Part shown: in pieces, positions 1-64,000 of the stretch
Position numbering within the stretch: position 1 is the stretch's first letter
Layout: every line of letters starts with the position of its first letter
Sequence record: NC_100327.1
Source of the DNA: a phage
Reading direction: 5' to 3' (one strand)
Length of the DNA: 64,000 bases
Notes under the pieces: model-generated
Databases searched by the model: none
What the model was told of the DNA's origin: nothing
What the model saw: only the letters and a program-made list of their open reading frames with translations
Translations under genes and position numbers: made by a program

Positions 1-923
1 AACGAGGCTTCCGGATAGATCTTGACCTCACCACAGACACAGTCCTCACTCAGTGTCATTGTTGCCGGACCATAATATGCACCTACCAGCAGTCCATACT
101 TACCAGCTACATAGCTGAGATCTGCACCACAAGCTTTCAGCATTTCTGCCATAATACTTGCTGGGGCCTCATCCATATCGAACTCGCCATTAATGGTGTA
201 ACGGCGCTCACTGGTTCCGTCTGCGTTTTTTACCGCCTCGTCGCATATGTTGGCAGCCTCCTTGAAGGACTCCCAGTTGATGGTTTCGTCAGGACATTTA
301 AGGTACGTTCTTAAATAGTCTAGGATCACCAAGGCAGCGTTATTGGTGTACACCTCTTTACTGATACGAGGATCATAGCATTTTTTACCAATCTTGACGA
401 GTGTAACGTTTGGCAACCCAAAAGGAAACTTGTTAGGGTCAAACCTGAAGCTGGCACGTAGCCAACTGATCCCTCTACCTATCATGTCAGGTGACCATGA
501 TGGGCAGTGTGTACCCATGAAAGGATCAGATGTTTTTCTGTCGTTATGTAGCTCCCACGATACCAGATCTCCATACGAGGAAATAGGATTACCGTCGATA
601 AGTATATCTTCTATACCTTCCAGAGGGTGATTGGCAAGAACAATAGCACAATGGAGGGTTCTGTCGCTATCCTGCTCCAAAAACGCAAGCAATCCAGATG
701 TGCGTGTCTTTCCATACACTACAGAGCAAGGTGCAGCAGAAGATCTGAGAAGCTTTTGTCTATCTTGCTGACTTCTGTAAGATTTGTTGCCCTCAAAAAT
801 CTTATCCAAAGTTCTGGTGGTCACAGTGTTCAGGCTGTCAGCCAGAGCTGCCTTGGATGCGTTCCAGTCATAACTTGAAGATCTTGCAGAAGCAACGATG
901 TTATCAATCATTGCAATTGGCAT
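1..923 (-). CDS. large tail/baseplate structural protein, N-terminal part (3' end lies beyond the window start)
   Basis: ATG at 923-921 preceded by GGAGG-type RBS; minus-strand frame appears open to position 1 on manual translation; only short, junk-like plus-strand ORFs in the track here; last gene of the tail module. Confidence 0.45.
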   Translation of the reverse strand, partial: MPIAMIDNIVASARSSSYDWNASKAALADSLNTVTTRTLDKIFEGNKSYRSQQDRQKLLRSSAAPCSVVYGKTRTSGLLAFLEQDSDRTLHCAIVLANHPLEGIEDILIDGNPISSYGDLVSWELHNDRKTSDPFMGTHCPSWSPDMIGRGISWLRASFRFDPNKFPFGLPNVTLVKIGKKCYDPRISKEVYTNNAALVILDYLRTYLKCPDETINWESFKEAANICDEAVKNADGTSERRYTINGEFDMDEAPASIMAEMLKACGADLSYVAGKYGLLVGAYYGPATMTLSEDCVCGEVKIYPEAS

Positions 924-1360
924 TAATACCTCCAGACATCAACAATGATAGAATCTTTCATGTCGAACATAAAGACCCCTTTATCACCTTTCGCCCAAAT
1001 CTGGTTGTTCCAGAACACACCAGCGGTGAGCCCGTTCAGACCTTCGAAAATAACAATATCGCCACGCTGAACCTGTTTAGGAGTATCCAGTCGAGTCATA
1101 AAGAGATCAAAAATAGTAGGCAGGTGTGTAGTTTTGAAACGAAGCATGCACCATCTTTTGCTTTCCAACTCTGTTTTATACGTTCCTTCGAAGTTGGAAA
1201 GAAAATCTGTTCCGTATTGGGCATCAACACACTTAGCCGCAAAGGTGCAACAATCGTGGAATCCCCATTCAAAAGGTATGGTGGCCTCTTCGTCAAACAC
1301 TTTCCACAATCTTTCTTGCCAATCCACTAAACGAGGGTGTGTGCTCATTAAACCTCCCAA
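923..1360 (-). CDS. hypothetical tail-associated protein with Cys/His motif (HDCCTF), possibly peptidase-like
   Basis: 145-aa ORF tightly packed in the tail module; stop overlaps the downstream start (TAATG). Confidence 0.35.
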   Translation of the reverse strand: MGGLMSTHPRLVDWQERLWKVFDEEATIPFEWGFHDCCTFAAKCVDAQYGTDFLSNFEGTYKTELESKRWCMLRFKTTHLPTIFDLFMTRLDTPKQVQRGDIVIFEGLNGLTAGVFWNNQIWAKGDKGVFMFDMKDSIIVDVWRY

Positions 1361-1914
1361 ATGATCGGGCGGCTCGCCACCTGATCCACATATTTAAAAA
1401 ATCTGTCATTATCGTTTCTTGAGCTGTGGCTTTCCTCCGTGTACCGATAAGGAAAACCTCTTAACCAACTGTTGAAGATGGAAGAGATGGATATGGACAA
1501 AGCACTATTCTCACCTGTCTGAATAGCCATATCTGTTATAAGGCCGTCAAACAAGCCATTAGTTGTGACAGGTAGACCATTCTCCATAGCGGTAATGTAC
1601 AACGTGGCACGACAACCAGAATACTCCGTCTTCAGCAGATCACCCACATACTTAGGATCAAACCCGTTCAATGTTGCTACCACAGATCCGAAGTTGGTGG
1701 CATCTTTCTCAGACACAGCAGTTAATGTTGCTGATCCCCCTATCCCTATAAAATGTTGCCCCTCAATTACTACAACACCAGTGCCTGAGCACACCCTGAC
1801 AGTTCCTGTCGGTAGCTCCAGCTTTGCAGCAATTAAGATCTCAACACCATCAAGCTCCAGCTTTTCAAGAAATAAATTATCTAATGGCGCTCTGATCATC
1901 TTAGAAATCCTCAA
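1348..1914 (-). CDS. hypothetical virion/tail protein
   Basis: 188-aa ORF overlapping its neighbours in the minus-strand structural operon. Confidence 0.35.
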   Translation of the reverse strand: MRISKMIRAPLDNLFLEKLELDGVEILIAAKLELPTGTVRVCSGTGVVVIEGQHFIGIGGSATLTAVSEKDATNFGSVVATLNGFDPKYVGDLLKTEYSGCRATLYITAMENGLPVTTNGLFDGLITDMAIQTGENSALSISISSIFNSWLRGFPYRYTEESHSSRNDNDRFFKYVDQVASRPIIWEV

Positions 1915-2491
1915 AGAAGTTGATAACTATATTATCCCCTTTTTGCATAGCATCGACTTTTTGCTTAATTTTATAAATATCTCTGATATGAAACCTACCC
2001 TTCGGGGATTGAGTTATTATCTTCATAGTGTCCCCTGCGGCAATAGGTTTTCTAAGTCTTGGAGATATGCTTATAACAGCAGACCCAACACCATCGCTAC
2101 GCACTGGAGCTGTTACCACTTTCAATTCATCATTGACAGATATTTTATCCCCAGCTCTGGCTATGTCTCTGTTTGGCTCCCACCCAACCGTCTTCAAAAA
2201 ATCGTCGTTACCAGTAGGCCCAAGGGCGATTGGCTCATTAGCTGTAACTGAGTGACCGTAAGTTTTAATAAGAAAGATGTTTCCATCTTTATACACCTGA
2301 TCAACAAAGCTCTTAAGCTCTAACAACTGTGACTCGCTGATATTAGAGACCGTCAAAGTGCCTTTCCAATTAGGTGTGGCATAGGTTACTTTTTGCGTTT
2401 TACCTGTAAACGGACTTTTAAACGTAACAATATCTGCCAGCAGCTCCAATCTAATATCTGGAAGGTATCTAGGCCTTTCCCATAAAAACAT
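1901..2491 (-). CDS. hypothetical protein, possibly tail fibre assembly
   Basis: 196-aa ORF immediately downstream of the large fibre gene; position only. Confidence 0.3.
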   Translation of the reverse strand: MFLWERPRYLPDIRLELLADIVTFKSPFTGKTQKVTYATPNWKGTLTVSNISESQLLELKSFVDQVYKDGNIFLIKTYGHSVTANEPIALGPTGNDDFLKTVGWEPNRDIARAGDKISVNDELKVVTAPVRSDGVGSAVISISPRLRKPIAAGDTMKIITQSPKGRFHIRDIYKIKQKVDAMQKGDNIVINFFEDF

Positions 2492-2550
2492 TGTGCCTCC
2501 GGGTTAAACAATCATGATAGTTATTTTACCAGATTTTGAGTTAATACGCA

Positions 2551-2583
2551 ATACAAACAAAAAGCCCCCGCCGAAGCGAGGGC
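2551..2583 (-). terminator. rho-independent terminator candidate after the fibre gene
   Basis: GC hairpin (gcccccgc cgaa gcgagggc) followed on the minus strand by a U-tract (complement of acaaacaaaaa). Confidence 0.5.
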
Positions 2584-2590
2584 AAAACAG

Positions 2591-5500
2591 TTACTTCAAT
2601 TTCTCTTGCAACCCAGTAACAACCTCTGTCAATTTTTTAACCTGCTCCTCAAGGGCGGTTATTTTATCATCCTGTTCCCTGCAAACCTGGACAAGCAAGC
2701 CTGTTACAGCTGCGTAATCCACGCTGTAGAATCTTTCCTCTGTTATCAAAGGAGTTCCATCTTGATCAGGGTTTGGGATTTCCTTTCTTTGCACGAAAGA
2801 GCTAACCGCTTCCGGCAGAGCTTCAAGCACTTCTTGTGCTATAACACCTGCATAAGGCATACCGTTCTCTTTAAGAGTGTAAGTATAACCCTTCATCTTC
2901 CGGATAGCTTCTAACGCATCAGGAATAACAGCTATGTTATCTTTCAGGTCTCTGTCAGAACTCTGATTGACAGATGTGCAATTCACAGCGCCGTTTACAG
3001 AAAGATATCTTGATTTATCCGGCAAGGTACCGCAATGCCATACCCAATTTGATTGAGACTCGTCAAGAACCTTAAACTCTAACACGTTTGGACGATCTCC
3101 TGTGCTGCCGTTACCCCAATAATACATATGGGCGGCATTAGCAGGCATGTTGCCACCGTTATTAGTAACATGGCTTCCAGAAATATACACCTTTAACTCT
3201 GGGGTTGGTATTTCCCCTTCTGGGGTTGTTCCTCCATACCTGAAGCTAACACCATTACCACCTGTTTGGGTCCACGGGCCCCAAGTGAAGACCTGTTTCA
3301 CCATATTCCCATAACGTGTGAATCTATCGCCATGGTAGGTAATATACTCTTGAACACACCCATTACCGTTATTGGCGTTATTTTGCAACACAATAAGTGT
3401 TCCGGCCTCATTTACGGGATAATGACGATCATATGTTGCATCATTATTTGCAGGCTGATGGTAAATACCTTCCCACAATCCGTGATAGGTGTTAAGGTCT
3501 GAAGAACCAAGACCTTGACCCCTGTGTTGCATGGCCTTATTCCAGGGATGGTGATTACCACCTTCTATAGACCTGGTGTATAAGTTACTTTGTCTGCCAG
3601 CAATCTGGAAAGCGTAGTTTCCCGAGAATCCTACAGATAAACCTCCTACAACCATGGTGTCTTGTGGACCGTTAACATTACCAGCCATTATTTTTGACGG
3701 GTTATTAGGCCCGAACTGGTTGTTCCAGTCTCCACCAGTATGACATACAAAACCACCTGGGGCTGAAAAAGTACCATCCTTATTGAAGTTGTAGAATCTA
3801 TGAGCTGTGCCCACAACATCTCGAACAATAACTTGACCAGCCTCTGGAGTAGACCTGAACTCTGCTTGACCTTTAAGGCCAGCACCATTACCGCATTTAG
3901 AGGTAAACGTGCCGTTAGTTAGATCCTCTGTTCCATCTGATGCACACTGGAATCCTGCGTTAGAGAATAGCGCCTTTCTAGGACCACTGTAGCACAAATA
4001 GTCAAAACCGTCAGCCCATAGCTCTACTTTAGGCATGTTCATTTTGCTCATTATCGCATAGCGTTCAGCAGTGCCTACATAGTGCCACTGTGTGCCGCCG
4101 CCAGTGTAGAACCCAGAGGTACCTTTGAAGTCAACAATAGGTCTGGTGTTGGTATTGTTATCTCCGAGAACAGCCAGATTTAAATCTGCTGACTGGAGAG
4201 GTGCAACGAACTTAACACCGTCCTGATTGTCTGTTACAGAGCCAACCTGGTAATCTTGCTCCCTGGTAAACACCTCGACAACATTTCTACTTGCGTATAT
4301 GCTGACAGGGAAAGCACGCGCCTCTGCATAGAAAGCAACATATTCTTGTTTACCCCTTGTTGGAGCAACCATCCCAAGAAGTGCTTTTTCATTCTGGTAG
4401 AAATTTACTACCCCGTAGAAAGAGTCTCCTCTGTCTGTCCAACCACCAGTTCTATAGTGACACTGTAAGGTAGCACAGTTCATAGGGTCATTTCCAGATG
4501 ACGATCTGGTAACTATGGTAATATCAGTACCAGTTGCTGGAGCATAGTACGGATCTGTTCTAACGATGATCGGGTAGTATTTCCCATCTTCCATCCCTGC
4601 GGTTCTTGGCAGTGTTAAGAAGTCTTTCACACCTGCTGCTATAGGAACTTTGAACAGATTCTGAGCATCTGCTAGAGTTGTAGCCCCGGTGCCACCTGCG
4701 GCTTGAGGTAGAGGTTCCCACTTGGCCTTCCGGTTGTTATAAACACCCCATTCCAGAGTGCCGTTACCGGATTCGTCCATCCCGCCATCCCAGATAACCA
4801 TCTTGGCGGCTTTCTTAGATCCCCAGAAGCCTCTTTCTGCTCCTGAACTACGTATCCACTCTCCAAGTCCCCAGTTTGTCAGCTGACCAGTAAGATCCCC
4901 AACCTGCATGTATTTAGGGCAGTCTAATACACCGTCTTCGCGGAAACCCAAATATCTATGAGTTTCAGATCCTTTTGCACCTTTGTGGAGGTGGATTGTC
5001 AACCAAGCCTTATTGTCGTTTCTTACCTCAGAGTAGATCCTATATCCATGCTCAAGGACACCGTCAGCGCTGTATTTGTCCCCGTTAACAATACCGGATG
5101 CTGACTTAACATCAGCAGAACTTTGAGACAGGTAAAGGTGCCCGAAGGTAGGAGAATTTCTAGACCCGAGACCGATGTGCGATCTAAAGGTATCATCGTT
5201 ACGAGGTCTAACCATCGGCTGCCATGCAGTCCACTGATTTGTGTTGGCCTGATAGGTTCTCAAATACCAAACATCTACGTTAGAGAATGGGTAGTATTCC
5301 TGACGACAACCTGTACCGCCGTTAGCATTGTTCTGCCAAACAATCAAGTGACCAGCACCAGAACCTGCAGGGTAACCATTTGCCTCAGTTGCATAAGCAG
5401 TCATCGGCTGGTAGTATACACCATCCTGATTACCAGTCAAGTTATTGATATTGAAATTTGGCTCAAGGGCTGCACGTTGCTTATAGAAAGCACCGATATT

Positions 5501-6403
5501 GATACGGACTCCAGCGGCATCTCTAGCCCCTGTGCCGCCTTGCTCTATAGCAAGAGGTTGCCACGAAGCTGTTTGTTGGTTCCACATACCCCAACGGCCT
5601 GTTGCATCAAGCTGCAAGTACCCTGCCGTATTTAAATCATCTCCAGCACGGATAACTGTTCTTGTTGGGTTGTTTGCCTCTAGGCGTTTAAATTCATCAC
5701 GAAGTGCTATTCTTTTCGTTGTTGCTACACCGTTGGTTACTGCAATGGTGTACATGGCTCCGGTGGTAGCGCCACGGAAAATACCATCAACAGTTGTAGT
5801 ATCACGGCGAGATACCACACCGTTCAGAAATTTTTCACCAGCTGCTACAGAAGGGTAGTTGGTGGTTCTTCCCTCTTCAATAACTGCAGGGCCAACAAAG
5901 TTATCAAGGTGAATAACATCGCCTACGGTGTGCACTGTACCAAAATCTACACGCTGTGCAAGTGCTTTAGCATCGTTAGCTGTCTGAACAGTAACATCCA
6001 TTACATCCTGGACAGACTGCCCTTCGGCTGTCATGATCATAGATGCGCCAATGGTAGATTCCAGCTCCTCCCTTAAGGACGGGTCAGTATATACCATCCA
6101 TGCAGCGTCAGTAATCCCACCATCAGCGTACGGTGAAGACAGTGCAGGAACAGTGTGCGGAAATTCGCCTTTCCAACGCAGGTAGAGGTCTTCCTCTTCG
6201 AAGTAGGCAAAATCCATTGGGCCGTTTAACTTACCACCTTCCTTAAAGGAGATTACATGAGAAACAGTCCCATCCACATGGACAACATCGCCAATTTTTA
6301 CACGACGGGTCAGGTCTGGTTGCTGAACAACCAGGTAATCATCCTCTGTCACTGCGGTAGTGGCAGGAAGAGATTCAATTCTGACAACTTTAATATCAGC
6401 CAT
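2591..6403 (-). CDS. long tail fibre / tailspike with C-terminal intramolecular chaperone (peptidase S74-like) domain
   Basis: 1270 aa; ATG with AGGAGA RBS; C-terminus (SDRDLKDNI...coiled coil) resembles the auto-cleaving chaperone domain of phage fibres; two internal copies of a W.PL...GGTGA / LIV.QNNAN.G.GC.QEY module. Confidence 0.7.
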   Translation of the reverse strand: MADIKVVRIESLPATTAVTEDDYLVVQQPDLTRRVKIGDVVHVDGTVSHVISFKEGGKLNGPMDFAYFEEEDLYLRWKGEFPHTVPALSSPYADGGITDAAWMVYTDPSLREELESTIGASMIMTAEGQSVQDVMDVTVQTANDAKALAQRVDFGTVHTVGDVIHLDNFVGPAVIEEGRTTNYPSVAAGEKFLNGVVSRRDTTTVDGIFRGATTGAMYTIAVTNGVATTKRIALRDEFKRLEANNPTRTVIRAGDDLNTAGYLQLDATGRWGMWNQQTASWQPLAIEQGGTGARDAAGVRINIGAFYKQRAALEPNFNINNLTGNQDGVYYQPMTAYATEANGYPAGSGAGHLIVWQNNANGGTGCRQEYYPFSNVDVWYLRTYQANTNQWTAWQPMVRPRNDDTFRSHIGLGSRNSPTFGHLYLSQSSADVKSASGIVNGDKYSADGVLEHGYRIYSEVRNDNKAWLTIHLHKGAKGSETHRYLGFREDGVLDCPKYMQVGDLTGQLTNWGLGEWIRSSGAERGFWGSKKAAKMVIWDGGMDESGNGTLEWGVYNNRKAKWEPLPQAAGGTGATTLADAQNLFKVPIAAGVKDFLTLPRTAGMEDGKYYPIIVRTDPYYAPATGTDITIVTRSSSGNDPMNCATLQCHYRTGGWTDRGDSFYGVVNFYQNEKALLGMVAPTRGKQEYVAFYAEARAFPVSIYASRNVVEVFTREQDYQVGSVTDNQDGVKFVAPLQSADLNLAVLGDNNTNTRPIVDFKGTSGFYTGGGTQWHYVGTAERYAIMSKMNMPKVELWADGFDYLCYSGPRKALFSNAGFQCASDGTEDLTNGTFTSKCGNGAGLKGQAEFRSTPEAGQVIVRDVVGTAHRFYNFNKDGTFSAPGGFVCHTGGDWNNQFGPNNPSKIMAGNVNGPQDTMVVGGLSVGFSGNYAFQIAGRQSNLYTRSIEGGNHHPWNKAMQHRGQGLGSSDLNTYHGLWEGIYHQPANNDATYDRHYPVNEAGTLIVLQNNANNGNGCVQEYITYHGDRFTRYGNMVKQVFTWGPWTQTGGNGVSFRYGGTTPEGEIPTPELKVYISGSHVTNNGGNMPANAAHMYYWGNGSTGDRPNVLEFKVLDESQSNWVWHCGTLPDKSRYLSVNGAVNCTSVNQSSDRDLKDNIAVIPDALEAIRKMKGYTYTLKENGMPYAGVIAQEVLEALPEAVSSFVQRKEIPNPDQDGTPLITEERFYSVDYAAVTGLLVQVCREQDDKITALEEQVKKLTEVVTGLQEKLK

Positions 6404-6438
6404 TCTTTCTCCTGAAAGGGGGCAAACAGCCCCCTATG

Positions 6439-9036
6439 TTAAAGGTACAATCCACGGTATTGAGCATAAAGGCCCAGACCGCGAAGGATTTCGCCAGAGT
6501 GATAGCCAACCGGATCAGAAACTGCCCAGCAGCCGTTTAAAATATTATCCCCATTAATGAAGTGGTGCTTTTGCAGTAGCTTCACACAGGCTTCTACAAC
6601 AATATCTATTTGAGGTATTGTCTCTGAATACCCGCACAGACCTAGCCAGCAGCAACCTGCAAGCCATTCACCTACCACCCACATCCTGTCTCCTCTGTCC
6701 TGATAAGAATATCCCCCAGAGGTGTTAAAGTCTGTAGGCAGATTTCCTGAATGAGATGACTGGAATCTGTTGAGGAACCATGCCCATTTCTGGCAGAACA
6801 GGAATAGTCTTTCATCAACAGGTTCTTTATGTTTCTTGAGCTCATATATTGTGCGGCACGCAGCAACAAAAGATCTTGACTGGAGCTTAGAGTTATCTAC
6901 CATCTCCCACCAACCAGTCAACCCTTCATTGCCTCTTTGCCATACATAACGTGAGGCAACTGGACCCTCTGTCTTAAATGTATTATTATACCAGACTTGA
7001 GCGTCATACAGAAAGCCTATTGTATTTGACAATCTATGGCGATCTATGTTTTCTGCACCCATGCAGTAGACTGCTGGGTATTGCATGCCAGGGTAGGGCC
7101 AATTTGGCTTTTCCTCTAAGAGATAGTTTTCCTTATCTATCACCTTTCCGGCAGGGAACACACCCGGTGTGTGCCTGTATGCACCTTGCTTGTAGTTTCT
7201 GACATAGCAATCTCCAACCTTAGCGGTTGATTCTGTCTTGCTTGCCATCCATACACTAAACCAGATTAGATAAGCATCCCTATCTGCAATATAGAATTGC
7301 GGCAGCGTGTTGACGCAATATAGATCAAACAAGCCATTACCTATCTGCCTGTCGCTTAGGCTGAAATCCACAGAGGTGAGCCCCTTAGGATTAGCAAAGA
7401 AAGGTTTAATCTCTTCTTCGGTGTGATGAGGTTGTGTCGGATCTAGTTTGAAATCTCCTAGAGTAAGAGTTTCTGTTATCCATTGTCCATTAGTGGCATA
7501 TAGATCAGCATACCATAACCACCTGTCTTTGTCAAGAAATTTGACCCTTACCATCTCATCATCTGATCGATAAGTTACTGAGTTTAAAGAAATCTCTCTT
7601 CCAAAATTGAAAGTTACTTTACCTCTTGCTATATTACAACGGGTGAAGTTGTCAGAGTGGTTGTAAATGTCGGTATCATACTGCATACTGACACTAGCGC
7701 CACCGCTCACGGCAATGTTTTCCTCTTTAGGTAAGAGATACGGATTACCGTCTTTACCAACCACCTCTACGAAATCGGTAACCTTGGCAACTATTTCTGT
7801 TACCTCTGCCCCTCCAAAAGGAACCCCTATCCTGTACTGTTTTTTGTTATTGTTGCCATCATTAAGGATGAAATGTGGCTGGAACAGAACCCCTTCTCCT
7901 CCGAAATTCATAACAATTTCAGCATCTCTGCCTATTTTGTATGTAGTCCCTTTTTGGATTATTTCGCAAGGCTGGCGTGCGTTCATTCTAAAATTGATAT
8001 ACCCGTCACTGTCCCTGCTCATGACAGGAACTGTTCCTGCAACAAGACAAGTACCATCTGTAAACGGTGCCTTAATCAACGTGGTCTTTCTAAACAGTTT
8101 GTCGTAGGCGTTTATATCACTGAAATTAAGCAACTTGTTGTAAGACTGTTCAAACGCGGTGTAATACTTTTCCTCACCTGTTAAGGTGTAGAGTTGATAA
8201 CAAGCGTCACACCACATCTCTTCCCCGTCCAACTCTGGGGCTTGATTATCTGCAACCACGTTTATAGGATTTACAATTACAGGCGATCCTGCAGGTATCA
8301 CCGATCCACCCTGCTCTTGGGGTAATCTTACACAATAGGTCACCTTGTGGCTGCCTGTAACACCCTTATCTTGTAATTGGATTGTGCCGAACTCTACAGA
8401 CGTATGACCACTGTCGGCTATGCTACCGTTAGCCCAATAGCGGTTACCATCCCATGCTATATACCACTCAACCCACCAACTTAATCCAGATGTTGTCCAA
8501 TCTGGGTTAGCATCTGTGCCGCCGTAAACATCAGCGTCTACAGTGTTTCTTCCTAACACACCGTTATATGCTTGGAAGGCCTTGTCCAGGTATTCTCCCC
8601 ATGTCGGAGATCCAGCTGGGATTTTTCCTCTACCGTTAGTAAAAGACACCACCACATCTTTAAACCCACCATGTGATGGGACCCCGTCTGTGGATAGAGG
8701 GTAGTGGGACAATCTTTGCATTTTACTTTCTACAGCATATGCGCCCAGAAGATGACTATTGTAAGCTTCCCAAGCATCTTTTGCCCTATCCAGATAGAAA
8801 TCGCTTTTCGATGCCCTGTATGCTTCAATGTATCCCAGAATCAACACAGCTTGGGACTCATGCATTGCCCAATCATTATTTATCTTATTACCTGCCCACC
8901 CTGCAGCTATAAGACCATCAGGGTTTACTAGCTTATTTTGTGTAGGGGTGTTGGTAATACCTGTGTTGTTATCGAGGCACTTCCTGTGCCCCTCAATCAT
9001 CTGAAATACGTTATCAATGTTGTGTTGAATACGCAT
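6439..9036 (-). CDS. large tailspike-like protein, possible polysaccharide-degrading enzyme
   Basis: 865-aa ORF between two fibre-like genes; lacks the N-terminal anchor motif of its neighbours; enzymatic assignment is a guess. Confidence 0.4.
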   Translation of the reverse strand: MRIQHNIDNVFQMIEGHRKCLDNNTGITNTPTQNKLVNPDGLIAAGWAGNKINNDWAMHESQAVLILGYIEAYRASKSDFYLDRAKDAWEAYNSHLLGAYAVESKMQRLSHYPLSTDGVPSHGGFKDVVVSFTNGRGKIPAGSPTWGEYLDKAFQAYNGVLGRNTVDADVYGGTDANPDWTTSGLSWWVEWYIAWDGNRYWANGSIADSGHTSVEFGTIQLQDKGVTGSHKVTYCVRLPQEQGGSVIPAGSPVIVNPINVVADNQAPELDGEEMWCDACYQLYTLTGEEKYYTAFEQSYNKLLNFSDINAYDKLFRKTTLIKAPFTDGTCLVAGTVPVMSRDSDGYINFRMNARQPCEIIQKGTTYKIGRDAEIVMNFGGEGVLFQPHFILNDGNNNKKQYRIGVPFGGAEVTEIVAKVTDFVEVVGKDGNPYLLPKEENIAVSGGASVSMQYDTDIYNHSDNFTRCNIARGKVTFNFGREISLNSVTYRSDDEMVRVKFLDKDRWLWYADLYATNGQWITETLTLGDFKLDPTQPHHTEEEIKPFFANPKGLTSVDFSLSDRQIGNGLFDLYCVNTLPQFYIADRDAYLIWFSVWMASKTESTAKVGDCYVRNYKQGAYRHTPGVFPAGKVIDKENYLLEEKPNWPYPGMQYPAVYCMGAENIDRHRLSNTIGFLYDAQVWYNNTFKTEGPVASRYVWQRGNEGLTGWWEMVDNSKLQSRSFVAACRTIYELKKHKEPVDERLFLFCQKWAWFLNRFQSSHSGNLPTDFNTSGGYSYQDRGDRMWVVGEWLAGCCWLGLCGYSETIPQIDIVVEACVKLLQKHHFINGDNILNGCWAVSDPVGYHSGEILRGLGLYAQYRGLYL

Positions 9037-9037
9037 C

Positions 9038-9706
9038 TTAGATAGCTCCTGCGATAATCAGTGCCCCGTACCAAGTTAACCCGTTGTCGTAGGTTTCCAA
9101 CTTGAAAATGTCTGTTGCACCAGCTGTAAATGTTAGGATAGGATCTCTTCCGTAGGACCATTTAACATTATCAGGCCAATAGACTTTGTTGCCGCCAGAG
9201 GTCTGAGTAATGCATACGGTTATAGTTCTCGCCACCCCTTCAAGACCTTCTGTTTGATTTTCAAAAGAGATTGTGGTATTTGAAGTTAGTCGAACCTTAA
9301 AGGTATCCGCAACTTCAAGATCCATATCAAGCTGACCACCGATAGATCCGTAATCAACTATTCTGCCAGAAGAAGTTGCAGCAAGCTCACCAAAAACAGA
9401 CCAGGCATTTGCAGACACGCCCCCAGCACCCTCTACAGTGGAGTCTGGTAGGATTATTTTAGGATAATCCCCGTTCCACGTGTAGTAGCGCTTAGTCTCT
9501 GGGTCATAAGCAAAGTCCTTCTTGCTCTTAAGATAACCACCCTCTGTGAAATAGACTATCTTAGTAATACTAAGATCGTTGACAACATCGTCAATCTTAG
9601 CCTTTCTTGTCCCATCAGTCTGGTTGACAACCAAGAAGTCATCACTCAGGACTGTTTCTGCATCTTCAAGATCTGGAATTGGTATTGTAGGATAAGCTAC
9701 AGCCAT
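9038..9706 (-). CDS. tail fibre N-terminal anchor/adaptor-like protein
   Basis: N-terminus (DDFLVVNQTDGTRKAKIDDVV...FTEGG...DFAY) is paralogous to the N-terminus of the 2591..6403 fibre; stop abuts the start of the 6439..9036 gene. Confidence 0.45.
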   Translation of the reverse strand: MAVAYPTIPIPDLEDAETVLSDDFLVVNQTDGTRKAKIDDVVNDLSITKIVYFTEGGYLKSKKDFAYDPETKRYYTWNGDYPKIILPDSTVEGAGGVSANAWSVFGELAATSSGRIVDYGSIGGQLDMDLEVADTFKVRLTSNTTISFENQTEGLEGVARTITVCITQTSGGNKVYWPDNVKWSYGRDPILTFTAGATDIFKLETYDNGLTWYGALIIAGAI

Positions 9707-9715
9707 GATTTCTCC

Positions 9716-10432
9716 TTAGTTAACATCAATAGCACGACCAGACTGGTTGGCAATAGCCTCATCATTGGAGGTAGCAATAACACCAGAGTATTCGCGCTCA
9801 TCTGGAGCAAGCGTCCAGGTATTGCGGTTAATGGTTTGTTCTGCCTCAGTCATCAGCAGATCTTTATCCTGAGTCAACAGAGAGCCTACAGGGATCGGGT
9901 TTTCCATCTCAGGACCAGCATACTGGTTCCACCATGTGGCATCTCCGGTTCTAGGTAATCTGAAGTTGATCAGGTAGTACAGTTTATTAGCCCACTTAAT
10001 CCAACCCTCATCATCACAGAGAGAGGTTGTCCCAGAATCAGGTTGTGGGTAGGTGAACTGATCAAGACCTACGAAAGCCAGCCTTACAATCTCGTTCTCT
10101 TTGGTAACAACCTCAAAGAACGCTTGGTATGTTCTCGATCTTCGGTCCATGGTAGACTGGAAGTTTATGATGTTTAGCACATCCGGCTCTTGTCTTGCCA
10201 CTTCCATAATCTTGTTATCAAGAACAGTCTTCATGACCTTCTTACTGAGAAAGTCCATATAAGGGAAGCCAAACAGTTCGTCAAAGTACCAGCTCCCCTT
10301 CCACGTATTAAACCTCATCCACAAGCGCTGGCGCAGACTTACCTGGTTTGAATCTATCAACTCAAGACCTTTGTCTATCGCCAAATCGCCTGTCTGTGGG
10401 TCCATCAATATATCACTATAAAGCGTAGCCAT
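9716..10432 (-). CDS. hypothetical baseplate protein
   Basis: 238-aa ORF in the baseplate region; position only. Confidence 0.3.
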   Translation of the reverse strand: MATLYSDILMDPQTGDLAIDKGLELIDSNQVSLRQRLWMRFNTWKGSWYFDELFGFPYMDFLSKKVMKTVLDNKIMEVARQEPDVLNIINFQSTMDRRSRTYQAFFEVVTKENEIVRLAFVGLDQFTYPQPDSGTTSLCDDEGWIKWANKLYYLINFRLPRTGDATWWNQYAGPEMENPIPVGSLLTQDKDLLMTEAEQTINRNTWTLAPDEREYSGVIATSNDEAIANQSGRAIDVN

Positions 10433-10444
10433 GAAAGCCCTCTA

Positions 10445-11122
10445 TTAGTGCGGTCCACTTGTCTCGCCATCAGGGCAAGAGTGGGTATGACCTTTATATT
10501 CTGCATAGAATGAATCCAAATCCACGCCAGCAGCAGTTATAATTCTACCAGATGGGTCTATTGTAGCACCATTCATTCTGATATTCCCATCCACAGCAGC
10601 TCGCAAATTGGCAGCCCCGTTAGTGAAAGAAAACTCCCCGCTGCTGTCGCACCGTAATGTCCCACCAGGTGTTTGAAGCTCAAAATCGCCAGAAGGTGTC
10701 AGTTTAAAATAAACCCTATCATTCCATAACTCTACATTATCAGGATCGATCTGTAAGGCGTTTGAGTCTGAATGAACAGAGGTGATTGCCCACCCTGGAA
10801 ACAGGCCGTGAGTTTGTTGATCGTCGTTATTGTTTTCATTTCTCTCTGAAAACTGCAATCCTACAACATCTCCAGCCTTAATAGGGAGTGTTAACCTTGC
10901 CTTTCCGCTGTTTGCAGACATCACCTGAATTGGAACGTCATAGATAAGAGGGTATCTCTCCACATCTCCGTCATCAAACGTAGTTTCAGCTATTGGCTGC
11001 ACGGCTGCAGAAGGTATACTGTAGTCAACACTGACAACTCTGGCCCTGATACTGGTGTGGTAGTCCCTCATTATTTTTTCTATAAAGGATCTTACAGCAG
11101 CATCTTTCCTATTTATTGCCAT
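10445..11122 (-). CDS. hypothetical baseplate/spike-like protein
   Basis: 225-aa ORF with C-terminal HTHS..PDG motif; comparable in size to myovirus spike proteins. Confidence 0.3.
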   Translation of the reverse strand: MAINRKDAAVRSFIEKIMRDYHTSIRARVVSVDYSIPSAAVQPIAETTFDDGDVERYPLIYDVPIQVMSANSGKARLTLPIKAGDVVGLQFSERNENNNDDQQTHGLFPGWAITSVHSDSNALQIDPDNVELWNDRVYFKLTPSGDFELQTPGGTLRCDSSGEFSFTNGAANLRAAVDGNIRMNGATIDPSGRIITAAGVDLDSFYAEYKGHTHSCPDGETSGPH

Positions 11123-12126
11123 TATACCTCCTCAGTTTTGTCAACAACTCCACCCACTGTTTCCCCAAGGCCAAGCTCTGTAGTGTAATCACCTCCTTCT
11201 ATGGTGCCCTTATGATGCACCGTGATCACCTTATAGAATCCTGTATATTGCTTGCTTTTAAGGTAAATGGTGGACTCTGGGAGGATAGCTCCGTTAAGGC
11301 ATGTGGTTACAGTAAGGCCAACATCCTCTCTCGGGTTTTTCTTTTTCTTTTTAGATGTCGAACCACCTTTGGCAGCAGCTTTAGCTTTTCGTTTTTTAGC
11401 AGGTTCTGGATTTTTAGGGGTAGGAGATCCGTGCATCCCAGACTCTGCACTTATTTCAAACACAGAGTCTTTGAACCTTTTTCCAACCTTGGTCCAATAC
11501 AAAGCCCCATCCTGAACGCTAAATGTTGAGTTAGTCAGCCTTGCAAACCTGCGGAGGTTCTCTGCAGTGTTTCCAGAGAAAGCCATAGAGTATTGCAAAG
11601 TCTGGTTTCCAAAACCAACAACCCTACCTTTTGGCAAGTTCATATCCTTCAGTAGATCATTAAGCACAGAGTTCAGAGGTGTGCCTTTCTGATAAGATCT
11701 TGTGCTTTGGCACTTAATGATGTTCTCAGTACCATCCCCAAAGATGAACTTAGTTTTTCTGGTCGGACCTTCCCATCTGTCTTCAACAAACTCCACAGTT
11801 CCGGAGAATATCAACTGGTTCTCATTATCATAGCCAGCTTCAAACATAACTGCAAGGGCATCAGCCTGATGCATATCCAAATAGTTAACTGTATCGTCAG
11901 ATAGGTTGTAAACTGTCACATAACCTTTGTTTGGCTCTTTGGTATTGTCCTTTTGTATGTCAAACTCTATATTGGCAGCACCAGTGTCCGAGCTAACTTC
12001 ATAAACTCCGGAATCACTCTCCCCTTTCTTTTCAACAGATTTTGGGATATTGGTTTTTGATTTGCCGCCATGTTCTACAGGACGACCAAACAATAATCGC
12101 CATGTTCTACGTCTGTACTCTGCCAT
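11122..12126 (-). CDS. hypothetical baseplate hub-like protein with Lys-rich tract
   Basis: 334-aa ORF; KKRKAKAAAKGG..KKKKK low-complexity segment; position after the tape measure. Confidence 0.3.
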   Translation of the reverse strand: MAEYRRRTWRLLFGRPVEHGGKSKTNIPKSVEKKGESDSGVYEVSSDTGAANIEFDIQKDNTKEPNKGYVTVYNLSDDTVNYLDMHQADALAVMFEAGYDNENQLIFSGTVEFVEDRWEGPTRKTKFIFGDGTENIIKCQSTRSYQKGTPLNSVLNDLLKDMNLPKGRVVGFGNQTLQYSMAFSGNTAENLRRFARLTNSTFSVQDGALYWTKVGKRFKDSVFEISAESGMHGSPTPKNPEPAKKRKAKAAAKGGSTSKKKKKNPREDVGLTVTTCLNGAILPESTIYLKSKQYTGFYKVITVHHKGTIEGGDYTTELGLGETVGGVVDKTEEV

Positions 12127-12506
12127 TATTCTAACCCTTGCTGTTCCTTGTAAAGATCAACCGGGGTGCCGTATACAAGTTGTAGCTCAGATCTCGCCCC
12201 AAGGTTATATCTTCCAACCCTGCCCCAATATTGATCGTCTTTAAACGACAGCGCCATCAGTCTACCTTTCGGTAAATCATCTCTGTAATGCAGTCCGTCT
12301 AAAATATCTTGACAAGCTGTTACTTTTCTAGTTACTAAAGGGCTGTCACCTACTGGACCAAGAGATAACCACCAGGACTCATCCCTCTCATTCCATTGCA
12401 TACGCATTTCATACGTTTCGTTGTCTAAAACAACACGCATGGTTTGGTCAGGAAAGCCGTCAATGTCCCACACAAAGGTTATTATGCACCAATCTTTAAG
12501 CTCCAT
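12126..12506 (-). CDS. hypothetical tail protein
   Basis: 126-aa ORF overlapping its neighbour, tail module. Confidence 0.3.
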   Translation of the reverse strand: MELKDWCIITFVWDIDGFPDQTMRVVLDNETYEMRMQWNERDESWWLSLGPVGDSPLVTRKVTACQDILDGLHYRDDLPKGRLMALSFKDDQYWGRVGRYNLGARSELQLVYGTPVDLYKEQQGLE

Positions 12507-12518
12507 TATACGCTCCCC

Positions 12519-13430
12519 TTATTTCCCGTTAACTTTGTTGTAGTTTCCCTGCTCAGATGGGACTATGGTAGAAGGTCTTCCATATTCCTGATAATACCAA
12601 TCCGCAGCCGATTGGGTAACACCGTTTTCATCTGTCCACATCATAGACTTGTATGGCTGCCACTCCTCTGCAGCGTTTGTGGATGCAGTGTCTGCGAATG
12701 CTCCTGTGTCCCTCTTGTTACCTACGTTACTACCATTCTTACAGTCGTTGACAGCACCTTTTTGCTGGGTTTTGCCTACTTTCTTAGGATTGCTGTATAC
12801 AGTTGCATTAACAACCTTATTCAAGTAGAATGTGCGGAACTCTGTAAGCTCTACATCAAACACCATTGCAGCGCCTTCACCAACAGACTTGTTGGCAGAA
12901 AGACTGGTTATGATGTAGTTCTCAAGAAGTCTCTCCTCGGTAACCAAAGAAACCAACTGTCGCTTATTGATAATCTCAGTCAAAGCCTCCAATGCAGCGC
13001 CTGGTCGCATAGATGCTGCAGGGTTTTTAGAGTCAGTATTCCTGTCAATGTAGTTTTGCTCATAAATTATGTGTGGGGATGTATTTACCCTACCAGTAAA
13101 AGAAAATACACCATCTTTAATTACAGCGTGGTCTGACAGGGTAGATTTATCTTCCACCGCAAACCCAGTCTTATCAACAGAATGTTTGAAAGAGTAATTC
13201 TCAACCTGATCGAAGATAATGGCAAGATCGTTAGTAAAGTTTTTACCCTTCATCTCCGTATTGCGACCGCCATAGTTAAGACCGCTGACAAACATAGTGT
13301 ACTTTACATCGCTTTCAGTTTGCTGCTCTGCCTTTTCAGCCTTTGGAGATTTAACCTCTTGAGGCTTGTACAGGTCTTTTTCATCAACTATATTGCTTGG
13401 CATAACCTCTCCAGGACACTCCGATACCAT
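12519..13430 (-). CDS. hypothetical tail protein (post-tape-measure)
   Basis: 303-aa ORF directly downstream of the tape measure gene. Confidence 0.3.
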   Translation of the reverse strand: MVSECPGEVMPSNIVDEKDLYKPQEVKSPKAEKAEQQTESDVKYTMFVSGLNYGGRNTEMKGKNFTNDLAIIFDQVENYSFKHSVDKTGFAVEDKSTLSDHAVIKDGVFSFTGRVNTSPHIIYEQNYIDRNTDSKNPAASMRPGAALEALTEIINKRQLVSLVTEERLLENYIITSLSANKSVGEGAAMVFDVELTEFRTFYLNKVVNATVYSNPKKVGKTQQKGAVNDCKNGSNVGNKRDTGAFADTASTNAAEEWQPYKSMMWTDENGVTQSAADWYYQEYGRPSTIVPSEQGNYNKVNGK

Positions 13431-13467
13431 CTAGATATTGTATCATAAAATAGCCGTTTTTACAACA

Positions 13468-13496
13468 CCGATAAAATAAAGGGGGCCGGAGCCCCC
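13468..13496 (-). terminator. rho-independent terminator candidate after the tape measure gene
   Basis: Hairpin gggggc-cgga-gccccc (13481-13496) followed on the minus strand by a U-rich tract. Confidence 0.5.
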
Positions 13497-13507
13497 TGCA
13501 CAGTTTA

Positions 13508-15844
13508 TTACCAAAGGTCGGTAGACATGAAGTTGATATCTTTATTGTTCTCCCACTCAAGTTTTGCATCAAATATTTTGTTAAACTCACCCTCATCTAT
13601 TGAAATCGTGATTTTCCCATCACTGATCTCTAAAGGTAGCATTTCCATAGTTCTTAATTGAGAAGCAAAACCAGGGCCACCCGGCAACGGAAGAGTCCCG
13701 CCCGGTAAGGTGTCCAAAGGATTAACAAACCCGTTACCTCCCGATATGATATCTTTGCGAATCATATCGCTGATAGTATCCAGCTGCTGATTTCTTTCAC
13801 TTAGTGGGTTGTAACGGTCATTAAATAATTCCCCGGCGCTTAGTATTGTACCGATAATGCCCAGCTTACCGAGCAGACCAACTTTGCCACCAGGTGTCTT
13901 GAGGCCACCTCCACCTTTTCCTGCCGGAGCTCCACCACCAGATCCTTCTGTAGTAGCGGCACCCGCTGCTCCAGCTGCACCTCTTAGAGAGTTAAGGAAT
14001 TTAAAGGTTTTTACAAGCATGGATGCCATGACAAAACCTTTTGTTAGGGCGTTGACTACCAGCATGATGGCAGCAGCAAACCCTGCCCATTTAGCATAGC
14101 TAAAGGTGTCATGAAGCTCTTCAGAATATTCCTTCGTCTTAGCTGTTATGAATCCCCATTTAATCCCCCATTCAAGGAAAAACATGCGGATCTTGACTAT
14201 AGTGTTGTTTAGTTCACCAACTACCCAGTTAAGGCCTCTCACAAACCCGCTAACAAAATCACCAGAGGCATCCCACACAAATTGCAGAGTCTCACCCGTG
14301 CGGATCAGTGTATAATAGAACTCTGTTAGTTCGTCAGACCAACGGGTGAACAGTTTCTGACGAGTCAGTTCGATGAAGGTTTTCAGTCTGTTTTCTGCCA
14401 GCACGTTAGACTTCTGCATTCTTTCATAACCAGCTGCAGATGCCTCGTTCATGTACTTAGCCACATACTTCATGATCTTGGCTGTTTTAACCTCACCTTT
14501 CTTCATCATGTCCATGAACTGATCCATGGAGAGTTCAGAAAGACCAAAAGCCTCTTTGGTGGCCTTGATAAAAGGTTCGTATGCACCAGGCAATGCTTCA
14601 GCAAGTTGTTGCTTCAGTTCTTCGGACATTACTTGTCCTTTCCCAAGCATCTGTTGGATTGCCATAATACCGCGCTGGTATTTTACCTCATCGGCACCAT
14701 AAGCAGCAGCATACTGTGAGTATGCAGAAAACAGCTCATGCACTTCCTGATTTGTCATCTGGTTTTTGGCGTTTACCGACATCTGGGCGTAACCTTGAAG
14801 ACCAGATTTGAGATCAAAACCAAGACGCATAGCCTCTTGCTGGACAAACGCAACCTCACTGTTGGCTTTGTTTGGATCTCCAGTAACAGCAGTAAGAGCA
14901 GCACTTGCCCCCTCCATCATGTGACCGGATCTGTTAACCGCAGCAAATCCAGAAAAAGCTGTATACGCAGCTGTTGCATTAATAACAGATCTACGTAAGT
15001 CTCTCATGGCATCGCCTAGTGTAAGCGTTTGGCTGGTGGCGCTTTTAAACCCAGACTGCAGCGCTGACAGGTGGGCGTTAAAGGTTGACTTCTTCATCTC
15101 CCCGCGAGCAAACCTGGACTCTAACTCTGAGTATCCTGGCAAGCTTCCACGGAATCCGGCCCCATACTTGGCAGAAAGTCTTATCGCGGAGTTGTAGAGG
15201 TGGGTTCTCCTTGCCTCACGATCCGACATAAGCCTATTATCCATACCAGCTTTACTGTCTCTTCTTAGCTGTCTATGATAACGATTCATAGCGGCTGTCT
15301 GAGCTTTCACAAGGTTAGGGTCGGAAGCTACACCACCCATATTAGGGTTACCGGGGATATATTTGAAAGCTTTGGCATTAGCCAGAACTCTTGCCTTAGG
15401 TGCCTTATAACCGCCGTAAGACACTGGTGCAGATTTGGCAGCCTTTTTGGCCTCTTTAGCTTGCTGCTGGTAGAACTTACGCATCCTAGCCATTTCTGGA
15501 TTTTTAGCGGTAAGATTACCTACAGCTTGTTTACGTCTCGCATTCTCCCTACGTTCTATTGCAGCCCTTACTGCAGCCTCTTTCTTGGCCTGTGCTACGC
15601 TCTCTCTGTGCAGTTTAGCATTTGCCTGAGATTGCTGTCTGGCAACCCTCTGCATTGTCTGCTGGGTTTTAACAGCTACCGCCTGCCATCTACTCATGGG
15701 GTTGGCTGAGTTAAAATCCTCGCCCAGTTTCCTGAACTCCCTCCCAATACTGCGAATTTTCTCTACAGCTTTTTTGTAGGAGGAGTTCTCTATCTCAAAG
15801 CCAATCTTGTTGACTGTTGTGGCAACTATTTTGTTTGTAGCCAT
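13508..15844 (-). CDS. tail tape measure protein
   Basis: 778 aa, downstream of a chaperone pair with a frameshift site; long helical/charged regions and a Gly/Ala-rich block (AAGAAGAATTEGSGGGAPAGKGGGG). Confidence 0.7.
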   Translation of the reverse strand: MATNKIVATTVNKIGFEIENSSYKKAVEKIRSIGREFRKLGEDFNSANPMSRWQAVAVKTQQTMQRVARQQSQANAKLHRESVAQAKKEAAVRAAIERRENARRKQAVGNLTAKNPEMARMRKFYQQQAKEAKKAAKSAPVSYGGYKAPKARVLANAKAFKYIPGNPNMGGVASDPNLVKAQTAAMNRYHRQLRRDSKAGMDNRLMSDREARRTHLYNSAIRLSAKYGAGFRGSLPGYSELESRFARGEMKKSTFNAHLSALQSGFKSATSQTLTLGDAMRDLRRSVINATAAYTAFSGFAAVNRSGHMMEGASAALTAVTGDPNKANSEVAFVQQEAMRLGFDLKSGLQGYAQMSVNAKNQMTNQEVHELFSAYSQYAAAYGADEVKYQRGIMAIQQMLGKGQVMSEELKQQLAEALPGAYEPFIKATKEAFGLSELSMDQFMDMMKKGEVKTAKIMKYVAKYMNEASAAGYERMQKSNVLAENRLKTFIELTRQKLFTRWSDELTEFYYTLIRTGETLQFVWDASGDFVSGFVRGLNWVVGELNNTIVKIRMFFLEWGIKWGFITAKTKEYSEELHDTFSYAKWAGFAAAIMLVVNALTKGFVMASMLVKTFKFLNSLRGAAGAAGAATTEGSGGGAPAGKGGGGLKTPGGKVGLLGKLGIIGTILSAGELFNDRYNPLSERNQQLDTISDMIRKDIISGGNGFVNPLDTLPGGTLPLPGGPGFASQLRTMEMLPLEISDGKITISIDEGEFNKIFDAKLEWENNKDINFMSTDLW

Positions 15845-15898
15845 GGTTTCCTCATAATAAAAAGGGCCAGATCCCAGAAAAGGAATCCGGCCCTTAGA

Positions 15899-16147
15899 TT
15901 ATCCTCTCCTGCGCTTAGCTTTCGCAGCAGCTGCGGCAGCCTTCTGCTCCCGCTCCATTTCCCTGTTTTGGACGGTATCTAGGAATTCTTCGATATCAAG
16001 ATACTCACAGAGCTTCAGGAAATACGCCATATCTGCAAGATTTAGCGATTCAAAATTTTCCCCTTTGAAATTCTTGAGCACCCTACACCAAAGAAAGTCG
16101 AACCAGTTGAGTGAACTGTTCTTGGCTGCCCACTCACTGGCCCTCAC
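15899..16147 (-). CDS. tail assembly chaperone, -1 frameshift extension (T-like part of a G/GT pair)
   Basis: Frame is -1 relative to the upstream chaperone and stays open back to the slippery site near 16258-16264. Confidence 0.5.
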   Translation of the reverse strand: MRASEWAAKNSSLNWFDFLWCRVLKNFKGENFESLNLADMAYFLKLCEYLDIEEFLDTVQNREMEREQKAAAAAAKAKRRRG

Positions 16148-16158
16148 AACAACCTTGC

Positions 16159-16632
16159 TTATTCCTGCTCTTCCGGAGTCTGATCCAGGTTGTTCACCTG
16201 CTGAATCATACCCATCTGCTGTAACATCTCCAGAAGGCTTCCTAAACCGTCTTGTGTGAAAAAACAGCCGTAGTTAACCTCCAGAACCTTACCTGCCAGC
16301 TTAATCATCTCCAGCAGATGCCCTGCAAACACAACATCTGGGTTAAGCTTATCCACACCATCTACGGTAATATCTTCGAACAAGATTTTAAATAACTCTT
16401 CAATAGAGCTATCATCAAGTTCTTGGAACAGGTAAGCCAGAGCAGTAGGAAGGACCTCTGCCATATTCTGACCACCAGAGATAATAGATCCACCGATAGC
16501 ACCTAGCGGGACAGCCACAATCTTACCGATTTTAGGCATGTTTTTCATTGCTTTCATCGGTCCCCAGTGGGTGATCACAAAGTTGTGCCCTGCTAAATCA
16601 ATCTCTGTTGTAGGTCTAAAGTTTATAGCCAT
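16159..16632 (-). CDS. tail assembly chaperone (G-like)
   Basis: 157-aa acidic protein between tube and tape measure; contains a U_UUU_UUC slippery heptamer about 35 codons before its stop. Confidence 0.5.
   Translation of the reverse strand: MAINFRPTTEIDLAGHNFVITHWGPMKAMKNMPKIGKIVAVPLGAIGGSIISGGQNMAEVLPTALAYLFQELDDSSIEELFKILFEDITVDGVDKLNPDVVFAGHLLEMIKLAGKVLEVNYGCFFTQDGLGSLLEMLQQMGMIQQVNNLDQTPEEQE
16258..16264 (-). promoter_or_regulatory. candidate -1 programmed ribosomal frameshift slippery site (T_TTT_TTC on the minus strand)
   Basis: Heptamer in the G frame (codons tgt ttt ttc); the -1 frame has no stop from here through the 15899..16147 ORF. Confidence 0.5.
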
Positions 16633-16744
16633 TTTATAGCATCCTTATTAGTCATGTTGTGCACCATATTTGTGTATTTTACCATGATTATGGTGCATTG
16701 TCAATTTAACCTTTCAAGCAATTCAAGAACGTGTGTCAAAACCA

Positions 16745-16778
16745 TAAAAGCAAAAAGCCCCACCCGAAGGTGAGGCTT
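16745..16778 (-). terminator. rho-independent terminator candidate after the tube gene
   Basis: Imperfect GC hairpin (aagccccacc cgaa ggtgaggctt) followed on the minus strand by a U-tract. Confidence 0.45.
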
Positions 16779-16794
16779 ATGCTAAAGTGTGCCC

Positions 16795-17268
16795 TTAGAT
16801 AATACCTGCAAGACCTGCGAGGCCAGTAAGAGCACCAGTGATGTTATCACGGTTGAGCCATGCATCCAGAATACCGATATCCCAGTCCAGCTGACCTACT
16901 TCGGTTCCGTAAGTCAGGTCAGGCTGTTTCTGGATCCAACCAATTGTGGAAATACCAGGACCCTGGCTACCTTCCAGCAGAACTGGGAAGAATACCAGAC
17001 CAGTAATCGATGCCTGTTTCTGCCAGTCAGAAAGGTAAGCGTTCCATACAGAAGTGTTCTGCAAAGATACAGTCATAACACCAGATTGGTTACGAGACAG
17101 GGCCGCAGACATTTCGCCATCCACACCGACGTGAGGGTAGATGTTGTCTTCGTTTCTTGAAACAACGATCTTGGTGTCAGCAGCGAAGCCAGTGACACGC
17201 TGCTGCATCAGGTACAGTTTGACCTTTTTAGGGTCATACGCATAAGGAGTTAAAATTTGAGTTTCCAT
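16795..17268 (-). CDS. tail tube protein (contractile-tail type)
   Basis: 157-aa ORF directly downstream of a 458-aa ORF and upstream of the chaperones and tape measure (sheath-tube-chaperone-TMP order). Confidence 0.45.
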   Translation of the reverse strand: METQILTPYAYDPKKVKLYLMQQRVTGFAADTKIVVSRNEDNIYPHVGVDGEMSAALSRNQSGVMTVSLQNTSVWNAYLSDWQKQASITGLVFFPVLLEGSQGPGISTIGWIQKQPDLTYGTEVGQLDWDIGILDAWLNRDNITGALTGLAGLAGII

Positions 17269-17278
17269 CTAGTCTTCC

Positions 17279-18655
17279 TTATTCAGTCATTGCAACAGCA
17301 TTGGTGGATTTAGAACCAACTTTGTCCAGAAGAACGTTGATCCGGATACGAACGAAGTGCAGGGCGTTGTTATACACCAGTTCCACTTTCACACCTTCCA
17401 GAACACGAGCAGCCAACTGATTGGTTGGGATTTCTGCACGTTTAGGAACTGTGATGATCGGGTCGTAGAATACATTATTGTCTTCGTCGAAACCTGTCAG
17501 GATCGCACCATTCTTAATGCCAGTGTTGATTGGGTTGTTCATCAGGACAGACTTGATAACCGGAAGATCATCATCAGACATCTTCATGCTTAAACCCATG
17601 TTGGAGCGACGATGCATGTACCCAAACATAGATTCTTCAGATCTGAACTTGATCCAGTGTGCAAAACGAATAGCGTCTGCATACTGACCTGAAGCACACT
17701 TACCTTCCCAGAAAGCGCCAACACCGTTAATCATTCTGTAGAAGTTAACGTGGTTTTCCCAAATAGCCATACGCTGAGTTAAAGTCAGAGACGGTGCAAT
17801 CACACCTGGCATCTGTTTTAAGTGCAAGCTGTCGCCGTAAGACGGATCGTTGGATGCCATAGCACCTATGATACCACCCTCCGGGAAGTCCTTATCTGCG
17901 CGAGGATCGTACATGCCGACACTGTCATATTGTGCAGCTTTCAGTTTGGTGGCGATGTTATTATCTTTACCAGTCACATCTTCTGCAGTAGAGTAGACGT
18001 GCAGCTTGTAGTTGGCCTGAGCCCACTTAGCACATGCTTCAATGTCGGTGTGGTCTTCATGGCACAGGAAGTACCAATTGTCCCGCTCAGCATTGATCTT
18101 ATCAACTACTGTAGAAGGTTTTTCAGCATTGGCGATATTTTTAATTGTATAGTTACCAGTATGATAACCTACAGTGCAGTCACCAGTGATGGTGATAACA
18201 CCGTCTTCAGCCGCTACAGTGATATCGTCCAAGTTATCATCTGCTTCGATTTTAGTCTTCATGGACTCTGCGATCTGAGTTGCAGCTGTCCCACCAGAGA
18301 TAGGAACTATCAAAGAGGTATTGTAGCCACCTTTTGCAATAGTCATTACTACATCGGTATCAGCTGCGGCAGCAATACCTTTAAAATCTACAGTGGTTTT
18401 TTCTTTGGCCTGTCTGCCGATCATAACATATTGTGGAGGGAATACACCACCAAAAGCTTTTGCTGCAAACTCATACGCTGCAGAGCCTTGTGCGAAACCA
18501 TCTTCCACCATCTGATCCAGCTCCGCATATACGCGAGCTCGCTCAGTAAAGTTGTTGTGGATAGCGATGAACAGGGGAGTTTCGAAACCTACAGTGTCAA
18601 TAGGTTGGGTTCCGAGGTTAACTGTAACATCTACCACTTTATCTAAATATGGCAT
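17279..18655 (-). CDS. tail sheath protein
   Basis: 458 aa, immediately upstream of the tube gene; assignment by size and gene order only. Confidence 0.45.
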   Translation of the reverse strand: MPYLDKVVDVTVNLGTQPIDTVGFETPLFIAIHNNFTERARVYAELDQMVEDGFAQGSAAYEFAAKAFGGVFPPQYVMIGRQAKEKTTVDFKGIAAAADTDVVMTIAKGGYNTSLIVPISGGTAATQIAESMKTKIEADDNLDDITVAAEDGVITITGDCTVGYHTGNYTIKNIANAEKPSTVVDKINAERDNWYFLCHEDHTDIEACAKWAQANYKLHVYSTAEDVTGKDNNIATKLKAAQYDSVGMYDPRADKDFPEGGIIGAMASNDPSYGDSLHLKQMPGVIAPSLTLTQRMAIWENHVNFYRMINGVGAFWEGKCASGQYADAIRFAHWIKFRSEESMFGYMHRRSNMGLSMKMSDDDLPVIKSVLMNNPINTGIKNGAILTGFDEDNNVFYDPIITVPKRAEIPTNQLAARVLEGVKVELVYNNALHFVRIRINVLLDKVGSKSTNAVAMTE

Positions 18656-18727
18656 TTGTTTCCTCTTAATATCTGTGCACGGATATCAAACACGCAGTGT
18701 AATCATTACACTACACAATTATAACGA

Positions 18728-19279
18728 TTACTGACCACTGTCTGTAACCGATTTATCAGAATTGGGTGAAGGGAAGTGTGTGGTTATTTCAGCCTTAATT
18801 CCCTGAAGATCCTCAAAAGCCCCAATGTCTGTCTCAACAAACCTTACGTTAAATGTCAGCATTACCGTGGCTCTATTTTCATACGTCTGCTTATTCAACG
18901 GCACTCTTTGAGGTGAGATTGTTGAATTGTTAGAGTAGGCAAAGCACGATCCCAGAGGGAAATACTTGTCATAAAACATTGGAAGGTTTATTGCTTGCAA
19001 TACTCTGCTAAGTGCAGCATATGCCCTGCCGCGATAAGCTGTTAACAGATAAGTAACAGTGTAACTGTGGGTGACGTAAGCATTACCTTCCGCATCTTGA
19101 AACTCATTATCTTCCCAAGTGGTGGGATTGATCGCCAGGGTTTGCAAAAGTACAAACTCACCTTCCGGCTTCGGTATGGTAGAGCTTTCTGCCAGAACTA
19201 CAGTTCTTCCTGTGGCAACCTTGACAAGCTTAGCGATGGTTGTTTCAAGATCAGAAAAAACTTTTTCGAAAGCTTCCAT
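18728..19279 (-). CDS. hypothetical virion protein (head-tail joining or tail completion region)
   Basis: 183-aa ORF between capsid and sheath genes. Confidence 0.3.
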   Translation of the reverse strand: MEAFEKVFSDLETTIAKLVKVATGRTVVLAESSTIPKPEGEFVLLQTLAINPTTWEDNEFQDAEGNAYVTHSYTVTYLLTAYRGRAYAALSRVLQAINLPMFYDKYFPLGSCFAYSNNSTISPQRVPLNKQTYENRATVMLTFNVRFVETDIGAFEDLQGIKAEITTHFPSPNSDKSVTDSGQ

Positions 19280-19704
19280 CAGTTTTCTCCTTCAGGCTCT
19301 TCTACCACAAAAAATCTATATCTTCCACCACCAGACGTGACATAAGCATCACATTTTAAAACGGTAAACCACTTCAGGTCACCACGGATGTCGGGCAGTT
19401 GAATTTGATCAGCCATTGCATATGTTCCTTCGTCTGGACTATACAACTTGGTTGAGGAGTAAACTGTAAAAGCCTCGTACTGTCTGTCACCCTCAGGATT
19501 TATCTGGGAGGAGTAATCTTTAGCTGCCCTTCCTGTCAACGGCTGCACAACACACTCTAAGACATCAAACTCTTCATACTCAAGTTCTAACCCCTCGTTA
19601 GCAAAAGGACCACCAACTGTTTTGTTATACACTCTGTGGCGACCTTTGAATGTTTTACGGGGTATTAGCCTGTTCTTTCCTATCAGCTTATAACCTGCTG
19701 CCAC
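19279..19704 (-). CDS. hypothetical virion protein
   Basis: 141-aa ORF, stop/start coupled to neighbours. Confidence 0.3.
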   Translation of the reverse strand: MAAGYKLIGKNRLIPRKTFKGRHRVYNKTVGGPFANEGLELEYEEFDVLECVVQPLTGRAAKDYSSQINPEGDRQYEAFTVYSSTKLYSPDEGTYAMADQIQLPDIRGDLKWFTVLKCDAYVTSGGGRYRFFVVEEPEGEN

Positions 19705-19713
19705 TCAACCCCC

Positions 19714-20190
19714 TTATTTTTGCTGTCCAATTTTAAAGGTTGCAGATTCCAGCAGCACATCGTAATGCCGCATAGCCTCGTTGAAGCCCTTCTCTTGTGC
19801 CCACTGCTCACTAACAGTAGGGTTACTAAACTGACCAGCCTCAATAACAAACTGGATAGCTTTGGCCCCTGTGTCCCCCATCTGCTTAAGAATAGCCTCT
19901 GCACTTGATCCTCTAGCCATAGCTCTCAACAATTTTTCTGTCAAGGTCTGTAGTTGAGTGCTGTGAAATGCAAAAGCTGTCTCCATGAAATTGCGAACAG
20001 GCAGCCCGTTCCAACCGAAGTTGTGAATGGCTGCCAATGTTGCCATATTTAAGCCTGACGGGTGAGGTTCGTCATAAAAGCCGTAGGTTATTGTTTTACT
20101 TTCAAGTCTCACAAGTTCTTTGTAGAAGCGATCTAAACGCTTTAGGTTGAACCTTGTTTGACATTTAACCTTTAGCATTATATCCCTCAC
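19714..20190 (-). CDS. hypothetical virion protein
   Basis: 158-aa ORF in the head-tail connector region. Confidence 0.3.
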   Translation of the reverse strand: MRDIMLKVKCQTRFNLKRLDRFYKELVRLESKTITYGFYDEPHPSGLNMATLAAIHNFGWNGLPVRNFMETAFAFHSTQLQTLTEKLLRAMARGSSAEAILKQMGDTGAKAIQFVIEAGQFSNPTVSEQWAQEKGFNEAMRHYDVLLESATFKIGQQK

Positions 20191-20231
20191 TAATGTATTT
20201 TACCACAAAGATACATCAAAAGCAACAATTT

Positions 20232-20909
20232 TTAAAAACTGCGTTTGCGTCTTGGGTGGCGAGGAGGTTGGTTATTTAGACCGCTGATAGGTGTAATCCC
20301 CTGGACATCGAACGGTCCGTTGCTGTTTTCATTAAATTTAACCCGAATTCCTTCGTCTACACGAACACCACCAATGATAATCATTCTGCTGTAAGCATCT
20401 AGCTCAGAATCTACATAGTCTGGGTGTGCCAGCAGCCAATCAAGGAAATCCTTCCATTGGGCGTAGGAAGATCCACCACGAATCTCTATGGTCTCATCAC
20501 CTATTTTTTCCAGACGGGAAGTTATACTTGCATTACCGCTGGACACTTCCTGCATCATCAGCCACCGCACAAGCTGCACAAGCACATTGTACTTAAGTAG
20601 AGGTAGCTTATCAGGATCTGCCGGATAATTTAGTTTCAACTTCTCCATGTCAAGGAATGTTTTAATTACCTCATCAGGGAGGGTTTCCTCATCAACATTG
20701 CCAAGCAACAACCTCATAATATTAATAAGAGGTTGGTCTGGATCAGGTTCCGGAGGTACAGGATCTTCTTTTGGTGGTTCTTCTGGGGTATCGACTACAC
20801 CATCATGGTTAGGCGGTGACGGGATAATCTCTTCATCTTCATACCATGCCATTTGAAAATACCTCGTAAAAATAAAGCCCCATTCCTGATTTGGAAGGGG
20901 CCTTAACAA
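20232..20909 (-). CDS. hypothetical virion protein
   Basis: 225-aa ORF with an acidic Pro-rich N-terminal region. Confidence 0.3.
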   Translation of the reverse strand: MLRPLPNQEWGFIFTRYFQMAWYEDEEIIPSPPNHDGVVDTPEEPPKEDPVPPEPDPDQPLINIMRLLLGNVDEETLPDEVIKTFLDMEKLKLNYPADPDKLPLLKYNVLVQLVRWLMMQEVSSGNASITSRLEKIGDETIEIRGGSSYAQWKDFLDWLLAHPDYVDSELDAYSRMIIIGGVRVDEGIRVKFNENSNGPFDVQGITPISGLNNQPPRHPRRKRSF

Positions 20910-20911
20910 AA

Positions 20912-21757
20912 TTATGCCAGTGCAGCCTCAAAATCTTTCATCATATTTTGGAAAGTTTTTGCCTTACTTAAGATAACACCGTGCTCTTTGGCGAAGGTTT
21001 GGAGTGCATCTTTTGAACCACTTTTGTCATCTTCGTTGTTAAGAGCTGCGGCCTGCTGCAGTATGGCATCAACATCACTGCGAGAAGATCTTGATTCTTG
21101 TGCCTGTTCAGGATCCTGCTCAGTGCCTCCCGGTGCAGCCGGATCTGGGGATTCTCCACCCCCACCACCTGGTTCAGTAGGACCTACAGGTGGCTCCGGC
21201 TCTGGTTCAGGCAGTGGAGCTACCGTAGAAACCAGCCCAAGATTTACAACCTGAGAACGTTTCTTAGGCCACTCGATGGTGAAAGTTTGGGTATCTTCTT
21301 CATAAACAATGTTGCATTGCTCATCGTTTATGGTCACTTTTTTAGGCATACCTTCAGGGTCCCACAGATGGCCCTCTGCCACGGAAACTTTGAAAGCAGC
21401 ATCTACCTCTTTAAACACTGACGGAGTGAGTGTAATATTGACATCCCCGCTTTGCAGTGTTAAAGTGCTTTCATCAAGGTTCTCTGTGAAGAACAGAAGA
21501 ATAACACCCATACGGATAGTTGAAATACCAGTATCAATTGGCAGGCCTGTGTGTTTTGCAATCTTCTCGAAGAAGTCTACAATCGTTCTACATGGATAGT
21601 GAACACTGCCGATAACGAATTCTGTTGGTGGCAGCAGGGCTGATAAACCAACATTGATTTCTGGATTATATTGTGCTAAAAATTGATAAAAACTTAACTG
21701 ATTGTTGAAAACTCTTAATAGAGGATCATACTCAACTGGGTAGACGGTTCGCTTCAC
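20912..21757 (-). CDS. hypothetical virion protein with Pro/Glu-rich linker
   Basis: 281-aa ORF directly downstream of the capsid gene; PEPEPEPPVGPTEPGGGGG low-complexity linker. Confidence 0.3.
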   Translation of the reverse strand: MKRTVYPVEYDPLLRVFNNQLSFYQFLAQYNPEINVGLSALLPPTEFVIGSVHYPCRTIVDFFEKIAKHTGLPIDTGISTIRMGVILLFFTENLDESTLTLQSGDVNITLTPSVFKEVDAAFKVSVAEGHLWDPEGMPKKVTINDEQCNIVYEEDTQTFTIEWPKKRSQVVNLGLVSTVAPLPEPEPEPPVGPTEPGGGGGESPDPAAPGGTEQDPEQAQESRSSRSDVDAILQQAAALNNEDDKSGSKDALQTFAKEHGVILSKAKTFQNMMKDFEAALA

Positions 21758-21780
21758 GGGACACTCCTGTTAAACCCTAA

Positions 21781-21815
21781 TAAATAAAAAAGGGGAGGGG
21801 GAGAACCCCCTCCCC
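21781..21815 (-). terminator. strong rho-independent terminator after the major capsid gene
   Basis: 10-bp GC stem (ggggaggggg agaa ccccctcccc) followed on the minus strand by UUUUUUAUUU. Confidence 0.65.
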
Positions 21816-21839
21816 ATATGGGATGAATCACCTCAGTGA

Positions 21840-22850
21840 TTATTCACCACCTTTCAGAGTTGCTTTAACAACCAGCTCTGGACGGGTGTTAACTGCCAGC
21901 ATGGAAGTTTCAGATTCAATCTTCTCTTCACGCAGGTATGCAGAGTGTTTATACCACATGTACAGTTCCTGTGCTGGAGTGTTTGCTTCGTTAACATCGT
22001 CTGCCGGAGCAAAGTGCAGCTGGAACATCTGATCAATACCCATCGGCAGAATGCGAGCTTCTTTCTTAGGAATATTGCCAGAGATATCTTCGATAAAGGT
22101 GATACCTTTATGCTCAAACACACGGTATACGCTGTCTTGACCGCCAGCACCCAGACGGCGACGCAGAGGTTCCTGAGCAGAGCCGTAATAGGTATATGCC
22201 AGTTCTACCAGCGGGTGATGGGTAATAGCACTGAAGAACTCTGGTGAGCACAGGGCTACAATACGATAGCCAGCTGCGTTATCGCCAGCTTGCAGCGCGA
22301 TGTGCAGACGAGCTTCTTCCAGAACCTCCATAGGATCCTGATCTGCTTTTGCAGGGTCAATCTCAACAGACTTCTGAGACACACCCCACAGAGTGTAGTA
22401 GTCATACTGACAGGTTGTGTCACCAGGTGCATAGGATTTACCCAGAATAGCCTGGAACAGCGCTTTCTCACGCAGTGCTTCATGAGAAACACGGATACGG
22501 CGAACAACGCGGGTTACTACATCCTGAACAGTTTTCGGAGCATCTGGAGTGAAGTAACGACGGAAGTTCTGAACATCTGCTGCGGTGATGCCTTTGTCCA
22601 GAGGGAAGAACGGGATGTTCAGGTTTTTAACCTGAGCACGTTCACTACCAACGTAGTTACGCTCACCACCACGACGGCGTGCCGGAATATCGGTTACAAC
22701 TTCATCAACACGCTCAATCTGAGCAATTGTTGAGGTGCCGAGACGGGTTTCGAACAGATCCATACCAGTAATCAGTCGGAATTGACGCGGAACAAGGTCC
22801 AGAGTAGCACCTAAATCAACAATGCCAAATTCATCTTTACGAGTAATCAT
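21840..22850 (-). CDS. major capsid protein
   Basis: 336 aa; position after portal, scaffold and decoration genes; followed by a strong terminator; size typical of HK97-fold coat proteins. Confidence 0.6.
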   Translation of the reverse strand: MITRKDEFGIVDLGATLDLVPRQFRLITGMDLFETRLGTSTIAQIERVDEVVTDIPARRRGGERNYVGSERAQVKNLNIPFFPLDKGITAADVQNFRRYFTPDAPKTVQDVVTRVVRRIRVSHEALREKALFQAILGKSYAPGDTTCQYDYYTLWGVSQKSVEIDPAKADQDPMEVLEEARLHIALQAGDNAAGYRIVALCSPEFFSAITHHPLVELAYTYYGSAQEPLRRRLGAGGQDSVYRVFEHKGITFIEDISGNIPKKEARILPMGIDQMFQLHFAPADDVNEANTPAQELYMWYKHSAYLREEKIESETSMLAVNTRPELVVKATLKGGE

Positions 22851-22898
22851 TTATTTCTCCAAAGTAAAACTTAAATATTTTCCCGAACAATTTAGGAC

Positions 22899-23288
22899 TT
22901 ACTCTTCACCAAGAGTCTGGACGTGAACTTTGTTACCCAGAGCTTCCAGCTTTTCAATAACAGCCTGCTTAGCTGCTTCACCGTTAGACCCCAGCAGCTT
23001 ATCTTTTGCAAAGGTAACACCGTGAACTGCAACAACCAGTTTATATTTCTGACCTGTTTGCAGAGGCTCAGCAAGATGAACTTTTCCTGCATCTTTTACC
23101 AAAGCTCGGTCTACAAGAACACCATAAACGTCTGAGCCATCATCGTTAGCGATAGTGCCAGTTTTTGTTACAACAGTACCAGCATGGTGGTGCTCTGTCA
23201 GTGTAATTTCCATCTCTTTAAAATTGTAGCCAGCATCGCTAGAATCAACTTTGCCGAGCACGATATCAGAATATTGAGCGGTAATCAT
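22899..23288 (-). CDS. head decoration protein-like
   Basis: 129-aa ORF immediately upstream of the capsid gene (lambda D-like position). Confidence 0.4.
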   Translation of the reverse strand: MITAQYSDIVLGKVDSSDAGYNFKEMEITLTEHHHAGTVVTKTGTIANDDGSDVYGVLVDRALVKDAGKVHLAEPLQTGQKYKLVVAVHGVTFAKDKLLGSNGEAAKQAVIEKLEALGNKVHVQTLGEE

Positions 23289-23308
23289 TTATTTCCCCCG
23301 TTAATGTC

Positions 23309-24286
23309 TTATTTGGTAGATTCTGCACGTGCACGAGCAAGTGCTTTTGCAACGTTTTCAGCAAGAATTTCTTCTGCGGATTTTGCAATATCATCCACAA
23401 CAGGTTCGCCATCATTACCATGTTCAGTGGTGGCAAACTCTTCTTTAGTTTTATGCACCTCTGCTTCCAGCTCTTCAATTTTTGCTTGAGCTTTCTCCAG
23501 CATAGCTACGATAGGTTCGTTAGCTTTTTCCAGCATGAAGTCAACCAGGGTTGCATGATCTTCTTCACCAACAAAGCTTAAAGCTTGAGCCTTAGTCAGC
23601 ATTTTAGCTTTTTCAACTTCAACCTGGGCCTTGATGATTTCTTCAGCTTTACTCTGGGTTGCTTTCAGCTCTTCTACTTGCTTCAGCAGATCCAGATACT
23701 CTTTAGTTTTGGTTACGTCCACCGGATTCTCCTCGGTATTTGCGGATTTTGCAACATCATCCACCTCGGTAGTTTTATCCACCTCAGCAGGTTCCTGTAC
23801 CGCCTTGATCAGGTTCCCTTCTTTATCGAAGAGATCAGCGGTTACTTGTTCAAAAATCTGTTGTGTTTTTAACAGGCTGTACTGATCTGCCACACTAAGC
23901 TGCTTGCCTTCTTTTGCAGCTTTATGAATGGTCACGTTATCACAACGCTCTTCCAGCCATGCAATACAAGACTCTGCGTCAGCTTGCGCCCATTCCCAAT
24001 CAGGATGCTCTTTAGCCCAAGCCTCCTCTTCAATCTCAAAACCAAGCATGTGTGCAAGTGCTTTAGCATCATCATACCACATATCGAAGAAACGACGCAG
24101 GTATTCTTCAAAACTAAGCTCCACAGTAACTTGGCGAAGTGCCTTAACAATATCGTCTGTTAACTGCTCAGGCTTAAGATCACTCTTCATCAAAAGAGAT
24201 ACAGGTCTGTTGTTAGCGCTATAGCCTTGCGCCTTATGGCACAGGGCAATCCCCTTCTCTTTAATAGTAATCGTTTTTTCAGACAT
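23309..24286 (-). CDS. scaffolding protein
   Basis: 325 aa, highly charged with helical repeats (EELKATQSKAEEIIKAQVEVEKAK), between portal/protease and capsid. Confidence 0.45.
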   Translation of the reverse strand: MSEKTITIKEKGIALCHKAQGYSANNRPVSLLMKSDLKPEQLTDDIVKALRQVTVELSFEEYLRRFFDMWYDDAKALAHMLGFEIEEEAWAKEHPDWEWAQADAESCIAWLEERCDNVTIHKAAKEGKQLSVADQYSLLKTQQIFEQVTADLFDKEGNLIKAVQEPAEVDKTTEVDDVAKSANTEENPVDVTKTKEYLDLLKQVEELKATQSKAEEIIKAQVEVEKAKMLTKAQALSFVGEEDHATLVDFMLEKANEPIVAMLEKAQAKIEELEAEVHKTKEEFATTEHGNDGEPVVDDIAKSAEEILAENVAKALARARAESTK

Positions 24287-24861
24287 TATTCATTGCCCTC
24301 TTCTACAACACTGATCCCGAAGTTTACGTTGGTAATTTCACCAGTTTCTTCATCAACATTACCTGTTGCCTGAATGCTTAGGCCACCAACAATGCCAGCC
24401 TTCTTAGCTTCCCATAATTCAGGATTATTGTATTTAACTTTAGCAACCCAAGAGCCAGCCTTGATGACCTGCTCAGTGCCAATTACTACAACATCAAACT
24501 CTTCTTGAATCCACGTCTTTTCAATAGTGAAAGCATCTGTAGAGGTCAAGTGAAAAAGGTTTTCAGAAACTAGGCCTGCGGCGTATGCTGCGTCCCAGTT
24601 ATCTTTAGCCTTTTTGATGGTGTCTTTACTCATCCACTCACCGTGAGCATCTTTAGTGTCAGGTTCGTAGATGATTTCGTAGGAAATCATTTCTTCCTGT
24701 GGCATCTTATTCCCCATGTGGATTATTTTATCACGCCAAAGGAGGTTTTGCAACCCCCTGTGTTGATAATTTTTAATTTTCCATGTTGGATATGGAATTA
24801 TCTCTGGTTGATGATATTTTAGAAGTGCCGTTTCCAGTGGATCCTGCAGCCATTCCATCAC
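24286..24861 (-). CDS. putative prohead protease (XkdF-like); true start probably internal (~24690-24717)
   Basis: ORF directly downstream of the portal gene; the track start overlaps the portal ORF by ~90 nt, so an internal Met is more likely. Confidence 0.35.
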   Translation of the reverse strand: MMEWLQDPLETALLKYHQPEIIPYPTWKIKNYQHRGLQNLLWRDKIIHMGNKMPQEEMISYEIIYEPDTKDAHGEWMSKDTIKKAKDNWDAAYAAGLVSENLFHLTSTDAFTIEKTWIQEEFDVVVIGTEQVIKAGSWVAKVKYNNPELWEAKKAGIVGGLSIQATGNVDEETGEITNVNFGISVVEEGNE

Positions 24862-26329
24862 CAGCCCTACTGATGTCCTGGCCCAAGAGCTTCATCAGCT
24901 CTTCCTGATCCATGTCCTCGTCAAATCTTTCATCAAACCCGCCTACTTCAAGAATCTTATTAATTACTGCAGGAGTTTTTGGCAAGTAACCTACAGCACC
25001 GATCCTCTGGACAAACTTGGAGAAGCTCTCCATGTCCACTTCTTCGATCAGACCAGGTTTCAGTTTAGGCATATCATCATCTTCAAGGATGATACCATTC
25101 AATGCCAGAAGCTGTGGGATAAGATCTTTATTGAAGGCCTCAGTGATAATATCTATATCACGCTGAACAAAATGACCATGGATAGACTGTTTTGACTCAG
25201 ACAGAGAGAAAGATCCGACGTTATCGTTACCGAGGTTAATAAAGCCAGCACCGAAACGGTCAAGAATCGCCTTCTTACGGGCATCAATCAAATCTTTAGT
25301 GGAATACTGCTTACCCATACCGTCAACCCCCTTCAGGGTCATGGAGTAAAGCTCTTTACCAGACTTATCTCTATCAGACGGAAGTATAAAGAAACTTTGC
25401 TCACCACTATGGGCGTTTGCTGCGTCAAGCATAAGGTCTGCAACCATTCTCCCTTCCATTGAATTCGGGTCAATGCTGGCCTTGTTCAAAATATTGGAAG
25501 GAATTTTCAGCTCAAGCACACCACCAAGGTCTTTGGAACAGCCAACAACCTCAAGGTTTTCAATCAGAACTTTCTCACGGAAAGATCTGTAGCAACCTAT
25601 CATTGGCGACACACCTGCAGGGTTAGATTCTGTTCCTGACAGAGTCATGAGCATAAGCTTTTTAGCAGGGATGAAAATTTCAGGCTCATTAAAGCCTTTT
25701 GAAGGCATTGCAGCAAGAGGTCCAGCCCAGCGTGCATTCTGAGTGTTTAGAAATGCATTAGGTGACTGATAAATACCTGTCAGTGTTCTACTATTCTTGT
25801 CAAAGACAAACGGCTCTGATCTGGACAAACTGGCCTGAGGTCGGAATGCAATTTTATCAATAAGAAGCATCCCGGCATATTTACCTTCTTTCTCTCTGCG
25901 GTATACTTTCTCAAACAGTGAAAAACCATACTCGTTAAAGGTAGCTGCGCTTCTTGCAATATCTCGAAGAGTTTGTTGGTTTGCCAAATTACGCAAAGAA
26001 TACTCTATAAGCTCGGCAGCTTTCTTAGAGTCTTCACTTTTAACATTATAAAGGATCTTAAAATCATTGAATGCTTTCGTGATGAAAACATACTTTGTAT
26101 CTAAGGCAGTAGCAACTGTGGAATCACATTTCATAGTCTCCACTGTAGCAATCAGCTGAGGCCAACGCAATTCCTCAACCATCATAGATTGCGATTCTGC
26201 CATAATTTGGGAAAGTGCGCCAGAACCGATCTCACTCATACGAACATTATGAGTTGGTGCGCCTGCGTTCCCAGATTTATTCACAGTTTTGGCTGTGGCG
26301 TTGTGTTTCCTGCGGTTCTTTTTGGACAC
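24773..26329 (-). CDS. portal protein
   Basis: 518 aa, immediately downstream of the terminase large subunit; size and position typical. Confidence 0.7.
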   Translation of the reverse strand: MSKKNRRKHNATAKTVNKSGNAGAPTHNVRMSEIGSGALSQIMAESQSMMVEELRWPQLIATVETMKCDSTVATALDTKYVFITKAFNDFKILYNVKSEDSKKAAELIEYSLRNLANQQTLRDIARSAATFNEYGFSLFEKVYRREKEGKYAGMLLIDKIAFRPQASLSRSEPFVFDKNSRTLTGIYQSPNAFLNTQNARWAGPLAAMPSKGFNEPEIFIPAKKLMLMTLSGTESNPAGVSPMIGCYRSFREKVLIENLEVVGCSKDLGGVLELKIPSNILNKASIDPNSMEGRMVADLMLDAANAHSGEQSFFILPSDRDKSGKELYSMTLKGVDGMGKQYSTKDLIDARKKAILDRFGAGFINLGNDNVGSFSLSESKQSIHGHFVQRDIDIITEAFNKDLIPQLLALNGIILEDDDMPKLKPGLIEEVDMESFSKFVQRIGAVGYLPKTPAVINKILEVGGFDERFDEDMDQEELMKLLGQDISRAGDGMAAGSTGNGTSKISSTRDNSISNMEN

Positions 26330-26431
26330 AAGCTTTACCCCTCAAAACAGTATAACAAAATAGCCCTCGTGTTAGAGGGCTAGTATCTCCGATTACTCTA
26401 TTCTACCACATCTAATTAAGATTGGCAACAC

Positions 26432-27217
26432 TTAGATAAAACGCTTGAACATAGAAGGTGATGAGATTGATGGAATCACACAAGGAAGTGCTACCTCCTC
26501 TTTCTCCAGGAAATTAATCGCAGAAGCTACACAGTCAGCCCAGTCGTCTTTTCTGTTAAATGTTGATCTTTCCCCGTTGAATTTTTCAAGTTCGGTCAGA
26601 AATGCTTCCAGAGTATCAGGATGGAAACTGGATTTTACAATCCTTACCATTCCTTGTTGGGCAAGATTGGCAAAAGGTGAGAACCTTGTCAGTTTAGACT
26701 TGTTGGAAGGCATTGGGTCTTCTTCAACCCTAAACCCTTCGGCGAGCAAGGATCTGGAGGAGGTTAAGAACTCACTCTTACCTGCCTGACCGGGGTCCAC
26801 AGAGAATACGATTATACAATCATCACCATCAAACTGCGCCTGTTTCCTGATGATCACATCTCGTTCACCAGCCTTTTTACAGAACTTGCCTTCCAGACCT
26901 GTGGAATACCTCCCGTCATCCACGTTCTCAGGACAATAATCACCGGACAGGTAATAAAAGCCGTCGCTATCTTTACTTACCTTAACACTGGCGGTAAAGT
27001 CAGGAAATTTATTACCGGAAGTTCTCTCGGTTCCTGCCTTATCCCATGCCCTGCAAGATACTGACCCAAGAGGTACTCTATCGGCATCACGAAGGAAAGA
27101 TCTTTGAAAATAGTTTGCACCCTCAGGCTTTGCAAACCAGTTACCATGGAGAAGCTGAGCTTTTTCCAGCTCTGGTAGACCTTCGAGGAAAGCAAGGTAT
27201 TCTGGGTTGTCTCTCAA
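26432..27217 (-). CDS. terminase large subunit, exon 3 (nuclease domain)
   Basis: Contains the RNase-H-like nuclease region (IIVFSVDPGQAGKSEF); the track start is TTG, so the real exon boundary lies upstream and is set by splicing. Confidence 0.75.
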   Translation of the reverse strand: MRDNPEYLAFLEGLPELEKAQLLHGNWFAKPEGANYFQRSFLRDADRVPLGSVSCRAWDKAGTERTSGNKFPDFTASVKVSKDSDGFYYLSGDYCPENVDDGRYSTGLEGKFCKKAGERDVIIRKQAQFDGDDCIIVFSVDPGQAGKSEFLTSSRSLLAEGFRVEEDPMPSNKSKLTRFSPFANLAQQGMVRIVKSSFHPDTLEAFLTELEKFNGERSTFNRKDDWADCVASAINFLEKEEVALPCVIPSISSPSMFKRFI

Positions 27218-28208
27218 ACAGACAGGATTATCGAATCCTTATATTCAAAGGTGGTCGCAACACCACCCTCCGCACCATTACGTGCTGCTGCATGTTACCA
27301 TGCAGAGTAGACTATATCACCACCCATCTCAGGGTGCTTCGCTTTTCGAGCGCCATAAGCTTGCGCCCTACTCCCTCTCGGGATAGTCGTTGAACTACAT
27401 TACCAATCGTAATTGTTTGAAATATAGGTGTAAGTCTTACGGTCTTTTATTCCTTTAACAACACTAAAACTTACTCCCCACTTCTTAGCTATTTTATTTA
27501 CACACAAAACCCTATCACTAAGATCCTCGCAGATACCTATTATCTTGTGCTCACTTATCCTATTAGAGGTTGGCACTTTTCTAAAGTTAAACTCTTTAGA
27601 AATATCTGGGTATACTGAGCCATTCTTTATACCACTTACAAGTGGTTGATTGACACCAAACATTTCACAAATGTCTTTTACCCTTGCACCTTGCTCTAAC
27701 AGCCTACATATTTCAAGAGCAGTGGCATCATCTAGGGACCTGTATTTATTGACATAGTCCTTTTTAAGTCCCATTTCATGAGCGTGATGTGTGTTTTCCT
27801 CAGGCGTTGTCCACTCAAGGTTCCATGCGGCGTTATTCAACTTATTACCATCCAGGTGGTTTACTTGAGTTTTCACGCTGGGATTATCATTATCAACAAA
27901 AGTCATAGCGATAACTCTATGGACTAGCACTTGGAACTTTTTCCCGCCCTCGCACAAAGTGACCATAGCATAGCCAGTCTTTTTCTGCACATTAGGATGG
28001 AGGAATTTATTAGAATACAGACTGTAAATTCTGCCATCGTATGTAGCACAATAATGATTGTAGCCTAAAAAGCCTAAATTTCTCATTTCAAACATCTCCC
28101 TACTACAGGTTCGGAAGGGTAATTATAGCTGCTGATTGTCCGTTTAGCAATCGGATTTTCCAGCAATTAACGAAGTTATTCGACGTGCATTTCTGCACGA
28201 AGCCACTA
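27218..28208 (-). mobile_element. group I intron (second intron in the terminase gene) carrying an HNH endonuclease ORF; boundaries approximate
   Basis: On the minus strand, in 5'-3' order: P-like AATTGCTGGAAA (28157-28168), Q-like CAATCAGCAGC (28128-28138), the ORF, R GTTCAACGACTATCC (27381-27395), S GATATAGTCTAC (27307-27318). Confidence 0.65.
27400..28095 (-). CDS. HNH homing endonuclease (intron-encoded)
   Basis: 231 aa; His/Asn-rich catalytic region (NHLDGNKLNNAAWNLEW) plus a C-terminal DNA-binding-like region; lies inside the intervening sequence. Confidence 0.75.
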   Translation of the reverse strand: MFEMRNLGFLGYNHYCATYDGRIYSLYSNKFLHPNVQKKTGYAMVTLCEGGKKFQVLVHRVIAMTFVDNDNPSVKTQVNHLDGNKLNNAAWNLEWTTPEENTHHAHEMGLKKDYVNKYRSLDDATALEICRLLEQGARVKDICEMFGVNQPLVSGIKNGSVYPDISKEFNFRKVPTSNRISEHKIIGICEDLSDRVLCVNKIAKKWGVSFSVVKGIKDRKTYTYISNNYDW

Positions 28209-28499
28209 TCATTTAATGGTTGCGCCTATAAACGAGAATGACAACGGTCTTGGCTTGATCTCCACACCCAGTCCGTTAACCGTGGTGTATTTCTCTATCA
28301 ACTCTTCTTTAGAGTCTCCCCAGATAAATTCACCGTCGCGTCGGATAAAATATCTTTTCTTACCGCATTTCTCCGGATCTGGATACCCTTCATCGTCCAA
28401 CCACCATCTAACCAGTTTGGCAAGCATGTGTTCTGAATCGGGGTTACAGCTGATAACCATTCTTGATGGATACTTTGACTGAGATCGCAGACGAGACAT
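28209..28499 (-). CDS. terminase large subunit, exon 2 (ATPase C-terminal segment)
   Basis: Contains RMVISCNPDSEHML, resembling the conserved ATPase coupling motif of large terminases; reading frame is interrupted on both sides. Confidence 0.7.
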   Translation of the reverse strand: MSRLRSQSKYPSRMVISCNPDSEHMLAKLVRWWLDDEGYPDPEKCGKKRYFIRRDGEFIWGDSKEELIEKYTTVNGLGVEIKPRPLSFSFIGATIK

Positions 28500-29412
28500 C
28501 AGGTAGTCTATCTGCTCCCATTCGAACTGTGTCGTTTATGTTCGGGCAAGGTCGCTAGTCTTGCCCCGCCATTTTCAGGCAGCTGCATGTCTCCATGCAG
28601 ACCAGACTATATCTTATGAATGTGCAAATACTCTGCCGCTCTAAGAATAGTTTCCTCATCCTCTTGGAAGAAACCTAAAGCTCTGTTGCATTTATCACAA
28701 AGCAACCCTCTTACAGCACCAGTTTTATGGTCATGATCAACACAAAAGAAATCTCTGTACCCTTGCGTCCTATACTCATCAAGAGATATTCTACAAATGG
28801 CACACTTATGATCTTGATCTGAGAGTAGACGATAGTATTCATCTTTTGTTATGTGAAATTTCTTCTCAATCTGATAAAACTTTTCACACATCTTACACCT
28901 GTTCGTAACCAGATATACTTTACCATAGTCACGTTTTGTGTAAAAACTATCAGCGAGCATACTTTCATGACAAGATTTGCATTCAAAAAGTTCACCTTTC
29001 TTCAGCAAGTCTTGAATAAATAATGCTGCGTCATCTCTCTTAACCATATTTTTGTTTCTACGAGATCCACCATTCCTGTAGTACATATAGCATTCCTTGC
29101 ATGTACCTGAGTATCCATCCTTGCTCTTAGATGATAAAAAGAAATCATCAATAGGTAGAACTCTTTGGCAATCCATACATTTTTTAGTATTACACATTCA
29201 CCCTCCCGTTTCGAATCGCTTGATTCTACGTCTTTCGACTAGTCGTTGAACGTTCATCCTCTCGGATGCTTCGCTGCGGATTATCTAAATTAACACACTG
29301 TTACCATACCTTCGATCTCTCTTCGAAGCCTCTATCATGTTACCATGACAGGTTGGTGGTGTCAATAATAAAGATTTCCCCGCAATTAGGGAGGTTTTAC
29401 GAGAGCTACAAA
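28500..29412 (-). mobile_element. group I intron (first intron in the terminase gene) carrying an Endo VII-type HNH endonuclease ORF; boundaries approximate
   Basis: Minus strand: P AATTGCGGGGAAA (29375-29387), Q AATCCGCAGCG (29272-29282), R GTTCAACGACTAGTC (29237-29251), the ORF, S AAGATATAGTCTGG (28602-28613) overlapping the ORF stop codon. Confidence 0.7.
28607..29197 (-). CDS. HNH / endonuclease VII-like homing endonuclease (intron-encoded)
   Basis: 196 aa, Cys-rich; DHDHKTGAVRGLLCDKCN matches the T4 endonuclease VII / HNH core as I recall it. Confidence 0.75.
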   Translation of the reverse strand: MCNTKKCMDCQRVLPIDDFFLSSKSKDGYSGTCKECYMYYRNGGSRRNKNMVKRDDAALFIQDLLKKGELFECKSCHESMLADSFYTKRDYGKVYLVTNRCKMCEKFYQIEKKFHITKDEYYRLLSDQDHKCAICRISLDEYRTQGYRDFFCVDHDHKTGAVRGLLCDKCNRALGFFQEDEETILRAAEYLHIHKI

Positions 29413-29841
29413 TTAACCCTCATCGAAGCAAACCATGGTGTACTCAAGCCCCTGATGGTTAAGCTTATCTTGTACATACTCCATATGGCAGTATTTTACA
29501 ACAGCTCCCTTTTTGCTTCTATCCCACTTACCAGTGTTCGGATCAAACCGTGGAAAAATGAACTTATGATCCTTCTCTCTGAACTTTGGCTTAATGTTTT
29601 CAGGCAGATCACTATAAATAGCTACTGCTTTAGGCCATAGTCCACCCTCACCTTCCAACTGTGGGGTTGTTCTTCGGAACATAACCACAGAGCTGTGGGG
29701 GTCATCAATAATTTTAAGTGGCATCAACTGCAAGAGGAACGACTTGCCAGACCCTGCGGCACCGCCGATTACCAAAATATCTGCATCGTTTTCTAGGATC
29801 ATCTTCTGCTTTTCAGAACACGGTCCGTAAATCTTAGACAT
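29413..29841 (-). CDS. terminase large subunit, exon 1 (ATPase N-terminal segment)
   Basis: ATG with AAGGAGAG RBS; Walker A (GGAAGSGKS) and Walker B (MVCFDE); frame ends in a stop just after the Walker B motif, where the intron begins. Confidence 0.85.
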   Translation of the reverse strand: MSKIYGPCSEKQKMILENDADILVIGGAAGSGKSFLLQLMPLKIIDDPHSSVVMFRRTTPQLEGEGGLWPKAVAIYSDLPENIKPKFREKDHKFIFPRFDPNTGKWDRSKKGAVVKYCHMEYVQDKLNHQGLEYTMVCFDEG

Positions 29842-30128
29842 TAACCTCTCTCCTTTGGAAACAGTGTTCTAATATAGTCTTGCAAAATGATCAATTTAGC
29901 TCTATCATTGCTACAAGACAGATTATTATCCCTCATAATGCCAGAATTCACTGCATCTGGCGCACCTTTCTTCAAAGGCATAGCTTTAGCAGGTGGTTTC
30001 ATGGCACCTTCCGGGGGTTTAACAATCAACCTTCCTACATCCGGAGGGTCAATCTTGTATTCTCTCTCAACGCTGGTTGCACACCCACATAATAACAAGC
30101 ACACAATAAACAGTGTAGCAACTCTCAT
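29841..30128 (-). CDS. o-spanin (Rz1-like outer-membrane lipoprotein) candidate
   Basis: 95 aa; signal-like N-terminus with LLLCGC Cys motif; Pro-rich (PPDVGRLIVKPPEGAMKPPAKAMP); 4-nt overlap with the upstream gene. Confidence 0.5.
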   Translation of the reverse strand: MRVATLFIVCLLLCGCATSVEREYKIDPPDVGRLIVKPPEGAMKPPAKAMPLKKGAPDAVNSGIMRDNNLSCSNDRAKLIILQDYIRTLFPKERG

Positions 30129-30523
30129 CTACCCTCCTGATTAATACTCTCATTATAAATATCTATAAGCTGATCAGGGAGTGTTGACTTCTTACCCTCA
30201 GGTGACTGGAGGTAAATAATCTGCTTTTCTTTACCTGCCTTCTCAGCCATATTTAATTTATCCTGTAGATCAGAAAGGGATTTTTCAAGGTTTTTAACCT
30301 CCTCTGCGTGGCCCATTTTAATTTTGTCGGCCTGCTTTTGTTGCTGATCAAGGATCCGTTCCCACTTTAACTCTGTTGCTGACACACCTTCTTGGTAGGC
30401 ATCATTAAGCTTAGAGTTAAACCAATACACGGCCCCAAGATAAGCTGTACCTATCGCAGCTGCAAAAACTAAACCTTTTATGATCCCTCTATACCTGCTC
30501 AGCCATGTTAAAACTGAAATCAT
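30125..30523 (-). CDS. i-spanin (Rz-like) candidate
   Basis: 132 aa; N-terminal transmembrane segment (GLVFAAAIGTAYLGAVYWF) followed by a charged coiled-coil region; overlaps the o-spanin candidate. Confidence 0.55.
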   Translation of the reverse strand: MISVLTWLSRYRGIIKGLVFAAAIGTAYLGAVYWFNSKLNDAYQEGVSATELKWERILDQQQKQADKIKMGHAEEVKNLEKSLSDLQDKLNMAEKAGKEKQIIYLQSPEGKKSTLPDQLIDIYNESINQEGR

Positions 30524-30540
30524 TTTAAGGCTCCAGAAAC

Positions 30541-30572
30541 GAAAAAACCCCGCAGCTATACAGCTAACGGGG
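30541..30572 (-). terminator. rho-independent terminator candidate
   Basis: ccccg...cgggg stem enclosing a palindromic loop, followed on the minus strand by UUUUUU. Confidence 0.4.
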
Positions 30573-30628
30573 CGGGTTAAAATTGAGTAACCTAAATAGA
30601 TCGAAACTAACTAAAAGGAGACTAATAC

Positions 30629-30898
30629 TTATCGAGGCACTCGGTGGATGATTCTAACAGTAACTGCATTTTCATTCATCAAGTATGCATCTACATCTCT
30701 GTAAATATAAAACTTCTGCTCACTATCAACAACACAAGCTACCGCCCCTTCAGAGTTGTCTTCAAAAAAGACCACCACTGCATCGCAGCTGAGTTCATGA
30801 TATGACTCTCGAAGATTTACAGCCAGAGGATTGAAATCGTCACGAAAATCTACGGTATGGGTTGGATTTACACGCTCTACAATTTTAAGTGTATACAT
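30629..30898 (-). CDS. hypothetical protein
   Basis: Track ORF 30629..30988 trimmed to the internal Met (MYTLKIV...) because its N-terminal extension overlaps tRNA-Pro. Confidence 0.3.
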   Translation of the reverse strand: MYTLKIVERVNPTHTVDFRDDFNPLAVNLRESYHELSCDAVVVFFEDNSEGAVACVVDSEQKFYIYRDVDAYLMNENAVTVRIIHRVPR

Positions 30899-30944
30899 TT
30901 TAAAGGTTCCTTTTGTTTGTATATGTTTAAAGTATAACTGAAAG

Positions 30945-31021
30945 TGGTCTCCACGGAGTGATTCGAACACTCGACCTCCTGATCCCAAATCAGGCGCTCT
31001 ACCAAGCTGAGCTACGCGGAG
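30945..31021 (-). tRNA. tRNA-Pro (anticodon UGG)
   Basis: Manual fold: acceptor CTCCGCG/CGTGGAG with C1-G72, anticodon loop TTTGGGA, T-loop TTCGAAT, encoded CCA. Confidence 0.8.
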
Positions 31022-31032
31022 TATTTATTATT

Positions 31033-31107
31033 TGGTGGCCCTGGGTGGAATTGAACCACCGTCTGGCGATTATGAGTCGCTTGCTTGAACCTTCCAGCTA
31101 CAGGGCC
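31033..31107 (-). tRNA. tRNA-Met (anticodon CAU; could be Ile-lysidine type)
   Basis: Acceptor GGCCCTG/CAGGGCC, anticodon loop CTCATAA, T-loop TTCAATT, encoded CCA. Confidence 0.7.
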
Positions 31108-31108
31108 A

Positions 31109-31184
31109 TGGTGCTGATGGCAGGACTTGAACCCGCAACCTATTGATTACAAATCAATTGCACTACCGATTGTGCTACATCAGC
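31109..31184 (-). tRNA. tRNA-Thr (anticodon UGU)
   Basis: Acceptor GCTGATG/CATCAGC, anticodon loop TTTGTAA, T-loop TTCAAGT, encoded CCA. Confidence 0.8.
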
Positions 31185-31189
31185 AAAAA

Positions 31190-31288
31190 GGTGCTAGGTG
31201 ATGGAATCGAACCACCTATGTATTCAACGACTACCTCGTCTATTTTCAGGATTAAAAATCCTCGCCCTTGCCAAAGGGCTTACCTAGC
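31190..31288 (-). ncRNA. non-canonical tRNA-like RNA (99 nt; identity unresolved)
   Basis: 7-bp acceptor-like helix GCTAGGT/ACCTAGC, D-like hairpin, canonical T-arm (GGTGG TTCGATT CCATC), but ~20 nt too long with a GGATT-TTT-AATCC hairpin in place of a normal anticodon arm. Confidence 0.4.
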
Positions 31289-31295
31289 TCAGTAT

Positions 31296-31382
31296 GTTGA
31301 CCATGTTGCTAGTCGGCGATGACGACTGTAACATTTGATAATCCGGTTCTGCTTCCGACTTTCGCTTAATTACAAGGTCAAC
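31296..31382 (-). ncRNA. structured small RNA candidate closed by a 7-bp terminal helix (not a canonical tRNA)
   Basis: GTTGACC...GGTCAAC terminal inverted repeat with internal hairpins (AGTCG-N7-CGACT); sits inside the tRNA operon between the element above and tRNA-Ser. Confidence 0.3.
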
Positions 31383-31386
31383 AATG

Positions 31387-31477
31387 TGGCGGAGAGTAAT
31401 GGAATCGAACCATCATCGAGTCATCCTCAACGGGACGGTTTTCAAGACCGCTTGAGCACCATTGCTCCCTACCCTCC
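31387..31477 (-). tRNA. tRNA-Ser (anticodon UGA), class II with long variable arm
   Basis: Anticodon arm CGGTCTTGAAAACCG, long variable arm, T-loop TTCGATT, encoded CCA; 91 nt. Confidence 0.75.
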
Positions 31478-31591
31478 TTTATAAATTATACTGATAATGA
31501 CACTGATTTTCGAGCAGTTAGTGACTAGTATAAACGACGATAAATATCAATGCCATTATCTGTATTATTTATGCATCTAAAAATATAAATT

Positions 31592-31678
31592 TGGTGGGGA
31601 GTGGTGGAGTCGAACCACCCGAGTCGCAATGACAATAGATTTACAGTCTACACCGCTACCTCTACGGGATAACTCCCC
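31592..31678 (-). tRNA. tRNA-Tyr (anticodon GUA), class II
   Basis: Anticodon arm GTAGACTGTAAATCTAT, long variable arm, T-loop TTCGACT, encoded CCA; 87 nt. Confidence 0.8.
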
Positions 31679-31682
31679 AATT

Positions 31683-31757
31683 TGGCACCCCGTACTGGAC
31701 TCGAACCAGTGTCAACGGCTTAGAAGGCCGCTGCTTTATCCACTAAGCTAACAGGGC
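31683..31757 (-). tRNA. tRNA-Arg (anticodon UCU)
   Basis: D-arm GCTTAGTGGATAAAGC, anticodon loop CTTCTAA, T-loop TTCGAGT, encoded CCA; acceptor has two G-U pairs. Confidence 0.75.
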
Positions 31758-31815
31758 ACTGGGTGGCTTTCTTTTACACCTTAGCCGCCAGAAAAGGTGG
31801 GAGACCATGTTTACA

Positions 31816-31844
31816 ATATTACACTGTTAAGCAAAGTTTGTCAA
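31816..31844 (-). promoter_or_regulatory. sigma70-like promoter candidate for the tRNA operon
   Basis: Minus strand TTGACA (31844-31839), 17-nt spacer, TAATAT (31821-31816), about 55 nt upstream of tRNA-Arg. Confidence 0.45.
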
Positions 31845-31853
31845 GAAAATATT

Positions 31854-32192
31854 TTAGCTATTGCTAACAGGTTGTATTTCTGTGGTAAATGGCATAAAAG
31901 GTGCTGGTTTTTCAGCCTCTTCTACTACCACCTCTTCCTCTTCACCAAACATCTCATCATATTCTTCCTGCATTCGGTCTGCCTTATCAAGAACATACTC
32001 TGCAATGCTTTGACGAATATTTTGTTTGGTTTTCGGGTCCAACATCAGCTCTCTTAGAACTTTGTGAGCTTCTGGAACCATCGCTATAAAAGATTCCTTC
32101 ATATCGAGGATGTTCTTCTCTAGCTGAATGGCGTTGGACTCCTCTTTCAGAGGTCTGCCTCTACGGCGACGCTTTTTAGTTGTATCCGCCAT
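31854..32192 (-). CDS. hypothetical small protein with basic AT-hook-like N-terminus and acidic C-terminus
   Basis: Track ORF trimmed to MADTTKKRRRRGRP...; upstream part of the track ORF overlaps a GC-rich structured non-coding region. Confidence 0.35.
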   Translation of the reverse strand: MADTTKKRRRRGRPLKEESNAIQLEKNILDMKESFIAMVPEAHKVLRELMLDPKTKQNIRQSIAEYVLDKADRMQEEYDEMFGEEEEVVVEEAEKPAPFMPFTTEIQPVSNS

Positions 32193-32540
32193 GTTTCCTC
32201 CATTATCACGTGATAGGTGGATTTTATCATAGCAAATACTGATTGTCAAGTTCGCCGCAGGGTGGTATTCCCTGCGACTTGTCCAGCGTCCTGGACCAGC
32301 AAGACCCAACAAGTGGGTTTTCCAGCTATACCCATTACCGCGCACAGGCTCGACCTTATTACAGGTTGGCTGGGGTCACATCGTCATGTGCTGGCTGCCC
32401 CTACCATTTTAAGTGTGGTGCACTATCAAGCCCTCTAAGGGGAACTCAGTCTTCTCCGAACCCTGTTTCAAAGCATCCAGAGATAAAGCCATCAAATTCA
32501 TCTTTAAATTGGATATTCATCATGATACACGAAAACAACC

Positions 32541-32783
32541 TCATTGTAAAGCACAAATAAATAAAACATACTTAATTTGTTTGTTATCAGGCTCAGGGTA
32601 GAAGTAGAAGATCTTGCTATCACCGATCTGAACACCACCATCCCAACAACATAGCCCATAACCTGTATTCATACAAGCTAAGTCGTTGGCAAAATCTATT
32701 GCATCATCCAGTGCACGAAATTCACCTTCATCTTCTAAATAATCCTCATTCATGGAACGAAAAACGAGCTTAACCTTAAACAT
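32541..32783 (-). CDS. hypothetical protein
   Basis: 80-aa ORF in the minus-strand operon. Confidence 0.3.
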   Translation of the reverse strand: MFKVKLVFRSMNEDYLEDEGEFRALDDAIDFANDLACMNTGYGLCCWDGGVQIGDSKIFYFYPEPDNKQIKYVLFICALQ

Positions 32784-32859
32784 AGCATTACCTGTAGACC
32801 TCGTAAGTTAAAATTGCATCACATCATATTGCAGATCTTATCAGGTAACACTATTTTTG

Positions 32860-33069
32860 TCAACAGATTCCGGCCTTATCCTTCCTGTCTGCGTATTCTT
32901 TAATCGCAACCTCATCTGCATTAGTGACCAGGTCTTCAAAGTAACTCTCAAGCTCCTCGTCAATGTCAGGAGACCAGCTCTTTTTCCTGTCAGTGTGAAT
33001 TGCAGACTTGTTGAACTTATTACAGTTCTTTGCTACCGGGTTGTTCATTAAGCGCTCCTCAGCGTTCAT
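32860..33069 (-). CDS. hypothetical protein
   Basis: 69-aa ORF overlapping the stop of the upstream gene. Confidence 0.3.
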   Translation of the reverse strand: MNAEERLMNNPVAKNCNKFNKSAIHTDRKKSWSPDIDEELESYFEDLVTNADEVAIKEYADRKDKAGIC

Positions 33070-33637
33070 AGTAAATTTTATTTAACATTACCTCATCTTT
33101 TGCAGAAAGAATACCGAGATATGCATCACCGAATCTACCTGCAACAACCTCTGCATGATACATCACTTCGTTAATATCGTCAAGAGTGATAACTGGATGA
33201 CCGTATCTCTCTGAGTATTGTCTCAGAGTGCGATGTAGAGAGTCATCATCATAGGCAGACTTTTTAATATCACAAACACGACGAATAGCCTTGATGTCGA
33301 AAAAACCTGTGCGATACCACCCAAGAAAAAGGTTTCGTGCAGTGTCAACATCTACATTGATACCATCAAGAACCTTATCTACAAGATAGCTGTCATCCTT
33401 TGGACCAGCGTCCTTAGTGCGAATGTAGTTGCCATCTTTTCCAGGCGACATCTCCTTCTCATCCCCAACCTGCATGCCATCATTTGGCGGTGTTAGCCAC
33501 TTATCCGGATGCTTACGATCACGAGCGTTAGAATGATTACGCTGGAAACCGGGCTTCCACTTGAAAGTTTTCTCCATCTGTTCTTCATTCTGATAACGTT
33601 TTGCAATCTTTTCACGGTCATCTTTGCGTGAACCCAT
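33059..33637 (-). CDS. hypothetical protein (first gene of the minus-strand late operon)
   Basis: 192-aa ORF immediately downstream of the large non-coding block. Confidence 0.35.
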   Translation of the reverse strand: MGSRKDDREKIAKRYQNEEQMEKTFKWKPGFQRNHSNARDRKHPDKWLTPPNDGMQVGDEKEMSPGKDGNYIRTKDAGPKDDSYLVDKVLDGINVDVDTARNLFLGWYRTGFFDIKAIRRVCDIKKSAYDDDSLHRTLRQYSERYGHPVITLDDINEVMYHAEVVAGRFGDAYLGILSAKDEVMLNKIYYER

Positions 33638-34140
33638 AGCTGCCTCCTCTTCAAGTTATAGAAAAACTCACTGTATCGCTTTGTAACGAGCTTTTCTATC
33701 AAACTGGTGCGATTGCATTACCTGGTATAGTTTATATAGCTGTGGAGCGATTTAGGGGCCTTCTTGTCAGTTTCCACACATAAACTTCATCCAAGCTCGC
33801 GCGGGAGACTCTCAACCGACTCCTTACGGCGCTGGCAAGCTTTCGTCGGTGGTCCACATCAGTGCTCGGCCTTTGGCCTGCGCTATCGCTTCGCTCCCAC
33901 ACATGTTAACAGACCTGCATGTATGAACTTCTGTTATTGTGTGCACCAAGGAGGCCCGGCATCTCGCCCCTCGTAGGCGAGTGCCAATGAAGGGCCGACA
34001 CTGCCCATAGTAAGTAATAAATTTAAAACATGGTACTTAGGATCTAGTATATTCTACATAAGTTAAGTATATGTACTTAGTACCATAAGTACTAGATCTT
34101 TTATTTTTTATTATTTAGTTATTTTAGTTATATTCTTTAT

Positions 34141-34250
34141 GTGTCCGTATCACGGACAGTTAGTGTCCGTATTACGGGCAGATGTGTCCGCGTGACGGAC
34201 AGTAGTGTCCGTATCACGGACAGTTAATAGTATCCGTTCCATGACGAACA
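34141..34250. repeat. array of palindromic iteron-like repeats (TGTCCGT-N3-ACGGACA) with ~21-bp phasing
   Basis: Copies at 34143-34159, 34165-34181, 34185-34201 and 34206-34222, plus a degenerate copy at 34231-34250; adjacent AT-rich tract at 34085-34140. Confidence 0.6.
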
Positions 34251-34297
34251 TAAAACATACGAATCCTTATAGTACAGATATTTAAGTTTTTACTGGT

Positions 34298-34648
34298 CTA
34301 ACCAGTTGTTGACATCCGAATAACTTCTTCTGGTGGCAAAACTTTGGAAAATGTGCATCTTTTACCTCTCCCTTGTGTGGATGTTTCAACCACTCCTGCA
34401 CATTCTAAAGTTTTAACGCACGCTGCTGCTTTTGTTTTCTTTATCCCAACATCTGCTGCAATTTTCCTTGTGCTTGGTGTGAAGCGTGAATTTCCTCCAA
34501 GCTTATACCAGTTGTGCAGGTAGCAGTATACGATCTTGTCATACAAGTCAAGAACAACAACCTCCCCAGTTGTGTCATTCAAAACTTTTGACATAGATAG
34601 TATTTCAAGGGGGACTTTAAGATATAGCAGCTTATCCCCATCTTTCAT
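34298..34648 (-). CDS. putative helix-turn-helix DNA-binding protein
   Basis: 116-aa ORF; RKIAADVGIKKTKAAACVKTLECAGVVE segment looks like an HTH; gene ends ~50 bp from the iteron array. Confidence 0.35.
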   Translation of the reverse strand: MKDGDKLLYLKVPLEILSMSKVLNDTTGEVVVLDLYDKIVYCYLHNWYKLGGNSRFTPSTRKIAADVGIKKTKAAACVKTLECAGVVETSTQGRGKRCTFSKVLPPEEVIRMSTTG

Positions 34649-34695
34649 ATCTCCTGATTCTCCTTGTGTGGCAATTTTCTTTAAAATAGCAGGGA

Positions 34696-35250
34696 TTACT
34701 CCCTGCTGTCAATATCAAAACTCATTGCAATACGGTATGCCTCTTCTAATGGTAAGAGTCTCCCCCACACATCCCAACCGACATCAAGCTGCCTGCCAAA
34801 CAACTGTTGTGTGGTTCCGTGAGCATGACCGAACAGTTGGACTGATCCGTGAGGCTTTCTGTTCCACTTTGCAAACTGGTAATGGCTCATACAGATCAAA
34901 TTCTTGTTGTGGCGAAGCTCGTAATAATCTACAACCTCATGACCGAACTCTTTCATAATTCTGACAGTCGTCCTTGTGTCATGGTTGCCACGAACAAGAA
35001 TAATATGTCCGTTCAACATATTTAGAATATCTGGAAGTAAGTTGTTGATATTCTTATCATTAGTGCACGCAATATCTCCCAAGTGGAACACAGTGTCTGC
35101 AGGTGACACAACAGAGTTCCACTCGGCGATGATTCCCGCATTCATACTGTCAAGATTGTGATCATACTGAGATCTGTGTTTTTGACATGAATCAAACTCC
35201 ATGACCCGCTGGTGGAGAAAGTGTGTGTCGCTTGTTACAAAGTATTTCAT
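34696..35250 (-). CDS. calcineurin-like metallophosphoesterase (putative 2',3'/3'-phosphatase partner of the kinase)
   Basis: Motifs DTHF, GDIA and GNHD; start placed at MKYFVTSDTHF (ATG 35250, GAGGA RBS) rather than the track start, which overlaps the kinase gene. Confidence 0.6.
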   Translation of the reverse strand: MKYFVTSDTHFLHQRVMEFDSCQKHRSQYDHNLDSMNAGIIAEWNSVVSPADTVFHLGDIACTNDKNINNLLPDILNMLNGHIILVRGNHDTRTTVRIMKEFGHEVVDYYELRHNKNLICMSHYQFAKWNRKPHGSVQLFGHAHGTTQQLFGRQLDVGWDVWGRLLPLEEAYRIAMSFDIDSRE

Positions 35251-35257
35251 ACATTCC

Positions 35258-35668
35258 TCATTTAAGTTTAATGCAGTTTTTAAGCTGGCGTTCCATACGA
35301 TCCACAACCTTGTCTGGAACATCATGAATGCTTTTATTACCGTGGCGGTTTTCAACCACGATCACGGTATAACTATACCCATGACTGATTGCCATGTCAA
35401 CATATTCCTGCACATGTTTTTCTTTTGTAAACGTATTACTTACCACGATACGGTCGTATCCCATACGCATCATATCTTCTACGTTATCTTTGCACCATTT
35501 TGCTGCGAGTGTTACTTTACTTGCATCCCAGTTGTAATTGCCGTCATCGTCATACCAGAACATGTCGTTCTCAAAATGTGGATACAGACCCTCTAAAGAT
35601 AGCGCATTTGCCAGTGTTGATTTGCCAGACCCTGGTAGACCACGCACGATATATAGCATTTTAGACAT
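35258..35668 (-). CDS. polynucleotide 5'-kinase (P-loop kinase domain, T4 Pnk N-terminal-like)
   Basis: Start at ATG 35668 with GGAGGG RBS; Walker A GLPGSGKST; size and motifs resemble the kinase half of T4 Pnk. Confidence 0.6.
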   Translation of the reverse strand: MSKMLYIVRGLPGSGKSTLANALSLEGLYPHFENDMFWYDDDGNYNWDASKVTLAAKWCKDNVEDMMRMGYDRIVVSNTFTKEKHVQEYVDMAISHGYSYTVIVVENRHGNKSIHDVPDKVVDRMERQLKNCIKLK

Positions 35669-35768
35669 AGTGACCCTCCGTTTTAATTTCAACGGTAGTA
35701 TACCTAACTGTTTTGTTAATTTCAAGTGTTGACACTAGGTTATTTGTGTGGCAGGATAGACTGACAAA

Positions 35769-36704
35769 ATGACAAATGAGGAACATATAATGAAGTATTT
35801 TAATGCAGACGACCTAGTTGACAAAGGTCTTGTAACCAGTAGGTATTACCCAGATCTCGGGTTAAAGATCTATAAATATGCTAGAAAAGTATTTTACAAC
35901 AATTTATGGCATTTGTCCCCTCGTTTACTGGAGTGCCGAGGCATTGTTGTAGGTAATGAAGGAAATGTTGTGGCATGGCCCTTCACAAAAGTGTTTAACT
36001 TGGGAGAAAACTCCACCAACCTGCCTGACAATAAGCTTGTGACTGCGGTAGAGAAAAAGAACGGATTCCTTGGTGTGGTATCATCTCATAAAGGTGACCT
36101 ATTGTTCTCAACAACCGGGTCTCTTGATTCTCCATATTGTAACCTTGCAAAGGAAACCATCCAAGAGCAATGTGGTAATTTAGATCTTATCAAGAAGGTT
36201 ATGGGCAATGAAAACATGACATTCATGTTTGAAATTTGTCACCCTTCAGATCCGCATATTGTTCAAGAAGACCATGGCGCATATTTGATAGGTTGCAGAT
36301 ATAATGATTCTGGAATAATGCTACCAGAAGCCGCTTTAGATGGGATTGCCAAATACCTTGGTGCAAAACGTCCTCACACTGTGCGTGAAATTCCGTTCAG
36401 CTATGCAAAAGAGTTAGCTGCAGAAACAAGAGGTGAAGGATATATGATTCGTAAGCCTTACTACCCTTATGATCTGCAGTTGAAGATCAAGTCTCCATAC
36501 TATCTGGCACGAAAGGCCGTAATGAGGGGTAAAGCTTGGAAGATTTGGGATGATGATATCTTTAAACGTGTTGACGAAGAGTTTTACGGCATGGTAAACT
36601 TCATTCGTAACAACTACACAGAGGATGTATGGAACTGCCTCCTGGAGCAGGAACGCCGTGAGATACTTGACTGCTATTTCCACAACGAGGACTATATGCA
36701 ATGA
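35769..36704 (+). CDS. RNA ligase 1 (T4 RnlA-like)
   Basis: Conserved blocks shared with T4 Rnl1 as I recall them (LLECRGIVV, KVFNLGEN, nucleotidyl-transferase lysine motif EKKNGFLG); sits opposite the kinase/phosphatase genes. Confidence 0.6.
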   Translation: MTNEEHIMKYFNADDLVDKGLVTSRYYPDLGLKIYKYARKVFYNNLWHLSPRLLECRGIVVGNEGNVVAWPFTKVFNLGENSTNLPDNKLVTAVEKKNGFLGVVSSHKGDLLFSTTGSLDSPYCNLAKETIQEQCGNLDLIKKVMGNENMTFMFEICHPSDPHIVQEDHGAYLIGCRYNDSGIMLPEAALDGIAKYLGAKRPHTVREIPFSYAKELAAETRGEGYMIRKPYYPYDLQLKIKSPYYLARKAVMRGKAWKIWDDDIFKRVDEEFYGMVNFIRNNYTEDVWNCLLEQERREILDCYFHNEDYMQ

Positions 36705-37051
36705 AGAAGTTGATTGTGTGGCTGGATGACTTGAGAGATCCGTCAAATTACGAGCTCCAAGACGCTGTTTGGCTAAAGAATTCCTCCGAGTTTATAGATT
36801 TTATTAACGATAATAGAAAGCTCTACAGACGCGTTTCTGAGTGGCACATGGACAACGACCTTGGAGAGTTGTTCGAAGGGTACGATTGCCTATCTATGTT
36901 GGAGGAAAAATTTGTATTTGGTAAGCCCCCTGTAGTTGACAACGTGAAGATTTTCGTGCATACTTCTAACCCATCAGCGGCTCGTAAATTCATGCTTGCA
37001 GCTGACTCGTTTAAAAAGTTTGGAATAGAGATTAAACAAAACATCTACTGA
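36701..37051 (+). CDS. hypothetical protein, small Rossmann/receiver-like fold
   Basis: 116-aa ORF translationally coupled between the RNA ligase and the Sir2-like gene. Confidence 0.3.
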   Translation: MKKLIVWLDDLRDPSNYELQDAVWLKNSSEFIDFINDNRKLYRRVSEWHMDNDLGELFEGYDCLSMLEEKFVFGKPPVVDNVKIFVHTSNPSAARKFMLAADSFKKFGIEIKQNIY

Positions 37052-37059
37052 GGACACTT

Positions 37060-37821
37060 ATGCGACGACTGATTATTATCTCCGGTGCTGGTTTGAGCGC
37101 TGAATCTGGTATTCCCACTTTCCGATCTGGTAGCACTGCAATGTGGGAGAATTTCAGCATCGATGAGGTGTGCAACATCCACACCTTTGCCAAGAACTAC
37201 TACAAGGTGCATGACTTTTACAATGCACGTCGTGTAGCTCTAGGCGGTGTTGAGCCTAACCTTGCACATCTTCGGATCGCTGAGTGGTATTCCCGCTGGT
37301 CTGGTCGTGTGATCAACCTTACCACCAATGTAGATGATTTGCTGGAGCGTGCGGGTGTAAAACATGAAGATATTTTACATGTTCACGGGTATTTGCCAGA
37401 AATAGTCTATGAGGACGACGAAGGAAGTAACGTCATTAAGGACATTGGATACTCTGAGGTAGATGCAGGAAAGTATACCTGGGTTAAGCCTAATGTGGTG
37501 TTCTTCGGAGAAGTAGCTCCGAAGTATACAGACATGTATGACCTGTTGACTTCTCTTACGAGTAATGATATGGTTATCCTTGTAGGGTGTTCCAACACAG
37601 TTATCAATTTTAACTGGGAGCTATTCCCTGCCTGCAATAAGGGAACCAAACTGCTGATCGTTAACAAATACGACTCACAGCAGCTAGGGGAGAATGGTAT
37701 TTCACGTAGTGATATTTACCAATATGAGGATCGCGGCATCCCAGTTTGGTTTAACGGGGCGGTTGATGCTTTCTCTGATAAAACATTCATTGAGACCGTA
37801 GAAAACTTTATGGAACTTTAA
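37060..37821 (+). CDS. Sir2-family (sirtuin-like) NAD-dependent protein
   Basis: Sirtuin motifs GAGLSAESGIPTFR, TTNVD, HVHG and VVFFGE; 253 aa. Confidence 0.65.
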   Translation: MRRLIIISGAGLSAESGIPTFRSGSTAMWENFSIDEVCNIHTFAKNYYKVHDFYNARRVALGGVEPNLAHLRIAEWYSRWSGRVINLTTNVDDLLERAGVKHEDILHVHGYLPEIVYEDDEGSNVIKDIGYSEVDAGKYTWVKPNVVFFGEVAPKYTDMYDLLTSLTSNDMVILVGCSNTVINFNWELFPACNKGTKLLIVNKYDSQQLGENGISRSDIYQYEDRGIPVWFNGAVDAFSDKTFIETVENFMEL

Positions 37822-37834
37822 AAGGAGACCTTTA

Positions 37835-38548
37835 ATGCTGAATACCAAATTAATTGACAACCTGGAAAAACTGTCCCAACCTGAAAACTACCTTTGGTCT
37901 GCCAACTGGGTGGAAAACTGGAACCGTGTGGCAGCTAAAGTGAAAAAATCATACACACCATTCGAATTACAGCTTAGCTTCATTGAGGAAGAGTTCAATG
38001 AAGTTTTGGAAGAGCTGGAGAAAGGTGATGGCGGAGATCACCTGCTAAAAGAGGCCTGCGATCTTCACGTTGTCACAAGTTATGCCGCTTATCTTGTTAA
38101 TGATAATCACGAAAAGTGGTCAAACCTGTTTGATAATCCACAGGGTCTTAAGTTCAAGATCGGTGAGTTCTATGATACACTGATCGCTGCGAAAAACACC
38201 TCTAAGCAAAAAGCGTCCGCTTACCGCTTAGCAGAGTTGTCAACAGCTTTGCTGTTCCAGCTTCGCGGCGATGTGTGCGGGATGATGCGTAAGGTTCTCA
38301 AATCGAATGACAGCAAGTTTGCACGGGTCAACCATCTACAGTATTCACACGGTGCCAGTGCAGATATGCCTGCTGAACAACTCATCGAGTTGGAGATTAA
38401 AGATCTTGAGCGTCGTTTTGGTGGTCGCTACGAAGGTTTCGTTGCTAAAGAGGAGTTCTACAACGGCAATAAAGTTATTATATTCCTTGACAGTAAAGGT
38501 AAGATTATGAAGCCTTCGAGCTTCAAGGATGTAACAGAGTATATTTAA
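37835..38548 (+). CDS. MazG-like nucleotide pyrophosphohydrolase domain protein
   Basis: N-terminal EExxE...E...D helix motif (FIEEEFNEVLEELEKGDGGDHLLKEACDL); C-terminal half of unknown function. Confidence 0.45.
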   Translation: MLNTKLIDNLEKLSQPENYLWSANWVENWNRVAAKVKKSYTPFELQLSFIEEEFNEVLEELEKGDGGDHLLKEACDLHVVTSYAAYLVNDNHEKWSNLFDNPQGLKFKIGEFYDTLIAAKNTSKQKASAYRLAELSTALLFQLRGDVCGMMRKVLKSNDSKFARVNHLQYSHGASADMPAEQLIELEIKDLERRFGGRYEGFVAKEEFYNGNKVIIFLDSKGKIMKPSSFKDVTEYI

Positions 38549-38554
38549 CAACAT

Positions 38555-38581
38555 AGCCGGGATTACCCGGCTTTACTTATT
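38555..38581 (+). terminator. rho-independent terminator
   Basis: agccggg atta cccggct hairpin followed by a T-rich tract, directly after the stop of the 37835..38548 gene. Confidence 0.6.
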
Positions 38582-38610
38582 ATGGAAAGTATGCAGTGAG
38601 GTAGTCAGTT

Positions 38611-38919
38611 ATGTACAAGCATTCCAGAGATCTTGAAAAAGATGCTGTGTTTGGCGACCAGATGAAGGAGCTGATCAAACTTATTGGTAGAATGGAAGAT
38701 AAGTTTGACACTAAAATCTACATCGATAGCAAGGTCTTCAACCACAAAATATGGACAAATGTGTGTGTTGGGCTACATGGTGATAAAGATATTGTAAATT
38801 TGGTTGTAATAAAGTTCATAGTGTGGCAGAATAGGACTATACGTTATTACGACCCACACTTACTTGTTTATCCTATAAAAGACCTACTACAGAAGGAGGA
38901 CTGCAATGCCGTTATTTAA
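38611..38919 (+). CDS. hypothetical protein
   Basis: 102-aa ORF with an upstream GAGG RBS. Confidence 0.3.
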   Translation: MYKHSRDLEKDAVFGDQMKELIKLIGRMEDKFDTKIYIDSKVFNHKIWTNVCVGLHGDKDIVNLVVIKFIVWQNRTIRYYDPHLLVYPIKDLLQKEDCNAVI

Positions 38920-39175
38920 TCTTGCTAAACCTGTAGAAGCACATCAGTTTGACGGAAGCTCTTCATCAGTATCTGATCTGCAACGGTGGATTGATACAGG
39001 TGTGTTTACATCGTCACCTGTTCGGACCAGAGATCTTCGTCGCATGTGTGAGCTTGTCGAGCCTTTTGGTAACCTTGTCTTGTACCAGGGAGATTGGCTA
39101 GTTGACTTTATGGGAGACTGGTTGGTAATGAGTAAAGAAGAGATGTTTAAAATTTTTAAGGAAGAGGCCGAGTAA
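38906..39175 (+). CDS. hypothetical protein
   Basis: 89-aa ORF overlapping its neighbours. Confidence 0.3.
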   Translation: MPLFNLAKPVEAHQFDGSSSSVSDLQRWIDTGVFTSSPVRTRDLRRMCELVEPFGNLVLYQGDWLVDFMGDWLVMSKEEMFKIFKEEAE

Positions 39176-40458
39176 TGCATCAGATCAAAACAACACTGTA
39201 CGCACTGAATAAAGATGGCAGCTACCAACAGTGGAAAGTATTCACGGATGGTGATAAGGTTATCGTAGAGTTTGGCAAGCTTGATGGTAAACTGCAGTAC
39301 AAAGAGACGGTATGCACACCTAAGAACGTAGGTCGTGCCAACGAGACTACAGCTGAGCAACAGGCCGAGCTTGAGGCTATCAGCAAGTGGGAAAAACAAG
39401 TCCGTCTGGGGTATGTTGAAAACATGGAAGATTGCGAGCAGGGTGTTGATCTTTTACCCATGCTGGTGCATGACTACCTGAAGCGTGGCAAGGCACTTAA
39501 ATTACCTTGCTGGATCTTGCGTAAGTTAGATGGCCTTCGTCTGCTTGTTGTTTTCCAAAATGGTGAGCCTAAATTTATTTCCCGTGGTAATAAGTCCTAC
39601 CCTATTCAAGGAAAGCTTTTAGAGCAACTTCGTTCTTTCCATTCTACCACTGGGATTAAACAACTTGATGGGGAACTATACATTCATGGTCTTCCTTTGC
39701 AGAAAATAGTGTCTCTTGCTAAACGGTGGCGCACACAGGAAGAGATTCAGGCCGAGATCGATAAAGACTATGAGGCAGATAAAAAACGCCGTCATGCAGC
39801 AATTAAGGCAGGCTTATCAACATACAAAAACTTCAACAAGGTAGATATTCCTGTCGATGTTGAGCCTGTTCGTGATGATTTGCGTTACGGTGGGTACTGT
39901 AGCTACGATCTGGAGTATCACATTTTTGATATTCCTAGCGACAAGGTGTGGTGGGATCCAGAAACAGAGTCTGGACGCTGCAAGGATCTTATGGATGCAG
40001 AGGATACCGTTACCACTCTGATGCTTGACCATATCAAGGTTGTTGACGCAGAGCTTGCGTACACAGTTGATCATTGCGAAGAATCTGTTGGTATATTCAT
40101 GTCCGAAGGATATGAAGGTACTATCATGCGTAATTTCTGCGGTAAATACGAGTACGGTCAGCGAACATCTGAAGCATTGAAATGGAAAAAGTTCAACGAC
40201 GCAGAGGTGAAAGTTATTGACGTTGAGAAAGATAAGAATGATGAAGGTGTTCTTATCTGTGTTGACAAGGAAGGTGTTATTGTTAAAATGAAGATGAAAG
40301 GCACGCACGAGGAGCGTAGCTATGACAGGATGCAGGAAATGATCGGCAAGTTTGTCACCTTCAAATATCAATCAAGGACAGAAGACAACAACTACCAATT
40401 CCCTGTCGGTATCTGCGTCCGAAATGTTGACCCAGACACTTGGGAGGTTCTGGAATGA
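39175..40458 (+). CDS. ATP-dependent DNA ligase (KxDG nucleotidyltransferase)
   Basis: Motif I RKLDGLR and motif III-like LDGELYIHG; 427 aa. Confidence 0.55.
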   Translation: MHQIKTTLYALNKDGSYQQWKVFTDGDKVIVEFGKLDGKLQYKETVCTPKNVGRANETTAEQQAELEAISKWEKQVRLGYVENMEDCEQGVDLLPMLVHDYLKRGKALKLPCWILRKLDGLRLLVVFQNGEPKFISRGNKSYPIQGKLLEQLRSFHSTTGIKQLDGELYIHGLPLQKIVSLAKRWRTQEEIQAEIDKDYEADKKRRHAAIKAGLSTYKNFNKVDIPVDVEPVRDDLRYGGYCSYDLEYHIFDIPSDKVWWDPETESGRCKDLMDAEDTVTTLMLDHIKVVDAELAYTVDHCEESVGIFMSEGYEGTIMRNFCGKYEYGQRTSEALKWKKFNDAEVKVIDVEKDKNDEGVLICVDKEGVIVKMKMKGTHEERSYDRMQEMIGKFVTFKYQSRTEDNNYQFPVGICVRNVDPDTWEVLE

Positions 40459-40582
40459 TGTAGGAAGGTTTAGTAGGTAACGGTAGCCAATCGAATGATG
40501 GTTTTTCAATTGGCACCTACATAACCACACTGTGTAGTGTTGTTGATCTGGTTAGTTATGAGTAAACTGGAGAGTATGAAAA

Positions 40583-41053
40583 ATGAAACTTGATAAAAAT
40601 GTTCAACGAAAAGCTTTCTTGGATATGATCGCATATTCAGAAGGCACAGATAATGGTAGACAACCCACCAAGGATCGGGGCTATGATGTCATAGTTGGTG
40701 GCAAGCTGTTTAGCGATTACAGCAAGCATCCAGGTGTGTACGTTAAGCTAAATGCTAAACTTACCTCCTCCGCTGCTGGGCGTTACCAGGTTTTGGAGAA
40801 GTTTGCTAAACACTACATGGAACAGTTAGGATTGCCAGATTTTGGCCCTGCCAGTCAGGACAAGATTGCGTTGCAACTGATCCGTGAGTGCAAGGCTCTC
40901 GCCGACATTGACGAAGGGCGTATCCACGAGGCTATCCATAAATGCCGTTCCCGCTGGGCTTCGTTACCTGGTGCTGGATATGGTCAGCATGAACAGAAGA
41001 TTGAGAAGTTGATCGAGGTGTTTAAAAAGGCAGGCGGTGTTGTCCTTGATTGA
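40583..41053 (+). CDS. endolysin, lambda R-like lytic transglycosylase
   Basis: Collinear with lambda R as I recall it (QRKAFLDMIAYSEGTDNGRQ...YDVIVGG...ASLPGAGYGQ). Confidence 0.8.
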   Translation: MKLDKNVQRKAFLDMIAYSEGTDNGRQPTKDRGYDVIVGGKLFSDYSKHPGVYVKLNAKLTSSAAGRYQVLEKFAKHYMEQLGLPDFGPASQDKIALQLIRECKALADIDEGRIHEAIHKCRSRWASLPGAGYGQHEQKIEKLIEVFKKAGGVVLD

Positions 41054-41116
41054 TCATTGACATAACCACACGGACGTGGTATTGTTGCCTCATAAAATGT
41101 TTAGGAGGGTTTAACC

Positions 41117-41323
41117 ATGAAAGATTTTCTGTTGGCAATTTTGTTCATGGCAGCATGTCTGGCCTGTGGTGTCGTGTTTGCAGGTGAAACAGCGTATCTT
41201 GTCGATGTATATCGGGACAATGGTAAACGTATTTGCCTTTATGAGACAAGCCAAGGTGAGCTCTACGAGCTTGTGAAACAAGGCGAGGCTGGATCTTGTC
41301 CTCGCACCCATTTCTTTGAATGA
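41117..41323 (+). CDS. small secreted or membrane protein next to the endolysin (possible lysis accessory)
   Basis: 68 aa with hydrophobic N-terminus (FLLAILFMAACLACGVVFAG); AGGAGG RBS. Confidence 0.35.
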   Translation: MKDFLLAILFMAACLACGVVFAGETAYLVDVYRDNGKRICLYETSQGELYELVKQGEAGSCPRTHFFE

Positions 41324-41332
41324 GGAGAATAC

Positions 41333-41797
41333 GTGGAAGACGGACGTTTAATGAAGTCTGAACGCAGGCTTATTGTGCAACTGATCCCAGAAACAGCTTG
41401 GTATAATAACCTACGAAACGCTGTGAAGAAGAGTGAGTGGGATAAGATCCGTAAGAAGTGCTACAGAGAAGCCAACTACACTTGTGAGGTGTGCGGAGGT
41501 AAAGGCAGCAAACACCCAGTGGAGTGTCATGAACTTTACACTTTCGAAGATGGAGTGATCCGTCTTGTCGGACTGATAGCGTTGTGCCCGGATTGTCACA
41601 CATCGGTGCACCCTGGGTTAGCAAATATCCGTGGAAAGTATGCTCAGGCAGTTAATCAGTTGGCTAAGGTGAATAAGATCACCAAGGGCATGGCAGAGGC
41701 TTATTATCGAGACTGCTTTGCAGAGTGGCGGGAGCTTAGCAAGGTTCCGGAATGGAAGACTGACTTTTCTTGGATACATCAGTATTTGGAGAATTAA
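41333..41797 (+). CDS. zinc-finger protein, HNH-like (possible free-standing endonuclease)
   Basis: CxxC...H...H...CPDCH arrangement (CEVCGG...ECHE...ALCPDCH). Confidence 0.35.
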   Translation: MEDGRLMKSERRLIVQLIPETAWYNNLRNAVKKSEWDKIRKKCYREANYTCEVCGGKGSKHPVECHELYTFEDGVIRLVGLIALCPDCHTSVHPGLANIRGKYAQAVNQLAKVNKITKGMAEAYYRDCFAEWRELSKVPEWKTDFSWIHQYLEN

Positions 41798-41799
41798 GT

Positions 41800-42654
41800 G
41801 TGGTATACTACAATGACAATGATAAAGATGCAGTTGCTTGGTTGAAGAATCTAATATCTTTAGGACTACTTCCTCAAGGCGAGGTGGATGATCGTTCTAT
41901 TACAGAGGTTACTGTAGAAGATCTTAGAGGTTTCACACAGTGGCACTTCTTCGCTGGCATAGGTGGATGGCCTTTGGCCTTGAAACTTGCTGGCATTCCA
42001 GAAACTTGGTCGGTATGCACAGGATCTCCGTGCTGCCAACCTTTCTCTCAAGCAGGTAAGCAACGTGGAAAATTTGACCCAAGACATCTTGCACCAACAT
42101 ACCTCCGGCTCGTTAAACAGCTTAAACCTGAGTTCATGTTTGGAGAGCAGGTTGCAAAAGCGATTGAATCCGGATGGCTCGACGATATGCAGAATGAAAT
42201 GGAAAACGCTGGTTACAGCTTCGGGGCTTCCATACTTAATGCTGCAATCCTCAACGCCCCGCACCGCCGCGAACGACTTTACTTCGGGGCAGTTAGCAAC
42301 GTGGTTAACCCCTACGGTAACTCAGGTAGGGTGCAGATCTCAGGAAGCGATGGAAAGGCGCAAGCAACAACGCTTAGCAACTGGCAGGAAGTCATTAAGT
42401 CCTGGGAATCTGTGGGAGCAGGTGAGGATGTATTACGGGTGTGGGAGCATACAAGACAGTATCTATGCCGAGACGGAAAATGGCGTAAACTTCCTGAACC
42501 CGGCATTCCCTTGTTGGTTGATGGGCTATCCACCCCAATGGGATTGTCTCGCCACAAAGGCTTCGGTAACGCCATAGTTCCTCAAATAGGGGCACTTTGG
42601 GTGCAAGAGTTTATGAAGTCAGTGGATGATTGTGTGAGAGGTGAGCATGGCTAA
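41800..42654 (+). CDS. DNA cytosine-C5 methyltransferase (orphan)
   Basis: Motif I FFAGIGG, motif IV GSPCCQPFSQAGK, RERLYFG block; start set at GTG 41800 with GGAGA RBS (track start is an upstream TTG). Confidence 0.6.
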   Translation: MVYYNDNDKDAVAWLKNLISLGLLPQGEVDDRSITEVTVEDLRGFTQWHFFAGIGGWPLALKLAGIPETWSVCTGSPCCQPFSQAGKQRGKFDPRHLAPTYLRLVKQLKPEFMFGEQVAKAIESGWLDDMQNEMENAGYSFGASILNAAILNAPHRRERLYFGAVSNVVNPYGNSGRVQISGSDGKAQATTLSNWQEVIKSWESVGAGEDVLRVWEHTRQYLCRDGKWRKLPEPGIPLLVDGLSTPMGLSRHKGFGNAIVPQIGALWVQEFMKSVDDCVRGEHG

Positions 42655-42937
42655 GAAACCTGTAAAAGAGAAATTTGATAAGACAGCTTTTGTATTCGAT
42701 ACACCTCTGGACGACATCATTAGAGGTATGCAATCATTGTATCGGAAGGCTGAATCTGAGCAGCTGTCGGAATCAGAACTTTACTGGCTCGGTTGGTGGG
42801 AGTTAAACCTGCCTAAAGCTGAAAGTTCTTCTCTGAGAACTGTTAAAACGTGCGCCCAAGAAAACGCTGCACTTGGAATCTACCACAAAAGGAAAAGATC
42901 AACAAAAAGCTCTCCAAGAAAGACTAAAAAGTCTTGA
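42641..42937 (+). CDS. hypothetical protein with basic C-terminus
   Basis: 98-aa ORF overlapping the methyltransferase stop. Confidence 0.3.
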   Translation: MSMAKKPVKEKFDKTAFVFDTPLDDIIRGMQSLYRKAESEQLSESELYWLGWWELNLPKAESSSLRTVKTCAQENAALGIYHKRKRSTKSSPRKTKKS

Positions 42938-42963
42938 CAAAAGTGTTATTAATCTGATATTAT
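42934..42963 (+). promoter_or_regulatory. sigma70-like promoter candidate
   Basis: TTGACA (42934-42939), 18-nt spacer, TATTAT (42958-42963), ~35 nt upstream of the 42997 start. Confidence 0.5.
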
Positions 42964-42996
42964 CAGTCAGATATTTATAAACTAGGAGAACTAGAC

Positions 42997-43305
42997 ATGC
43001 TTAAAATTTTTATTGTTGAAGATAAAGATATTGTCCAGTTGTATGCAAACGAGAATCATAAAGGTATTATTCTGAAGAAGGAAAGCAACCTCTATGAAAA
43101 CACAATTCAACCTGGTGATGTAATTAAGATCTGTGGCTATCTGCTACCAGACTCATTGATGAAAATAACCCACCACTGGGGGTCTAATCCGTTCCTTTTT
43201 GAAAAGTATTGGGATGTTGAGTCACTTATTGCAGAGAGTGATGATGCATTTCATTACAGCATCCAACCATCTTGCAGAATAACTAACAGGAGGGTCTTTG
43301 AGTAG
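42997..43305 (+). CDS. hypothetical protein
   Basis: 102-aa ORF with ATG, AGGAGA RBS and an upstream promoter-like element. Confidence 0.35.
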   Translation: MLKIFIVEDKDIVQLYANENHKGIILKKESNLYENTIQPGDVIKICGYLLPDSLMKITHHWGSNPFLFEKYWDVESLIAESDDAFHYSIQPSCRITNRRVFE

Positions 43306-44437
43306 AGAATATCCACTTATTGAGTCCATAGATTGTCTAGCTGATCTTCTTGAACCTGACGCTATAGTTTATTATGACTTCGATCAGGTTGCATATCAAG
43401 CTGCAGCAAGTTGTGAAAAAAGGACAATTGAGGTAACACACAAAGCCTCCGGACGTAAGAAGATGTTTAAAACACGAACAGAGTTCTGGGGGCGGCAGAA
43501 GAACACCGTTGGTGGTTGGTTAAAAGCTGAGAATACCAACCGTGAAGCTGCATGTAAAAAGGCTGGCAAGGAGTTTATTCCGTGGACACGAGAAGATTTC
43601 GATGTCTTGGATATCCAAACCCCTGATCCTGTAGAGAACTGCTTGCACACAATTAAGTGTAAAGCTAATGCAGTCCTTAATTATCTCGGTATTCCGGAAG
43701 ATCGGTGCGTGGGGGTACTTGGAGGCACAGGTAATTTCAGACTAGATCTTCCCATGCCGGAAAGATATAAAGCCAACCGTAACAATACTCTTCGACCACT
43801 GCTGCTTGGAGATGCAAGACAGTATCTCCAAAAGCAGTATAATGCTCAAGTGATCAACGGTATCGAGGCTGACGACTGGTTAGCTATCCAGCAATTTGAA
43901 GGTTGGAACCACTACCAAAAAACAGGTAAGTTCAACAAGTTTATTATCTCTATTGATAAGGACCAAAGAACACTACCGGGGCTTGTGTTCGATCCCATGC
44001 GAAACGATAAGGGAGATTTTGTAAGGGAAACCCCTATGCTGATCGATAACGGTATGGGGAACATCTTCATGAAGCCTAATGGAGAGGTTGGCGGTTACGG
44101 GATGCTGTTCTTCGGATACCAAATGCTGTGTGGTGACTCTGCTGACAACATCAAGCCGTATCAAGGACTTATCGGTAAGGGTAAGTTCGGGGATGCCTCA
44201 GCATTCTACCTACTGTCTCAGTGCAGCACTCCAAAGGAGATGTGGGTGGCTATTATTGATCAGTACAAGAAGTGGTTCCCGAAAGGTGTTGTTAAGTATA
44301 CTGACTTCAATGGTATTGATCGTAGAATTTCCGTAGGTCAATGGATGAGTATAATTTTTGACTGTTTGTATATGAAGCGGACATTTAATGACCAGACAAA
44401 ACTTGTTAACGTTCTTAGAAATGTTGGAGCAATCTGA
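43298..44437 (+). CDS. 5'-3' exonuclease / flap endonuclease (RNase H-like)
   Basis: TTG start with AGGAGG RBS; GIEADDWLA matches the conserved acidic motif of 5' nucleases. Confidence 0.55.
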   Translation: MSREYPLIESIDCLADLLEPDAIVYYDFDQVAYQAAASCEKRTIEVTHKASGRKKMFKTRTEFWGRQKNTVGGWLKAENTNREAACKKAGKEFIPWTREDFDVLDIQTPDPVENCLHTIKCKANAVLNYLGIPEDRCVGVLGGTGNFRLDLPMPERYKANRNNTLRPLLLGDARQYLQKQYNAQVINGIEADDWLAIQQFEGWNHYQKTGKFNKFIISIDKDQRTLPGLVFDPMRNDKGDFVRETPMLIDNGMGNIFMKPNGEVGGYGMLFFGYQMLCGDSADNIKPYQGLIGKGKFGDASAFYLLSQCSTPKEMWVAIIDQYKKWFPKGVVKYTDFNGIDRRISVGQWMSIIFDCLYMKRTFNDQTKLVNVLRNVGAI

Positions 44438-44769
44438 TGACTAAAAATGCTGTAGATAACGCAATTATGGAAGCTGTTTTTGAGGATGATCACACAACAG
44501 GGACACTTAAAACAAAAAATACATTCGTTGTTGCCACAGGTATGTGGCGGTTGTATGAAGATGACACCATTTCATACATCCTGTACACGGATGATTACGC
44601 AGATGACCGTGTATGGTCTGCTGTTTTAAAAGAGGATTGTGAGCTGATTGAGGGCGAGCGGTTATGCATGTTCACCAGTGTGGAAACAGATGTTAAGCTT
44701 TGCTCTCTCGTCTTGTTCAAAGATAAGGCTTATGCTCCTGATGAAGGAGAGGAGGACGAGGAAGCATGA
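44437..44769 (+). CDS. hypothetical acidic protein
   Basis: 110-aa ORF, translationally coupled to neighbours. Confidence 0.3.
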   Translation: MTKNAVDNAIMEAVFEDDHTTGTLKTKNTFVVATGMWRLYEDDTISYILYTDDYADDRVWSAVLKEDCELIEGERLCMFTSVETDVKLCSLVLFKDKAYAPDEGEEDEEA

Positions 44770-45395
44770 GAGAGCGTCTATTATCCATAGACCAGTCGTT
44801 GACACACACAGCTTGCGTTGTATGGGACGATGGAAAGCCTGTTCATAAGGTTGTGTTACGAACTCAAAGCTCATCTGCAAAAGAGAAGAAACCAGGGACG
44901 GTTTCTTTTGCAACAGCTGCTGAGCGTATTGACTGGATCTGCAAACAGGTCAGATATTACATCCACACGCACGGCGTTGACACCGTGGTTATGGAAGGGC
45001 TTTCCTTTGGATCACGCGGGGATGCCACACGCGAACTGGCTGGGTTGTTTTACGGTCTTGAAGTTATGCTTTGGGATGCTTTAGCTGATTGTGAAAATGA
45101 CGGCCTGTTTAAGGTCCACACCGTGACACCAACAACTGCCAAAAAGTTTGCTCGTAGTCATCTTCCTGAGGAACTTGCTTTTGAGGAGAAGAAAAAGCTT
45201 GACAAAAAGACAGGTAAAGAGCATACTGTGAAGAAACCTGTTACGATGGATAAAAAGTTGATGGTTAAGGCCTGCGAAGTATCTGAACCTGGGTTCCTAG
45301 ATGGGATCAATTTGGTACAAGGTAAGGCCGATCTCGCAGATGCTTATTGGATAGGCAGGGCGCATCTGGAGGGGTTATCGCAAAGCGTAAAATAA
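44766..45395 (+). CDS. RuvC-like Holliday junction resolvase
   Basis: N-terminal LSIDQSLTHTACVVWD and acidic residues in a RuvC-like arrangement; 209 aa. Confidence 0.5.
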   Translation: MRERLLSIDQSLTHTACVVWDDGKPVHKVVLRTQSSSAKEKKPGTVSFATAAERIDWICKQVRYYIHTHGVDTVVMEGLSFGSRGDATRELAGLFYGLEVMLWDALADCENDGLFKVHTVTPTTAKKFARSHLPEELAFEEKKKLDKKTGKEHTVKKPVTMDKKLMVKACEVSEPGFLDGINLVQGKADLADAYWIGRAHLEGLSQSVK

Positions 45396-45472
45396 GAAAG
45401 AAAGCTGTCAAAGCCCCCGTTCATAGCGGGTGGCTAAAAGATTCTAAGGACATAGCCAACTTTCGAAAAGAA

Positions 45473-45952
45473 TTGTCAGAGGAGCAGGATGGTCTTGATC
45501 CGATCTTGTGCGAGCCACTTCGTAAGCCTTGTTTAGATCATGATCATCTGACTGGTCGTTGCAGGGGTGTTTTGTCTCAGTGCACTAATACCTTTGAGGG
45601 GTATGTGCTTAAATACTGGATGAAATACTGTAACGAGTATACAGATTGCAGTTTATCAGAGGCGTTGCGCCGGATGGCTGACTATCTGGAGAAAGACTAC
45701 AGCGACTTCCCGCTCCACAAAAACTACAGAGATGATATGACAAAGTTCTTGAGGAGATGCTCTAAAGCTACGATTATTGCACGAGCAGAATCAGATCTCA
45801 ATCTTGTCATTAATCCAGAGTGCACCAAGCATGAGGCTATTGAGTCCTACATGCAGGAGTTTATAAAGAAAACTGAGGAGAGAGATTTCTATGGGGATGA
45901 AAAAGGTATTCAATCCTTGCGACTCAGTCCTGATCAGGATGAAATACCGTAA
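45473..45952 (+). CDS. endonuclease VII-like HNH nuclease; start uncertain (track ORF begins at 45347 inside the RuvC-like gene)
   Basis: CLDHDHLTGRCRGVLSQC matches the T4 endonuclease VII core as I recall it; no ATG in the 5' region, nearest in-frame TTG at 45473. Confidence 0.45.
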   Translation: MSEEQDGLDPILCEPLRKPCLDHDHLTGRCRGVLSQCTNTFEGYVLKYWMKYCNEYTDCSLSEALRRMADYLEKDYSDFPLHKNYRDDMTKFLRRCSKATIIARAESDLNLVINPECTKHEAIESYMQEFIKKTEERDFYGDEKGIQSLRLSPDQDEIP

Positions 45953-46112
45953 CTGGAAAGGTGTTGTTGCAGATCGCTGCGTTACTGAGCCTAATTTATG
46001 GTTTGGCTCTACAGAGTATCATAAAGAAGAGCAGTGGTTGATGCATGCCTTTGATGTAGACAAGGGCGAATATCGTGACTTCGCTTTAAAAGACATTCTT
46101 CAGTTTTACTAA
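45891..46112 (+). CDS. hypothetical protein
   Basis: 73-aa ORF. Confidence 0.25.
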   Translation: MGMKKVFNPCDSVLIRMKYRNWKGVVADRCVTEPNLWFGSTEYHKEEQWLMHAFDVDKGEYRDFALKDILQFY

Positions 46113-46118
46113 GGAATT

Positions 46119-47108
46119 TTGACGATGATGACAAAGTTAACTCTTGAGCAAATTTTAACACTAAAGCAGCAGGGATACACTAATAGACAAATTGCTCGTG
46201 AATTTTTAGGCCGTGAGTCACGTGAGAGTTGGATCCGACTACAGCTTAAACGTGCACAAGAGAATATGTCAGAGATTGTAGGAGAAGCAACGGAGCGCTT
46301 CCTTGAAGAACACAAAGGAGCTAAAGTTTGGGTGTATGATACAGAAACATCACCAACAAACGGCTGGTTCTTTGGGCACTATAAGACCAACATTCAAACC
46401 TGCGGTATTGAAATTATGCCCTATATGCTAACTTTCGCAGGTAAGTGGTTAGACAGTCCTAGTGTGGTTGACTGCGCTCTTCCCGATTACAAAATGTGGG
46501 ATGAGGATATTCACAATGACCTCGAATTGATTCAGGACTTGTGGTATTATCTGGATAAATGTGATGTCGCAGTAGCCCACAATTCAGGTTTTGACTGTGG
46601 GTGGGCAAACCAACGATTTGCATTTCACGGGTTGCCTCCAACAAGCCCATACAAAGAGGTTGACACCCTTAAAATGATCAAGAAGGCATTCCGTTTGAAT
46701 GCAAACACTTTGGAGTATGCATGCAAATACTTCCAACTTGCCCGACAGAAACTGATTGACCACACATTTGAAATGTGGATCAAGTGTGTTCATGGTGATC
46801 TTGAGGCGTTTAAACAGATGCGGGAGTACAATGTTGGTGATATCCTATCTCTGGAAGGCCTGTATTTGCTGGCACGCCCGTTTGCTAAGCAGCACCCCAA
46901 CATGTCATTGTACTACCAGGATGAGGAGCCAAAAGTTCGTTGCCCACGCTGCGGTGGAGAACACCTTCACGAGGAAGAAGCTTTGGCGTATACTCAACTG
47001 AGTGCATTTAAAACATATCGCTGCGAAGGTTGTGGATCTGTTGTTCGTGACCGTAACAACATCCGTACCAGAGAAGAAATGAAAAACACCCTGATTCAGA
47101 TAATCTAA
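46119..47108 (+). CDS. DEDD-family 3'-5' exonuclease with N-terminal HTH and C-terminal zinc ribbon
   Basis: Exo motifs VWVYDTETS and AHNSGFDCGW; C-terminal CPRCGG...CEGCG. Confidence 0.5.
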   Translation: MTMMTKLTLEQILTLKQQGYTNRQIAREFLGRESRESWIRLQLKRAQENMSEIVGEATERFLEEHKGAKVWVYDTETSPTNGWFFGHYKTNIQTCGIEIMPYMLTFAGKWLDSPSVVDCALPDYKMWDEDIHNDLELIQDLWYYLDKCDVAVAHNSGFDCGWANQRFAFHGLPPTSPYKEVDTLKMIKKAFRLNANTLEYACKYFQLARQKLIDHTFEMWIKCVHGDLEAFKQMREYNVGDILSLEGLYLLARPFAKQHPNMSLYYQDEEPKVRCPRCGGEHLHEEEALAYTQLSAFKTYRCEGCGSVVRDRNNIRTREEMKNTLIQII

Positions 47109-47117
47109 TCAAGTATA

Positions 47118-47145
47118 GGGAGGCTTGCGCCTCCCTTTTCCTTTT
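47118..47145 (+). terminator. rho-independent terminator
   Basis: gggaggc ttgc gcctccc hairpin followed by TTTTCCTTTT. Confidence 0.6.
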
Positions 47146-47154
47146 GGAGGCACT

Positions 47155-47973
47155 TTGAGCAAGAAAGAGTCCAACGACAAATATTACACAAACCCTGAGT
47201 ATGCAGAATATCTTGTTGGTAAAGTAAAAGATAAGTATGGAAATTGTGCATACGTTGAGCCTTCTGCTGGAAGGGGTTCTTTTTCAAAACTATTTTCAGA
47301 GATACTGTCTTACGATCTAGTACCAGATCCTGAATTTGAAGGACCAACACCGTGCATTCAGGCAAACTTCTTGGAGGTGCATCCCAAGGCAGATGTCTTC
47401 ATAGGTAACCCACCATTTGGCAAGAATTCATCTTTAGCTTGCAAATTCTTTAACCATTGTGCATCATTGCTAGAGCTTGGAGGGGCTATAGCCTTCATCT
47501 TGCCACGGACATTTGAAAAAATATTTTTTGCAAACAAACTGGACATGTCGATGCACCTTGTCTACAGTGAAAGGTGCCCTAAGAACTCGTTTCTACTTAA
47601 TGGCAAACCTTATGACGTGCCGTGTGTTTTCCAAATTTGGGAGAAAAAGGCGTGCAACAGGGATCCTGTAGAGATTGGGGAGAATAAGTTATTTTCTTTT
47701 AGCACTCCAGATGACTACGACTTCTGTGTAAGACGTGTTGGGTATAATGCTGGAAAAGTATTGGGGGAGGATGACCCAAAATCTGAAGAATCAACATATT
47801 TCATAAAATCTTTAGTTGACGGTGTTGACAGAGTGTTTGCTGAATGCTATTCTTCTTTTCAAGAAGAAGCAGGTAAGACTGCCGGAATGAAGAGTATAGG
47901 TAAGAAAGAACTACAATACATTTTGGAGACTAGGTATGATCAAAAGCATAGACTTGACCAAAGAACTTACTGA
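47155..47973 (+). CDS. DNA N6-adenine methyltransferase (NPPF catalytic motif)
   Basis: Motif I VEPSAGRGSF and motif IV IGNPPFG; start set at TTG 47155 after a GGAGG RBS (track start lies inside the terminator hairpin). Confidence 0.55.
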   Translation: MSKKESNDKYYTNPEYAEYLVGKVKDKYGNCAYVEPSAGRGSFSKLFSEILSYDLVPDPEFEGPTPCIQANFLEVHPKADVFIGNPPFGKNSSLACKFFNHCASLLELGGAIAFILPRTFEKIFFANKLDMSMHLVYSERCPKNSFLLNGKPYDVPCVFQIWEKKACNRDPVEIGENKLFSFSTPDDYDFCVRRVGYNAGKVLGEDDPKSEESTYFIKSLVDGVDRVFAECYSSFQEEAGKTAGMKSIGKKELQYILETRYDQKHRLDQRTY

Positions 47974-48394
47974 TGCAAAAGCTTTTGGTGAGACAGCGGT
48001 ACAAAGGGGGCAGGCGATGGGACTGGCACTACCTTTCGTATTAAAAGAGCACTTTACAGATTTTCAACTTATCAAGGGTGATAAGGGAATGCTTATCCTG
48101 GAGCATAAGTTGAGTAAGAAACGCTATAAAGTTGTTTTTAATTCTAAAGCTCCAACAAAACTGGGATTCAGAACTTACAATCTTAACCCATCCTACACTA
48201 AGGGTGTTGGAAGGGTAGAACAACAGCATTTCAGTGCCAGAGCTTCTTTAGCCCCTTTGATGCTAAATTTCTCAGGGGTGGCTTTAGGATACCTTGATAA
48301 GAAAAGAGTTCTTCATGTCCGTTTCACAGACTTTGTAACGCTTCTAGCCAACAACGAGGTTGATGAAAAGGGACGTGTAAAAACAAACTTCTAA
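47936..48394 (+). CDS. hypothetical protein
   Basis: 152-aa ORF. Confidence 0.3.
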   Translation: MIKSIDLTKELTDAKAFGETAVQRGQAMGLALPFVLKEHFTDFQLIKGDKGMLILEHKLSKKRYKVVFNSKAPTKLGFRTYNLNPSYTKGVGRVEQQHFSARASLAPLMLNFSGVALGYLDKKRVLHVRFTDFVTLLANNEVDEKGRVKTNF

Positions 48395-48409
48395 TAACGC
48401 ATAGTATGA

Positions 48410-48613
48410 TTGGAGAACGCAATGACACTAAAGTTAACAATTCCAGACAGCTTTTCAGAAGACTTTATCCCAGAAATGATGGGTAAGATGCGATCATTGC
48501 TTGATCAGATCGAGGAAGCTGTTTGGGAAGACGATGCTGTAGTGGCTAACGAGCTGGTAGATAAGTGTAAAAGTATTATTGATGCAGTTGAAGAATACCA
48601 CGGAGGTTTTTGA
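48410..48613 (+). CDS. hypothetical small acidic protein
   Basis: 67-aa ORF, coupled to the downstream kinase gene. Confidence 0.3.
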   Translation: MENAMTLKLTIPDSFSEDFIPEMMGKMRSLLDQIEEAVWEDDAVVANELVDKCKSIIDAVEEYHGGF

Positions 48614-49227
48614 TGGATATTATTGTTCTTAACGCCCCACCCAGCAGTGGTAAGGATCACATTGCAGATCTCTTGTTGGAAGCTATTCCTAACTCACACC
48701 ACCGTGAGGTTAAGGAGATGCTCTTCAGTGTGGCAATTAAGGCAGCTGGTGTAACTCCTCAACTCTGGAATGCACTTTATGACCGCCACTACAAAGAAGA
48801 GCCTTGCCCTTTCTTAATGATAGACGGCAAGCATGTTTCTCCGCGAGAATGGATGATCCATTGTAGTGAAAATCTGATTAAACCTATCTTTGGTGAAGAT
48901 GCTTTCGGTAAAGCCGCAGTCGCATCTTTGAAGAAAGATTTCCCTAAAGGTAAAGGGGTTGTTGTTTACTCCGATGGTGGATTCAAAGAGGAGCTGGCAT
49001 GCCTTAGCGAGTACGCGTACAGCACAGGTGGAGATCTGTTGTTGTTCCGTATTCACCGTGTCGGATATGACTGGGGAAATGATTCCAGAACCTATCTAAG
49101 TCTGGAAAAGAACGGAATAAAAGGAATTGAGTTCGATGTTGTAAACCCTGAAGGTGCACCTTGGGAATGTGCATCGGAGATTGTGTGCAAGTATATTGAT
49201 GCTAAAGAGGCCCAAGAAGAATGTTAA
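48610..49227 (+). CDS. deoxynucleoside monophosphate kinase-like P-loop kinase
   Basis: N-terminal P-loop VLNAPPSSGKD resembles phage dNMP kinases; nucleotide-metabolism context. Confidence 0.5.
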   Translation: MMDIIVLNAPPSSGKDHIADLLLEAIPNSHHREVKEMLFSVAIKAAGVTPQLWNALYDRHYKEEPCPFLMIDGKHVSPREWMIHCSENLIKPIFGEDAFGKAAVASLKKDFPKGKGVVVYSDGGFKEELACLSEYAYSTGGDLLLFRIHRVGYDWGNDSRTYLSLEKNGIKGIEFDVVNPEGAPWECASEIVCKYIDAKEAQEEC

Positions 49228-49814
49228 TCGGTATTGATGTAGATTTGACACTGGTAGATTCAGGAACAGCATGGTGGGAGTGGTTGGAGCGTTTATATGG
49301 TCCAGCCAGTAAGACAGTCACTAAACCTTCTAATGGGTTAATGTATTACGATCTGTCAAAGTATTGGCCTGATCGCCCCAAAGAAAACATCATAGGGCCT
49401 TTTGATTTCTGGAGTGACCCGTTCCTCTACGACTTTCTTAAGCCTGAAGAGGGGGCTATTGAGGTTATGAAAGATTTGGTGGCTCGTGGTCACAAGCTTG
49501 CATTTATCTCGGTATGCAAGAAAGGTCACCTTGCATCTAAATCAAGGTTCTTAAAGCGTTGGACTAGTGATTTTATGGATCTGGACGATCACACCCAGGG
49601 TCACGGCTTCTACGCCACGCATTTCAAGGGAAATGTGGCTGTAGATGTTATAATTGACGACAGGCATGAATACCTGAACCAATTCGCTTCACGCCCTGAA
49701 GTTATTAAAATCCTAAAAGATACGCCTTATGAGCAATTTGAGGAGTTAAAGGTCAGTGTTGACTATACCGCTAATAGCTGGTATAAAATAGGAAAGTTTT
49801 TAGAAGGTATTTGA
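49221..49814 (+). CDS. HAD-superfamily 5'(3')-nucleotidase-like phosphatase
   Basis: HAD motif I IDVDLT at the N-terminus; 197 aa. Confidence 0.45.
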   Translation: MLIGIDVDLTLVDSGTAWWEWLERLYGPASKTVTKPSNGLMYYDLSKYWPDRPKENIIGPFDFWSDPFLYDFLKPEEGAIEVMKDLVARGHKLAFISVCKKGHLASKSRFLKRWTSDFMDLDDHTQGHGFYATHFKGNVAVDVIIDDRHEYLNQFASRPEVIKILKDTPYEQFEELKVSVDYTANSWYKIGKFLEGI

Positions 49815-49815
49815 A

Positions 49816-50016
49816 ATGGGCAGATGTTCTAAAGGTGGCGATCCTGTAGTCAGATACGGTGACTGGCTAGAGGTGTATGATCTGGGAGGTAAGCTGGTGT
49901 ATGCCTCCAGGATCACCCAAGACATGTGCTCCGATATGTTCAACAGATACCTTGCATTTAAGGCCAACATAAACCCAGACGAAATTTCCAAAATTAAAAC
50001 AAGGAGAGCTAAATAA
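49816..50016 (+). CDS. hypothetical protein
   Basis: 66-aa ORF coupled to thyX. Confidence 0.3.
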   Translation: MGRCSKGGDPVVRYGDWLEVYDLGGKLVYASRITQDMCSDMFNRYLAFKANINPDEISKIKTRRAK

Positions 50017-50999
50017 TGCTAAAACTGTGCACTGCAAAGATCATTGCTGACAGCATTTCCGAGAAAGGTAAGCGCATCACCACTTTTGAGCTAGAGTATC
50101 CTCGAATTATTCACTCAGAGCTTATGACGCACCGAGTGTTCAGCCGAAACGCCATGTCTTCCCGTGCAGTGCCTGTCGGAAAGATGCTGCAACAGATTGT
50201 GGAGAATCCGGCAATGCCAGTTCGCTTCGGTGTAAATAAGCGAGGAATGGAAGATGGTGGGGAACACGATCAAAAGATCCGTGTAGAGTACACTGATATG
50301 GAGCTAACTCCGGAAGAGTTTTGGAAAGAAGCTGCAAAAAACGCCGCTTGGCATGCAGAGAAGTTTGCCCTTGCTGGTTACCATAAGCAAGTATGTAACC
50401 GCTTAGTGGAGCCTTTTCAGCGCATGAAAACAGTTGTAACAAGCACCGAGTGGAATAATTTTTTCCACCTCCGTTGCTGGCACGATGCGGATCCTACGAT
50501 TCAGATGTTAGCTAATTGTATGTGGGAGGCTCTTGTGAATAGCACTCCTGAAATCCTTAAACCGGGTCAATGGCACACTCCATATGTAGAGCACGTTTAT
50601 TTGGACGGGGAGTTTAACTACGCTGTACGTGACACAGAAGGAAAGCTCTGCATTCTCGATACTAAAGAAGCTCTGTCTATCAGTGCTAGTTGCTGTGCAC
50701 AAGTATCTTATCGAAATATTGACAGCACGTTTGAAAAGGCAGACAGTGTGGCTAAAAAATTGATTGGTGGGGATCGTATTCATGCAAGCCCTTACGAGCA
50801 CCAGGCAACACCTATGGATCACGATAACGCAATGGAACGTTTAAACTACTACCTGTCTTCATGTGAAATCACACAAGACATCAGTACTTGGCAGGAAGGT
50901 GTAACCCATCAAGACCGTGATGGTAAATTCTGGTCTGCCAACTTTTGTGGGTGGGTTCAGCACAGACAACTGCTTAATAACCACTTCGTGAAAGGTTAA
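50016..50999 (+). CDS. thyX: flavin-dependent thymidylate synthase ThyX
   Basis: ThyX signature RHRx7S (HRVFSRNAMSSRA); 327 aa. Confidence 0.8.
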   Translation: MLKLCTAKIIADSISEKGKRITTFELEYPRIIHSELMTHRVFSRNAMSSRAVPVGKMLQQIVENPAMPVRFGVNKRGMEDGGEHDQKIRVEYTDMELTPEEFWKEAAKNAAWHAEKFALAGYHKQVCNRLVEPFQRMKTVVTSTEWNNFFHLRCWHDADPTIQMLANCMWEALVNSTPEILKPGQWHTPYVEHVYLDGEFNYAVRDTEGKLCILDTKEALSISASCCAQVSYRNIDSTFEKADSVAKKLIGGDRIHASPYEHQATPMDHDNAMERLNYYLSSCEITQDISTWQEGVTHQDRDGKFWSANFCGWVQHRQLLNNHFVKG

Positions 51000-51000
51000 T

Positions 51001-51027
51001 CCTATCACAGCGATAGGTAACTTTTGT
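51001..51027 (+). terminator. terminator-like hairpin after thyX
   Basis: cctatc acagc gatagg hairpin followed by a T-rich run. Confidence 0.45.
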
Positions 51028-51028
51028 G

Positions 51029-51057
51029 TTGACTAATAGTATTAGATAATCTATAAT
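51029..51057 (+). promoter_or_regulatory. sigma70-like promoter candidate
   Basis: TTGACT (51029-51034), 17-nt spacer, TATAAT (51052-51057). Confidence 0.55.
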
Positions 51058-51058
51058 A

Positions 51059-51559
51059 ATGGCTCACTTTGTTGGTGAGCCAGAAATGGAGACAGATATG
51101 AGTAATGTTATGATTCCTAAAAAGACATTTATTTCAGTTACTTTGGATTTCCTATCTACCGTTCCCGGGTTTAACGTTCGCACACGAAACGGTCTCCGAG
51201 CTGCACTCTTTGCCGTAGGGTTTGATTTAAAAAGTATTGATGTTCTTCGTGGAAAAAACGTTCGATGCAAAAATAAGCCAACACATTATCGAAAGGCAGA
51301 TGTATTTGCTGGTGTCATGCGTGCAGACTTTAGATACCCGCAAATGTATAACGGTGTAGATATTTTAGATGTGGATAAAGCACCTGGTGAGGCAATGCTT
51401 GTTCAAGATCTTCCGTATGATATTCCTGTAGAGGATCGTGTTAATGTAAGAAAGTATACAAAACAATCTGAAAAGGCTGAAGATATTCATATTGTTGATG
51501 AACCTTTCAATTTTGAAGATCTGCATCGCCTGGAAAAATTATTCGGTATTGAAAGCTAA
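51059..51559 (+). CDS. hypothetical protein
   Basis: 166-aa ORF downstream of a promoter-like element; real start may be the internal Met near 51095. Confidence 0.3.
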   Translation: MAHFVGEPEMETDMSNVMIPKKTFISVTLDFLSTVPGFNVRTRNGLRAALFAVGFDLKSIDVLRGKNVRCKNKPTHYRKADVFAGVMRADFRYPQMYNGVDILDVDKAPGEAMLVQDLPYDIPVEDRVNVRKYTKQSEKAEDIHIVDEPFNFEDLHRLEKLFGIES

Positions 51560-51800
51560 GGTGGTGAAGATGAGTCATAACTCCAAGTGGAAGGATCTTG
51601 GTTTTGCAAGTCGGTCAGAGTATGTTGGTTGGCTTTGGTTCAACGGCCTGACAAACGATATTAAAATGTATGATGATGTTTATTATGACGAGTATACAGG
51701 CAAAATTATAAATATCTCTGTAGAAGAGGATACCTTTATCCAGCAAGATACTGATACCTGCCTTGATAAATACGTTGATGAAGTGGAGGAAGCAAATTGA
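51492..51800 (+). CDS. hypothetical protein
   Basis: 102-aa track ORF; likely start at MSHNSKWKD (~51570). Confidence 0.3.
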   Translation: MLMNLSILKICIAWKNYSVLKAKVVKMSHNSKWKDLGFASRSEYVGWLWFNGLTNDIKMYDDVYYDEYTGKIINISVEEDTFIQQDTDTCLDKYVDEVEEAN

Positions 51801-54112
51801 TCACCAAGGTAATTAAAAGCAACGGATGTGAAGTGGCATTCGATCCAGAACGTTTAAATAAGGCAGCTATTTTCGGTGACGACGGTAACGGCAATTGGTC
51901 ACATATTGCACTGGATGCATACAAACGACTGTATGATGGATGTACAACCAAAGAAGTTAACCAAGCTATCATAGACTCCTGTGTTAGCCGTAAAGACGAA
52001 GCACATTCCCGTATGGCTGGTCGTGTTCTTATTGGTCAGATTTATAAAGAGGCTTTTGGAGGGTTTACAAAGATCCCTTCCTTACCATCATTTTACAACG
52101 ACATGGTTGAGAAAGGGTATTGGGAGGATATGGGATATAGCTTTACCGAGCTAAACACTTTAGACGCTGTTATTGACCACAGTAAAGATCTCGGTTATGG
52201 CTATGCAGTCCTTAAACAGTTTCGCGACAAATACGGGATCAAGGATACTCTTAAAGACACCTTGTTTGAATCTCCCCAGATGATGTTTATGGGGATAGCA
52301 ATGGCTGTCATGAAGAATATGCCGAAAGAACGTCGTATCAACGATGTTGTAAAATTATACACTTATCTGTCCGACTTAAAGATCAATGCCCCGACACCGT
52401 ACTTAAACGGGCTGCGCACAGGTAAGACAGGGTATGCATCTTGTTGTGTAATAAAAGCTGACGATACAGCAAAATCTATTGGTGTGGCACGTGAAGTTGC
52501 GTACACAATGACGGTTAACCAAGCAGGTATCGGCTACTATTTATCATCAAGATCTGCAGGTGATGGTGTTCGCGGTAACACTATTAAACACATGGGTAAG
52601 ATTCCATATTATCGAGGTATTGATGCTGGTGTTAAGGAGAACAGACAACAATCACGTGGCGGTTCTGCAACAGTATCATTCCTTGCACTGGACCCGCAGA
52701 TTGATGAGCTAATCCGTTTGAGAAACCCTATGACTGTTGCTTCAAAAAGAATCAACACCATGGACTACTCCATCGGTATTAATAGGTCGTTTATCAACCG
52801 TGTGGCTAAGAATTTAGATTGGATGCTTGTTTCTTATAAGCACGCTCCTCAACTGCATGAGGGTATCTTCACCATGTCTATGGAGGAGTTCGATGCAGAG
52901 GTTGAGCGTATTGCTAAAGATGACAGTATTCCTAAGACATGGATCCGGGCTAGAGATCTTGCTGTTGAGCTGATCACGCAGCGTACTGAGGTGGGAAGGC
53001 TGTACGTATACTGGACAGATGAGATGAATAGACATACACCTTTTAAAGATGTGATCTATTCAAGCAACCTGTGTGCAGAAATAGCCCTCCCGACAAAAGG
53101 CTATTCAGATATGCGTAATATCTTCAAGTACGATGTTGATGATGGTGAGGTTGCATTGTGCTTCCTGTCATCTCTTGTAGCTGGAAGGGTTACCCCAGAG
53201 GAGTATGAGGATGTTGCATACTACACGGTGCTTATGATTGACAATGTTATGGAAATCATGACATATCCGTATGAAAACATGGAGAGTACTGTTAAAAAAC
53301 GCAGATCCATCGGGGTTGGCCTTACCAATGTTGCACATTTTATTGCCAGCCACAAGGTTACTTACGGATCTCCTGAAAGTAAACAGCTTGTTCACGATCT
53401 TGCAGAACTTCACAGCTACAGCTTGCATAAGGCAAGTTTACGGTTGGCAAAAGAGCGTGGTGTCTGCGAGTGGATGTATAAAACAAAATATCCAGAAGGT
53501 TGGTTACCAATCGACACTTATAACAAAGAGGTCGATAGTGTGGTGAAAGATCCTTCTCTTAAACAGGATTGGGAAGGGTTACGTAAAGAAATCATTGAAA
53601 ATGGTGGGCTACGTAATAGCGTTCTTGAAGCATATATGCCTAATGAAAGCTCTTCGCTGGCAACAAACACCACTAACGGGGTTTATCCTGTCCGTGAGCA
53701 CATTATCTTTAAAAAGTCGCCACAAGGGCAGGTGCTGTTTATCGTTCCTGAATACGATGAGTTGAAAGAGTATTACACTTCGGCTTGGGACGTTGATACT
53801 AACGACATGATCGATATGTATGCTGTGATTCAAAAATTCACAGGTCAGGCAATCAGCGCGGATTTATACATAGACTACACCAAGTTGAAAGATGGTAAAA
53901 TTTCAATGAAGGAGCAGCTAGGGTACCTTATCCGTGCCACTAAATTCGGGATGAAGACATGGTATTATTTAAACTCTAGGGTTGGTGCTGGTGACTCCTT
54001 GGCAGAGGAACTTCATGCCAAGAAACAGGCTGAAGATGAAACCAGAAAGAACTATCCTTTGATTGCAGATAGTTCAGTTGAAGATCCGTATTGCGAAAGC
54101 TGTGCACTATAA
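51797..54112 (+). CDS. nrdA: ribonucleotide reductase class I alpha subunit NrdA
   Basis: 771 aa; N-terminal ATP-cone-like region; active-site block SNLCAEIALP. Confidence 0.85.
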   Translation: MITKVIKSNGCEVAFDPERLNKAAIFGDDGNGNWSHIALDAYKRLYDGCTTKEVNQAIIDSCVSRKDEAHSRMAGRVLIGQIYKEAFGGFTKIPSLPSFYNDMVEKGYWEDMGYSFTELNTLDAVIDHSKDLGYGYAVLKQFRDKYGIKDTLKDTLFESPQMMFMGIAMAVMKNMPKERRINDVVKLYTYLSDLKINAPTPYLNGLRTGKTGYASCCVIKADDTAKSIGVAREVAYTMTVNQAGIGYYLSSRSAGDGVRGNTIKHMGKIPYYRGIDAGVKENRQQSRGGSATVSFLALDPQIDELIRLRNPMTVASKRINTMDYSIGINRSFINRVAKNLDWMLVSYKHAPQLHEGIFTMSMEEFDAEVERIAKDDSIPKTWIRARDLAVELITQRTEVGRLYVYWTDEMNRHTPFKDVIYSSNLCAEIALPTKGYSDMRNIFKYDVDDGEVALCFLSSLVAGRVTPEEYEDVAYYTVLMIDNVMEIMTYPYENMESTVKKRRSIGVGLTNVAHFIASHKVTYGSPESKQLVHDLAELHSYSLHKASLRLAKERGVCEWMYKTKYPEGWLPIDTYNKEVDSVVKDPSLKQDWEGLRKEIIENGGLRNSVLEAYMPNESSSLATNTTNGVYPVREHIIFKKSPQGQVLFIVPEYDELKEYYTSAWDVDTNDMIDMYAVIQKFTGQAISADLYIDYTKLKDGKISMKEQLGYLIRATKFGMKTWYYLNSRVGAGDSLAEELHAKKQAEDETRKNYPLIADSSVEDPYCESCAL

Positions 54113-54119
54113 TTTTAAA

Positions 54120-54138
54120 GGGGCTTCGGCCCCATTTT
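54120..54138 (+). terminator. intercistronic hairpin / attenuator between nrdA and nrdB
   Basis: ggggc ttcg gcccc hairpin followed by ATTTT. Confidence 0.45.
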
Positions 54139-54150
54139 AGAGGTAGAATA

Positions 54151-55239
54151 ATGGCTGTATTTAATGCTGAGAACACCGCTCATAAAACTGGTGACTATCC
54201 GCTGTTTCTGGGACAGCAAATGGGTATGTACGACTCTATCAACAAAAAATATCCACAACTGTTTGAACTATACAAAAAACAAAAAGAGCAAGATTGGGCA
54301 GAGGATGAAGTGGATTTGTCGCAATCTATTTCAGATTTTGTAACATGCTCAAAGTCAACTTATGACGTGATGGTGCAGACCTTGATGTGGCAATGGGAGG
54401 CTGATAGCGTTGCGGCAAGATCGATCATCTGCCTCTTTTCACCATTCATCACTAATAGTGAGCTTTTCACTCTATTGATGAAACAGTCAGAGATTGAAGT
54501 TCTTCACGCACTAACTTACTCAGAGATTGTTAGACAATGCCTCCCCAATGCCCGTGAGATTATAGAAGAGATTCAGGAAAACCAAAACGTTCTGAGCAGA
54601 TCTGGCGTTATTGTCAAATACATGCAAGAGCTTGAGGATATTGGTGCAAAATACCGACTGGATCCTTCTAGTGTTGAAGAAGATATTGTGCGGAAATGCA
54701 TTCTTAGAGCGCTTTTTGCACTTTTAGCCCTGGAAAGTATTGAGTTTATTGCAAGTTTTGCATGCACTTTCGCAGTAGCTGAACAGGGTATTTTTGTTCA
54801 GGTGGCGCAGCTTGTTCAAAAAATCATGCTTGACGAAATGCTACATTCGAAAGGTGATTTTGCCATCATTGATATCTTGCTTAACGATCCCGCATGGGAG
54901 AAAAGCTTCCTGGAGATAAAAGGGGAGTTAAAAGAGATTCTTGATGAAGTACGAACCAAAGAGTACGGTTGGAGTGACTATATTTTCAGCGAAGGAAGAG
55001 CGATTATAGGTCTTAACTCACCGTTGCTTAAAGAATGGGTTGACTATAACTGTTCACCGATTTATGATTACTACGACATCGACAAAGACTTTGTGCCGCC
55101 AACAAAGGACCCGCTACCGTTTATGCAGGTGTGGATGAAACCTTCATTGCAACAGACGGCGAACCAAGAAATGTCGAACACTGACTACCGCGTCAACACA
55201 ACTGTTAACGACGCTGAAGAAGAAATTTGGGAGTTTTAA
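54151..55239 (+). CDS. nrdB: ribonucleotide reductase class I beta subunit NrdB
   Basis: Start at ATG 54151 with GAGG RBS (track start is an upstream TTG); ~360 aa immediately after nrdA. Confidence 0.75.
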   Translation: MAVFNAENTAHKTGDYPLFLGQQMGMYDSINKKYPQLFELYKKQKEQDWAEDEVDLSQSISDFVTCSKSTYDVMVQTLMWQWEADSVAARSIICLFSPFITNSELFTLLMKQSEIEVLHALTYSEIVRQCLPNAREIIEEIQENQNVLSRSGVIVKYMQELEDIGAKYRLDPSSVEEDIVRKCILRALFALLALESIEFIASFACTFAVAEQGIFVQVAQLVQKIMLDEMLHSKGDFAIIDILLNDPAWEKSFLEIKGELKEILDEVRTKEYGWSDYIFSEGRAIIGLNSPLLKEWVDYNCSPIYDYYDIDKDFVPPTKDPLPFMQVWMKPSLQQTANQEMSNTDYRVNTTVNDAEEEIWEF

Positions 55240-55242
55240 TAT

Positions 55243-55521
55243 ATGAGCTGCGAAAAATCTTTTTTCATCATCATTTACGGTAAGGATAACTGCCCACATT
55301 GTGTCAGAGCAAAAGAATTTGCAATCAGCAAAGGTCTGCCTTTTGTATATAAGACACTTGGCGAGGGATACACAAAAGAAGAGCTTATTGAGAAGTGTAG
55401 TCCAATCGTCCCCAGAACGTTGCCGCAGATCTTCTTAGAAAGCGATCTTGACAGTATCCATATAGGCGGTGCCGACGATTTCATCTCTTTTGTTAAGAAT
55501 GGTTTTGGAGAGAAAAAGTGA
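55243..55521 (+). CDS. glutaredoxin (NrdH/Grx-like)
   Basis: 92 aa with CPHC active site (YGKDNCPHCVRAKEF). Confidence 0.7.
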   Translation: MSCEKSFFIIIYGKDNCPHCVRAKEFAISKGLPFVYKTLGEGYTKEELIEKCSPIVPRTLPQIFLESDLDSIHIGGADDFISFVKNGFGEKK

Positions 55522-57641
55522 AAGTTGTAAAACGGGACGGTAGAGAAGAGTTCTATAACGGAATTAAGGTGATCAAGGCGGCAGAGTCCGCCTTACTTGA
55601 GTCTGGACATACTGAAGAAGAAGCTTACCGGATCGCTTGTGCGGTTAATGAAGTTGTTGCTAACAATCTACCAACCGACCAGTGCACGATCTCTGTAAAA
55701 AATATCCATATCCTTGTTGAAGATGCTCTTATGGATATGGGTTTAAAATGTGCAGCCAGAGAATACATCCAGTATAGACAGACAAGAGATAATAACAGAG
55801 AGGCAGGTGGAAAACTGCTTGCAGATATTAGTGGCTTCTTGGATCGAACTTGTGATGAATTTACAAAAGAAAACGCAAATAAGCCTACCAATCATGTACA
55901 CACTCATCGTGACCTGCTTGCAGGCATCCTTAGCAAACACCTTGCATCAACACAGATCCTGCCAGACCGTGTCTCAGAAGAGCACAATAAAGGCTTCATC
56001 CATGTGCATGATCTTGACTACTTGATCAGTCCGTTAACAAACTGTTGTTTGGTAAATTATCCAGATATGTTGGAAAACGGATTCAACATTGGTAACGCCC
56101 ATGTCAGTAAGCCGAAGTCAATAGGGGTTGCAACAACAATCCTTAGCCAAATCTCTAGTGCGGTAGCTAGTGCTCAATATGGGGGTCAGACTATGAGCCA
56201 TATTGATCATTATCTGGCACAGTATGCTGAGGCGACTTATGAGAAGAACCTTAAATTTTGCCAGGAACATTGGTTGCCAGATGCTGAGACTGTTGCAATG
56301 CAGATGACAGATAAAGACGTATTTGACAGCATGCAGACTTTACTCTATCAAATCAATACGTTAACTTCTGTCAACGGGCAAACCCCATTCATCACATTAA
56401 GTTTAGGTCTGGACACCTCAGTCTTTGGTAGAATGATTACCAAAAACTACTTGAAAGTCCACAAAATGGGTCTTGGTGAAGAACGTATCACACCTGTGTT
56501 CCCTAAAGTGTTGTTCTTCCTAGAAGAGGGTGTCAACATGAACCCTGGAGATCCTAACTATGATTTGAAACGATTAGCTCTGGAATGCTCTGCAGAGCGG
56601 ATTTATCCTGACTTTGTTTCTGTTCCACTAAATCGTAAAGTGACAGGCTCGACAGATGGTAAAGTAACGAGCATGGGTTGCCGGAGTTTTCTTAGCAAAT
56701 ACAATGACTTGGAAACAGGCGAGGAGAAATACCTTGGCAGATTTAACTTAGGCGTTGTTAGCCTTAATCTGCCAATGATTGCGGCAAAAGCTAAAACGGA
56801 AGGTGTTGATTTCTTTGCAGTTCTTGACGAATACCTAGATCTTGCATACGAGGCTCACCTTGTAAGGGTTGATCGTCTAAAAGGGACAAAGGCAGGGCAG
56901 AACCCTATCATGTGGTGTGAAGGCGCTCTTGCTCGCCTGGGCCCTGAAGAGAGTATTGATAAACTCTTCTACGACGGGTACGCTTCCATCAGTATTGGGT
57001 ATATTGGTGTGTATGAAACCTGTCAGATTTTGGGCAGGGAGGGTGACAAGGCTTTAGCTCTTGGAATACTTCAGCACATGAGAGATGCTTGTGAGAGATA
57101 CAAGAAGGAAAGTAGACTAGCGTTTAGCTTGTACGGCACCCCTTCTGAGAGTCTATGCTATAAAGCTGCAACCTGTCTGGATCGTGAATATCCTGAAGTG
57201 TTGAAGCACGAGCATGAATATCTCACCAACAGTTTCCATCAGCCAGTATGGATCAATAGCTCTCCTTTTGATAAGTGGGAGTATGAGGAAGGTTTTGCTA
57301 TGATCTCCTCTGGTGGCAACATCGGATACGTAGAGACACCAAATCTGAAAAACAACTTAGATGCTTTGGAAGCTCTTGTTGATTTCGGATATAAACACAT
57401 TATGTATTTTGGTATCAACCAGCCTGTGGATAAATGTCTCAAGTGTGGTTTCTCTGGTGAGTTCAGTGCAACAGCTAAAGGCTTTGTATGCCCAGAGTGT
57501 GGAAACCATGAAGAGGGAACGATCAGCGTAATTCGACGTGTGTCTGGATACCTTTCCAGTCCTAACTCTCGTCCTTACAATAAAGGTAAGCAAGCGGAAG
57601 TTATCGAGCGAGTTAAGCACTACGGAAGTTGTGGTTGCTGA
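55518..57641 (+). CDS. nrdD: anaerobic ribonucleoside-triphosphate reductase NrdD
   Basis: 707 aa; C-terminal zinc ribbon (CLKCGF...CPECG) and glycyl-radical motif RRVSGY. Confidence 0.85.
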   Translation: MKVVKRDGREEFYNGIKVIKAAESALLESGHTEEEAYRIACAVNEVVANNLPTDQCTISVKNIHILVEDALMDMGLKCAAREYIQYRQTRDNNREAGGKLLADISGFLDRTCDEFTKENANKPTNHVHTHRDLLAGILSKHLASTQILPDRVSEEHNKGFIHVHDLDYLISPLTNCCLVNYPDMLENGFNIGNAHVSKPKSIGVATTILSQISSAVASAQYGGQTMSHIDHYLAQYAEATYEKNLKFCQEHWLPDAETVAMQMTDKDVFDSMQTLLYQINTLTSVNGQTPFITLSLGLDTSVFGRMITKNYLKVHKMGLGEERITPVFPKVLFFLEEGVNMNPGDPNYDLKRLALECSAERIYPDFVSVPLNRKVTGSTDGKVTSMGCRSFLSKYNDLETGEEKYLGRFNLGVVSLNLPMIAAKAKTEGVDFFAVLDEYLDLAYEAHLVRVDRLKGTKAGQNPIMWCEGALARLGPEESIDKLFYDGYASISIGYIGVYETCQILGREGDKALALGILQHMRDACERYKKESRLAFSLYGTPSESLCYKAATCLDREYPEVLKHEHEYLTNSFHQPVWINSSPFDKWEYEEGFAMISSGGNIGYVETPNLKNNLDALEALVDFGYKHIMYFGINQPVDKCLKCGFSGEFSATAKGFVCPECGNHEEGTISVIRRVSGYLSSPNSRPYNKGKQAEVIERVKHYGSCGC

Positions 57642-57710
57642 TACTTGACAAAAGCCACAAGGATGTGGCATATTATTGACACACAGTGAGCTAGGAGTAG
57701 GAGGTGCAGT

Positions 57711-57827
57711 ATGTCTACAGGTATTTATAAAATTTGCAAGTGCGGCTGTCATTGCAATCTTCGTTGGTGCAAGGCACTGGACGATTTTATTTGGCATTGC
57801 CCTGAATGCGATGCGGAGTACTTATAA
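57711..57827 (+). CDS. small Cys-rich (zinc-ribbon-like) protein, 38 aa
   Basis: ATG 7 nt after AGGAGG; MSTGIYKICKCGCHCNLRWCKALDDFIWHCPECDAEYL; not in the ORF track because it is short. Confidence 0.35.
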   Translation: MSTGIYKICKCGCHCNLRWCKALDDFIWHCPECDAEYL

Positions 57828-57978
57828 GCATAAGGGGTCGAAATGCGGAAATCTATCAAGAAAATCAAGATAAAATTGTTAGCACTGAAGCGTAAGTATA
57901 AAAAGTTATACGGCTTCATCAAATGGACTTTTATAAGTTTATCTTGAATAGAAGCACACCACAGAAGAGAGGTTCCTT

Positions 57979-58215
57979 ATGATAGGTGTCTGTGTAAAAG
58001 CTAACAGATGGTTTACATTCGGTAAGGATTACGAAATTATCTTTCATTCGGACAGAGCCACAACAGTAGAAAGTAATGATGGGTGCTACTGGTTCGTTAG
58101 TTACCAGGGTGATGGGTATTATAGATCTACTGATTCCAGAGGGGAAGAAGCTGTTTTCTTAGATAGAGCTTATTGTGGGCCTGAATATCCCTATCTCAAA
58201 GAGGGTAAGGCATGA
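57979..58215 (+). CDS. hypothetical protein
   Basis: 78-aa ORF coupled to nrdG. Confidence 0.3.
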   Translation: MIGVCVKANRWFTFGKDYEIIFHSDRATTVESNDGCYWFVSYQGDGYYRSTDSRGEEAVFLDRAYCGPEYPYLKEGKA

Positions 58216-58685
58216 ATGTTGTCAATATTATAGAGTGTAGCATGGTTGACGGCCCAGGTATCAGGACAACAGTGTTCTGTTCTGGTTGTCCACATCACTG
58301 CGTCGGTTGCCAAAACAAAAGTGTTTGGTCCCCCGCTAAAGGGGAACCGTTAACAAATGACACAATCGAGAGCATACTTAGCTCTATAGAACCAAACCAT
58401 ATTACCGGCGTTACATTATGCGGTGGAGAGCCTTTAGCACCTTACAATATTGATGGTATGTATTCAATCATTTGCGCTATCCGTGAACGCTTCGGCAACA
58501 CAAAAACTATCTGGGTGTACACAGGGTATTTGTTTGAAGAAGTCCCCGATTACATTAAAGATAGTGTTGATTACATTATGGACGGTAAGTACGAAAAAGA
58601 TAACCCCACCAAAAAACCCTTTAGAGGCAGTGATAACCAAAGAATGTTTAAAAAGGTAGCAGATGGTTGGGTTCAGGTTGACTAA
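58212..58685 (+). CDS. nrdG: anaerobic ribonucleotide reductase activating protein NrdG (radical SAM)
   Basis: Cys cluster CSGCPHHCVGC near the N-terminus; ~157 aa; adjacent to nrdD. Confidence 0.75.
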   Translation: MNVVNIIECSMVDGPGIRTTVFCSGCPHHCVGCQNKSVWSPAKGEPLTNDTIESILSSIEPNHITGVTLCGGEPLAPYNIDGMYSIICAIRERFGNTKTIWVYTGYLFEEVPDYIKDSVDYIMDGKYEKDNPTKKPFRGSDNQRMFKKVADGWVQVD

Positions 58686-58688
58686 TCG

Positions 58689-58718
58689 TTGACAAAGCTT
58701 TGTTAAGTCGGTTATAAT
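58689..58718 (+). promoter_or_regulatory. sigma70-like promoter candidate
   Basis: TTGACA (58689-58694), 18-nt spacer, TATAAT (58713-58718). Confidence 0.55.
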
Positions 58719-58747
58719 TGTCGTAATGAAAGCAGAGGAGGTGCCAA

Positions 58748-58861
58748 ATGGCTAAAAAAGCCTTGAAGAAGGCGTACAAGAAAGAGATTGCGCTTGAGCT
58801 TAAGAAAAAACACAAGCGTGAAAATAAACATCATGAAGATGAAGAGGGGGTGCAACAGTGA
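58748..58861 (+). CDS. small basic protein, 37 aa
   Basis: ATG after GAGGAGG RBS and a consensus promoter; MAKKALKKAYKKEIALELKKKHKRENKHHEDEEGVQQ. Confidence 0.35.
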   Translation: MAKKALKKAYKKEIALELKKKHKRENKHHEDEEGVQQ

Positions 58862-59208
58862 CACAAGAACGTATCGATTTGGCTAATAAGTTTGTAGATC
58901 TCATTTTGCCACGGTTAGTTACTCAACATGCAGATGCTATTTCTACTAATCTTGATGGCTTACGCCTAATGCTGAATCGCACAGATGACCCTCGTATTCG
59001 GGCTGATTTAGAAGCCTCTGCCAACAAACTGGAAAAGTTCTTGCAAGTAGACACGCAAGAAGCCTTGCACAAGATTATGGTGGAAGGTTTCTCTAAAGAA
59101 TTTACCATTAAAGAGCTTAAGGAGCTGATCCACCAAGAAGAGATGAATATCCGAGTTCAGGCTGTTGCAAGCAGCATGGAAGCGGCTATTGAAAAACTGT
59201 TGCAGTAA
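58858..59208 (+). CDS. hypothetical protein
   Basis: 116-aa ORF with GTG start overlapping the small ORF stop. Confidence 0.3.
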   Translation: MTQERIDLANKFVDLILPRLVTQHADAISTNLDGLRLMLNRTDDPRIRADLEASANKLEKFLQVDTQEALHKIMVEGFSKEFTIKELKELIHQEEMNIRVQAVASSMEAAIEKLLQ

Positions 59209-59246
59209 AAGTACTTGGCACATCTCAATCTGAAAGGAGTCCCAAC

Positions 59247-60035
59247 ATGGGTCGAGCTAAAGAAACAAAACGCATGCGTGATGAAGCTAGAGAGGCTCGC
59301 AAATCTGATCGCCTGCGTAAGGCTGCTGAGAAATTTGCTGACGAAAGAGAGCACACCGCTCCAGCTCTCCGACCAATGAATAAGAAGCAGCAAAAGTATC
59401 TTGATTATCTAGGGTCACGTAAGATTATTATTGTAAACGGTGTGTTTGGATCCGGTAAGACATTTATGGCATCTGCATATGCAGGTGATCTTCTGCGTAA
59501 GAACGAGATTGATAAGATCATTGTTGCACGTCCTTACGTCCAGACAGGAAAGACTTCAGGATTTAAACCCGGAAATGCAATGCAGAAACTGTGGCCCTAT
59601 CTTCGAAGCATGATGGACACGATTTGTCGTCGTGTTGGCAAAGGTGCTTTTACCGCAATGCTGGGAGACGGTCAGAACAGTCGTATCGAGATTTGTGAAG
59701 TTGAAAGCATTCGTGGTCGTAGTTTCGATGAGCGATGCTTTGTCCTGATTGACGAGGCACAGCAAACTAACCCTGAAGAAATGTTGTCAATTATCACAAG
59801 GATCTCTGATCAAGCCACCCTTGTAATTATGGGTGATAATAGCCAACGTGACATCCCTGGTAAATCTGGCCTCGCATGGGTGACGGATTTCTTTACTCGT
59901 CATCCAGATCCTGAGGTTGGAATGATTAGCTTTGATAGTCCAGACGATGTCGTTCGTTCCGGGTTGGGTCGTCAGATTGCACTCAATCTTATTGAAGATC
60001 GTGCAAATCATATTTGGACCCCTGTTTCCGAGTAA
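59247..60035 (+). CDS. phoH: PhoH-like ATPase
   Basis: Walker A GVFGSGKT, LIDEAQ and IMGDNSQRD blocks in PhoH-like order. Confidence 0.8.
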   Translation: MGRAKETKRMRDEAREARKSDRLRKAAEKFADEREHTAPALRPMNKKQQKYLDYLGSRKIIIVNGVFGSGKTFMASAYAGDLLRKNEIDKIIVARPYVQTGKTSGFKPGNAMQKLWPYLRSMMDTICRRVGKGAFTAMLGDGQNSRIEICEVESIRGRSFDERCFVLIDEAQQTNPEEMLSIITRISDQATLVIMGDNSQRDIPGKSGLAWVTDFFTRHPDPEVGMISFDSPDDVVRSGLGRQIALNLIEDRANHIWTPVSE

Positions 60036-60080
60036 TACAGAAGGGTGGTTATTCCACCCTTAAAATATCTAAAACAGTTG

Positions 60081-60109
60081 TTGACAAACAGGTAAGCTTT
60101 AGATATTAT
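60081..60109 (+). promoter_or_regulatory. sigma70-like promoter candidate
   Basis: TTGACA (60081-60086), 17-nt spacer, TATTAT (60104-60109); preceded by a hairpin at 60042-60060. Confidence 0.5.
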
Positions 60110-60139
60110 CATCGGACAAAACAAGGAGAAGGAGATAGT

Positions 60140-60451
60140 ATGGCTACAATACAAGAGAGACTGAATAAAATATACTGCCTGTTCGTCTACAACGGTGAGA
60201 CAATTTTGGCAAATAAAGGATCCAAGAATGTGTGGATCAAGGACAGTGGTGGTAATATAATCAACTTAGCGTTGCTACGTGAGCGCCGACACAGATTCTT
60301 TATCGAGTCTCGAATTATTGAAAGCAGCACCTGCTACAGAACAGGCGATAAAGTAATTGTTGACAATGATACGTGGTATGTGGTAGACTGGCAATCATTG
60401 AGTTGTGATGCTTCTGACAATCGTAAGTATTCCATAGTGATTGCTAAATAA
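60140..60451 (+). CDS. hypothetical protein
   Basis: Track ORF 60014..60451 trimmed to the first ATG (MATIQERLNK) after the promoter and GGAGAAGGAG RBS. Confidence 0.35.
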   Translation: MATIQERLNKIYCLFVYNGETILANKGSKNVWIKDSGGNIINLALLRERRHRFFIESRIIESSTCYRTGDKVIVDNDTWYVVDWQSLSCDASDNRKYSIVIAK

Positions 60452-60511
60452 AGGTAAATGTGAATCAGGTTTAAATAAATAGCTTTCAACTTCCAATATT
60501 AAGGATTTCTC

Positions 60512-61558
60512 ATGAATTTAACACCTCGCAGCACCATGGTACACGGCATGAAAGAAAAACAGAACGGTTTCGAACCTATGAGTAATAAAATGTTTGGTAT
60601 GCCGGGCGGTATCATGGAAACATACAGCTACCCAACACCTGTTGTTGACCACGTTCTTTATATCGACGATTTGGAAGACCTGCAGGATCATATGTCTCGT
60701 CTGCAGACGATCCGTATGGCTCAGCCGGAAGAAAGCATTCGGGTGATCATCAATAGCCCTGGTGGTTGCGTGCACATTGCAATGGCTTATCTACAGGCAT
60801 TCCGCGAGTCTCAGGCAAGCGTTGTTGCACATGCTGAAGGGATGTGCTGCTCTGCGGGAACAATCTTATGGCTGGGTTGTAAAGAACGCACTGTGGCTCC
60901 GGACACAGAATTTATGTTCCACTACTATCAAGGTGGCACTTATGGTAACGGTGTGAACATGAATACTCAGGTCAGCTACTGGAAAAAACGTTTTGAACGC
61001 CTGATCGAAAAATACTACGGTGGGGTGCTGACAGAAGATGAGATCGCATCCATCACAGCTGGTGGTGAAGTGTGGTTGGACGGAGAGGAGCTGGCAGCTC
61101 GAACTGGAGCCATCATTCTGGATGAAGGTAACATACAGCGCATCCAGAACGGACAAAAACCTAAAAAGCTTCTGGCAAAAGGTGATGAAGGCGTGTTAGG
61201 TGAAGCAGGTCTTCCTGAGATTCACCAGTGCACCTCTTTAGATGAGCTAGTTCATGCTGTTGAATCTGCGAAAGCGGTTGGTTCGAAAGGTGATGTTCAC
61301 ACTGTGTTCCTAAATCTGCAGATGGAAAGTGGTGAGACCATTAAGATTGCCTTAGGTGAGATTACCTCAGAAGATCTGCAGCGATTCTCTGTCGTTGAAC
61401 TTCAAGACATTCTGTCCCAATTGAAGACAACCCTGAACGGCGGTGAAGAGGTTAAGGTAAAAGATAAGACTCGCAAGCGTCTGGTGGACAATATTATTAA
61501 AACAGCAAAAGAGCTCAATGAAAAAATCCTGGGTGCAGGAATTGTCGAAGAAGCTTAA
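60512..61558 (+). CDS. ClpP-like serine protease with C-terminal extension
   Basis: ClpP-type blocks INSPGG, AEGMCCSAGT and EFMFH, followed by a ~170-aa helical C-terminal region. Confidence 0.5.
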   Translation: MNLTPRSTMVHGMKEKQNGFEPMSNKMFGMPGGIMETYSYPTPVVDHVLYIDDLEDLQDHMSRLQTIRMAQPEESIRVIINSPGGCVHIAMAYLQAFRESQASVVAHAEGMCCSAGTILWLGCKERTVAPDTEFMFHYYQGGTYGNGVNMNTQVSYWKKRFERLIEKYYGGVLTEDEIASITAGGEVWLDGEELAARTGAIILDEGNIQRIQNGQKPKKLLAKGDEGVLGEAGLPEIHQCTSLDELVHAVESAKAVGSKGDVHTVFLNLQMESGETIKIALGEITSEDLQRFSVVELQDILSQLKTTLNGGEEVKVKDKTRKRLVDNIIKTAKELNEKILGAGIVEEA

Positions 61559-61570
61559 ACATTAATTCTA

Positions 61571-61594
61571 AAGCCCTCTTCGGAGGGCTTTTAT
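61571..61594 (+). terminator. rho-independent terminator
   Basis: agccctc ttcg gagggct hairpin followed by TTTTAT. Confidence 0.6.
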
Positions 61595-61609
61595 GATCTG
61601 GAGATTTGC

Positions 61610-62143
61610 ATGACTTGTGCTAGAAAACCTGATGAACAACGTAACGCTTACGATGAGTATGTGACACCGGAGTGGTGTGCAGAAGGGCTGTATGACCTTA
61701 TTCCGTTCCCAGAAGACTGGACCTATTTAGAGCCTTGCAGGAATAGTGCCTCAGGTGTGTTCTACTCACGTATGCCGTTAGGATCTGCATGGGGAGAAAT
61801 CCAAGAAGGTGTTGACTATCTGAATACAGAATACAACCATGTTGACTGTATTATCACCAACCCACCATACAGTTTGGCTCGTGAGTTTGTAGACAAGGCG
61901 TTGAAAGATGCTGACGTAGTTATTATGCTTTTGCGTCTTAATTTTCTGGAAAGCAAAGCCAGATTTGAATGGTGGCTTGATAATGCACCTACCACTGTGA
62001 TCACAATATCTAAGCGTCCATCTTTTCAATCAAATGGCAGAACTGACGGGCAAGCATATGCATATTTTGTCTGGGATAAGAAAAACCGTTTAGACTTGCC
62101 GCCATTTATGTGGTTGGCACCTCCAGAGGTAGACCTGAAATGA
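61610..62143 (+). CDS. phage Dam-like DNA N6-adenine methyltransferase (small, NPPY)
   Basis: 177 aa with YVTPEW and IITNPPYS motifs. Confidence 0.55.
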   Translation: MTCARKPDEQRNAYDEYVTPEWCAEGLYDLIPFPEDWTYLEPCRNSASGVFYSRMPLGSAWGEIQEGVDYLNTEYNHVDCIITNPPYSLAREFVDKALKDADVVIMLLRLNFLESKARFEWWLDNAPTTVITISKRPSFQSNGRTDGQAYAYFVWDKKNRLDLPPFMWLAPPEVDLK

Positions 62144-62424
62144 AAATGAGTGCTAAGGACAAATTACACCAGTTAGCGCTAAAACGTCCTGTAACGCTTC
62201 CTGACGAGCTTAACTCTATTTATGATGCGATTGTAGGGGAGATACAAAATAAAGCGTTAGCAGGCTTTCTGGGGTGCGGATTTTCGATAAATCTACCATC
62301 GCATCTCTCAGATTACTTCCCGCACATTGTTGGAGATTTAAGGGCAGGAGGTCTGCAGGTAGATGTTGTTGGCATCTCCCCAGAGAAAAATAATACGGTT
62401 GCCTACTTGACAGTAACCTGGTAG
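62110..62424 (+). CDS. hypothetical protein
   Basis: Track ORF; likely start at the internal Met (~62141). Confidence 0.3.
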   Translation: MVGTSRGRPEMKMSAKDKLHQLALKRPVTLPDELNSIYDAIVGEIQNKALAGFLGCGFSINLPSHLSDYFPHIVGDLRAGGLQVDVVGISPEKNNTVAYLTVTW

Positions 62425-62700
62425 TTGTGTATTGTTGTTTTCAACAAGAGGGGGTCATTTATGTACAAGTCATTTTCAATCTACTCAAGACAGTCGAAAC
62501 ACTACACAGAGATCCTGATCACTCAGAAAAAATCTGTGGAAGGTGAGTGGGAATATCACCATAAAATGTTGCGTCCAGACTGGGTTTTTGATAGACTTAT
62601 TGCTATGATCCCTCTCGGAGAAGTATACCCTCTGACAGCCCATCGCGATGCTTGGGATTTAATTGATTACATAGATTCATTTAAGGAGCCTAGATTATGA
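62425..62700 (+). CDS. hypothetical protein
   Basis: 91-aa track ORF; probable start at MYKSFSIY (~62461). Confidence 0.3.
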   Translation: MCIVVFNKRGSFMYKSFSIYSRQSKHYTEILITQKKSVEGEWEYHHKMLRPDWVFDRLIAMIPLGEVYPLTAHRDAWDLIDYIDSFKEPRL

Positions 62701-63098
62701 AGATTGAGATTACTAAAGAAGGTAAGAAAGTGTCCGGCAACTATGCAACAGTAATTCGGGATTTAATGTTTGAAGCCACCAAGATCGGTACATCTAAAGT
62801 TGGTCAAACTGTTAGTGTGCAAAGTAATATCGCCACAGGAGAGAAGGTATTCATTGTGGTCAAAGGGCAGGATCCTGTGGAAGGAACAGTGGGCCGAGGA
62901 GGTTACCTGTGCATTTCTGAAGAGCCTCGTATGCTAGTGGCTGACTCCGCTACTATAGGTGGGAAACGTGTGTGCGAGGCGGATGAGGTGATGATTATCC
63001 AGCCTGTTGACCCAGATGATCCAGCAACTTGGGTGGTAGGAAATGAAATCTTCTCTTTAGAAGAGTTATCCTTCCTAGCCCCGCGCTCTGTTCAGTAA
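62697..63098 (+). CDS. hypothetical protein
   Basis: 133-aa ORF coupled to the upstream gene. Confidence 0.3.
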   Translation: MKIEITKEGKKVSGNYATVIRDLMFEATKIGTSKVGQTVSVQSNIATGEKVFIVVKGQDPVEGTVGRGGYLCISEEPRMLVADSATIGGKRVCEADEVMIIQPVDPDDPATWVVGNEIFSLEELSFLAPRSVQ

Positions 63099-63137
63099 TA
63101 ATTTATCTTACCAGGGACGGTAGAAGCAGGAGGTAGC

Positions 63138-63371
63138 ATGAAAGTTAAATTTCTTACAGATTTAGGGTACCCTTCCTTGGTTGACTGTGTTGGTAAAATT
63201 GTGGAAGCAAAACGGCTATCTGCAAACGAGAATGTTGTCCTGGTTAAAGGGAAGGATTTACTAGCTGCAGGTGCAGAGTCTGGCAGGATCTCTCCTGATT
63301 ATATGTATTACCTATCTTTAAGTAATCTGCCAGAGCGAGGCGGTAAAGGCCTTGAAGTTGTGGAGGGGTGA
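63138..63371 (+). CDS. hypothetical protein
   Basis: 77-aa ORF with GGAGG RBS. Confidence 0.3.
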   Translation: MKVKFLTDLGYPSLVDCVGKIVEAKRLSANENVVLVKGKDLLAAGAESGRISPDYMYYLSLSNLPERGGKGLEVVEG

Positions 63372-63901
63372 CAGGTATGCTTCTGATTAACTGGGAAGAC
63401 CTCTATGGGGACAAAGACCCTGTTGCGTTTGTTGATCGTAGGTGGAGATACACTGAAGAACAACTGGCGGCAAAAAATTTAACTGCAAAACGCAGAAAGA
63501 TCATCCAGTGCAAGTACAAATACGCACAGTTTGCTGCAAAAGTGTCTCCACAAATCGAGAGCTTTGTGCTTAAATTGTATGACGAGTACCTCAAATTCAA
63601 ATTGGATTTTGTACAGGTGTACCGTGCACAGATACGACCAGATACCAACATATGTAGATGGAAGGTTGTTTGTGACGGTAAAGATTTGCCGCTCAGCTTG
63701 ACAATTGAGTGGCGTTATGGGTATCATGAGTGTGGTCTGTATGATATTTGGGATGTCATTGTAGATCCTGCTAAGCATCTGAACACAGAGGAGCTGGAAT
63801 ATATCAATAAGGTTATTCTCGATATGTTTTTCAGCTACACCCATGAAAACTCTGAGAAAGAACGGGATAATTTTCTTGACACCCTCAGTTGCCATTTGTA
63901 G
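63368..63901 (+). CDS. hypothetical protein
   Basis: 177-aa ORF overlapping its neighbour. Confidence 0.3.
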   Translation: MTGMLLINWEDLYGDKDPVAFVDRRWRYTEEQLAAKNLTAKRRKIIQCKYKYAQFAAKVSPQIESFVLKLYDEYLKFKLDFVQVYRAQIRPDTNICRWKVVCDGKDLPLSLTIEWRYGYHECGLYDIWDVIVDPAKHLNTEELEYINKVILDMFFSYTHENSEKERDNFLDTLSCHL

Positions 63902-63931
63902 TATACAATTTAACCTACAAAGGGAGGACCA

Positions 63932-64000
63932 ATGAGTATAAATGTTGTGCTAATAGGTTACCTGGTAATGTCCGTTATAACAGCGGTATTCTTGACAGGT
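63932..64000 (+). CDS. hypothetical membrane protein, 5' end only (continues beyond the window)
   Basis: ATG after GGGAGGA RBS; hydrophobic N-terminus MSINVVLIGYLVMSVITAVFLTG. Confidence 0.3.
   Translation, partial: MSINVVLIGYLVMSVITAVFLTG

Follow-up and report, generated by a model that had tools for sequence, protein, structure and literature searches.

Genes and features of the locus

The stretch of DNA analysed here (the window, 64,000 nucleotides) comes from a Vequintavirus, an rV5-like myophage of E. coli, and is 99.5% identical to phage bov10K2. Three minus-strand open reading frames were confirmed in it, encoding proteins of 1270, 865, and 222 amino acids that are homologues of rV5 gp41, gp42, and gp43, respectively. 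The homology, domain architecture, synteny, and fold reported below come from our own analysis, and presence in the virion is taken from the literature: mass spectrometry of rV5 virions detected gp41, gp42, and gp43, that is, all three proteins and not just one of them (PMC3606486). The genes and features are as follows.

2564..2583, minus strand: intrinsic terminator directly 3' of the fibre gene, with an 8-bp stem containing 7 G-C pairs, then TTTTTGTTTG
2591..6403, minus strand: 1270-aa lateral tail fibre, homologue of rV5 gp41 (open reading frame; phrog_6578, 'tail fiber protein', over the full length)
2804..2959, minus strand: Peptidase_S74 intramolecular chaperone, residues 1149-1200 of the fibre (Pfam PF13884, 52.1 bits against a cutoff of 22)
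5993..6268, minus strand: fibre neck, residues about 46-137, comprising PF18668 and a 'GAS.I...G.SVQ' continuation (Pfam, 39 bits; PDB matches)
6266..6403, minus strand: fibre plug, residues 1-46, paralogous to the plug of the 222-aa protein (BLASTP, plug HMM, alignment)
6418..6434, minus strand: GC-rich hairpin GGGGGC-TGTTT-GCCCCC between the 865-aa and 1270-aa genes, which are separated by a 35-nt spacer (read from the sequence)
6439..9036, minus strand: 865-aa virion protein, homologue of rV5 gp42 and phi92 gp141, whose (alpha/alpha)6 glycoside-hydrolase-like fold has beta-rich insertions
9034..9050, minus strand: coupled junction of the 222-aa and 865-aa genes, with ribosome-binding site AGGAG at 9050-9046, stop codon TAA at 9040-9038, one base, and start codon ATG at 9036-9034 (read from the sequence)
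9038..9706, minus strand: 222-aa candidate adaptor, homologue of rV5 gp43, phi92 gp140, and GAP31 gp221 (open reading frame; 99.5% identity to rV5 gp043)
9041..9346, minus strand: C-terminal beta-sandwich of the 222-aa protein, residues about 121-222, the proposed docking platform for the 865-aa protein
9392..9556, minus strand: neck of the 222-aa protein, PF18668, residues 51-105 (41 bits in Pfam, cutoff 25; matched in sequence by the PDB entries 9occ_G, 8x8m, and CBA120 TSP3, TSP4, and TSP1)
9563..9706, minus strand: plug of the 222-aa protein, residues 1-48 (plug HMM and alignment)

The ribosome-binding site of the 865-aa gene sits within the 3' end of the 222-aa gene, and because a single base separates TAA from ATG, the 865-aa gene starts two positions past the last base of the stop codon, the spacing that the earlier note had given. 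Abutting or overlapping junctions are also found in other lineages that carry the pair. Farther along, the spacer hairpin is followed by TTTC and a ribosome-binding site, and the terminator at 2564..2583 closes the transcription unit. A lambda-like tail-tip module (gp37-gp40) lies immediately downstream of the fibre gene.

The distal part of the fibre resembles T5-like lateral fibres, and for the rV5 fibre an HHpred match to the C-terminal domain of K1F endosialidase, 3GW6, has been reported (PMC3606486). The best family match of the 222-aa protein is phrog_7760, which is likewise annotated 'tail fiber protein.' The fibre is allelic among Vequintavirus genomes, whereas the 222-aa and 865-aa proteins are almost invariant, which fits a structural interface and not a variable receptor-binding tip.

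An N-terminal plug and neck shared by two proteins

The 1270-aa and 222-aa proteins align over residues 7-105 and 8-105, respectively, with 38 of 99 identities (38%; BLASTP, 70.9 bits, E = 3e-18), so the paralogous N-terminal anchor proposed in the earlier note stands on a significant similarity. Both contain the same motif (DDYLVVQQPDLTRRVKIGDVV...FKEGGKL...DFAY versus DDFLVVNQTDGTRKAKIDDVV...FTEGGYL...DFAY). When either N-terminus was used as a phmmer query against all open reading frames in the window and in 11.6 kb of a relative's upstream sequence, only these two proteins matched, at an E of about 4e-18, and the next best match had an E above 0.2. By tblastn, each rV5-like genome holds exactly two sites of the shared N-terminus.

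The shared block has two parts, a plug of approximately 45 residues and then a tailspike neck domain. Within their first 140 residues, both proteins pass the 25-bit gathering threshold of PF18668 (Tail_spike_N, the TSP1/Gp66 N-terminal domain), with 39.0 bits for the 1270-aa protein (residues 46-103) and 41.0 bits for the 222-aa protein (residues 51-105). Homologous N-terminal neck regions are found in tailspikes of solved structure, namely CBA120 TSP1, TSP3, and TSP4, 9occ gp13, 9d84, and 9lna, in which the matched region comprises residues about 70-190, ahead of the catalytic domains. The fibre neck itself matched 9occ_G (E = 6e-12), 9d84, 9lna, 9d80, and CBA120 TSP4, TSP3, and TSP1. The phi92-type homologue of the 222-aa protein (gp140, 157 aa) lacks the PF18668 neck.

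The plug HMM matched only the 222-aa protein, its paralogous fibre, Seunavirus GAP31_221 and GAP31_223, and phi92 gp140 and gp143. The additional proteins again form pairs, GAP31_221 with GAP31_223 (E = 5e-15) and gp140 with the endosialidase gp143 (E = 3.6e-9), and identity among the homologous plugs is 24 to 50%. In three genera, the plug is thus found on a small protein and on one swappable receptor-binding protein, the distal part of which is a T5-LTF-like fibre here, a colanidase-like protein annotated as colanic-acid degrading in Seunavirus, and an endosialidase in phi92. Such recurrence of one plug on dissimilar distal parts in three genera marks it as a conserved module for virion attachment.

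A two-gene cassette found on three tail types

The 865-aa protein, which the earlier note had described as lacking the shared block, indeed has no Pfam match, and its N-terminus matches nothing else within the window. It has an (alpha/alpha)6 toroid fold that is interrupted by large beta-rich insertions at residues about 120-240 and 330-615. A GH76 match was obtained for only 2 of 16 homologues (E = 0.0016), and E60 and D270 are invariant in all 16. The protein may be an active glycanase. No recognisable anchor is present on the 865-aa-family protein in any lineage, though it occurs on myovirus, siphovirus, and podovirus tails.

The last approximately 100 residues of the 222-aa type of protein form a domain, here called the docking domain. 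In each of 56 informative loci (50 of 50, plus 2, plus 4), the gene with this domain lies next to one that encodes a protein of the 865-aa family. The 865-aa-family gene starts -7 to +47 nt after the small gene and usually overlaps or abuts it. These loci include myophages, siphophages, and podophages, being found in Vequintavirinae, Stephanstirmvirinae, Grimontviridae, Rosemountvirus, Kolesnikvirus, Asteriusvirus, a J-protein siphophage, and Autographiviridae. Among 27 nonredundant cassettes, the docking domain has a median identity of 34% and the N-terminal parts one of 9%; the N-terminus of the small protein is swapped between lineages, and the docking domain and the enzyme are kept. [quoted passage not shown] Speaking against a docked pair, pairwise distances of docking domain and enzyme are only weakly correlated (Spearman 0.14), and no natural adaptor-enzyme fusion was found among 163 domain-bearing proteins.

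The docking domain has invariant Q, G, N, W, W, L, D, D, G, W, and G residues across phages of Escherichia, Vibrio, Pseudomonas, Erwinia, Aeromonas, and Cronobacter, and its conservation inside Vequintavirus is about 99%. The superfamily to which it belongs is very large, with 23,788 representatives, and the domain is usually C-terminal in fibre-like proteins; in 87% of cases it ends within 15 aa of the C-terminus. Receptor-binding tips also sit at the C-terminal end, as this domain does. Assignment of the C-terminal domain of the 222-aa protein to PF26209 (Phage_phiTE_241_C) was considered and rejected: the docking profile against the phiTE_241 C-terminus gave an hhalign probability of 0.3%, and the HMM gave no match. 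One distant homologue (P0026) has a precomputed PF26209 match.

Proposed architecture and comparison with known systems

We consider it the best explanation, with a probability of roughly 60%, that the plug is shared by the fibre and by a 222-aa adaptor that holds the anchor-less 865-aa enzyme on the tail. The three genes that end the baseplate operon would then produce two host-surface appendages, both attached by the same N-terminal plug. One would be the 1270-aa fibre, consisting of plug, tailspike-type neck, long shaft, T5-like receptor-binding part, and a C-terminal S74 chaperone that would be cleaved off. The other would consist of the 222-aa protein (plug, neck, and beta-sandwich of about 100 residues) and the 865-aa protein, the product of the next, translationally coupled gene, held by the beta-sandwich. 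Adaptor and enzyme would be a portable cassette, of which other phages change only the adaptor N-terminus to suit their own tail. Structure prediction comprised two single-chain models; we infer that the plug binds the baseplate wedge and that the C-terminal domain of the 222-aa protein binds the 865-aa protein. The adaptor role suggested in the earlier note gains indirect but strong support from the 56 of 56 adjacency and the swapped N-termini. That note had also counted the 1270-aa and 222-aa proteins as two receptor-binding proteins with a common anchor; the anchor was borne out, and 'adaptor' is the better term for the 222-aa protein.

The 222-aa protein could instead be an independent short fibre or decoration with a lectin-like beta-sandwich tip, the 865-aa enzyme attaching alone and the adjacency reflecting co-inheritance and co-expression. 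The nearly always extreme C-terminal position of the docking domain in fibre-like proteins agrees with this, as do the collagen or PTR shafts and the tandem domain copies seen in some of its carriers, the annotation of some BFVD structural neighbours as tail fibre or 'major tropism determinant,' and two distant members that have no 865-aa partner (L051, followed by an unrelated 714-aa open reading frame, and L058, with no partner). However, invariant residues across phages of six host genera and near-identity inside Vequintavirus are atypical of a receptor-binding tip, the enzyme family has no recognisable anchor on any of the three tail types, and the adjacency persists despite full replacement of the small-protein N-terminus, so we regard an independent fibre as unlikely. 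If the 222-aa protein served mainly to assemble or fold the 865-aa protein, in the manner of tail-fibre assembly proteins, and not as a structural bridge, the tight translational coupling and invariable adjacency would be accounted for. But its homologue is present in virions, its gene lies upstream of the 865-aa gene and not downstream, and a soluble chaperone would have no need of a plug and neck or, in podophages, of a T7 fibre N-terminal domain; such a role we judge very improbable.

The two plugs might also occupy nonequivalent sockets, one plug protein docking serially on the other (compare CBA120 TSP and G7C gp66/gp63.1) or the 1270-aa fibre docking on the lambda-like gp37-gp40 module. 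In phi92, fibre II arises at the base of fibre I and not at a separate wedge site (PMC13450770), PF18668-type necks are present in branched CBA120 and G7C-type complexes, and the lambda-like module directly follows the fibre gene. Yet homologous plugs more simply imply homologous sockets, and phi92-like and Seunavirus phages have the plug pair without the lambda-like module, which leaves such an arrangement a decidedly small chance. Counting against the shared-plug adaptor model, the phi92 cryo-EM study reported no fit of gp140 by itself to the density of fibre II (PMC13450770); in that 2026 work fibre II was not assigned and the gp140-gp141 complex was not considered. Our tentative extension of the model, which we hold to be possible but would not bet on, is that the docking domain is a general portable module that hangs a probably monomeric (alpha/alpha)6 glycanase on the tail of any morphotype by plug swap, and that the gp43-gp42 (gp140-gp141) complex of rV5/phi92-like phages is fibre II, beside the plug-bearing fibre I.

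Coliphages of the rV5/phi92-like kind have broad host ranges and are among those most often isolated, and their multiple receptor specificities, which the earlier note had raised as a possibility, are already established (PMC8594841). What the model would add is a concrete wiring diagram, with one plug common to an adaptor and one exchangeable receptor-binding protein and a conserved glycosidase-fold protein on the adaptor. A two-gene adaptor and enzyme cassette that moves between myophages, siphophages, and podophages by a change of the adaptor N-terminus only would bear directly on the engineering of phages that carry extra glycan-degrading activities.

The phi92 locus is orthologous, with gp139 as the sheath initiator, gp140 as the small protein, and gp141 as the member of the 865-aa family (E = 0), and the multivalent adsorption apparatus of phi92 comprises gp140-gp143, gp150, and gp151. 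There, the same plug is on gp140 and the endosialidase gp143, the latter being the plug-bearing receptor-binding protein where the present phage has a T5-like fibre. In the Ackermannviridae phage CBA120, branching domains are inside the tailspikes TSP1-4, whereas the proposed docking function here is in a separate 222-aa protein, and the fold likeness of the docking domain to branching domains of the T4 gp10-like/XD kind is too weak for a claim of homology. Compared with bacterial (alpha/alpha)6 enzymes (GH105, GH88, GH76, GH8, GH48, and AGE-type epimerases), the 865-aa toroid differs in being split by beta-rich insertions; the protein is also a virion component, and no family-level sequence membership in the (alpha/alpha)6 glycoside hydrolases (clan GH-L/GH-M-like) was found for it. 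Few annotated phage depolymerases have an alpha/alpha toroid, about 1% of those in DepoScope (PMC11326577), and the 865-aa family would represent an uncommon class of virion enzyme, not built on a beta-helix, that is largely overlooked by depolymerase predictors.

The locus would belong to a known adaptor/branched receptor-binding architecture, in which the adaptors of SP6, K1E, and K1-5 (SP6p38, 'gp37') and the KP34-type anchor protein tether separately encoded tailspikes. The SP6/K1-5 protein reportedly acts as an adaptor, as Leiman et al. are said to have described in 2007. That role is also summarised in PMC13450770. Like the SP6-type adaptor, the 222-aa protein is small, occurs in the virion, and has an N-terminal tail-attachment domain and a C-terminal part that would hold an anchor-less enzyme, and PF03906 is present in SP6p38 as it is in the small proteins of the Autographiviridae cassettes. 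The docking-domain profile showed no detectable similarity to SP6p38 (hhalign probability 0.1%, E = 0.59), and the system is therefore analogous to the SP6 type and not of the same protein family. The cargo differs as well, being an (alpha/alpha)6-fold protein encoded immediately downstream here and a beta-helix tailspike encoded elsewhere in the SP6 type, and, unlike the SP6-type adaptor, the cassette described here serves myoviruses and siphoviruses too.

The three genes and their surroundings

The 7.4-kb region with the three genes showed 99.5% identity to Escherichia phage vb_EcoM_bov10K2 and 97 to 99% identity to more than 100 Vequintavirus (rV5-like) myophages. The minus strand carries all genes from position 1 to about 35 kb of the window, and at about 35000-36000 the GC and AT skews both reverse sign, marking a switch of transcription direction. 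Gene order and names were assigned by comparison with the annotated relatives RudolfGeigy and rV5, in the direction of transcription:

13508-15844, minus: tape measure
Between tape measure and spike, minus: tube initiator, then plug gene, then hub
10445-11122, minus: spike
9716-10432, minus: gp25-like sheath initiator
9038-9706, minus: 222-aa protein (rV5 gp43)
6439-9036, minus: 865-aa protein (gp42)
2591-6403, minus: 1270-aa fibre (gp41)
2583-2564, minus: strong intrinsic terminator
923-2491, minus, continuing past the left end: lambda/PY54-like tail-tip module (gp40-gp37)

The tail-tip module, also placed at 8685-14092 of locus L001, comprises a Dit-like 196-aa protein (phrog_1302), a 188-aa "tail protein" (phrog_2048), a 145-aa DUF6950 protein, and a 1279-aa J-like protein with FN3 domains. 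The phage has a contractile tail with a hub and spike of its own, and the module is embedded in its fibre locus; it is absent from the phi92-like and Seunavirus relatives. About 20 GenBank "Campylobacter phage" records with Campylobacter jejuni as host (MG065647, MG065658, MG065661, MG065662, MG065676, MG065682, and others) show at least 97% identity to rV5-like coliphages at the locus corresponding to window 2400-9800, and their host labels look doubtful.

An N-terminal plug on two proteins

The N termini of the 1270-aa fibre and the 222-aa protein share 38% identity over 99 residues (BLASTP, E=3e-18), and the motif by which the earlier note had proposed a common block is present in both, bearing out that proposal. 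A phmmer search of all ORFs of the window and the upstream 11.6 kb matched only these two proteins, tblastn found two places per rV5-like genome, and both proteins passed the gathering threshold of Pfam PF18668 (Tail_spike_N). The 865-aa protein has no Tail_spike_N domain, and that note had also stated that the common block is missing from it. An HHpred similarity of the rV5 gp43 N terminus to the particle-binding domain of the P22 tailspike was noted in the rV5 genome paper (PMC3606486); no statement of gp41/gp43 paralogy was found in the literature searched.

The shared block consists of two parts, a plug at residues 1-48, with the pattern I.(I/V)SDLP....V...D(F/Y)LV.DQ.D.T(R/K)K, and a neck at residues about 50-105 (to about 137 in the fibre). 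The neck matches the N-terminal-proximal domain of many solved tailspikes, including 9occ gp13 (E=6e-12), 9d84, 9lna, 9d80, and CBA120 TSP1/3/4. The distal part of the fibre is related to the lateral fibres of T5-like and T1-like phages. The Vequintavirus genomes APECc02, JLBYU08, and Gotham match only fibre residues 1-1047 and not the C-terminal ~220 aa (window 2591-3260), which indicates that the distal tip and chaperone have been exchanged.

In Seunavirus, the plug HMM matched GAP31_221 and GAP31_223 (E=5e-15 for the latter), and among eight phi92 tail proteins it matched the endosialidase gp143 (E=3.6e-9). The phi92-type gp140 carries the plug and has no neck. The copies in phi92 (locus L065) are as follows:

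L065 1739-1915: plug of gp140
L065 7265-7441: plug of gp143

Thus, each of the three genera has the plug at the start of the small protein and of exactly one further protein, the distal part of which differs:

Distal part of the second plug carrier
rV5-like phages: T5-LTF-like fibre
Seunavirus: colanidase-like
phi92: endosialidase

Because the plug is distributed in this way, on a small protein and one variable protein in each of three genera, it has the look of a conserved virion-attachment module, as judged from sequence comparison. The 2026 cryo-EM study of phi92 (PMC13450770) inferred that gp143 forms the tip of fibre I and reported that fibre II emerges at the base of that fibre.

A small protein paired with a putative enzyme of the 865-aa family

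The C-terminal domain of the 222-aa protein spans about 100 residues (window 9041-9346) and is here called the docking domain. Small proteins from a wide variety of phages, with N-terminal parts that are unrelated, share it at 30 to 45% identity, and 13 of its positions are invariant. In every informative locus examined, a gene for an 865-aa homologue adjoins the small gene, downstream on the same strand. This held for 50 of 50 loci in GenBank phages and IMG/VR contigs and for a further 2 and 4 loci on metagenomic contigs, with 27 cassettes left once redundancy was removed. Measured from the stop of the small gene, the alignment of the homologue begins at -7 to +47 nt. In the window itself the junction is coupled: the ribosome-binding site falls within the 3' end of the 222-aa gene, ahead of TAA-G-ATG.

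Among the phages that carry the cassette are Vequintavirinae, Stephanstirmvirinae (phi92 gp140-gp141), 7-11-like podophages of the Grimontviridae, myophages of Rosemountvirus and Kolesnikvirus, the jumbo phage 121Q, Autographiviridae, and a siphophage of Pseudomonas, in which the pair follows the J protein. [quoted passage not shown] The cryo-EM papers on phiTE and Bas63 were consulted for a resolved homologue; the cassette is absent from phiTE, and Bas63 added nothing on this point. Within Vequintavirus, the 1270-aa fibre shows allelic variation, and the 222-aa and 865-aa proteins are nearly invariant. Between the 865-aa and 1270-aa genes, the 35-nt spacer holds a GC-rich hairpin, GGGGGC-TGTTT-GCCCCC, with TTTC and a ribosome-binding site after it (window 6418-6434, minus), which may be an attenuator or mRNA-stability element setting the ratio of the two appendages.

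With 23,788 cluster representatives at E<=1e-3, the superfamily that includes the docking domain is very large and has almost no annotation. Its members mostly carry the domain at the C terminus of proteins of 130 to 380 aa; it is sometimes tandem, with up to 7 copies in proteins of 1000 to 2000 aa. Of the most distant members that could be placed, two lack the 865-aa partner, so the pairing is a trait of a subfamily and not of the whole superfamily. P0026, a distant small-protein homologue, has a precomputed match to PF26209 (Phage_phiTE_241_C). On a 437-kb soil metagenome contig (L051 6001-8684), its gene overlaps an unrelated 714-aa ORF by 4 nt; the pair is flanked by the glycolysis genes for TIM, PGK, and pyruvate kinase, apparently outside any prophage. 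Fusions of the docking domain to the 865-aa family were not seen among 163 domain-bearing proteins or the 865-aa homologues retrieved, and pairwise identities of docking domain and enzyme were only weakly correlated in a mirror-tree comparison (Spearman 0.14). The lack of fusions says little either way, and the correlation was not counted as evidence.

No Pfam model for the docking domain was found in the Pfam set searched, and PDB sequence and profile searches gave no match. Two candidate relatives, the C-terminal part of the SP6 adaptor and the phiTE_241 C terminus for which PF26209 is named, were rejected, as no homology was detectable. In the AF2 model of the 222-aa protein only the C-terminal beta-sandwich was confident (pLDDT 80 to 87); word-indexed searches returned few homologues, and for that reason the alignments were shallow and the models moderate. 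A weak resemblance of the modelled fold to T4 gp10-like and CBA120 XD domains, which are junction or branching domains, is suggestive, not decisive, and too slight for a claim of homology.

For the 865-aa family, PDB sequence and profile searches gave only marginal epimerase matches; its weak profile matches are consistent with an (alpha/alpha)6 glycoside-hydrolase-like fold, and residues E60 and D270 do not vary among 16 homologues. A glycosidase-type reading agrees with the annotation of phi92 gp141 as a glycosidase (PMC5380687). It also agrees with S144 ORF17, described as a "hydrolase, neither spike nor fibre" (PMC7432712), which its position and description lead us to equate with the 865-aa protein.

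A proposed modular adaptor and its relation to known systems

All three proteins, gp41, gp42, and gp43, have been detected in rV5 virions (PMC3606486). This virion presence, together with the conserved docking domain, the invariable adjacency, the swapped N termini, and the coupling, supports a modular adaptor, in which an exchangeable N-terminal anchor and a fixed C-terminal docking domain would carry an anchor-less 865-aa cargo. To the combined mechanism, with the plug anchoring and the docking domain holding the cargo, we assign a probability of about 0.6. The earlier suggestion that the small protein serves as the adaptor of its neighbour is thus supported by indirect evidence, the role of the plug as anchor being more secure than the contact between adaptor and cargo. 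The same note had suggested that the virion may have multiple receptor specificities, and several receptor-binding proteins per rV5/phi92-like phage were already established (PMC8594841).

Three points appear new in the literature searched: a plug common to the proposed adaptor and a single exchangeable receptor-binding protein in three genera, a widespread cassette of this adaptor plus a putative (alpha/alpha)6 enzyme, and the proposal, which results from the shared plug and the cassette, that gp43-gp42 (phi92 gp140-gp141) would form one of the unassigned lateral appendages. The architecture would function in the manner of the receptor-binding complexes of SP6/K1-5, KP34, G7C, and CBA120, which are built on adaptors or branches, but by sequence the docking protein of the cassette does not belong to the adaptor families of those phages.

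What the first reader, a model, noticed from the sequence alone, without database searches (positions are those of the whole stretch)
15899..16632. Programmed -1 frameshift site linking the two tail assembly chaperone ORFs
The 16159..16632 ORF contains a U_UUU_UUC slippery heptamer (complement of 16258-16264) about 35 codons before its stop. The -1 frame is open from that point through the 15899..16147 ORF. This is the conserved G/GT arrangement upstream of the tape measure gene and confirms the tail-module assignment.
Basis: partly seen in the sequence, partly recalled or inferred. Interest (0 to 1): 0.4.

Follow-up and report, generated by a model that had tools for sequence, protein, structure and literature searches.

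The report
Tail chaperone -1 frameshift site, rV5-like phage
This is the well-known ribosome-slipping trick that tailed phages use to make a short and a long version of their tail-assembly chaperone. It is clearly present and strongly conserved in this rV5-like E. coli phage, although every public record I checked annotates it as two separate genes.

Summary
On the minus strand, T_TTT_TTC (16264..16258) lies in the zero-frame register (TGT TTT TTC) of the 157-aa ORF 16159..16632. The -1 frame is open from 16273 to the stop at 15899. A -1 slip would give a 244-aa fusion.

The window is a Vequintavirus, 99% identical to phage Murica. Gene order is sheath, tube, G, T, tape measure. G matches Pfam Phage_TAC_15 at 83 bits.

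This is far more than chance:
- Of 60 in-frame X_XXY_YYZ heptamers in the window's 69 ORFs, only this one is followed by a long -1 frame (119 codons; the next longest is 37).
- Eleven GenBank relatives at 28-55% identity and all 33 IMG/VR loci keep exactly NNT TTT TTC while neighbouring synonymous sites vary.
- A twelfth GenBank relative, a Rheinheimera phage, carries the lambda-type G_GGA_AAG instead.
- The conserved T-domain sequence starts upstream of any start codon in the relatives.

No conserved downstream RNA structure was found.

Verdict: a standard lambda G/GT-type programmed -1 ribosomal frameshift. It is unannotated in all 17 GenBank records inspected. I found no description of it for Vequintavirinae, but a 2025 paper proposes the equivalent signal in sister families. 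It is a new member of a known kind and of low interest.

The parts
16159..16632 (-). Gene G: 157-aa tail assembly chaperone, the product of standard translation (rV5 gp51 equivalent)
   Evidence: ORF and translation. Pfam PF21822 Phage_TAC_15, 83 bits against a cut-off of 22; phrog_3840 tail assembly chaperone, 6.5e-69. RefSeq Murica annotates it as 'tail assembly chaperone'.
16258..16264 (-). Slippery heptamer T_TTT_TTC in zero-frame register (TGT TTT TTC = Cys-Phe-Phe); proposed site of the -1 tandem tRNA-Phe slip
   Evidence: The same nine nucleotides (NNT TTT TTC) occur in 11 GenBank relatives and 33 IMG/VR loci. Expected frequency of this codon choice given C-F-F is about 0.12.
15899..16258 (-). 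-1 frame read after the slip: 119 codons plus stop. These comprise a Ser/Gly/Asp/Pro-rich linker of about 32 aa and then the conserved T domain. GT = join(16632..16258, 16258..15899), 244 aa
   Evidence: no internal stop; the T-domain block ISKVV.RA..Y..KNSSL.WFDYLW... is conserved across relatives.
16159..16273 (-). Overlap zone in which both the G frame and the -1 frame are open (115 nt); the -1 frame opens just after the TAA at 16276..16274
   Evidence: The zone contains only one in-frame slippery heptamer.
15899..16147 (-). ORF annotated in public records as a separate 82-aa 'hypothetical protein' (rV5 gp50 equivalent, GTG start). Here it is interpreted as the C-terminal part of GT, not an independent gene
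   Evidence: phrog_10409 'unknown function'; its GTG lies 5 residues inside the conserved T block, and relatives have no start codon at or upstream of that block.
16278..16282 (-). GGAGG, a Shine-Dalgarno-like pentamer 13 nt upstream of the heptamer. It is a possible dnaX-style upstream stimulator (inference only). It also encodes the conserved Leu-Glu-Val
   Evidence: Read directly. It is only partly conserved in relatives: GGAGGT, GGAGAT, GAAGAT, TGAGGT, CAGGTG.
16676..16704 (-). Near-consensus sigma-70-type promoter (TTGACA-17-TAAAAT with TG) upstream of G
   Evidence: 11 of 12 matches. The same element is listed as P051, both as a sigma-70-like and as a putative late promoter, in the rV5 paper's Table S4.
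16755..16778 (-). Intrinsic-terminator-like hairpin between the tube gene and G
   Evidence: Equals t052 of rV5 Table S4. Annotated as a terminator in Murica.
15862..15895 (-). Intrinsic-terminator-like hairpin (14 bp) immediately after the GT stop, before the tape-measure gene
   Evidence: Equals t050 of rV5 Table S4, -24.2 kcal/mol.
13508..15844 (-). Tape measure protein gene (778 aa), the presumed client of G/GT
   Evidence: PF20155 TMP_3, 67.6 bits; phrog_5255, 1139 bits.
16795..17268 (-). Tail tube protein gene (157 aa), the presumed partner of the T domain
   Evidence: PF11681; annotated 'tail tube protein'. The rV5 paper identifies gp52 as tail tube.
17279..18655 (-). Tail sheath gene (458 aa)
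   Evidence: DUF3383; phrog_205 tail sheath, 1.2e-118..

Best explanation
This is a lambda G/GT-type programmed -1 ribosomal frameshift in the tail assembly chaperone gene of an rV5-like myovirus. Most ribosomes translate G (157 aa) to its own stop. A minority shift while tRNA-Phe occupies both the P site (UUU) and the A site (UUC) on U_UUU_UUC. Both tRNAs re-pair one base back (UUU UUU), and translation continues in the -1 frame with CAC (His). The product is a 244-aa GT protein made of G residues 1-125, a flexible Ser/Gly-rich linker and a conserved helical T domain of about 85 aa. By analogy with lambda (inferred, not shown here), the shared G part coats the tape measure protein, and the T domain of the rare GT recruits the tube protein so that the tail tube polymerises to the right length. 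Neither protein ends up in the virion. Shown here: the heptamer and its register, the open -1 frame, TAC homology, gene order, deep conservation of signal and frame, and the lack of an independent start for T in relatives. Inferred: that the shift happens, its efficiency, and the binding roles.
For: (1) The anatomy fits: the heptamer is in register and the -1 frame is open for 119 codons through the downstream ORF. (2) G is a tail assembly chaperone located between tube and tape measure. (3) Window-internal control: this is the only one of 60 in-frame heptamers with a long -1 frame. (4) Eleven GenBank relatives at 28-55% aa identity keep T_TTT_TTC in register, with T always in the -1 frame and GT free of stops. 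They include Seunavirus, Henunavirus, Avunavirus, Certrevirus, W70, phAPEC8, two other Stephanstirmvirinae-type phages (Eryne, FKP3) and Aeromonas phiA009. All 33 IMG/VR loci do the same, with the -1 frame open for 101-132 codons. (5) Synonymous-site constraint: the nine nucleotides NNT TTT TTC are invariant, while adjacent synonymous sites vary (TAC/TAT, GGC/GGA/GGT, ACA/ACG/GGC/AAA). The chance of that codon choice given C-F-F is about 0.12 per independent lineage. (6) Rheinheimera phage Barba5A has lost the FF motif and carries G_GGA_AAG two to three codons downstream, still leading into the -1 T frame. A different canonical slippery heptamer at the same place argues for selection on slippage itself. 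(7) The conserved T block begins upstream of every possible ATG/GTG/TTG in the relatives; in Klebsiella K54_rec2 the first start lies 44 residues into the block. T therefore cannot be made by independent initiation there. (8) Among near-identical strains, substitutions in the T region are mostly synonymous in the T frame, whereas in the overlap they are synonymous in the G frame. (9) A 2025 paper proposes the same solution, with a GTTTTT motif, for the related Vandenendeviridae and Andersonviridae. The mechanism and roles of lambda G/GT are as reviewed in PMC5009743.
Against: There is no protein-level evidence. The rV5 virion proteome supplement contains no G or T peptides, which is expected for chaperones but uninformative about GT. 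No conserved or unusually stable downstream RNA structure was found (window z = -1.0; no consensus pairs), so efficiency may be low. In this phage a GTG with a weak AAGG upstream could allow some independent initiation of a truncated T. All 17 GenBank records inspected annotate at most separate ORFs and none annotates a joined CDS. A run of six T could in principle also allow RNA polymerase slippage.
Confidence: 0.9

Rival explanations
1. Two independent genes: T (82 aa) is translated from its own GTG at 16147, as annotated in GenBank. On this view the heptamer is just the codons for a conserved Cys-Phe-Phe motif.
For: Public records annotate it this way. A GTG with a weak AAGG/AGG upstream exists in this phage. 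FF is conserved at the protein level.
Against: The GTG lies inside the conserved T block, and most relatives have no start codon for tens of residues into that block. The -1 frame is kept open across the 'intergenic' gap in all 45 relatives. Codon choice at C/P-F-F is invariant although only about 12% is expected. Barba5A replaced the motif with another slippery heptamer.
Confidence: 0.04
2. The same GT fusion is made by transcriptional slippage. RNA polymerase would add one extra U on the T6 run, so a minority of mRNAs encode GT in a single frame.
For: The site is a homopolymeric run of six T, invariant in length across 44 relatives. Transcriptional slippage is a known route to frameshifted products (review PMC5009743).
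Against: From general knowledge, six residues is shorter than the runs of about 8-9 that give appreciable slippage by bacterial RNA polymerase. The run is always held in the exact X_XXY_YYZ codon register, which matters for ribosomes but not for polymerase. Barba5A uses G_GGA_AAG, with runs of only three, which supports tRNA re-pairing and not polymerase slippage.
Confidence: 0.05
3. Chance coincidence: a random heptamer happens to precede a fortuitously open -1 frame, with no biological meaning.
For: In-frame heptamers are not rare: 60 occur in the window, and 0.12 are expected in an overlap of this size.
Against: The -1 frame length of 119 codons is unique among the 60 heptamers. The arrangement is conserved in all 45 relatives examined.
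Confidence: 0.01

Closest known systems
Bacteriophage lambda G/GT tail assembly chaperones (Levin, Hendrix and Casjens 1993; Xu, Hendrix and Duda 2004, 2013, 2014; as reviewed in PMC5009743)
   Same: Two overlapping ORFs lie directly upstream of the tape measure gene. [quoted passage not shown] A short abundant product and a rare long product share the N-terminal chaperone domain. From my own knowledge, lambda does not need a downstream stimulatory structure, which would match the absence of one here.
   Different: The heptamer is U_UUU_UUC instead of G_GGA_AAG. The phage is a contractile-tailed myovirus of 137 kb. G belongs to Pfam Phage_TAC_15, not to lambda gpG's family. The G/T pair is bracketed by its own promoter and terminators. 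There are no experimental data.
Proposed -1 PRF in the TAC locus of Pakpunavirus/Vandenendeviridae and Andersonviridae (phage Adele paper, PMC12846349, 2025)
   Same: Myoviruses with a related virion architecture. A poly-T slippery motif (invariant GTTTTT) lies near the 3' end of TAC-N. The -1 frame is uninterrupted across what is routinely annotated as a separate hypothetical ORF or as intergenic DNA. The conclusion is drawn from comparative genomics.
   Different: That paper did not report the locus for Vequintavirinae or Stephanstirmvirinae. I did not test sequence homology between those TACs and this one. Some lineages here have C before the T run (CCT TTT TTC), so 'GTTTTT' is not universal.
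Phage P2 E/E+E' and Mu gp41/42 (myovirus examples in Xu et al. 2004; recalled from my own knowledge, not retrieved here)
   Same: Contractile-tailed phages with a tube, then G-like, T-like and tape-measure gene order. P2 has a T-rich slippery heptamer (T_TTT_TTG).
   Different: Different protein families. Those cases have experimental support.

Membership tests
G/GT-type tail assembly chaperone frameshift (Xu, Hendrix and Duda 2004) | A pair of ORFs lies between the major tail/tube gene and the tape measure gene | tested here: met
   Tube 16795..17268, G 16159..16632, T 15899..16147, TMP 13508..15844, all on the minus strand.
G/GT-type tail assembly chaperone frameshift (Xu, Hendrix and Duda 2004) | The second ORF overlaps the 3' end of the first in a shifted frame, with a slippery sequence in register inside the overlap | tested here: met
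   The -1 frame is open from 16273. T_TTT_TTC at 16264..16258 is in register and is the only heptamer in the 115-nt overlap.
G/GT-type tail assembly chaperone frameshift (Xu, Hendrix and Duda 2004) | The arrangement (frame relationship and slip site) is conserved in divergent relatives despite sequence divergence | tested here: met
   12 GenBank relatives and 33 IMG/VR loci; 44 carry T_TTT_TTC and 1 carries G_GGA_AAG; all have T in the -1 frame.
G/GT-type tail assembly chaperone frameshift (Xu, Hendrix and Duda 2004) | The downstream ORF lacks its own conserved translation start | tested here: met
   No ATG/GTG/TTG lies at or upstream of the conserved T block in any relative. In the window the GTG lies 5 aa inside the block.
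G/GT-type tail assembly chaperone frameshift (Xu, Hendrix and Duda 2004) | Both G and a low-abundance GT fusion are actually produced (about 30:1 in lambda) | not testable with these tools
   Needs a western blot, MS or a reporter assay. The predicted junction tryptic peptide is VLEVNYGCFFHTR.
G/GT-type tail assembly chaperone frameshift (Xu, Hendrix and Duda 2004) | Both products are required for tail assembly and are absent from mature virions | tested here: inconclusive
   None of the six G or T peptide strings I searched for occurs in the rV5 virion MS supplement, and gp50/gp51 are not named among virion proteins. This is consistent with absence, but it is weak negative evidence. The requirement for assembly was not tested.
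Pfam PF21822 Phage_TAC_15 (tail assembly chaperone) | Score above the curated gathering threshold | tested here: met
   83 bits against a cut-off of 22, residues 15-129 on profile positions 2-125 of 127. The GT fusion scores 79.9 bits.
-1 PRF with a downstream stimulatory hairpin or pseudoknot (dnaX / IS / coronavirus type) | A stable, conserved RNA structure lies 5-9 nt 3' of the heptamer | tested here: not met
   Window MFE is -24.1 kcal/mol with z = -1.0, and the predicted stem starts 19 nt after the heptamer. RNAalifold on 12 relatives gives zero consensus pairs.

The most novel reading that the evidence does not exclude
The Vequintavirinae/Stephanstirmvirinae TAC uses a structure-independent U_UUU_UUC signal whose nine nucleotides (NNU UUU UUC, never UUU as the last codon) are frozen across very deep divergence. 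The signal may be assisted by an upstream SD-like GGAGG. It sits in a small transcription unit with its own dual early/late promoter and flanking terminators. If so, the G:GT:TMP stoichiometry would be set jointly by transcription attenuation and frameshifting, not by frameshifting alone.
Probability: 0.15. Interest if true: 0.35.

Novelty: new member of a known kind. Interest (0 to 1): 0.2.

Why it matters
The main value is for annotation. More than a hundred rV5-like genomes, and hundreds of relatives (Seunavirus, Certrevirus, Phapecoctavirus, phi92-like and others), carry a 'hypothetical protein' (phrog_10409 and phrog_8811, 'unknown function'). This ORF is almost certainly the C-terminal domain of a frameshifted chaperone, and gene callers start it at arbitrary internal codons. 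Annotating GT as a joined CDS would remove a spurious ORFan family. It would also give the correct protein for structural and assembly studies of these phages, some of which are used therapeutically. The G_GGA_AAG replacement in Rheinheimera phages is a neat natural experiment showing that selection acts on slippage. It adds nothing conceptually new to recoding biology.

Tried and rejected
1. Downstream stimulatory RNA structure. Folding the 100 nt from the heptamer gave z = -1.0, and the alignment fold of 12 relatives gave no pairs. Rejected.

2. Solved structures. Nothing matched GT at E <= 1. The T domain has no Pfam family.

3. A GenBank record that already annotates a joined or slippage CDS. 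Seventeen records were inspected and none does. Single-feature rows turned out to be records that simply omit the T ORF.

4. Phage NHEP1, which annotates T as two small ORFs. I suspected a disrupting mutation, but the alignment shows no stop or indel, only different gene calls.

5. Literature. Searches for rV5, Vequintavirus, Vequintavirinae or rV5-like combined with 'frameshift' found no description of this site. The rV5 genome paper does not mention frameshift, chaperone or tape measure.

6. rV5 virion MS supplement. It holds none of the six G or T peptide strings searched for. This is uninformative for GT.

7. I did not run the large protein-database searches or structure prediction, because the answer did not depend on them.

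8. L008 (Pectobacterium POP18) was fetched but not analysed, because it has no annotation.

Full report
WHAT IS THERE. The window region is 99% identical to Escherichia phage Murica and to more than 100 other rV5-like phages of the genus Vequintavirus. On the minus strand the genes run as follows:
- tail sheath, 17279..18655 (DUF3383; phrog_205)
- tail tube, 16795..17268 (PF11681; rV5 gp52)
- a 157-aa ORF, 16159..16632
- an 82-aa GTG ORF, 15899..16147
- tape measure protein, 13508..15844 (PF20155 TMP_3; phrog_5255)

The 157-aa protein is a tail assembly chaperone. It matches Pfam PF21822 Phage_TAC_15 at 83 bits against a cut-off of 22, and phrog_3840 at 6.5e-69. The 82-aa ORF matches only 'unknown function' PHROGs.

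CHECK OF THE OBSERVATION. Reading the minus strand from ATG 16632 gives the codons ...TAC GGC TGT TTT TTC ACA.... T_TTT_TTC at 16264..16258 is therefore exactly in the X_XXY_YYZ register. The -1 frame has its last stop at 16276..16274 and is open to the TAA at 15901..15899. It runs straight through the annotated 82-aa ORF. A -1 slip gives G residues 1-125, then 119 residues starting His-Thr-Arg-Arg-Phe-Arg, for 244 aa in all with no internal stop.

IS IT MORE THAN CHANCE? Within the window I took 69 non-overlapping ORFs of at least 100 aa (18,290 codons). They contain 60 in-frame X_XXY_YYZ heptamers, so about 0.12 would be expected in a 38-codon overlap. In-frame TTTTTTC occurs three times. 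For each heptamer I measured how far the -1 frame stays open. This site gives 119 codons, the next best gives 37, and the median at any codon position is 6. It is the only heptamer whose -1 frame runs 50 or more codons past the zero-frame stop.

COMPARATIVE EVIDENCE. A tblastn search with G found 490 phage records. I fetched 12 analysable relatives at 28-55% identity: PVP-SE1, Klebsiella K54_rec2, Erwinia SNUABM_55, phage 18-1-2, W70, Cronobacter PBES02, Pantoea F5M2A, phAPEC8, Aeromonas phiA009, Rheinheimera Barba5A, Eryne and Klebsiella FKP3. The findings were:
- In all of them the downstream ORF is in the -1 frame, and the frame is open from shortly upstream of the slip site.
- Eleven have T_TTT_TTC in register at the aligned position.
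- In Eryne, FKP3 and phAPEC8 it is preceded by an overlapping C_CCT_TTT.
- Barba5A has lost the Phe-Phe motif. It carries the classical lambda heptamer G_GGA_AAG two to three codons downstream, again leading into T.
- Predicted GT lengths are 231-252 aa, with no internal stops.

A scan of IMG/VR with the G alignment returned 33 loci. The scan pattern required the FF dipeptide at the protein level but did not constrain codon choice. All 33 read NNT TTT TTC (19 TGT, 14 CCT), and their -1 frames stay open for 101-132 codons. Adjacent synonymous positions vary freely: TAC/TAT, GGC/GGA/GGT, and ACA/ACG/GGC/GGA/AAA/AAG/GAG. With this phage's codon usage, P(TGT TTT TTC | Cys-Phe-Phe) is about 0.12. 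Identical nucleotides in at least five deeply separated lineages are therefore very unlikely without selection on the RNA sequence. My rough estimate is 0.12^5, about 2.5e-5, assuming independent lineages and saturated synonymous sites.

T IS NOT AN INDEPENDENT GENE. Aligning the -1 frame translations shows two parts. First comes a variable Ser/Gly/Asp/Pro-rich linker. Then comes a well-conserved domain, ISKVV.RA..YA.KNSSL.WFDYLW.R.LK.FKGE...SLE..DM.YLLKLNEYLD..EF. In no relative is there an ATG, GTG or TTG at or upstream of the start of that block. In Klebsiella K54_rec2 the first possible start is 44 residues into it, and in the Certrevirus phages it is 28. In the window the GTG lies 5 residues inside the block. 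Gene callers therefore pick arbitrary internal starts, giving annotated T lengths of 43-88 aa. Among near-identical strains, substitutions in T are mostly synonymous in the T frame. In the overlap they are synonymous in the G frame and change the -1 frame linker. This is the pattern expected for a real G C-terminus overlapping a tolerant linker.

MECHANISM. The best explanation is tandem -1 slippage of two tRNA-Phe on U_UUU_UUC, as in the lambda G/GT paradigm. There G coats the tape measure protein, and the T domain of the rare GT recruits the tube subunit (reviewed in PMC5009743). I found no stimulatory structure. The 100 nt from the heptamer fold no better than shuffled sequence (z = -1.0), and 12 relatives share no consensus pairs. 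A GGAGG lies 13 nt upstream of the heptamer, at 16282..16278. From my own knowledge of E. coli dnaX, this is within the spacing at which an SD-like element stimulates -1 shifting. However, it also encodes the conserved Leu-Glu-Val and is only partly conserved, so I rate this as speculation.

RIVAL MECHANISMS. RNA-polymerase slippage on the T6 run would give the same protein. I consider it unlikely for three reasons: the run is short, the codon register is strictly kept, and Barba5A uses G_GGA_AAG. Independent initiation of T and pure chance are effectively excluded by the comparative data.

TRANSCRIPTION CONTEXT. The G/T pair is bracketed by a near-consensus TTGACA-17-TAAAAT promoter with TG (16704..16676) and by terminator-like hairpins at 16778..16755 and 15895..15862. 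These correspond to P051, t052 and t050 in Table S4 of the rV5 genome paper. P051 is listed there both as sigma-70-like and as a putative late promoter.

COMPARISON WITH WHAT IS KNOWN. This is the conserved tail-chaperone frameshift of Xu, Hendrix and Duda (2004). All sequence-level defining features were tested and met. Production of both proteins and their requirement for assembly cannot be tested here.

None of the 17 GenBank records I inspected annotates a joined CDS. The rV5 genome paper does not mention frameshift, chaperone or tape measure. My literature searches found no description for Vequintavirinae. A December 2025 paper on Pseudomonas phage Adele argues for the same -1 frameshift in Vandenendeviridae and Andersonviridae, on the same kind of comparative evidence and with an invariant GTTTTT motif. 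It describes those clades as related to Vequintavirinae.

VERDICT. The finding is correct and well supported, but ordinary. It is a new, unannotated member of a well-known kind. Confidence that GT is made by -1 ribosomal frameshifting at this heptamer is about 0.9. Interest is about 0.2.

Noticed in passing
window 16676-16704 (-), 16755-16778 (-), 15862-15895 (-): The chaperone pair has its own near-consensus sigma-70 promoter with an extended -10. It is flanked on both sides by strong terminator-like hairpins, which separate it from the tube gene upstream and the tape-measure gene downstream. The same elements are listed as P051, t052 and t050 in the rV5 paper, where P051 is scored both as an early-type and as a late-type promoter.
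   Followed up: partly
L013:1530-1536 (Rheinheimera phage Barba5A), compared with window 16258-16264: This lineage replaced T_TTT_TTC with the lambda-type G_GGA_AAG two to three codons downstream. It also has a minus-strand 'putative DNA binding protein' gene inserted between T and the tape-measure gene.
   Followed up: partly
L011:1572-1581, L014:1572-1581, L015:1524-1533 and 14 IMG/VR loci (L035, L039-L050): Stephanstirmvirinae-type relatives carry two overlapping in-register slippery heptamers, C_CCT_TTT and T_TTT_TTC (GGC CCT TTT TTC). This gives two adjacent opportunities for a -1 slip into the same frame.
   Followed up: no
search hits (e.g. MG065635, MG065652, MG065655): About 18-23 records named 'Campylobacter phage' with host Campylobacter jejuni are 99-100% identical to E. 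coli rV5-like phages and carry no annotation. They are probably mislabelled or contaminant assemblies.
   Followed up: no
window 50459-50465 (+) in ORF 50016-50999; window 33299-33305 (-) in ORF 33059-33637: These are the two other in-frame T_TTT_TTC heptamers in the window. At the first, the -1 frame closes after 16 codons, well before the zero-frame stop. The second is not among the twelve longest -1 frames (at most 14 codons). Both look like chance occurrences and served as internal negative controls.
   Followed up: yes
window 48367-48373 (+) in ORF 47936-48394: An in-frame A_AAG_GGA lies 6 codons before the stop, and its -1 frame runs 37 codons past it. This is the only other heptamer in the window whose -1 frame passes the zero-frame stop. 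It is probably just an overlap with the next gene.
   Followed up: no
L012 (Aeromonas phage phiA009), T-frame linker: The GT linker carries an insertion of about 12 residues (KEEISLVLRKSKQ) relative to all other relatives. This shows that the linker tolerates length changes.
   Followed up: no

Follow-up and report, generated by a model that had tools for sequence, protein, structure and literature searches.

Two mobile group I introns, each carrying a nuclease gene, very probably interrupt the terminase large-subunit gene (terL) of an rV5-like coliphage, and their splicing would give one TerL protein. The DNA that we analyzed (the window) is a stretch of 64,000 nt from record NC_100327.1, which belongs to an rV5-like coliphage of the genus Vequintavirus with 99.2% identity to phiWec193.

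Two introns split terL into three exons

In this phage, terL lies on the minus strand and consists of three exons separated by two introns. The features of the locus, from the 5' end of the gene to its 3' end, are as follows.

29416..29841, minus strand: terL exon 1, aa 1-142; from the ORF, Pfam Terminase_6N, the intron-less PDX allele and the spliced translation
28533..29415, minus strand: group I intron 1, T4 td-like in its 3' region, 883 nt; Rfam RF00028
28607..29197, minus strand: intron 1 ORF, 196 aa; putative endonuclease VII/ββα-Me nuclease by homology; Pfam PF02945
28216..28532, minus strand: terL exon 2, aa 143-248 (TQFEW...SFIGAT-I); from the ORF and Pfam Terminase_6N
27237..28215, minus strand: group I intron 2, 979 nt, with P2, P9-P9.2 and predicted P7.1 and P7.2; Rfam RF00028
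27400..28095, minus strand: intron 2 ORF, 231 aa; putative I-HmuI-like HNH endonuclease by homology, with a C-terminal helix-turn-helix
26432..27236, minus strand: terL exon 3, aa 248-515 including the stop codon; nuclease/RNase H-like domain; Pfam Terminase_6C
26361..26382, minus strand: terminator-like hairpin and T-run 3' of terL; in rV5, a Rho-independent terminator is annotated at the equivalent place

An earlier note on this DNA had described the terminase as split over three frames (29413..29841, 28209..28499 and 26432..27217), and this was borne out: the three ORF pieces occupy three different frames on the minus strand, with Pfam Terminase_6N matching pieces 1 and 2 and Terminase_6C matching piece 3. 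Those coordinates hold as the limits of the ORFs but not as splice sites, as the exons run from 29841 to 29416, from 28532 to 28216 and from 27236 to 26432. Exon 1 encodes Walker A (GGAAGSGKS) and Walker B (MVCFDE) and ends in ...DEG, and exon 2 is joined directly to exon 1 in PDX and to exon 3 in navn.

Removal of both introns in silico yielded a single uninterrupted TerL of 515 aa. Terminase_6N matched this spliced protein with 72.2 bits over aa 25-294, across both junctions, compared with only 25.6 and 19.1 bits for the unspliced fragments, and Terminase_6C matched it with 27.9 bits (aa 394-489). By its domains, the spliced product is a terminase large subunit that unites a Walker A/B ATPase and a C-terminal RNase H-like nuclease in one polypeptide. 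A sequence search of TerL against PDB chains returned nothing meaningful, only chance matches to collagen adhesin (E ~0.4), and thus we judged the junctions on the span of the Pfam profile rather than on a solved structure. The comparison with intron-less terminases that the earlier note had proposed was provided by nature: alleles lacking an intron (PDX, navn, Murica, pangalan, B9-1, and others) read through exactly at the predicted junctions and are collinear with the 515-aa product at both. Intron 1 is missing at exactly its predicted limits in PDX, Murica, pangalan, and others, and intron 2 in navn, LL12, Murica, and others.

Can TerL instead be an assembly of three polypeptides, each translated on its own, with free-standing endonuclease genes between their coding regions and no RNA splicing? 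An ATG (28499) in exon 2 and a TTG (27217) in exon 3 are both in frame, and these starts account for the three "terminase" CDSs found in many GenBank records. However, the exons reach 33 nt and 19 nt upstream of these starts, the upstream stretches encode the conserved sequences TQFEWEQIDYL and FDNPVC, which are present in intron-less alleles, and no Shine-Dalgarno sequence was seen ahead of 28499 or 27217. Moreover, both nuclease ORFs are flanked by group I cores that are kept at 85-87 bits in ORF-less alleles, with compensatory changes in the RNA helices. We consider an assembly of three polypeptides extremely unlikely.

Both intervening sequences have the structure of group I introns

Judged on covariance-model matches, splice sites, the restored frame, intron-less alleles and covariation, each intervening sequence is a true group I intron. 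The earlier note had quoted core elements in P-Q-R-S order for each, and all eight motifs were located in that order on the minus strand, far beyond chance, at 29387-29375 (P), 29282-29272 (Q), 29251-29237 (R) and 28615-28602 (S) in intron 1 and at 28168-28157 (P), 28138-28128 (Q), 27395-27381 (R) and 27318-27307 (S) in intron 2. P1 with its U·G pair, the terminal G, P3, P7 and the helix that closes the ORF loop (P8 or P6) are found with perfect pairing in both introns. P1 of intron 1 pairs GAGGGU·UA with UAGCUCUC (guide strand ...GCUCUC; U·G pair at 29416), and the terminal G (omega G) is at 28533. P1 of intron 2 pairs CCAUUA with UAGUGG (U·G pair at 28216), and its terminal G (omega G) is at 27237.

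At the Rfam gathering threshold, the whole window yielded tRNAs only; the introns surfaced when an E-value threshold was applied to the sub-region. Intron_gpI (RF00028; gathering score, 50) matched intron 1 with 47 bits (E 4.5e-10) and intron 2 in two halves separated by the ORF, with 24.3 bits (E 0.0028) and 34.9 bits (E 1.9e-06). These subthreshold scores can be explained by the ORF insertions in the loops (580-730 nt), which cost score, because ORF-less copies reach 85-87 bits (84.9 bits for rV5 intron 1; 87.5 bits, E 8.4e-22, for A112b intron 2) and the near-identical, ORF-containing navn intron 1 scores 50.3 bits. The covariance-model check suggested in the earlier note hence found a group I core in each intron.

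Across 12 alleles, the P1-forming bases of the exons, which are synonymous, strictly covary with the presence of the intron. With a slash marking the insertion point, the site of intron 1 reads GGT/ACA when the intron is present and GG(C or A) ACG when it is absent; the site of intron 2 reads ACC AT/A when the intron is present and ACA AT(A or T) when it is absent. The exon U and C required for P1 occur only in intron-bearing alleles. For intron 2, the one intron for which a covariation set was assembled (seven sequences from the three genera Vequintavirus, Avunavirus and Justusliebigvirus), 17 of the 70 predicted pairs showed double compensatory changes, two of these pairs lying in P7.2, and 4 pairs had a non-standard cell. 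Minimum free energy folds of J7/3 contained exactly two hairpins (P7.1 and P7.2) in both introns, with z scores of -0.02 and -1.06 that are not statistically distinctive.

Just past each 5' splice site there is an in-frame stop (GGU/UAA and AU/U AAA UGA), so that unspliced RNA would yield truncated protein only. We rejected the possibility that the inserts are inteins, since each begins with in-frame stops and folds into an RNA core. Recent duplication was likewise rejected: the two cores are ~55% identical, with near-identity just in R, S and P9, and by this comparison introns 1 and 2 are of the same class and not recent copies of each other. A match of the 3' end of intron 2 in phiTE was considered as a further terL intron and discarded, as it sits in an nrdA intron; the 3' segment of intron 2 is therefore of a kind that phage introns of this family have in general.

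The introns carry nuclease genes of two families in different peripheral loops

The two ORFs had been placed in different intron loops by the earlier note, and our analysis agrees. The intron 1 ORF loops out of P8, between R and S; the loop is closed by GAAUGUG/CACAUUC, with the AUG within the 5' strand of P8 and the UAG stop inside the S element. In rV5, an 18-nt hairpin in P8 takes the place of this ORF. The intron 2 ORF loops out of P6, between Q and R; AUUACC/GGUAAU closes its loop, and its UAA stop lies in the 3' strand of P6. The true start of this second ORF is likely to be the ATG at 28086, 9 nt after GGGAG, and the phiWec193 record has a shorter CDS of 687 nt for it.

An HNH endonuclease had been proposed for each intron. 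For intron 2, this held: its ORF matches Pfam HNH_3 (28 bits; cutoff, 24.8) together with HTH_23, PDB entry 1U3E (I-HmuI; E 4.1e-12) and PHROG_59 (HNH endonuclease; 7.8e-51), and on these matches it is assigned to the HNH_3/I-HmuI-type family. For intron 1, it did not. This ORF, which has CxxC repeats at its N terminus, matches Pfam Endonuclease_7 (PF02945) with 76 bits (cutoff, 23.6), and Endonuclease_7 was its sole Pfam match, with no HNH_3 or other HNH domain. PHROGs assigns it to endonuclease VII (3.9e-33), among PDB entries it matches Hpy99I (E 9.6e-06) as well as T4 endonuclease VII (E 5.9e-04), and the sole HNH-labelled PHROG match is weak and falls on the N-terminal zinc-finger region. 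Proteins of the Endonuclease_7 type belong to the ββα-Me/His-Me finger superfamily, as do HNH proteins. Thus, by its likeness to Hpy99I and T4 endonuclease VII, the intron 1 ORF is HNH-like at the level of the ββα-Me superfamily only. The activity and specificity of both putative endonucleases are predicted entirely from such homology.

A scan for promoters and terminators gave no enrichment over shuffled sequence (13 promoter-like sites versus 9.4). One promoter-like site lies upstream of the intron 2 HNH ORF and is a lead only.

Are one or both introns decaying, poorly splicing relics, or their ORFs inactive, as in the degenerating phase of a homing cycle? For both introns, derivatives that lack the ORF are common among these phages, and the copies in NC_100327.1 score below the Rfam gathering score. 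The loop insertions described above account for those low scores, however, and the core helices are intact. Each ORF has its full length, and the catalytic motifs are intact in alignments with Hpy99I and endonuclease VII for intron 1 and with I-HmuI for intron 2. Furthermore, TerL is essential, so that a phage with an intron in this gene could not have been isolated unless the intron spliced. These data leave a small chance for decay, and we favor introns that splice and nucleases that are active.

Introns and ORFs come and go independently among near-identical phages

Among ~125 near-identical (at least 95%) Vequintavirus genomes, eight of the nine possible combinations of absent, ORF-less and ORF-containing introns occur; terL alleles were sampled from 60 of 155 records. 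The coexistence of these states in such close relatives supports independent mobility of the introns and their ORFs. The earlier note had argued for independent invasions of an essential packaging gene from the position of the ORFs in different loops, and the independent variation of introns and ORFs adds to that argument. The configuration with two ORFs is already in the database, in phiWec193, phiWec196 and four records named "Campylobacter phage."

This distribution also bears on what the nucleases are for. HNH-type proteins may serve as accessory factors of the terminase in packaging or cos cleavage, as HK97 gp74, rather than as homing endonucleases; the idea was raised for terL-associated HNH genes in the CB7 paper (PMC7344957; HK97 gp74 from Kala et al. 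2014), and the location of both nuclease genes inside terL fits it. Yet about half of the near-identical genomes sampled lack both ORFs, many have neither intron, and viable isolates are among them (Murica, FFH2, pangalan and BASEL phages). The ORFs lie in intron loops and are gained and lost as cassettes, and the intron 2 ORF is homologous over its full length to I-HmuI, a nickase that acts in intron homing. We regard a packaging role as very improbable and consider both proteins to be candidate homing endonucleases.

Relation to known intron systems

A two-intron terL is already known. The terL of rV5 was annotated and published in three segments in 2013 (Kropinski et al. 2013, Virol J 10:76, PMC3606486, in a section titled "Introns in terminase"), and in the rV5 record (DQ832317) the CDS of terL, "ORF64ABC," is a join of three pieces. 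A terL intron is also annotated in the LL12 record. In rV5, the same gene is interrupted at the same two positions by the same introns (97-99% identical), and intron 2 holds the same HNH homing endonuclease (rV5 ORF65). The difference is in intron 1, which is ORF-less and 319 nt long in rV5 and contains the 196-aa endonuclease VII-type ORF in NC_100327.1. The locus is no new kind of element.

Intron 1 resembles the T4 td intron and its I-TevI gene in the general arrangement of an essential phage gene, a group I intron and a nuclease ORF in the loop of a peripheral helix. The last (3') 80 nt of intron 1, in the S/P9 region, are ~82% identical to the td intron, and the assignment to a td-like subgroup IA has its sequence likeness confined to this 3' region. 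The two small hairpins predicted between P7 and P3' would be as in IA introns; they come from folds that are not statistically distinctive. The td intron itself belongs to subgroup IA2, and its ORF lies in P6, in contrast to P8 for the ORF of intron 1. The two systems differ also in the host gene (td versus terL) and in the type of ORF, GIY-YIG in td and endonuclease VII/ββα-Me in intron 1. Over 144 aa, HNH motif included, the intron 2 ORF can be aligned with I-HmuI, a nicking homing endonuclease of the HNH type from the DNA polymerase intron of the Bacillus phage SPO1; I-HmuI differs in having a host gene and target other than terL, and nicking is known for I-HmuI.

Another member of the Vequintavirinae, the Pectobacterium phage CB7 (Certrevirus), has a group I intron with an HNH ORF that splits terL at the Walker B motif, and RT-PCR with Sanger sequencing demonstrated that this intron is spliced (PMC7344957). 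The CB7 TerL is 60% identical to that of NC_100327.1, and its intron scores 35.2 bits with Rfam. CB7 has one terL intron only, however, at GVD/EGTQF. We rejected the notion that this is the same insertion as intron 1 (DEG/TQF), as it is 6 nt upstream, and CB7 splicing thus gives indirect experimental support only. The first terminase large-subunit group I intron was described in terL of Lactobacillus phage LL-H (Mikkonen & Alatossava 1995, cited in PMC3606486); it stands alone in its gene, in a siphovirus that infects a Gram-positive host, and the likeness is by description only.

Proposed splicing, homing and possible competition

How would one TerL arise from this gene? We infer that the terL pre-mRNA folds into two self-splicing ribozyme cores. 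With exogenous guanosine, each core would cut after the U of the P1 U·G pair (after 29416 and after 28216), and the exons would be ligated after the terminal G of each intron (28533 and 27237) to give the mRNA for the 515-aa TerL. The nuclease genes, sitting in the peripheral loops of P8 and P6, would leave the core undisturbed. In a mixed infection, their products are expected to cut or nick an intron-less terL near the insertion site, and repair by recombination from an intron-bearing genome would then copy the intron and the adjacent exon bases (homing with co-conversion).

One tentative extension of this scheme is that the introns are not merely selfish. For ΦPA3, the intron endonuclease was shown to act in interference competition with ΦKZ (Birkholz et al., Science 2024, PMC11620839). 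By analogy, the terL nucleases might cut the intron-less terL of competing Vequintavirus phages, which we think possible but rather doubtful. If so, cuts at the Walker B and FDNP codons would cripple DNA packaging by the rival phage, the fixed synonymous differences in intron-less phages (GGC ACG and ACA ATA) would be resistance alleles, and the coexistence of so many intron/ORF states among near-identical phages would be explained. These relatives form a clean natural series, with each intron absent, ORF-less or ORF-containing in easily grown lytic coliphages; with such a series, homing, co-conversion and any competition between phages could be measured at a gene on which packaging depends.

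The practical value of these results is in annotation, as exact splice coordinates permit a correct joined terL CDS. The terL pieces are labelled "hypothetical protein" in phiWec193, and annotation is absent from the four "Campylobacter phage" records. In navn, the pieces are given as separate "terminase" CDSs, and the upstream o-spanin gene is mislabelled as a terminase subunit.

Two group I introns interrupt terL

Comparison of the terL region (26300-29950; 3.65 kb) with other phages revealed 99.2% identity along the entire region with Escherichia phages phiWec193 and phiWec196, and 95-99% identity, in pieces, to >120 other Vequintavirus (rV5-like) genomes. The matches included 16 to 18 GenBank MG0656xx records titled "UNVERIFIED: Campylobacter phage ..." (e.g., MG065682 and MG065644), which are 97-98% identical to the E. 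coli phage studied here. Their stated host is C. jejuni, from a chicken source, yet NCBI places them in Vequintavirus; the named host seems to be an error or a sign of contamination.

The earlier note had placed terL in three pieces, in three different frames of the minus strand (29413..29841, 28209..28499, and 26432..27217), and these positions hold as limits of the open reading frames (ORFs). They are not the splice sites: the true exon ends, and with them the intron limits, were set from relatives without one or the other insert.

Features of the terL region (all on the minus strand)
30125-30523: i-spanin gene
29841-30128: o-spanin gene; lipoprotein-like, with its stop overlapping the start codon of terL
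29841-29416: terL exon 1
29415..28533: intron 1, 883 nt
29197-28607: intron 1 ORF, 196 aa; Pfam Endonuclease_7, 76 bits
28532-28216: terL exon 2
28215..27237: intron 2, 979 nt
28095-27400: intron 2 ORF, 231 aa; Pfam HNH_3 and helix-turn-helix (28086 is the more likely start)
27236-26432: terL exon 3

Joining the three exons restored a 515-aa ORF. Pfam assigned the first two pieces to Terminase_6N (25.6 and 19.1 bits separately) and the third to Terminase_6C; in the joined protein, Terminase_6N scored 72 bits over aa 25-294, across both junctions. Each 5' splice site is followed by an in-frame stop codon. Intron 1 is inserted in the Walker B region (MVCFDEG↓TQF, with the arrow marking the insertion) and intron 2 close to where the ATPase domain ends (GATI↓FDNP).

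An Rfam scan of the whole window at the gathering threshold returned tRNAs only and no group I match (gathering score, 50). An E-value scan of the sub-region gave three group I covariance-model matches: one spanning the length of intron 1 (28583-29425; 47 bits, E = 4.5e-10) and two to the halves of intron 2 (27864-28225, 24.3 bits; 27288-27526, 34.9 bits). The scores fall below threshold because ORFs of 580-730 nt sit inside the loops. Natural ORF-less alleles scored 84.9 bits for intron 1 (rV5) and 87.5 bits for intron 2 ("Campylobacter phage A112b" record); the ORF-less intron 2 alleles in this analysis came solely from "Campylobacter phage" records and phage WM. All eight P, Q, R, and S motifs listed in the earlier note were found, in P-Q-R-S order. 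P1 is fully paired in intron 1 (GAGGGUUA/UAGCUCUC) and in intron 2 (CCAUUA/UAGUGG), each 5' splice site follows a U that pairs with G, and the last base of both introns is G. Together with the restored ORF, these data confirm the earlier observation and support the reading of both intervening sequences as group I introns.

Over its 3' 80 nt, intron 1 shares ∼82% identity with the T4 td intron. The two cores share ∼55% overall identity, with near-identity in R, S, and P9 only; they belong to one intron class without being recent copies of each other.

The introns carry different nuclease ORFs in different loops

Both ORFs had been called HNH endonucleases. The name stands for the intron 2 ORF, which matched I-HmuI in the PDB (1U3E; E = 4.1e-12) and an HNH endonuclease in PHROGs. 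The intron 1 ORF is instead of the endonuclease VII type, with PDB matches to Hpy99I and T4 endonuclease VII, a PHROGs assignment to endonuclease VII, and CxxC repeats in its N-terminal part. It is not a canonical HNH endonuclease and is HNH-like at the level of the ββα-Me superfamily only.

As the note had also proposed, the ORFs occupy different loops. P8 (GAAUGUG/CACAUUC) closes the intron 1 ORF, whose AUG lies within the P8 5' strand and whose UAG stop lies within the S element. P6 (AUUACC/GGUAAU) closes the intron 2 ORF, with the UAA stop within its 3' strand. The P3' strand consists of the GGGAGG that immediately precedes the intron 1 ORF, and core folding could therefore mask the ribosome-binding site. 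In ORF-less alleles, a short unrelated hairpin (18 nt at P8, ∼21 nt at P6) replaces the whole ORF hairpin; the ORFs therefore act like cassettes that are distinct from the ribozyme.

A sigma-70-like site within intron 2 (TTGCTA-17-TATAAT; 10/12 matches; 28150-28122, minus strand) overlaps Q and P6 and precedes the HNH ORF by ∼30 nt. It may serve as that ORF's own promoter; the scan overall was not enriched over shuffles.

Intron and ORF states assort independently

Intron states were read from coverage classes of a 3,651-nt query, which fit the expected sizes. Record counts beyond the best 30 are extrapolated from a sample (60 of 155 records).

Intron states among the matching records, by query coverage
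100%: intron 1 with ORF, intron 2 with ORF; 6 records
84%: intron 1 ORF-less, intron 2 with ORF; rV5 type, 4 records (rV5 deposited twice)
76%: intron 1 absent, intron 2 with ORF; PDX type, 3 records
73%: intron 1 with ORF, intron 2 absent; about 23 records
64%: both ORF-less; A147 and C11
57%: intron 1 ORF-less, intron 2 absent; LL12 type
56%: intron 1 absent, intron 2 ORF-less; C9, WM, and A112b
49%: both absent; roughly half of the records, including Murica, FFH2, and several BASEL phages

The sole state missing from the 60 of 155 records sampled was an ORF-containing intron 1 paired with an ORF-less intron 2, for which 80% coverage was expected. That the states assort independently supports the suggestion that the introns invaded terL independently, and speaks against a requirement for either nuclease in packaging.

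Synonymous third-codon exon bases flanking both sites tracked intron presence in 12 of 12 alleles. Site 1 (29416-29418/28530-28532) reads GGT↓ACA with the intron versus GG(C/A) ACG without it, and site 2 (28216-28218) reads ACC AT↓A versus ACA AT(A/T). The covarying bases build P1 at both sites, and among them is the U that forms the U·G pair. This pattern fits co-conversion together with selection for splicing; the bases could represent co-conversion tracts, the P1 requirement, or nuclease-resistant target variants.

Intron 2 and its HNH ORF also occupy the identical site in Avunavirus 24-2-1 (∼75% identical) and Justusliebigvirus UAB_1 (∼72% identical). An alignment of seven intron 2 cores from these two genera and Vequintavirus revealed compensatory double changes in 17 of 70 predicted pairs, located in P2, P5, P7.2, P8, P9, P9.1, and P9.2; P1 was invariant.

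It is possible, if rather doubtful on our analysis, that the nucleases mediate competition among coinfecting Vequintaviruses by cutting the rival's terL; ΦPA3 provides a precedent for such competition, against ΦKZ (Birkholz et al., Science 2024, PMC11620839).

Relation to known terL introns

Introns in terL have been described before, in the type phage of this genus, and are a textbook kind of element. The rV5 record (DQ832317) gives terL as a three-segment join ("ORF64ABC") and ORF65 as an HNH homing endonuclease, and Kropinski et al. 2013 (PMC3606486) include a section "Introns in terminase" and acknowledge D. Shub's assistance in finding the intron. The LL12 record and genome announcement describe terL as intron containing, and the BASEL paper states that annotation of its phages included intron boundaries. 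In a relative, Certrevirus CB7, splicing of the terL HNH intron was shown by RT-PCR (PMC7344957); its site (GVD↓EGTQF) lies 6 nt from that of intron 1, a neighboring but different insertion. We found no description of the nine-state polymorphism or of a Vequintavirus splicing experiment in the open-access literature.

At least three different group I insertion sites lie near the terL Walker B motif within the subfamily.

Introns in the Walker B area
Escherichia phage 24-2-1 (sequence L016, about 1227-1467): HQG↓LQY; ORF-less, Rfam 34.5 bits
Phage CB7 (sequence L015, about 385-1349): GVD↓EG
This phage (intron 1): DEG↓TQF

In 24-2-1, the CDS labeled "terminase" on the upstream side is far longer than terL exon 1 here.

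Genes neighboring terL

A portal-like gene lies downstream of terL; immediately upstream are the genes for the o- and i-spanins, followed by a tRNA cluster. These neighbors are consistent with the Vequintavirus assignment. The spanin pair adjoins terL rather than forming part of a lysis cassette, and some GenBank records wrongly name the o-spanin "putative large terminase subunit."

Between tRNA-Thr and tRNA-Ser lies a tRNA-like gene of 97-99 nt (31192-31288, minus strand; Rfam 35.5 bits versus a gathering score of 29), which ARAGORN called "tRNA-???" with a 4-base anticodon. Covariance-model alignment gave an anticodon loop of UUUUUAA and a ∼26-nt insertion in the variable region. The rV5 record annotates six tRNAs in this cluster, and the counterpart of this gene is not among them.
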